The notes under the pieces were generated by a model. It saw only the letters and a program-made list of their open reading frames with translations. It had not been told where the DNA came from and made no database searches. The position numbers and the translations under genes are program-made. A DNA stretch of 32,000 nucleotides from Candidatus Babeliales bacterium (GTDB lineage Bacteria; Babelota; Babeliae; Babelales; JACPOV01), in assembly GCA_050250855.1 (NCBI GenBank), contig JBFWNW010000004.1:50919-82918 (forward strand). The letters are read 5' to 3'. Below are positions 1-32,000 of the stretch, one piece after another. Each line of letters opens with the position of its first letter. Within the stretch, counting starts at the first letter, position 1.

Positions 1-44
1 GATAAGCTATAAGTATAGCATAACATTTTATGTATGCATGATTC

Positions 45-87
45 AAAAAAGAAAAAATAATGGATAGGCAGTTATTCTGCCTATCCA
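45..87 (-). terminator. Rho-independent terminator downstream of CDS 133..954
   Basis: Perfect 10-bp inverted repeat tggataggca (61-70) / tgcctatcca (78-87) with a 7-nt loop. On the minus strand it is followed by a U-rich tract (plus-strand aaaaaagaaaaaataa, 45-60). Confidence 0.7.
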
Positions 88-90
88 TTA

Positions 91-137
91 TTTGAATTAT
101 TTGTTTAGAGATAAAAGATTTAAAAGTTCTGTTTATT
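91..137 (-). repeat. About 45-nt copy of the 3-prime end of ankyrin gene 982..1860, lying across and downstream of the stop codon of CDS 133..954
   Basis: tttgaattatttgtttagagataaaagatTtaaaagttcTgtt-tatt (91-137) matches tttgaattatttgtttagagataaaagatCtaaaagttcGgttctatt (976-1023). Read on the minus strand it would encode TELLNLLSLNK*, compared with the real C-terminus TELLDLLSLNK*. Confidence 0.8.
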
Positions 138-954
138 CAAATACACCTTTTACGCAGCAGGTACATGGAAAAAATAACCAACCATAAAACGTTTTGCCTT
201 CTTCAAAATTTCTTTTTCCAGTAGAATCATATTTGTCATGACAACAGTCATGTGCTATTAGAGAGCCCACACAGCAAAGAGGGCAAAAGATCAGTTGTGT
301 GGCGGTACGTGCACTACACATAAGAAGCCATATTCCGGTGCCTAAATAGTATTTTCTTGATTTTTTATATTCTTCATAATTTCCATGTTCCAATGTACTA
401 GAAGAAGCGATGCCATATTTTTGTTTAATGCGTTTGGTGTAGTTTTCTTGGCAGATTTCATTCCATTTTTCTTCTTCTTCCGGCCATCGCATACACCATG
501 GCACGGTGCAAATACAGCAATCTTGGCAAGTATCCAAACAGTCGGATTGATAATCCATTTTTTTGTAAGCTTTTTGCATTGTTATTTGATCATTATTTTT
601 TTGAGCAATTTCAATAATTTTTTTTGCATTTTTTGGTGTTAATCTTAAATGTTGAGCAAGAAGCTTTTCAAGTTTGGGACTTCTTGAGTTTGAGAGTGGC
701 TCAAGGTTGCTACACAATGTATGAAAATGCTTATTAGTTTTTGCCATTGCTTTAATTGTTTTTAAACTATCTTCACTGTCAGTGGCAATATATTCTAAGA
801 TGTGCAGTTGCACAGGAAGCGGCACCTCATTCAGATAATCATACGCAACTATTTCTTGTTTTGAATCTTTTAACAAAGGCGTAGTTTCTGATGTCATTGC
901 ATTAAAAGAATATGCTGCGGTAATTATTGTTAGGTACGTTATACATTTATTCAT
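133..954 (-). CDS. Hypothetical secreted protein with an F-box-like motif and a Cys-rich C-terminal half
   Basis: 273-aa ORF with an ATG start and signal-like N-terminus MNKCITYLTIITAAYSFNA. The segment LPVQLHILEYIATDSEDSLKTIKAMAKTNKHFHTL fits the loose F-box pattern LPxxLxxxILxYL...K.F..L. There are about 16 Cys in the last ~135 aa (DCCICTVPWC, FCPLCCVG, HDCCH, PCTCCVKG) and a terminator downstream. Confidence 0.75.
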   Translation of the reverse strand: MNKCITYLTIITAAYSFNAMTSETTPLLKDSKQEIVAYDYLNEVPLPVQLHILEYIATDSEDSLKTIKAMAKTNKHFHTLCSNLEPLSNSRSPKLEKLLAQHLRLTPKNAKKIIEIAQKNNDQITMQKAYKKMDYQSDCLDTCQDCCICTVPWCMRWPEEEEKWNEICQENYTKRIKQKYGIASSSTLEHGNYEEYKKSRKYYLGTGIWLLMCSARTATQLIFCPLCCVGSLIAHDCCHDKYDSTGKRNFEEGKTFYGWLFFPCTCCVKGVFE

Positions 955-975
955 ATTTATCCCTGATAGTGTGAT

Positions 976-1023
976 TTTGAATTATTTGTTTAGAGATAAA
1001 AGATCTAAAAGTTCGGTTCTATT
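976..1023 (-). repeat. Partner copy of the 3-prime-end module (the authentic C-terminus of the ankyrin gene plus 6 nt downstream)
   Basis: See feature 91..137. About 45 nt are shared, with 2 substitutions and a 1-nt indel. Confidence 0.8.
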
Positions 1024-1860
1024 GTTTTCTGATATAAATTTTGTAAAATTTACTACATGATCAGCAGCAGATTCATTAAATTTATTTTTTAATGATGGAT
1101 TTGCACCATGTTTTAACAATAACTGTATAATAGCAACTACATCTTTTTGAGTGAGTACACTTGCTTTTTGTGTGACACGCATTAAAGGCGTGGTCTCATT
1201 ATTATCAGTTGTATTACAATCAGCATTCCAAGCAAGAAGCTGTTCTACGGCTTTTGTATGAAGACCCCAGACTGCCCAATGCAGAGCGGTTTGACCAAAA
1301 GTATCTTTTTGATTAATAAGACATTTTTTTGTGCCAAAAAGAAGTTTCATGATTTCAAGCTTGCCAGCTCCAGAGGCCCACTGAAAAGGAGTTTTTCCTT
1401 CAACGCCTCCTAGTTCAGGATTTGCGCCAGCATCAAGAAGAAGCTGTACAATATCAGTATGTCCTTTGTAACTTGCCCATGCAAGAGGAGTTTGTCCTTT
1501 GTTATTACGTGCATTTATTTGTACTTTTGGTTGTTGTAGCAAGAGCTCAACAACTTTTTTTTGGTTATTGCTAGCAGCCCAATGTAAAGCAGTTTCGCCA
1601 CGTTTATCTGTGTTGTTTATTATAGATGGACTATCGATAAGCCATTCTTGGACCGTATCATAGTGACCATGACCAGCTGCCCATTGAATAGTTATATCAT
1701 CAAACTTTTCTACCATGGGTTTTTGTTCATAAAAATTCTGGCTCGTTTTAGCTTGAGGCATATATTTTTGTTGCGCTCGAGAAAGTTTTCTTTCCATAGC
1801 TTGCATTGATCCAGCAACAACAAGAAGGAAAAGAAGGGGATATTTTGTATAAGTATTCAT
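982..1860 (-). CDS. Ankyrin-repeat protein with an N-terminal signal peptide
   Basis: About six ANK repeats read by eye: GETALHWAASNNQKKVVELLL, GQTPLAWASYKGHTDIVQLLLDAGANP, GKTPFQWASGAGKLEIMKLL, GQTALHWAVWGLHTKAVEQLLAWNADCN and IIQLLLKHGANPSLKN. Signal-like MNTYTKYPLLFLLVVAGSMQA. Confidence 0.9.
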   Translation of the reverse strand: MNTYTKYPLLFLLVVAGSMQAMERKLSRAQQKYMPQAKTSQNFYEQKPMVEKFDDITIQWAAGHGHYDTVQEWLIDSPSIINNTDKRGETALHWAASNNQKKVVELLLQQPKVQINARNNKGQTPLAWASYKGHTDIVQLLLDAGANPELGGVEGKTPFQWASGAGKLEIMKLLFGTKKCLINQKDTFGQTALHWAVWGLHTKAVEQLLAWNADCNTTDNNETTPLMRVTQKASVLTQKDVVAIIQLLLKHGANPSLKNKFNESAADHVVNFTKFISENNRTELLDLLSLNK

Positions 1861-2024
1861 ATAAACACTCCATTTAGTTATGCTTTTGTTTAATATCTAT
1901 TAGTAATTATATCATAAAAAAAATAAAAGTAAAGGGGGTTTTATACCTGTAAAGAGAGCACAAAGCCCCAAGGCTTTTCAGTAGCTTTTGAAATACCTAT
2001 TCTGGGGGTGCTCAGGATAGTCTT

Positions 2025-3662
2025 TTACAGACTTCTGGTTGCTACAAAGATAGGCAATTTTCCCTCTGCGCGCAAAGTTCCTTTAATAACATGAGCAACG
2101 GTATTAAATGCATCAACATCATTTTCATAGCCCATAATAAGAGCATCAGGTTGTAATTCTAAGAATAAGGGAATGCTATACGGTGTGCCAAAAAGAGCAA
2201 TGATAACTGTTTTGCCCGATAAGTTTTTTAAGAATGTTAAAAATTCAAGGGAAAAACCATAGAGCTGTTTATTCTTTTCTGGGGCACAGGTAACAATAAT
2301 TGTTTGATAGTTTTTAGTAAGCGCGGCACATTTAGGTATAGTTTCAGATGCTACGGTAAAAGAGGGTATTTCTAATATTCTGTCAAACATACTGTTGTGT
2401 GGCGTGCAATGAAAAATGCACGTATTTTCAGTATACGCGAGCGGCAGCATATTATTATTGCATATGAGTGTAATAGCTTTTTCAAAGGCCATTTTTTTCA
2501 GCTGACAGGCAGAAGCGTCATGTATGCGCGCTAAAGCTTGTTTTTCATCAATAAATTTTTCTTTATTCAGGTGAAGTTTTTCTTTTATCCGTAACAATTT
2601 AAGAACTTTTTTATTAACCTTTTTTTCTGAAAGTATACCCTCTGTAACAGCTTGTTCAAGATAGGCTATAGTTTCTGGGACTAAAATAGGACAGAGCAAA
2701 ATATCGTTACCCGCTTGTAGTGCTTTCAATGCAACCTCTTGCGCTGAATAATGATTGGTAAGTGCTTTCATGCCCAAGCCATCAGTGAATACAAGGCCTT
2801 TAAAGCCAAGTTCTTTTTGCAGAATATTTGTTACGACATTTCCAGAAAGGCTTGCTGGTAACGAATCATCAAAAGCAGGAATAAGAAGATGAGCATTCAT
2901 AACAGCAGCAACACCAGCATCAATAAGTTGTTTGAAGGGGTAAAGTTCTTGCGCGTGCAGTTCATCTTTATTTTTTAAAATAGTTGGCAAGTGATAATGT
3001 GAATCAAGATTAGTGTCACCATGCCCTGGAAAATGTTTTGCGCAAGCAAGAATGCCGGCATCTTGCAAACCATGCATAAATGTTGCCCCGCACGTAGCAA
3101 CGTGTTCTTTCGTGTCGCCAAATGCACGATCATGAATTACAGGATTGTCAGGATTGGTATTACTATCAACAACCGGAGCAAAATTAATATGAACACCAAT
3201 AGCTTTGCATTGCTCCCCAATTTCTTTGCCAACGGCATAAAGCAATGCGTGGTCTTGCATAGCGCCAAGCGTAAGATTTTTAGGAAAGCGGACTGCATTT
3301 TCATGGCGCATAGCAAGGCCCCATTCGCAATCTTGTCCAACGAGTAGCGGAATTGCGCTCAATGCTTGGAATCTATTAGTAAGCTCTATTTGCCTACTGG
3401 TAGAACCTTTATATAAAAAAATAATGCCGCCAATGGAATACTGTTCTATGAGCAGCTCAAGATGATCATGATTGAGATTATATGCAGATCGTTGTTGCCA
3501 ATCAATTTGATCATGCGAAGGTGGTAAAACTGCTGCTGTTGTTGCCACCATGCATAATTGACCAATTTTTTGACGAAGTGAAAGGTGTGCAAGCGTTTCT
3601 TCTGCCCAACCGGCATGCGCGCTTGTTGAGAGTAGTATGATACTAAAAATATTTATTTTCAT
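2025..3662 (-). CDS. Glycoside hydrolase family 3 protein (beta-N-acetylhexosaminidase/NagZ-like, long secreted form)
   Basis: GH3 N-domain motifs are present: KHFPGHGDT, GGIIF, VGQDCEWGLAMR (the IDAEWG-type variant of DQEGG) and FTDGLGMKAL. I prefer the ATG at 3662 (MKINIFSIILLSTSAHA signal peptide) over the TTG at 3686 used by the ORF track. Confidence 0.85.
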   Translation of the reverse strand: MKINIFSIILLSTSAHAGWAEETLAHLSLRQKIGQLCMVATTAAVLPPSHDQIDWQQRSAYNLNHDHLELLIEQYSIGGIIFLYKGSTSRQIELTNRFQALSAIPLLVGQDCEWGLAMRHENAVRFPKNLTLGAMQDHALLYAVGKEIGEQCKAIGVHINFAPVVDSNTNPDNPVIHDRAFGDTKEHVATCGATFMHGLQDAGILACAKHFPGHGDTNLDSHYHLPTILKNKDELHAQELYPFKQLIDAGVAAVMNAHLLIPAFDDSLPASLSGNVVTNILQKELGFKGLVFTDGLGMKALTNHYSAQEVALKALQAGNDILLCPILVPETIAYLEQAVTEGILSEKKVNKKVLKLLRIKEKLHLNKEKFIDEKQALARIHDASACQLKKMAFEKAITLICNNNMLPLAYTENTCIFHCTPHNSMFDRILEIPSFTVASETIPKCAALTKNYQTIIVTCAPEKNKQLYGFSLEFLTFLKNLSGKTVIIALFGTPYSIPLFLELQPDALIMGYENDVDAFNTVAHVIKGTLRAEGKLPIFVATRSL

Positions 3663-3709
3663 AGTGCTTTCTGGTGCCGCGCTCAATCATTATTATCATT
3701 ATATTTCAA

Positions 3710-3738
3710 TTGAAAAAATACTCTTTTAATAGTATTAT
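3710..3738 (+). promoter_or_regulatory. Candidate sigma70-type promoter for the nfeD-SPFH operon
   Basis: TTGAAA (3710-3715), a 17-nt spacer, then TATTAT (3733-3738), with TATAAT also at 3736-3741. GAGGTG RBS lies 6 nt before the ATG at 3772. In AT-rich sequence such hexamers also arise by chance. Confidence 0.35.
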
Positions 3739-3771
3739 AATACTATATTTTTAACCACATGAGGTGAACCT

Positions 3772-4209
3772 ATGATTACCACAACATTATATTGGTTGCT
3801 AGCAGCACTTTTATTATTATTTTTTGAGCTGGCAAGTCCCAGTCATTTTTTATTTTTTTCATTTTCATGTGGTGCTTTAGGCGGTGCTATTGCTAGTTGG
3901 TTGAATCTAACAATTTTTTGGCAGGCACTTATAGCATGTGCATTTACCATCAGTTCATTTATCTATTTGCGTTGGTGGTTGCAGGTGCATACTAAAAAGA
4001 AAGCGGAATATGAATCAAATATGTTTGCCTTGGTAGGTAAAACGGGAATTATTACCAAAGCAGCGCAAGCTCAAGAATTTGGGCAGGTTAAAATTGGCGG
4101 CCAAATATGGTCATGCCGCGGTGTACATGATCAAGCCATGCAAGAAGGAAGTAGAGTGCGTATCGTCCGTGTGCAAGGTGCACATGTTGTTGTAGAACCT
4201 CTTGTTTGA
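3772..4209 (+). CDS. NfeD-family membrane protein
   Basis: Two to three N-terminal TM helices plus a C-terminal OB-like NfeD signature (GKTGIITKAA...GQVKIGGQIWSCRG...GSRVRIVRVQGAHVVVEP). It lies directly upstream of an SPFH gene, the classic NfeD-stomatin pairing. Confidence 0.8.
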   Translation: MITTTLYWLLAALLLLFFELASPSHFLFFSFSCGALGGAIASWLNLTIFWQALIACAFTISSFIYLRWWLQVHTKKKAEYESNMFALVGKTGIITKAAQAQEFGQVKIGGQIWSCRGVHDQAMQEGSRVRIVRVQGAHVVVEPLV

Positions 4210-4221
4210 AAGGCTTAGATT

Positions 4222-5202
4222 ATGATCGAAATTGGTATTTTTCTTATAGTTCTTTTAGTTATTGGTGCATTTATTTTAGCGCAATCTGTCTATTTAATTC
4301 GCCAATCAGAGGCACTTATTATTGAACGTTTTGGGCGCTTTGACCGTGTATTAACGCCAGGGTTGCATATGATTATGCCATTCATGGACCGTCCTCATAT
4401 GGTTGTTTGGACATTTTTGGTGCCTGATGGCCGTGGAAAATATATGCGCATTTTGCAAAACGTTACTAAAATTGATCTGCGCGAAGCGGTATATGATTTT
4501 CCAAAACAAAATGTAATTACCAAAGATAACGTAACCATGGAAATTAATGCCTTGTTATATTATCAAATTACTGATCCAAAAGCTGCTATTTATGAAGTGG
4601 CGAATTTGCCAGAAGCAATTGAAAAATTAACGCAAACAACGTTGCGTAACGTTATAGGTTCCTTGGACCTTGATGAAACATTGACTTCACGCGATCAGAT
4701 CAATGAAAAGCTTCGTATTATTTTAGATGAAGCAACAGACAAATGGGGCGTTAAGGTAAACCGTGTTGAACTGCAGGAAGTAAATCCACCGCATGATATT
4801 CGTCAAGCAATGGAAAAACAAATGCGCGCTGAGCGTGATCGCCGTGCAAAGATTTTGGAATCTGAAGGTACTAAGCGTGCAGCAATTTTAGAAGCAGAAG
4901 GTATGCAAGAATCAAGTATTCTTAGAGCAAAAGGTATAGCAGAATCACAAGTTATTACCGCAACTGCAGAAGCTGAAGCCCGTTTAAAAATTGCTCAAGC
5001 TGAAGCAAAAGCTATTGAAATGATTCAGCAAGCAATGCCAGCTGGCGATCCCATGCATTATATGATTGCAACGCAGTATATCAAAGCCTTGCCAGAATTA
5101 ACTAAAGGCAAAGATGATAAACTGGTGGTAATTCCTTACGAAGCAGCATCGCTGGCTGGTTCTGTAGCTTCTATTAAGAAAATATTTCAGGAAGTGAAGT
5201 AA
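4222..5202 (+). CDS. SPFH/band 7 (stomatin-like) protein
   Basis: N-terminal TM helix, then IRQSEALIIERFGRFDRVLTPGLHMIMPF and ITKDNVTMEINALLYYQITDP. An A/E-rich coiled region (AEAEARLKIAQAEAKAIE) follows. It sits 12 nt after nfeD. Confidence 0.9.
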   Translation: MIEIGIFLIVLLVIGAFILAQSVYLIRQSEALIIERFGRFDRVLTPGLHMIMPFMDRPHMVVWTFLVPDGRGKYMRILQNVTKIDLREAVYDFPKQNVITKDNVTMEINALLYYQITDPKAAIYEVANLPEAIEKLTQTTLRNVIGSLDLDETLTSRDQINEKLRIILDEATDKWGVKVNRVELQEVNPPHDIRQAMEKQMRAERDRRAKILESEGTKRAAILEAEGMQESSILRAKGIAESQVITATAEAEARLKIAQAEAKAIEMIQQAMPAGDPMHYMIATQYIKALPELTKGKDDKLVVIPYEAASLAGSVASIKKIFQEVK

Positions 5203-5232
5203 GTTTTATACTTATTCATGAATTATTAACTA

Positions 5233-5358
5233 CCGTCCGAATGCTTCGACAGGCTCAGCACGAACGACTGTAATGTAACTTTTTTTTTATCCGTTCGCCC
5301 TGCGGTGCCCGGCGTAGCTTTACGCAAAGCCTGGGAGCTCGTCGAAGGGTACGAACGG
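5233..5358 (+). repeat. Composite palindromic repeat (family A: unit T2, spacer, unit T1), with T1 interrupted by a family-B hairpin
   Basis: T2 is ccgtccgaatgcttcgacaggctcagcacgaacg (5233-5266), followed by a 24-nt spacer. T1 is ccgttcgccctg[33-nt insert]agctcgtcgaagggtacgaacgg (5291-5358). T1 is homologous to the reverse complement of T2, so the pair can form a long hairpin. Confidence 0.85.
5303..5335. repeat. Family-B hairpin repeat nested inside a family-A unit
   Basis: cggTGCCCGGCGTAGCTTTacgcaAAGCCTGGG shares tgcccggcgtagcttt and aagcctggg with 7148-7180. It splits the otherwise conserved gccctg|agc core of unit T1. Confidence 0.75.
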
Positions 5359-5373
5359 AGAATTAATCGAAGC

Positions 5374-6651
5374 TCAATCTACATCACTATATTTTCTGGG
5401 TAAATTTTTTTCTCCCTGATGTCTACCAATATTATAGATATCTTCCAAAGTTGGTTTATATTCAGAGGCTGGGGTATTTTGTTCAATCTGTTGCAATGAT
5501 GTTTCAAGAGATGAAAGTTGTTTTTGGAGCGATTGAAGCTCAAGAGCAAGAGGACTTGCAGCAGGTGTTTCAATGGTAATAGGTTTTGTTACAGGAGCAG
5601 CCTTTACCGTTTTATCCCAACCATCTTTTCTTTGGTATATAAATAAATAGCCGCTTGCATTCGATTGGAGACCACCTTCAATTTGTTCTTTGTGCTGAGA
5701 GTCATTAATTGATACTTGAAGTACTTGCTGGTCATCGCAACGATACCAGATGTTATTTGGTTGACGAACATAAGCCCAGTAATGACCACCTTTTGCACCG
5801 CCACCTTGCACGATTACGCTTATTAATTCATAATCTGTCGGTTGGCCTTTTGTATTGACATAGTTTTTAATATCAAGTTTCTCAGGAATAGAAATTTGGT
5901 TGTGCAATTTTTGGCCAAAATTATCAAAGCGTTTTAGTGAAATAAAGAGAATTTCTGGTGCTTTGGACATTTTAAGTTGCTTGGTACAATCTGCGCGTTT
6001 TTCTTGTATGTTTGCTGCTGTTTCTTTCATACCTTTTTTGTATATGATGTATTCATCAATTTTTTCTATAGCAAAATAATTCTGTAGGCATTCTTGTAAG
6101 GAATTTAAGTTTTTTCCACTATTATTTTGTATCGGAAGGTCTAGGTTCTGGGCATCGTCTGTTTTAGGAACAGAAAAACCTTTATCTTGAGTTCTTGCAG
6201 GGCAATTGATCGTTGATATGAGTAAAAAATGAAAAAAATTTTTTATGGGCGAATTTTCTTTCTCTTTATCTGTGGCATATTTATTATGTAATTTTTCTGA
6301 AAATTTCCATATAAATTCAGTAGCATCTTCTTGCGAACCACAGACAGGACCTTCTTCCTCTGATTTCATCAGTTCGTATGCTTGTTTATCCAGTGTTCCC
6401 AAAGTACCACTGCATCCAAATGTTTGTTGAGGAGTATTTCTAAACTGAGTAATAAGAGTAATATAATTACCAACAATAGTTTGATCCGTTGGTTTTTGTT
6501 GTATAAGAAAATTAGTCAATGGGGTGATGTTGTATAATGCTTGAAGGCTGGCATTTAAAAAGCAGGTGTTGCCACAATTTTGCAGCTTATGCGGTTGAGC
6601 GAAGGCAGTTTGTGTTGCCAAACACATAATAAAAAGAATAAGTTTTTTCAT
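5374..6651 (-). CDS. Ubiquitin-specific protease (USP/UCH, peptidase C19)-like deubiquitinase with a signal peptide
   Basis: Cys box LQNCGNTCFLNASLQALY lies immediately after signal-like MKKLILFIMCLATQTAFA. Also present: QEDATEF motif, His box YELISVIVQGGGAKGGHYWAYV and WYRCDDQQV. A C-terminal P/A linker and heptad-like LQSLQKQLSSLETSLQQIEQ follow. Confidence 0.85.
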   Translation of the reverse strand: MKKLILFIMCLATQTAFAQPHKLQNCGNTCFLNASLQALYNITPLTNFLIQQKPTDQTIVGNYITLITQFRNTPQQTFGCSGTLGTLDKQAYELMKSEEEGPVCGSQEDATEFIWKFSEKLHNKYATDKEKENSPIKNFFHFLLISTINCPARTQDKGFSVPKTDDAQNLDLPIQNNSGKNLNSLQECLQNYFAIEKIDEYIIYKKGMKETAANIQEKRADCTKQLKMSKAPEILFISLKRFDNFGQKLHNQISIPEKLDIKNYVNTKGQPTDYELISVIVQGGGAKGGHYWAYVRQPNNIWYRCDDQQVLQVSINDSQHKEQIEGGLQSNASGYLFIYQRKDGWDKTVKAAPVTKPITIETPAASPLALELQSLQKQLSSLETSLQQIEQNTPASEYKPTLEDIYNIGRHQGEKNLPRKYSDVD

Positions 6652-6953
6652 AAAATCCCTTTTTTATAATGAATTATTTTTGAGCATACTATTTATTTTT
6701 TATGGTTTACAAGGATTTTAGGGCCCTACGGGCTAGTTTTTTTTGTTTATTATATTTTTTATATCTTAAGTTTTACGACCCCTATTCGGGGCAGAACCAG
6801 CCCCTTTTGCTTGTACAAAAGGGCTGGACAAAAATACACCAACATGCTGTTGGATCAGCTTGCCCGCTCAGACATCAACCACTCATCCTTCGGCTTTCAG
6901 CCTTGGCTTCAGGTCGCTGATTCGCTACCGGTGTGAATGTATAAATTATAATT

Positions 6954-7089
6954 CGTTCGCCCTGAGCCTGTCGAAGGGGTGCGAACAAAAAGTAAGGCCA
7001 TTCGTATGCTTCGACAAGCTCAGCACGAACGGAGTTAGTGTTGAGCATAGCGTTTACTACTGAGTTTATCGAAGTATCAGCACGAACGG
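6954..7089. repeat. Family-A repeat cluster (T1, spacer, T2, plus a rearranged partial unit)
   Basis: T1 is cgttcgccctgagcctgtcgaaggggtgcgaac (6954-6986). T2 is ttcgtatgcttcgacaagctcagcacgaacgg (7001-7032). The partial unit is atcgaagtatcagcacgaacgg (7068-7089). Confidence 0.85.
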
Positions 7090-7147
7090 TTAATTTTAAT
7101 ATTATGCACCTTGAAAGCTCATATGTTTGAGAGCTTCTCAGTTTTCT

Positions 7148-7180
7148 TGCCCGGCGTAGCTTTTTTAAGCGAAGCCTGGG
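7148..7180. repeat. Family-B hairpin repeat, free-standing copy
   Basis: tgcccggcgtagcttttttaagcgaagcctggg has an inner stem gctt/aagc and an outer stem cccgg/cctgg(g). It matches 5306-5335. Confidence 0.75.
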
Positions 7181-7372
7181 TAAAAACTGGAAGCCGAGTT
7201 ATGAGCGCAGAGAGATACATAAGAGATCTTCTCTTATGTGCCCTTGTGTTAAGGGTATTGGGCACGCAATACCTTTGTGCCCTGCGCCTGGCATGAAGGC
7301 GTCGTGAGATATGCAAAAATAAAAAAATAGATGTTGTAGAAAGATAAAATTAATTAAATTAATTAAAAAAAA

Positions 7373-9427
7373 TTATTGAGCCCAATTTTTTTCTATTCCC
7401 TTTTTTAATAAAGAAACAACCACCTCTGTTTGGAGCGGGCTGCTCTCTACATTCCCATCCCAGGGTTCTTTGCGAGGCTCTTCAAGGCGTGAAATTCTGT
7501 TAAACCAAATGCCGTCATGCAAGCGCCAAAGATCACTAATTTTATGCACATCACTTTCTTGCTGTAGTTTAGAAAGTAGCAGGACAGGCAGCGAAATAAG
7601 ATGAATATTATTGTTGGCCAACTGAGTGTAGTATCGGTAAAATTCGTTATTAAATGTAGCCATAATAACCGGTTCGTGTGCAGAACTAAGACCCGCCAAA
7701 ATACCTTGATAAAACCAGTTGTGCGGTAAATTAATATTGTAAGCAGCAATAATACCGCCTGGTAGGATCGTATTAATCTGTTTTTTTATGAAAGTGCCAA
7801 GCTTGCGCGCTTGTTGCTGTAACGCTCCAAAATATTCGTCCATAAGTTTGTGCCGCATCAAGAAGCTGGTGCGTTCTTTGGTTGTTTTGAGTGTGAGCGC
7901 TTCTGGTTTGTTGGTAACTCTGCAATAACGGCTCCAAGATGTATCTGAAAAATCCATAAATTCGGTAAACTGTCCTGTTTGATCTTGTGCATGATACATT
8001 TCAAAATCAAAAAAGATGCCAGCAAGCGGTAAACCGCTACCAAGTGAACTTTGCCATGCAGTAACAAACTCTTTGAGTACGTCAAACAGCTCTGGCTTCC
8101 AAAATCCTTTAACATCAAAAGGGTTTGGTACTTTATTGTAGACGTTTCCATACATATCAGTTGCAGGATCGTGAGGGCGGTGTGTCGCTAAATTTCCCGT
8201 CAGTTCCATGCCAACAAAAAGCTTTGGCACAGGGAGTTTAAGCTCTGCTGCTTTTGTACGTAAAGAACTGGTGAACTTTTTAATGTCGCTAAAAAGTTCT
8301 TCCTTTTTTTCCTTGTTGACAGCTTTGGTGCTTAGATACGTTTCAGGATTGAGTTGCAGCCAGAGCATATTCATACCAGATTTTAGCAAGTGCTCAATTG
8401 CTTTGTCGTTATCAACGTATGGCGGAATACCCAGCCAACCGCACGCAACTCCTTTTTTTGTCCAATTATATGGTGGTGCCATTATGTTACGCTGATCGTG
8501 CACCGTGTTTCTAAGTTTGGCAAAAGATTGAGCAAGGAGTGCTACAGGAACAGCTTTTTTTTCAGTAGGTTTTAGATTTCCGGTTGCGCTTGCTTGTGCA
8601 CATTCATGCATAAATGCTTGGAGCCCTTCAAGAAGTGCGGTGCGCAAACGCAAATCTACAGGATTATACACAAAAGGATCTTTAATATCAGCAAACGTGA
8701 CCGCATTGTTGGTTGTTATGAAAAATTGGTTGCCCGTAGCGCGATTTTTAATATAAAAACCGAGAGGATAGATTGGCCTGAGTGCGCTATCAAACATGCA
8801 ATTTTGTAAGGGAAGTCCCGTTGCAACAAGTTCATTATTTTTTTTATAAAGCGGTTTGAGCTCAGTGAGTGCTGCCTCTTGTTTAGTATACGATGCGGGG
8901 AGCATAGAAGTATCATAAAGTCTACTTTTGCTTGCATCAGACTTGACCATATGCTGCAAGCCTTGCTTTAAAAAGGTATCAAAATCAGAAGACATGACCC
9001 GTTTTTCTTGTATGCCAAGGCGCCGTAACAGGTGGTGTGCAAGAGAAAAAGTTCCTATCGGATTTGCACCATGCGGCAAAAGAAGCATGATCGTTTTATT
9101 TTTTTGATCGCGAATTTTTTCAAAAAGTGTGAAAACATGCTGTAAAATTGGATTTTTTATGCTATGCTTATTGCTAAGTTCACGCGCTAGAGCATGAAAC
9201 ATTGAGTTATCAAGTGCAATAATAATAGTTTGATACTGCTCAATATCGGGCGATTCTAGGTGATAAAAATGATGATACGTTGGGCGCAAGCCTGCTTGGC
9301 GCGCAAACGTCATGAGCGTGTGGTAAACGGAGGGGTTCTGATTGCCAGTATCAAGAATTAACAGATTGTTGGATGCTGCGCTACTCACAAAAAAAGTACA
9401 GAGCATTAATGATAGAATGATTTTCAT
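7373..9427 (-). CDS. Large secreted hypothetical protein (684 aa), possibly glycoside-hydrolase-like
   Basis: Long uninterrupted ORF with an ATG start and signal-like MKIILSLMLCTFFVSSAAS. Segments GMNMLWLQLNPETYL, LFVGMELTGN and AGIFFDFEMYHAQDQ are reminiscent of TIM-barrel hydrolase strands. I recognise no diagnostic motif. Confidence 0.8.
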   Translation of the reverse strand: MKIILSLMLCTFFVSSAASNNLLILDTGNQNPSVYHTLMTFARQAGLRPTYHHFYHLESPDIEQYQTIIIALDNSMFHALARELSNKHSIKNPILQHVFTLFEKIRDQKNKTIMLLLPHGANPIGTFSLAHHLLRRLGIQEKRVMSSDFDTFLKQGLQHMVKSDASKSRLYDTSMLPASYTKQEAALTELKPLYKKNNELVATGLPLQNCMFDSALRPIYPLGFYIKNRATGNQFFITTNNAVTFADIKDPFVYNPVDLRLRTALLEGLQAFMHECAQASATGNLKPTEKKAVPVALLAQSFAKLRNTVHDQRNIMAPPYNWTKKGVACGWLGIPPYVDNDKAIEHLLKSGMNMLWLQLNPETYLSTKAVNKEKKEELFSDIKKFTSSLRTKAAELKLPVPKLFVGMELTGNLATHRPHDPATDMYGNVYNKVPNPFDVKGFWKPELFDVLKEFVTAWQSSLGSGLPLAGIFFDFEMYHAQDQTGQFTEFMDFSDTSWSRYCRVTNKPEALTLKTTKERTSFLMRHKLMDEYFGALQQQARKLGTFIKKQINTILPGGIIAAYNINLPHNWFYQGILAGLSSAHEPVIMATFNNEFYRYYTQLANNNIHLISLPVLLLSKLQQESDVHKISDLWRLHDGIWFNRISRLEEPRKEPWDGNVESSPLQTEVVVSLLKKGIEKNWAQ

Positions 9428-9540
9428 ACCGTGTCTTTCCTTATTTTTATCTTTAAAGACACTATAGTATAATAATCATTAACCAAGCAAGTTGTTTTTT
9501 GGCAAAGAAATATATGCAGTATTTTGTAGAAGGATCGATT

Positions 9541-10458
9541 ATGAAAAAATTATTAATGGTGATGTTTTTTAGCCTACCAGTCGGTACAAGTTGGGGGATG
9601 GAAACTGAGAAGCCAAAAACACAAACCAATTTCACTCAACGTACTAAGAAAAATACTAGTACTTCAACGTCTCAAAAAGCCATTACACCACGACATTTAG
9701 CTCAATTGGCAGAATTTGAAGTAGCTAAAGAAAATGCTCTCATGACAGAACGAAATAAACTCACCAATATGCATAATAGAATTTATAATCATAGCATGCA
9801 TGGTATGGATGATGGAATTGCTAAATTTTTTTCACAGATGCCACCAGTAATAGTTTTTGAGGGTTATAACCGTGCTTTTAATTCTGATTATCAGCTAAAA
9901 AAGTCTTTAGAGCATAATAATATTACTGCCAAAGCTCAAAAAGATGTATTAAGTGCTTTAGATGGAAGAAAATCTTCTTATATTGAACAGGAAAATGGGC
10001 AAGGGGTTGAAGCTCCAGAGTTAGCTGGACTTAGAAAATTGGTAGAAGAGGAGTGTTCTAATGAATTCAAAAAAAAATCGATGCTAGGAACATTAGATGC
10101 TATTGATGAAATTATTCATAGTACCAAATTTTATGCTCAACAAAATCCGCAGCAAATGAAAGAAAAATTAGCAGCATTTAATTATATGTTACAAGTAGAT
10201 CTTCCTGTTCTAGAGAAATCTAAAGAGAAAGCAACATTTATTGATGATCTTGAGAATACAGTAAAAAAGTTATATGCATTGGTTACAAAAGCTCCTACTA
10301 GTTTTGAAAAATTCACAAATGAAGTAGAAAATGGAAAGGCTCTTCCTTTGGCAGTTATAGGAACTGCAGTAGGGGTGGGCACTTTGTGTGTAGGTAAAAT
10401 GATTTATGATGCAGTTACTACTTCTGTTGAAGTTGCTATTGCTGCCACTGAAGGCTAA
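9541..10458 (+). CDS. Hypothetical secreted protein with a C-terminal hydrophobic anchor
   Basis: I prefer the ATG at 9541 (MKKLLMVMFFSLPVGTSWG signal, AGGA 7 nt upstream) over the TTG at 9499. The C-terminal TM-like segment is ALPLAVIGTAVGVGTLCVGKMIY. Confidence 0.7.
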   Translation: MKKLLMVMFFSLPVGTSWGMETEKPKTQTNFTQRTKKNTSTSTSQKAITPRHLAQLAEFEVAKENALMTERNKLTNMHNRIYNHSMHGMDDGIAKFFSQMPPVIVFEGYNRAFNSDYQLKKSLEHNNITAKAQKDVLSALDGRKSSYIEQENGQGVEAPELAGLRKLVEEECSNEFKKKSMLGTLDAIDEIIHSTKFYAQQNPQQMKEKLAAFNYMLQVDLPVLEKSKEKATFIDDLENTVKKLYALVTKAPTSFEKFTNEVENGKALPLAVIGTAVGVGTLCVGKMIYDAVTTSVEVAIAATEG

Positions 10459-10460
10459 TC

Positions 10461-11207
10461 TTACCAATATTTTTTGATAAAAAGTGTATGCGCTGCTTGC
10501 AATAACAGCAGCGCATAGCAAAATGCATATAAACTGCCATACAAAAGCTGCGCCATAGCTAAAGGTAGCTGATGCACTACAGCATTTTTTATGTCAATTA
10601 AAGCAAGATCAGGAAAACAGTAATACAGTGCTGTGCCAAATACATAAAAAATTCCTTCTTTGTGTGCAAGAAGCTCGTACCACGTATGATTTGTGTAAGC
10701 GATTGCATAAAAACTAAACGTTGCAAGGTATGCCATATTTACGGAAAGCAGTAAAGAAAAAAAGAAAGCAGCAGCAAGAAGCACCATACATTCAAGCCCA
10801 ATTCCAATAAAACCTGGTAGTATATGCCAGAACCATTGATCAGTCAGATAATACAGTACAACTACTGATACGCCATAAAATACAACTACAGCACTGCCCA
10901 GTGCACTAAAAAAGCCGGTAACGGTTTGCCAAAAAAAAGATGAGCGTGAGGTAGTGCATAAAAAAAAGTCATAACTTTGATAGAGCTTTTGTTTTTCAAA
11001 ATAAGGAATGGCGTATAAAAAGATTAAGCAAAAACAAAAGATCTGCAGAGCAAAAAAAAGAACATCAACTAAAACTTTTTCATAACTTCCTAAAGCACTA
11101 AGGGCTGCCGTGTTTCCCACACTGACGCAGCCCAGCATTATGAGCGCAGCAAGCTGTATGATGTTATGCGCATACAGCTGCTGTAGCGTAAAAATTAATA
11201 CGGTCAC
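10461..11207 (-). CDS. Polytopic integral membrane protein (about 6-7 TM, possibly ABC-2-permease-like)
   Basis: Hydrophobic throughout. The proposed GTG start at 11207 overlaps the TGA stop of the upstream ORF (GTGA). The track's start at 11288 would give an 85-nt overlap and a Cys/Arg-rich non-membrane leader. The start is uncertain because no SD is seen. Confidence 0.6.
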   Translation of the reverse strand: MTVLIFTLQQLYAHNIIQLAALIMLGCVSVGNTAALSALGSYEKVLVDVLFFALQIFCFCLIFLYAIPYFEKQKLYQSYDFFLCTTSRSSFFWQTVTGFFSALGSAVVVFYGVSVVVLYYLTDQWFWHILPGFIGIGLECMVLLAAAFFFSLLLSVNMAYLATFSFYAIAYTNHTWYELLAHKEGIFYVFGTALYYCFPDLALIDIKNAVVHQLPLAMAQLLYGSLYAFCYALLLLQAAHTLFIKKYW

Positions 11208-11686
11208 GAAGCAACAACAGGAGGATTCGTAGAATACGTAGTGCCGCCTGGATTTTCCAAAATAGCAGGAATTATTCCTTGCTTGCATAATGAATGAATA
11301 AGAAGGCGCACAAAATTATCAAGCTGTGCTTGCGTAGGGTTTCCGCGTTTAGTTAGTTCATTCGCTATGTTGAGGATGCTATCCACCATGCAGGTAGCGT
11401 TGAGTGTAATGTTTGCTTTATTATGACGGTCAATTAAAATTTTGCTAAAGCTTGCTAAAATACGCATAAATTGTCTGAAAATAGCAATATCTGTTTTACG
11501 TTCTTCATTACTTTCTAGCGTATCTTCTTGAGCAGTAGAAGTGCTTTTTAAGATTGCAACTAGTTCTTCAGAAAGAGAAAGCGTTGCCATAAGATTTTCA
11601 GCCGTTAGATCAGTTTCTTGCTCAGTAGCATGTATATTCGAATTCATACCTGCTACTAAAAGGCCTATACATAACATTCGTTTCAT
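11204..11686 (-). CDS. Hypothetical secreted protein (160 aa)
   Basis: ATG start with AAGGAG 6 nt upstream. Signal-like MKRMLCIGLLVAGMNSNIHA. No recognisable domain. Confidence 0.65.
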   Translation of the reverse strand: MKRMLCIGLLVAGMNSNIHATEQETDLTAENLMATLSLSEELVAILKSTSTAQEDTLESNEERKTDIAIFRQFMRILASFSKILIDRHNKANITLNATCMVDSILNIANELTKRGNPTQAQLDNFVRLLIHSLCKQGIIPAILENPGGTTYSTNPPVVAS

Positions 11687-11704
11687 AGAGACTCCTTTTT
11701 TTTA

Positions 11705-11754
11705 CGTTCGCGTATTCCCTTCGACTCACTTTGTTCGCTCAGGGAGACCGAATA
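11705..11754 (-). repeat. Degenerate family-A unit (T1-like, minus orientation)
   Basis: On the minus strand it reads ccctgagc-gaacaaagtga-gtcgaagggaatacgcgaacg. That is the T1 core with a ~10-nt insertion and substitutions. Confidence 0.6.
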
Positions 11755-11791
11755 CAATTAAAAAAAGTCTAAAAACCTAAACCTTGTCAGG

Positions 11792-13087
11792 TCAAGAGAT
11801 TACTGGTTCTTTTATAATGCGCACCTGAGAAACTCGTTTAGGGCTTGCTTGTTGCACTAAGAATTTATACTGTTTATAAATAACTTCCTGGCCTTTTTGA
11901 GGAAGATGTTGCAGTTGTTCTGTTAAAAAACCTGCAATAGAGACAGCATCTTCTACTTCAAAAGTTATGCCAAGTAATTTGCTTAATGAATCAAGATCGA
12001 TACTGCCATCAACAAGCCAATCCCCTTCACGCAAGGTAATTATTTTTTCTGGAACTGCTTCGTATTCATCACGAATTTCACCAACAATTTCTTCCAGAAT
12101 ATCTTCAAGCGTTACCAGGCCCATGATAATGCCATGTTCATTCAGTACAATAGCAATATGCATGCCTTTTTGACGAAATTCACGTAATAATTGATTGATT
12201 TTCATGCTTTCTGGTACAAATAAGATGGGTCTTACTATTGATTCCAGGGGTTTTTCCTCATGTTTTGCCATGAGATTAAAAATATCTTTTTGTAAAACCA
12301 TACCAATAATATTATCTTTATTGCTTAAATAAACTGGCAAGCGAGAATATTGATATTTGCAAAACGTATCAAACGATTCTTCTATAGTATCTGTTGCATT
12401 AAGCAGAATAATATCAACAGCAGGTACCATAATTTCTTTAACTTGCTTAATTCCTAACTTGAAGACACTTTGTAACATTTCTGTTTTTTCTCGCTCCATG
12501 AGTCCTTTTTCATTGATGTAATCAATTAAAAAGCGAATTTCATGTTCAGTAACAAGCGATTCTGTTCCATGTGCTGGCCCACCAAGTAGACGAATAACCG
12601 CGCTTGAAATGGAAACAAGAATTTTGACAAAAGGATACAAAAGATAAAAAGTAATGTTTGTTAGCCATAGTGTTGATCTAAACAAACGTTCACCATGAAC
12701 CTTTGCAATATTTTTAGGGATAACTTCACCAAAAATTAAAATTGCAATGGTACCAAAAGCGATACCCAAAGAGAATCCTAAGCCACCCGAAAAATGCAAT
12801 CGAGCAAAAATGGTTTCCATAATATTGGTAATCAATGCTGCAGCACTAACGTTAGCAACACTATTAGCAATAAGCATGGTTACCAGTACTTGCTGAGGAT
12901 GCTCTTCTAGTGTTTTAAAAAGCTCTTTGTAACGAGATGTGGTTGATGCAAGTTCTTTAAGTTTAAAAAGACGTAATGCAGTAATGCTCGTTTCTAAGAA
13001 GGAAAAGAGTGCACAGCCAAGGAGTGCAATGAAAAATGCTATTACTTGTGGATATAAAAAACCTTGTAATAGGGCGTTTGGTTCCAT
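11792..13087 (-). CDS. HlyC/CorC (CNNM) family transporter
   Basis: N-terminal 4-TM DUF21/CNNM region. CBS pair (VKEIMVPAVDIILL..., IAIVLNEHGIIMGLVTLEDILEEIVGEIRDE). C-terminal CorC_HlyC-type domain (GDWLVDGSIDLDSLSKLLG...IAGFLTEQLQHLPQKGQEV). Confidence 0.9.
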   Translation of the reverse strand: MEPNALLQGFLYPQVIAFFIALLGCALFSFLETSITALRLFKLKELASTTSRYKELFKTLEEHPQQVLVTMLIANSVANVSAAALITNIMETIFARLHFSGGLGFSLGIAFGTIAILIFGEVIPKNIAKVHGERLFRSTLWLTNITFYLLYPFVKILVSISSAVIRLLGGPAHGTESLVTEHEIRFLIDYINEKGLMEREKTEMLQSVFKLGIKQVKEIMVPAVDIILLNATDTIEESFDTFCKYQYSRLPVYLSNKDNIIGMVLQKDIFNLMAKHEEKPLESIVRPILFVPESMKINQLLREFRQKGMHIAIVLNEHGIIMGLVTLEDILEEIVGEIRDEYEAVPEKIITLREGDWLVDGSIDLDSLSKLLGITFEVEDAVSIAGFLTEQLQHLPQKGQEVIYKQYKFLVQQASPKRVSQVRIIKEPVIS

Positions 13088-13121
13088 AATAAATTCTCTC
13101 TCTCAATTTTTAAGGAAACTA

Positions 13122-15083
13122 TTAATCTTCATCCTCTTCATCATCAATATCAGTTACCATTACATCAAACTCTTTATCAAAGAATGATTCAAGTTTTTTA
13201 CTACGAGAAGGGTGGCGAAGTTTACGTAATGCTTTAACTTCAATCTGGCGAATACGCTCACGCGTAACAGAAAAGTCTTTACCAACTTCTTCCAACGTAT
13301 GTTCTGAGGCAACATCAATGCCAAAACGCATTTTAAGTACTTTTTCTTCTCGTGGTGTTAAGCTTTTCAAGACTTCACGAACACGTTCTTTTAAGTCGTT
13401 GCTTGCAACAGTATCTGCTGGAGAAAAATCATTTTCATTTTCAATAAAATCTTTAATATATGCATCTTCACTATCGCCAACCGGTGTTTCAAGAGAAATG
13501 GGTTCTTTAGAAATTTTAATAATATTTTTGATTTTTTTCTCATCAATATTAAGTTCTTTTGCCAACTCTGCATGGCTTGGTTCTCGACCATGTTCTTGCA
13601 CAAAGGTACGTTTAATTTTATTAATTTTATTGAGCGTTTCAACCATATGCACCGGTACACGAATAGTGCGTGATTGGTCTGCTATAGCACGCGTAATTGC
13701 TTGACGAATCCACCAGGTAGCATAGGTAGAGAATTTATAACCACGCTCGAACTCAAACTTTTCAACGGCTTTCATGAGCCCAATATTACCTTCTTGAATA
13801 AGATCAAGAAAGTGAAGACCTTTATTAATATATTTTTTTGCGTTGTTTACTACCAAGCGTAAGTTTGCTTTAGCAAGGTCGTCTTTTGCTTTCTTATCTT
13901 TAACAAGGCCTACGTGGAGCTTTGCATAATGTTTTTTTATTTGATCAAGAGGAAGTCCAAGCTCATTTTCAATCTTTTTAAGTAGCTTTTGATCAGCACG
14001 TATAGTACGCAACAACTCCTCCTTTTCTGCCAGTTGTTCAGCAGTAGGATTTTTAAGGTCTTCAAGATATTTTAATTTAGCCTCAAGGCGTTCAAGGGCA
14101 TAAATCTTTTCATTAATTTTTTGTACACCTTTTTCTATGCGCTTTGCAAGCTTTTTAATGAGTTTATTAGAAAGCTTTATAGATTGTATGGTATTACAAA
14201 TTTCTTCTTTGTTTTTCTTTACTTTATTAAGCATCTCGGTTTTCTTTTCTTGAGAATCAAGTTTACCGCGATAGCTTAAATAAATTTTCTCTTCATTTTC
14301 TATTAAGTTCTTAATATCATTAATTGTTTTAAGAAGTGCCTTTTTTTCTTCTTCTACTTTAGGTAAGTTTTCTTGGTCAAATTCAGAAAACTGAATGACA
14401 TCTTTTAAAGGAAGTGTATTTTTTTGTAATTTTTCACCGACTGTTACAAACTCTTTATGGATAAAGGGAAAGCGAGAAAGTGCTTCAATGGCTTCTTTTT
14501 TACCTTCAGCAATTTGCTCAGCAATAACGGTTTCAGTTTTTTTATTCAAGAGAGGAATTTTACCAATTTCACGCAAATAAACCTTAACGCCATCTGTTAA
14601 TTGAGCGCTGGCAGCGGTTTCTTTAATGACATTCTCTTTGTTTTCTTCATCTTCTGCTTCATCTTCATTTTCTTCTTCTTCTTCGCTATCACTATCAAAA
14701 TCTAGGCTTTCAAACTGAGGTTTTGATCCTTTGCGATCTTCTTCTTTATCATAATTAAGATCCGAGCCATCTTCTAAATCTTTTTCAGTAATAAGCTCAA
14801 TGCCTTCTTTTTCTAAAGTACGCAGAAGTTCAGTTACTTCTTTTTCTATTAAATGGTAGCGTTGTGAAAATTCTATAATTTCTTCATACGTAACTAAGCC
14901 GCTTCGCTGTCCTTTTTCTATGAAGGATTTAAATATTTCAGCTTTAAAATCAGCATCACTTTTTGCTTTTGCCTCAGATCCTTGAGGAGCAGCTTTTTCT
15001 ATTTTTGCAGAAGATTCTTTTTTTTCTACTTTTGGCTTTTTGCCCGTAATTTTTTCTTGTATATTTTTTATAAGCTTTTTCAT
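13122..15083 (-). CDS. rpoD: RNA polymerase primary sigma factor (sigma-70)
   Basis: Region 2 is [32 protein letters not shown]. Region 4.2 is [33 protein letters not shown]. There is an acidic region 1 and a long K/E-rich non-conserved insert. ATGA overlap with dnaG. Confidence 0.97.
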
Positions 15084-16870
15084 ATAAGTCCCTTACCTAT
15101 TAATTTCTCTTTTAACTGTTTAAAATGCTCCAGCTGTTTTTGAATGCTTTCCAGATCACCTTTCTGCTGAGCAAGTTCTAATTTTTTCTTGGTATCAGCA
15201 ACAAAATTTTTCCACGTTCTTTTTTGAAATTCTGCCAGAAGATAGTCTAAATTTTCACTATTTTCATACTCTTGGCATTCCAAAATAAGATTGCTGATCA
15301 ATCGTTTTTCAGGCTCATGAAGGAAATCAAAAAACTGCATAAAATCAAAAGGGGAATCTCTATCTGGCGATTCTGTCTTTTTTAATACATCTTTTAATGG
15401 AGAACTCAGATATTCTACTAGATATTCCCTATCTGCAGGCTGCAGCAATTCCATGTTATTTATTATAACAGAAAATAATTTTTTTTCCAGTAAAGGGATT
15501 TCTTTCAAGATCGTGACAGAGGAGGATTCCTCTGGAGAAACCTCGTTTAGAGGGGCTTTTTTGCTGATCTCAGCAGAAGGCTTTTTAAGGCGATACAGCT
15601 CTTTCTTAAGAGTGCCGAAGGGAACGTCCAAGGATTGAGCCGCCTTGGAAAGTAAAAGCTCCTGTTTGAGCGGGTCGGCTATTTTTTGGATGGTTTCAAG
15701 CAGTGAGCGGACGATACCAACTTTTTCTTGAAGGCTTTTTTGCTTGAAATCATGCGCCATAGATTCAAGCCAGAACATAAAGATATCCTTTGCTTGCTTT
15801 ATCAAAAGGGCTAAATCTCCTTGTTTTTCGATAAATGATGCAGGGTCTTCCCCTCTAGGAAGCTCAATAACAGAAAGTTCTAAATCTACAAGCCAGCAGA
15901 GTTCTGTCAGACGAAGTACTGCCTGAATACCTGCTTTATCGCTATCATAAAGAATAAATAACTTTTGTGCATAGCGAGAAAGGAGCTTTAAATGCTCTTG
16001 GGTGCAGGCAGTTCCGAGTGTGGCAACGGTATTTTCAAAGCCTTCTTGTACCATGGCAAGGCAGTCAGTATATCCTTCTACCAAGAAAACGGTGCCCTCG
16101 TGTTGAATAGGCACTTTTGCTCGGTCAAGACCAAACAGCAGGGATCCTTTAGCAAAAAAATCATTTTCTTTTGAGTTGTAATACTTAGGGCGTTCATCAT
16201 CTTTTTTAAAGATTCTACCGCCAAAACCACAGAAGCGGCCCAGGTGATCTTGAATAGGAAAAAAGACGCGATCTTCAAAAGGGGAATAAAGGACTGATTT
16301 GCCTTGGGCAAGGATATTGGCTTGTAAAAGATCTTCAACTAAAAAATGTTCTTTGCCAACAAATGCAATGAGCGATTTGAGTGCCGGCTGACCACTGGGG
16401 AAATACCCGAGCTTAAAGCTTTCTATAGTTTTTTGGTTGATTGATCGCTGTGAAAAGTAGCGTAAGATTACCGGTGATTTTAATAAATTTTCATGGCACC
16501 ATTGCGCAACAAGTGAGCAAAGTTTATGGTAGCGCTTTTTCTTATCAGGTGCATCTTTGGGGCCTTCTTGGTGCTGCAACGATTTTAATTCTTCCGGAAT
16601 TGTTAACTGATAGCGTTCTGCTAAAAATTCGGCAGCTTCTAGGGCAGAACAGTTTTCCACTTTTTCTATAAAAGAAATAACGTCACCGCCACTGTGGCAG
16701 CCAAAGCAGTAAAAAATTTCCTTATGAGGACTTACGGTAAAGGAGGCAGTTTTTTCTTGGTGAAAAGGACATACCCCTTTGTAATAAAGACCAGCCTTCT
16801 TGAGCGTAGCGTATTCACCAACCACGGTTAAAATGGAAAGGTTTTGTTTAATAAAACTAAAAAGATTCAT
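15080..16870 (-). CDS. dnaG: DNA primase
   Basis: Zinc finger [36 protein letters not shown] motifs [11 protein letters not shown] and LYDSDKAG. Confidence 0.95.

Positions 16871-32000: not shown

Follow-up and report, generated by a model that had tools for sequence, protein, structure and literature searches.

The window analysed here is a stretch of 32,000 nucleotides (32 kb) from a Candidatus Babeliales MAG, and proteins 98–100% identical to those of the window are annotated as Candidatus Babeliales bacterium. On its minus strand lies an open reading frame predicted to encode an exported USP-type (peptidase C19) deubiquitinase of 425 residues, whose stop codon occupies 5374–5376 in the ORF list. 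The gene is real and, judged from its sequence, looks active. The gene and the elements around it are the following.

5374–6651, minus strand: whole USP gene (ORF list, Pfam UCH, AF2, Foldseek)
6656–6661, minus strand: Shine-Dalgarno-like AAGGGA, 4 nt 5' of the ATG, a putative site read from the sequence
6945–6974, minus strand: candidate USP promoter, TCGACA-18-TATAAT, 11/12 matches in a consensus scan; the –35 hexamer lies within a repeat arm
7373–9427, minus strand: exported 684-residue protein, the co-oriented and conserved upstream neighbour (synteny, AF2, Foldseek)
5233–5358, no strand: one copy of a GC-rich hairpin repeat in the USP–SPFH spacer (repeat families D1–D8 and I1)
6946–7180, no strand: this dispersed repeat again, at least twice, in the 720 bp that separate the 684-residue protein gene from the USP gene (repeat families, 14-mer)

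Promoter-like sites are no commoner in the consensus scan than in shuffled sequence, and the site at 6945–6974 is therefore a weak lead. The GC-rich repeats do flank the gene, as the preliminary description had it, and were located at 5233–5349 and 6946–7180, but they do not serve as the marker of a cassette, because the element is dispersed. It recurs in two more intergenic spacers of the window, near 24.5 kb and 27.7 kb, and its 14-mer core gives 9 matches at up to 2 mismatches where 0.07 are expected. Among the fetched loci the repeat occurs only in the 98% relative, L001, and the orthologous loci of distant relatives gave no match in an exact 14-mer search; in one of these, L002, the spacer from the 684-residue protein gene to the USP gene measures only 117 bp. 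The repeats belong to an intergenic element that is dispersed and specific to the lineage, and they have no functional tie to the USP. Their dispersal, the lack of an exact 14-mer in the distant orthologous loci and the conserved synteny rule out a mobile cassette.

The gene order RpoD–CNNM–...–684-residue protein–USP–SPFH–GH3 is kept in at least three independent, distant genomes (L002, L003 and L004), even where the USP is only 32–40% identical. The USP gene has been inherited vertically at this site. Its surroundings make it resemble a conserved core gene among envelope and housekeeping genes, which is less typical of effectors. Across the syntenic loci, the identity of 32–40% for the USP compares with 70–92% for the flanking SPFH, RpoD and CNNM, a disparity that suggests effector-like evolution.

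A domain that is typically eukaryotic might be thought to come from mis-binned or chimeric host DNA, or from a recent horizontal acquisition in decay, and the related contig L001 does start inside the USP. That break arises because the repeats lie upstream of the gene. Recurrence of the gene in one bacterial setting across three or more independent, distant genomes, the bacterial Sec signal and Shine-Dalgarno-like site, a GC content of 0.351 and GC3 of 0.246 that fall inside the range of the neighbours, and the clear purifying selection on the catalytic residues all speak against an artefact. With the synteny and composition results this explanation is effectively refuted, and we give it almost no credence.

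The USP belongs to a large metagenomic family, and those of its members that have names stem from bacteria parasitic inside protist cells. A signal peptide, USP core, linker and C-terminal Leu-heptad are common to 100 of the 150 best cluster representatives, and it is over these 100 members sharing the full architecture that the conservation figures below were taken. Attribution of the wider family to Dependentiae is based on four named MAGs, bacterial gene contexts and the literature. A profile search of genome contigs with the family alignment returned three loci, all from MAGs; the method needs exact back-translated patterns and is for that reason of little use for taxonomic breadth. When homologues were sought with the 100-sequence alignment among 8000 word-sharing candidates, mainly plant UBP15-type proteins were recovered, and no further named bacterial taxa. 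The family tree is a neighbour-joining tree without support values.

The ankyrin ORF that had been noted nearby is confirmed (982–1860, minus strand; Ank_2 E 3.7e-44, in three stretches). Since ankyrin genes make up about 10% of those in cultured Dependentiae, chance alone would be expected to place one within 6.6 kb. The F-box-like ORF of the preliminary description (133–954, minus strand) fared less well: zero Pfam families match it at E<=0.01 or at E<=10, so that its likeness to an F-box is confined to the motif LPVQLHILEYI. The proposal that these genes form a host-ubiquitin toolkit with the USP is consequently not sustained, the F-box having no profile support and the ankyrin ORF and ORF273 being kept only in the 98%-identical MAG. 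The 684-residue neighbour, modelled with an AF2 pLDDT of 90.9, combines a flavodoxin-like N-domain with a TIM-barrel, glycoside-hydrolase-like C-domain. Foldseek matches it weakly to GH50, GH42 and Cwp19 (E 1e-5, TM 0.25–0.36); sequence searches of Pfam and the PDB gave no match. The GH-like TIM-barrel fold led us to reject it as a ubiquitin-related partner. An anti-phage ubiquitin-like system was likewise considered and rejected, there being no PADLOC match and no E1, E2 or Ubl neighbours.

Fold and active site of the USP core

The greater part of the predicted protein is a USP catalytic domain.

5599–6597, minus strand: USP catalytic core, residues 19–351, with Thumb, Fingers and Palm (Pfam, USP36 alignment, conservation, AF2/Foldseek)

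Residues 23–339 match positions 3–254 of the 254 in the Pfam UCH profile PF00443 (E 8.6e-44; 150.5 bits against a cut-off of 23.9). The preliminary description had named lack of a significant profile hit as grounds for abandoning the assignment, and the match instead covers the full length. The UCH_1 profile matches more weakly (E 2.7e-07), and an NCBIfam scan of the USP gave no meaningful match. A sequence search of the PDB returned 98 matches, and all 60 listed are USP catalytic domains; the best is USP36 (1.7e-21), and USP15, USP2 and USP8 were also matched. The family profile finds USP15, USP4, USP8, USP2, USP18 and USP36 at 1e-41 to 1e-35, with the whole core covered. The AF2 model (pLDDT 77.8, pTM 0.75) superposes on USP18, USP2, USP12 and USP7, the structural comparison that had been called for, with target-normalised TM of 0.70–0.83 and Foldseek E of 3e-22 to 5e-21 over alignments of 330–390 columns, USP18 heading the matches. 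The assignment as a eukaryotic-type USP is thus upheld by the Pfam profile, the PDB sequence search, AF2 with Foldseek and family-wide conservation.

In the model the three-subdomain hand of Thumb, Palm and Fingers is formed. The Fingers are judged to be present from model β-strands at 142–240, read as the Fingers sheet, and from the length of the Foldseek alignments. Their zinc ribbon, composed of two CxxC knuckles, was not found, no CxxC occurring anywhere in the window protein. C150 alone aligns with the first Cys of knuckle 1 in USP36; C222 was rejected as a remnant zinc ligand, since it falls about six residues past the second knuckle in the same alignment. The zinc ribbon is frequent in USPs but does not define them, and is not known from USP7 or USP14. 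C150 and C222 form one of two covarying cysteine pairs in the family, the other being C26–C80.

All four motifs quoted in the preliminary description are present in the order given there. The Cys box, LQNCGNTCFLNASLQALY (residues 23–40), contains the catalytic Cys30 (codon 6562–6564), with the oxyanion Asn25 five residues before it, and N25-C-G-N-T-C30-F-L-N33 aligns with N-L-G-N-T-C-F-L-N of USP36. QEDATEF (residues 107–113) supplies the ubiquitin-tail box, Q107/D109. The His box, YELISVIVQGGGAKGGHYWAYV (residues 274–295), carries His290 (codon 5782–5784), and WYRCDDQQV (residues 302–310) carries Asp306 (codon 5734–5736) followed by the invariant Asp307. G289-H290-Y291 and W302-Y-R-C-D306-D307 agree with the patterns GHY and W-x-x-x-[DN]-D, and D306 would be the counterpart of USP7 D481.

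Among the 100 family members, Cys30, Asn33, His290, W302 and Asp307 are each 100% conserved, Asp109 reaches 98%, Asn25 97% and Gln107 92%. Position 306 is Asn in 53% and Asp in 45%, and one or the other in 98%. The catalytic residues are, by this alignment, under clear purifying selection across the family. The motifs and their conservation support the earlier prediction that the Cys-His-Asp triad is intact. Two departures from the usual pattern were seen. Gln replaces the first His of the HxG in the His box, a residue otherwise conserved, both in the window protein and in 31% of the family, and an extra Cys four residues ahead of the catalytic Cys is found in 40 of 97 family sequences as against 1 of 75 eukaryote-type domains.

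Signal peptide, export and C-terminal tail

The core is preceded by a predicted signal peptide and followed by a three-part tail.

6598–6651, minus strand: signal peptide, residues 1–18, MKKLILFIMCLATQTAFA, cut predicted after Ala18 (sequence rules, pLDDT <50)
5554–5598, minus strand: low-complexity linker of Pro, Ala, Thr and Lys, residues 352–366 (pLDDT <50 at 355–366; varies across the family)
5476–5553, minus strand: family-specific leucine-heptad helix, residues 367–392 (helix in the AF2 model, conservation)
5377–5475, minus strand: lineage-specific C-terminal extension, residues 393–425 (alignment; low model confidence)

In MKKLILFIMCLATQTAFA, which QPHK follows, a positive n-region and a short hydrophobic core lead to A-x-A ahead of the predicted cut; by these rules the window protein has a Sec signal for signal peptidase I, consisting of MKK, then LILFIMCLATQTAF, then A16-F-A18 before Q19. 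F-I-M-C10 does not match the usual lipobox consensus. Residues 1–16 have pLDDT <50 in the AF2 model. Across the 100 members the net charge of the n-region is +2 in the median and reaches +1 or more in 93%, the uncharged core measures 16 residues in the median and never exceeds 22, a small residue occupies –1 (Cys–12) in 60%, and Pro stands at Cys–10 in 91%. The Sec-signal features are therefore kept across the family although the signal sequences diverge, and the Sec-type signal peptide of the preliminary description is borne out in the window protein and its relatives alike. The Cys box does come directly behind the cut, at a distance of 4–5 residues rather than the roughly 6 first given. Cleavage after Ala18 would let the mature enzyme begin 4 residues ahead of the first USP core element.

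The closeness of the catalytic core to the hydrophobic segment, only 4–5 residues, and a –3 position that is often Leu, Phe or Ile across members instead of a small residue, could be explained if the segment were an uncleaved signal anchor holding the enzyme on a bacterial, vesicle or host membrane. Chlamydia Cdu1 and human USP30 are comparators for such tethered deubiquitinases. The strictly hydrophobic run of the window protein is about 9 residues, short for a membrane span, and the uncharged core in the family does not go beyond the 22 residues given above. The small –1 residue in 60% of members and the conserved Pro-Pro after the site resemble a classical cleavable signal, and an active site anchored 4 residues from the membrane would be sterically constrained. 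Tethering thus seems improbable to us.

A Sec signal by itself takes a protein only as far as the periplasm. The USP-fold enzyme might remain there and process a substrate of the bacterium itself, such as an envelope protein that ends in Gly-Gly. Such a role would suit a fixed, vertically inherited slot beside genes for exported or envelope proteins, namely the 684-residue GH-like protein, which has a signal peptide, SPFH/NfeD and a GH3 glycosidase, with Lgt farther on, and the covarying cysteine pairs together with the lost zinc knuckles hint that the protein folds in a compartment where conditions are oxidising. No bacterial protein of the periplasm is known to us as a ubiquitin-like substrate, however, and the apparatus for ubiquitin recognition is complete, with Fingers and a QxDAxEF tail-binding box conserved at 92–98%. 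The USP also diverges far faster than its envelope neighbours. Signal peptides are moreover the standard tag of eukaryote-like effector candidates in the phylum, being carried by 78% and 63% of ankyrin proteins in the two cultured relatives, and the type II-secreted USP TssM works in the host cytosol. A purely periplasmic function is accordingly unlikely.

No secretion-system genes, including those for type II secretion, occur within the 32-kb window, and the presence of a type II system in the genome is assumed from relatives. In Babela massiliensis type II was the only secretion system detected, and 79 of 126 ankyrin proteins have signal peptides; type II secretion was also reported for JCVI TM6SC1 (PMC4378268). 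Outer-membrane vesicles were observed in Chromulinavorax, where 44% of all CDS have a signal peptide and the share rises to 78% for ankyrin proteins (PMC6561590).

The tail agrees with the preliminary description, in which a P/A-rich linker and a heptad-like segment with no known USP counterpart had been recognised; these are residues 352–366 and 367–392. The linker varies across the family in both length and sequence. L368, L372, L375, L379, L382, L386 and I389 fill seven a/d positions of the heptad in succession, and L372, L375, L379 and L382 are each conserved in 82–85% of the 100 family members. In a limited sample, 150 ORFs drawn from the window and from related loci, the pattern is essentially confined to USPs, and the heptad was on this ground rejected as a general sorting tag of Dependentiae. 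A ubiquitin-binding motif of the UIM type was set aside as well, by eye, from the spacing: Ala at 0 and Ser/Thr at +5, as against Ala and then Ser at +4 in the UIM core. In the alignment the C-terminal extension is found only in the window protein and its 98% relative (P0001); P0002–P0012 end just past the heptad.

Relation to known enzymes and proposed function

The bacterial deubiquitinases studied so far are, to our knowledge, almost all of the CE-clan or OTU type and are delivered by type III, IV or VI secretion. None of the biochemically characterised enzymes is a full-length bacterial USP of the kind found in the window. The closest precedent is genomic. Three secreted C19 hydrolases were listed for Babela massiliensis (TM6/Dependentiae) by Pagnier et al. 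2015, Biol Direct (PMC4378268), and they share with the window protein the phylum, an obligate intracellular life in protists, the peptidase C19/USP domain, a predicted signal peptide and type II secretion as the proposed route. The likeness is one of description, the listing being that of a genome paper without architecture, family analysis or biochemistry. The window protein itself answers to this description of a Dependentiae secreted C19 enzyme in its genome, domain and predicted signal peptide. What the present analysis adds is the C-terminal Leu-heptad, the conserved place in the gene order, the pattern of cysteines and the extent of the family.

TssM of Burkholderia pseudomallei and B. 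mallei is the only characterised bacterial USP-class enzyme, and an atypical, fingerless one; it is secreted by type II secretion and active in the host cytosol (PMC10719079). It leaves the cell through the general secretory pathway followed by type II secretion, a finding that Hermanns et al. 2023 credit to Burtnick et al. 2014 (PMC10719079). Like the window protein it is a bacterial cysteine protease of the USP class whose triad is Cys/His/Asp, and its action on host ubiquitin and its independence of T3SS, T4SS and T6SS correspond to what is proposed for the window protein. In TssM the Fingers subdomain is deleted internally, a Littlefinger loop is present, and an Ig-like domain lies at the N terminus (PMC10719079). 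In contrast, the window protein has a canonical Fingers-containing core and a C-terminal leucine-heptad helix, and no N-terminal domain; with the Cys box 4–5 residues past the signal peptide, an Ig domain could not be accommodated. The best 60 of 108 PDB matches of the family profile do not include TssM.

Eukaryotic USPs (USP2, USP7, USP12/46, USP15/4, USP18 and USP36) have the same fold, order of boxes and ubiquitin-tail box, at 18–25% identity and HMM E of 1e-41 to 1e-29. The window protein differs from them as a minimal single domain of about 330 residues that is devoid of UBL, DUSP, ZnF-UBP and MYND domains, and in its bacterial signal peptide, lack of CxxC knuckles, QxG in place of HxG, and extra Cys. 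No eukaryotic subfamily stands out as donor. The preliminary description had cited Amoebophilus as precedent, and predicted USPs are indeed attributed to Candidatus Amoebophilus asiaticus by Schmitz-Esser 2010, as cited by Selberherr et al. 2022 (PMC8831229), where Aasi_1805 is given as up-regulated early in infection; the Babela enzymes, from the same phylum and reported in 2015, are the closer precedent. Amoebophilus resembles the present case as an amoeba symbiont with eukaryote-like C19 domain proteins, but it belongs to Bacteroidota, and T6SS-like delivery is discussed for it (PMC8831229). The 'Bacteroidetes' MAG match in our searches (L007) is only 26% identical.

The gene probably encodes a catalytically competent, full-length USP-type deubiquitinase of obligate intracellular Babeliales that is exported by Sec, released, and acts on host conjugates. 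The computations show the USP fold, an intact and conserved active site, the signal peptide, the family architecture and the vertical inheritance; that the enzyme is exported past the periplasm, what it cleaves and what its helix does we infer. From the sequence, the cleavable Sec signal would carry the protein across the inner membrane, with signal peptidase I cutting past Ala18. By analogy with the relatives described in the literature, release could then proceed by type II secretion or in outer-membrane vesicles, delivering the USP to the cytoplasm of the protist host or to the host-facing side of the compartment that holds the parasite. There, as homology suggests, Cys30, His290 and Asp306 with Asn25 would hydrolyse ubiquitin, or a close RGG-tailed modifier, off host conjugates. 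Action on host ubiquitin or a ubiquitin-like modifier is a reasonable expectation that fits the genomics of the phylum (PMC4378268, PMC6561590). Ubiquitin might plausibly be stripped from the parasite surface, the surrounding membrane or host regulators, and ubiquitin-dependent degradation or autophagy would thereby be blunted. The Leu-heptad helix, more speculatively, would most likely serve oligomerisation or docking to a coiled-coil partner of the host.

The best Foldseek matches are to USP18, an ISG15-specific USP, the HxG histidine is replaced by Gln in this subfamily, and the family is about equidistant from all eukaryotic USP subfamilies. These features might point to an enzyme specific for NEDD8 or another host modifier, or to an esterase on non-protein ubiquitin conjugates, an activity that has reportedly been found later for TssM. 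The Foldseek E values for USP18, USP2, USP12 and USP7 are practically equal, however, the residues that read the LRGG tail are conserved, and protists, as far as we know, have no ISG15. Such a specificity therefore appears rather improbable. It would refine the proposed action on host conjugates rather than contradict it.

The gene and about 100 cluster-level relatives show that bacteria of the Babeliales type possess a minimal USP core, canonical in form and fitted with a Sec signal, whose place in the chromosome has stayed the same across deep divergence. The picture is qualitatively unchanged, secreted C19 hydrolases of the phylum being known from the 2015 genome analysis. The deubiquitinase field nevertheless gains a compact (about 330-residue) full USP for work on linkage and modifier specificity, and the findings lend support to a reliance of Dependentiae on Sec/type II or vesicle delivery in host manipulation. 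The enzyme may further provide a case of how a eukaryotic fold that contains zinc and works in the cytosol is adapted to crossing a periplasm with oxidising conditions.

A more far-reaching interpretation is conceivable, and we advance it only tentatively, regarding it as doubtful. The family may represent a large, old, bacterial-specific subclass of complete USPs re-engineered for export. An obligatory Sec signal would have been fused directly to the Cys box, the covarying pairs C150–C222 and C26–C80 would replace the Fingers zinc site as periplasmic disulfides, and the leucine-zipper module would provide for oligomerisation or host targeting. A backdoor Cys four residues from the catalytic Cys could keep the enzyme reversibly inactive until it reached the reducing host cytosol. 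If this were so, Dependentiae would carry a redox-gated class of deubiquitinase, delivered by type II secretion or vesicles, distinct from both eukaryotic USPs and TssM and inherited vertically since one ancient acquisition.

The predicted USP and its family

The reading frame at 5374-6651 on the minus strand lies where the preliminary description had placed it. It encodes 425 residues from the first possible ATG, with a Shine-Dalgarno-like AAGGGA 4 nt upstream of the start codon, and contains all of the USP motifs quoted earlier, in the order stated. The Pfam profile UCH (PF00443; cut-off 23.9 bits) matches the protein with an E value of 8.6e-44 and 150.5 bits, over profile positions 3-254 of 254, and UCH_1 gives a second match (E 2.7e-07). 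A sequence search of the PDB returned 98 matches; all 60 of those listed are USP catalytic domains, the best being USP36 (E 1.7e-21). By sequence, the profile and PDB matches are far above chance level.

An AlphaFold2 model built from 13 family sequences has a mean pLDDT of 77.8 and a pTM of 0.75, with low confidence at residues 1-16, at 355-366 and in the final ~30 residues. Foldseek comparison of the model with the PDB gives E values of about 1e-21 to 3e-22 over 330-390 aligned columns, and target-normalised TM-scores of 0.70-0.83 for USP18, USP2, USP12, USP7, USP15 and USP47. Superposition of this extent implies that the Thumb, Palm and Fingers are all present. Pfam, the PDB search and the model thus support the core of the earlier reading, a USP with a signal peptide and a predicted Cys-His-Asp triad.

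Alignment with USP36, together with the known USP7 numbering, assigns predicted roles to Asn25 (oxyanion residue), Cys30 (nucleophile), His290 (general base) and Asp306 (third triad residue). Next to Asp306 lies the invariant Asp307, and Gln107 and Asp109 form part of the ubiquitin-tail box. The sequence contains no CxxC zinc knuckles.

A profile search with the USP family recovered 46,516 USP-like proteins among 1.84 billion cluster representatives. In 100 of the best 150 of these, a signal-like N-terminal peptide is followed by the USP core; the catalytic cysteine lies at position 33 and the protein is 408 aa long (medians). No description of this conserved architecture was found in the searchable literature.

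Conservation of window USP positions among 100 family sequences
Cys30, Asn33, Gln37, Leu276, His290, Trp302, Asp307: 100%
Asn25: 97%
Asp109: 98%
Position 306: Asn 53%, Asp 45%
Heptad leucines L372, L375, L379, L382: 82-85% each

The conservation of the heptad leucines stands out because family members share as little as 23-45% pairwise identity with the window USP. In the latter, L368, L372, L375, L379, L382, L386 and I389 occupy seven consecutive a/d positions. Of 150 ORFs taken from the window and related loci, essentially only the USP orthologues show the pattern, which in this sample marks it as a family feature and speaks against a general sorting tag. Our best guess is that the heptad mediates oligomerisation or docks the enzyme onto a coiled coil of the host. 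Beyond it the window USP has a 33-residue tail that is missing from eleven other aligned family members (P0002-P0012).

Four giant predicted proteins among the search results (P0016, P0017, P0021 and P0050; 1,900-3,200 aa) carry 7-10 USP-domain stretches and no signal peptide, and the N-terminus of P0016 resembles that of mammalian USP17/DUB3. Gene prediction in eukaryotic assemblies has probably fused tandem arrays of genes here, and the four are unrelated to the bacterial family.

Predicted export and a possible route to the host

Aligned on the catalytic cysteine, the 100 family sequences show a short n-region (median 4 residues) whose net charge has a median of +2 and is +1 or higher in 93%. 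The length of the uncharged core lies between 15 and 18 residues in the interquartile range, with a median of 16 and a maximum of 22. The predicted -1 site, Cys-12, is small in 60% (Ala 30, Ser 16); proline occupies Cys-10 in 91% and a second proline Cys-9 in 56%. The implied signal peptide has a median length of 22 residues. The signal sequences themselves vary, while charge, core length and cut-site properties are kept. This pattern is characteristic of a working, cleavable Sec signal, which the rules predict for the family and which agrees with the Sec-type peptide proposed earlier. The predicted cut in the window USP is A16-F-A18|Q19, and the residues ahead of Cys10 depart from the lipobox consensus. 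The few differences from the 98%-identical protein of the related locus L001 cluster in the signal peptide (IHIIMCMATQNAIA versus LILFIMCLATQTAFA), and these sequences show a segment that drifts quickly yet stays hydrophobic.

Most window ORFs that lack a housekeeping annotation have an MKK-plus-hydrophobic, Sec-like start (for example the ankyrin-repeat ORF 982-1860, 2025-3686, 9499-10458, 11204-11686, 17651-18190, 18195-18581, 28413-28886 and 30808-31605), as do a 273-aa protein (ORF273) and a 684-aa protein. This agrees with Chromulinavorax, where 44% of the proteome carries signal peptides (PMC6561590). Ankyrin proteins have one in 78% of cases in Chromulinavorax (PMC6561590) and in 79 of 126 in Babela (PMC4378268). 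A signal peptide is the normal tag of effector-like proteins in Dependentiae. The window DNA itself belongs to Dependentiae/TM6, since the USP of highest identity (98%) and a protein 100% identical to the 684-aa one are both annotated to Candidatus Babeliales MAGs. Cultured Dependentiae live as obligate parasites inside the cells of amoebae and flagellates (PMC4378268, PMC6561590).

Most probably the USP would be exported by Sec, cut by signal peptidase after Ala18 and released through type II secretion and/or outer-membrane vesicles. Once in the host, it would act as a hydrolase of ubiquitin or ubiquitin-like conjugates. No secretion system other than type II was found in Babela (PMC4378268), vesicles have been seen in Chromulinavorax (PMC6561590), and TssM provides a precedent for a type II-secreted USP acting in the host cytosol (PMC10719079).

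In raw counts that ignore kinship, a cysteine lies four residues before the catalytic one in 40 of 97 signal-peptide USPs and in 1 of 75 eukaryote-type domains; all 26 carriers of C80 also have C26; and C150 and C222 covary, both being present in 51 sequences, neither in 32 and just one in 17. Putative cysteine pairs replacing the zinc site would fit folding in an oxidising compartment, and redox gating of the active site is a possibility.

The window USP is of a kind already recognised in silico: for Babela massiliensis, Pagnier et al. listed three C19 hydrolases as secreted in 2015 (PMC4378268). USPs are also predicted in Amoebophilus (PMC8831229). It differs clearly from TssM, the only characterised bacterial USP, which is fingerless and has an Ig-like domain (Hermanns et al., PMC10719079), neither feature being found here. 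Nothing in the result would astonish a specialist. As a clean and compact candidate, however, the protein would suit a first biochemical study both of a canonical bacterial USP and of Sec-route effector delivery in Dependentiae.

Genomic setting and origin

The window and loci of three other genomes have the same succession of genes: RpoD, CNNM/CorC, small ORFs, the exported 684-aa protein, the USP, SPFH on the opposite strand, NfeD and GH3. The USPs of those loci are 32-40% identical to that of the window, and SPFH, RpoD and CNNM 70-92%; the USP has evolved several times faster than its neighbours without changing position. Its GC content (0.351) and GC3 (0.246) fall inside the range of neighbouring genes. 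More distant family members occupy other bacterial contexts, such as FtsW/Mur ligase/IleRS or TGT/Vut_1/SpoU. In a rough NJ tree one split gathers 22 of 26 long eukaryote-type proteins and none of 98 signal-peptide USPs. The family profile gives similar scores to many eukaryotic USP subfamilies, so that no donor lineage can be named. Together these observations favour an old acquisition and speak against a recent or mobile insertion; we argue that the gene was acquired long ago and then inherited vertically, with radiation in bacteria.

The observation of a USP is confirmed and its core interpretation supported, and two additions to it, a repeat-bounded cassette and a ubiquitin toolkit, are not. 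The toolkit was to join the USP with an F-box-like ORF and an ankyrin ORF. The ankyrin ORF is genuine by Pfam. Ankyrin proteins make up roughly a tenth of genes in cultured Dependentiae (98 in Chromulinavorax, PMC6561590; 126 in Babela, PMC4378268), so one within 6.6 kb of the USP is expected by chance. ORF 133-954 (minus strand; 273 aa, signal-like N-terminus) resembles an F-box by eye only, in its LPVQLHILEYI motif; a Pfam search up to E<=10 gave neither an F-box nor any other family. Its C-terminal half is very cysteine-rich and partly hydrophobic (CCICTVPWC, CPLCCVG, CTCCVKG). Its adjacency to the ankyrin gene is conserved only in the near-identical MAG, and in the loci compared neither gene is syntenic with the USP outside that MAG.

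The upstream neighbour, the 684-aa protein (7373-9427, minus strand), is conserved and exported and has an invariant FDFEMYHA motif. Its AlphaFold model (pLDDT 90.9) combines a flavodoxin-like N-domain with a TIM-barrel C-domain; similarity to GH50, GH42 and Cwp19-type glycosidases is weak (Foldseek E 1e-5, TM 0.25-0.36). A ubiquitin-related role was rejected on this fold and likeness. The 28 homologues, some on contigs >1 Mb, are annotated "hypothetical" where named. The modelled fold makes the protein a candidate exported glycan or envelope enzyme, possibly of a new glycoside-hydrolase-like family.

Elsewhere in the window three tandem paralogues, 204-210 aa, charged and probably helical, have near-identical signal peptides (MKKCLALLLLLSL[A/S]AAQA) and mature parts 37-42% identical:
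21335-21949, minus strand, first paralogue
21977-22600, minus strand, second paralogue
22628-23260, minus strand, third paralogue
None has a Pfam match. The trio looks like a locally expanding secreted family, hence candidate effectors. ORFs 10461-11288 and 11204-11686 (both minus strand) overlap by 85 nt. The downstream one encodes a polytopic membrane protein, and the start listed for it probably lies too far 5'. Both ORFs have counterparts at 37-45% identity in L002 and L003, which are syntenic loci.

Flanking repeats and a promoter-like site

The repeats reported on both sides of the USP are real. They are copies of a dispersed ~90-nt GC-rich hairpin element (arms TTCGACAGGCTCAGCACGAACGG / CCGTTCGCCCTGAGCTTGTCGAA), in a window that otherwise has 37% GC. 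The element lies in four intergenic spacers, a distribution that speaks against the cassette reading:
5233-5358, hairpin repeat
6946-7180, hairpin repeat
about 24497-24595, hairpin repeat
about 27712-27800, hairpin repeat
The 14-mer core has 9 matches at <=2 mismatches (0.07 expected). Among the fetched loci the element recurs only in the 98%-identical MAG, and it resembles a palindromic element known from many bacterial phyla. Spurious ORFs across it give SLSKG- or FDKLSTNG-like peptides. The related contig (L001 1-1266) breaks at the USP 5' end, inside the signal-peptide codons, as expected if repeats interrupt assembly.

The spacer upstream of the USP measures 720 bp in the window and 117 bp in L002. 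About 295 nt upstream of the start, a sigma-70-like site, TCGACA-18-TATAAT (6974-6945, minus strand; 11/12), has as its -35 hexamer one arm of the dispersed repeat. The site is a weak lead as a promoter candidate; repeat insertion may either have supplied the USP promoter or have displaced it. Between this site and the USP start there is a terminator-like hairpin (6853-6839, minus strand).
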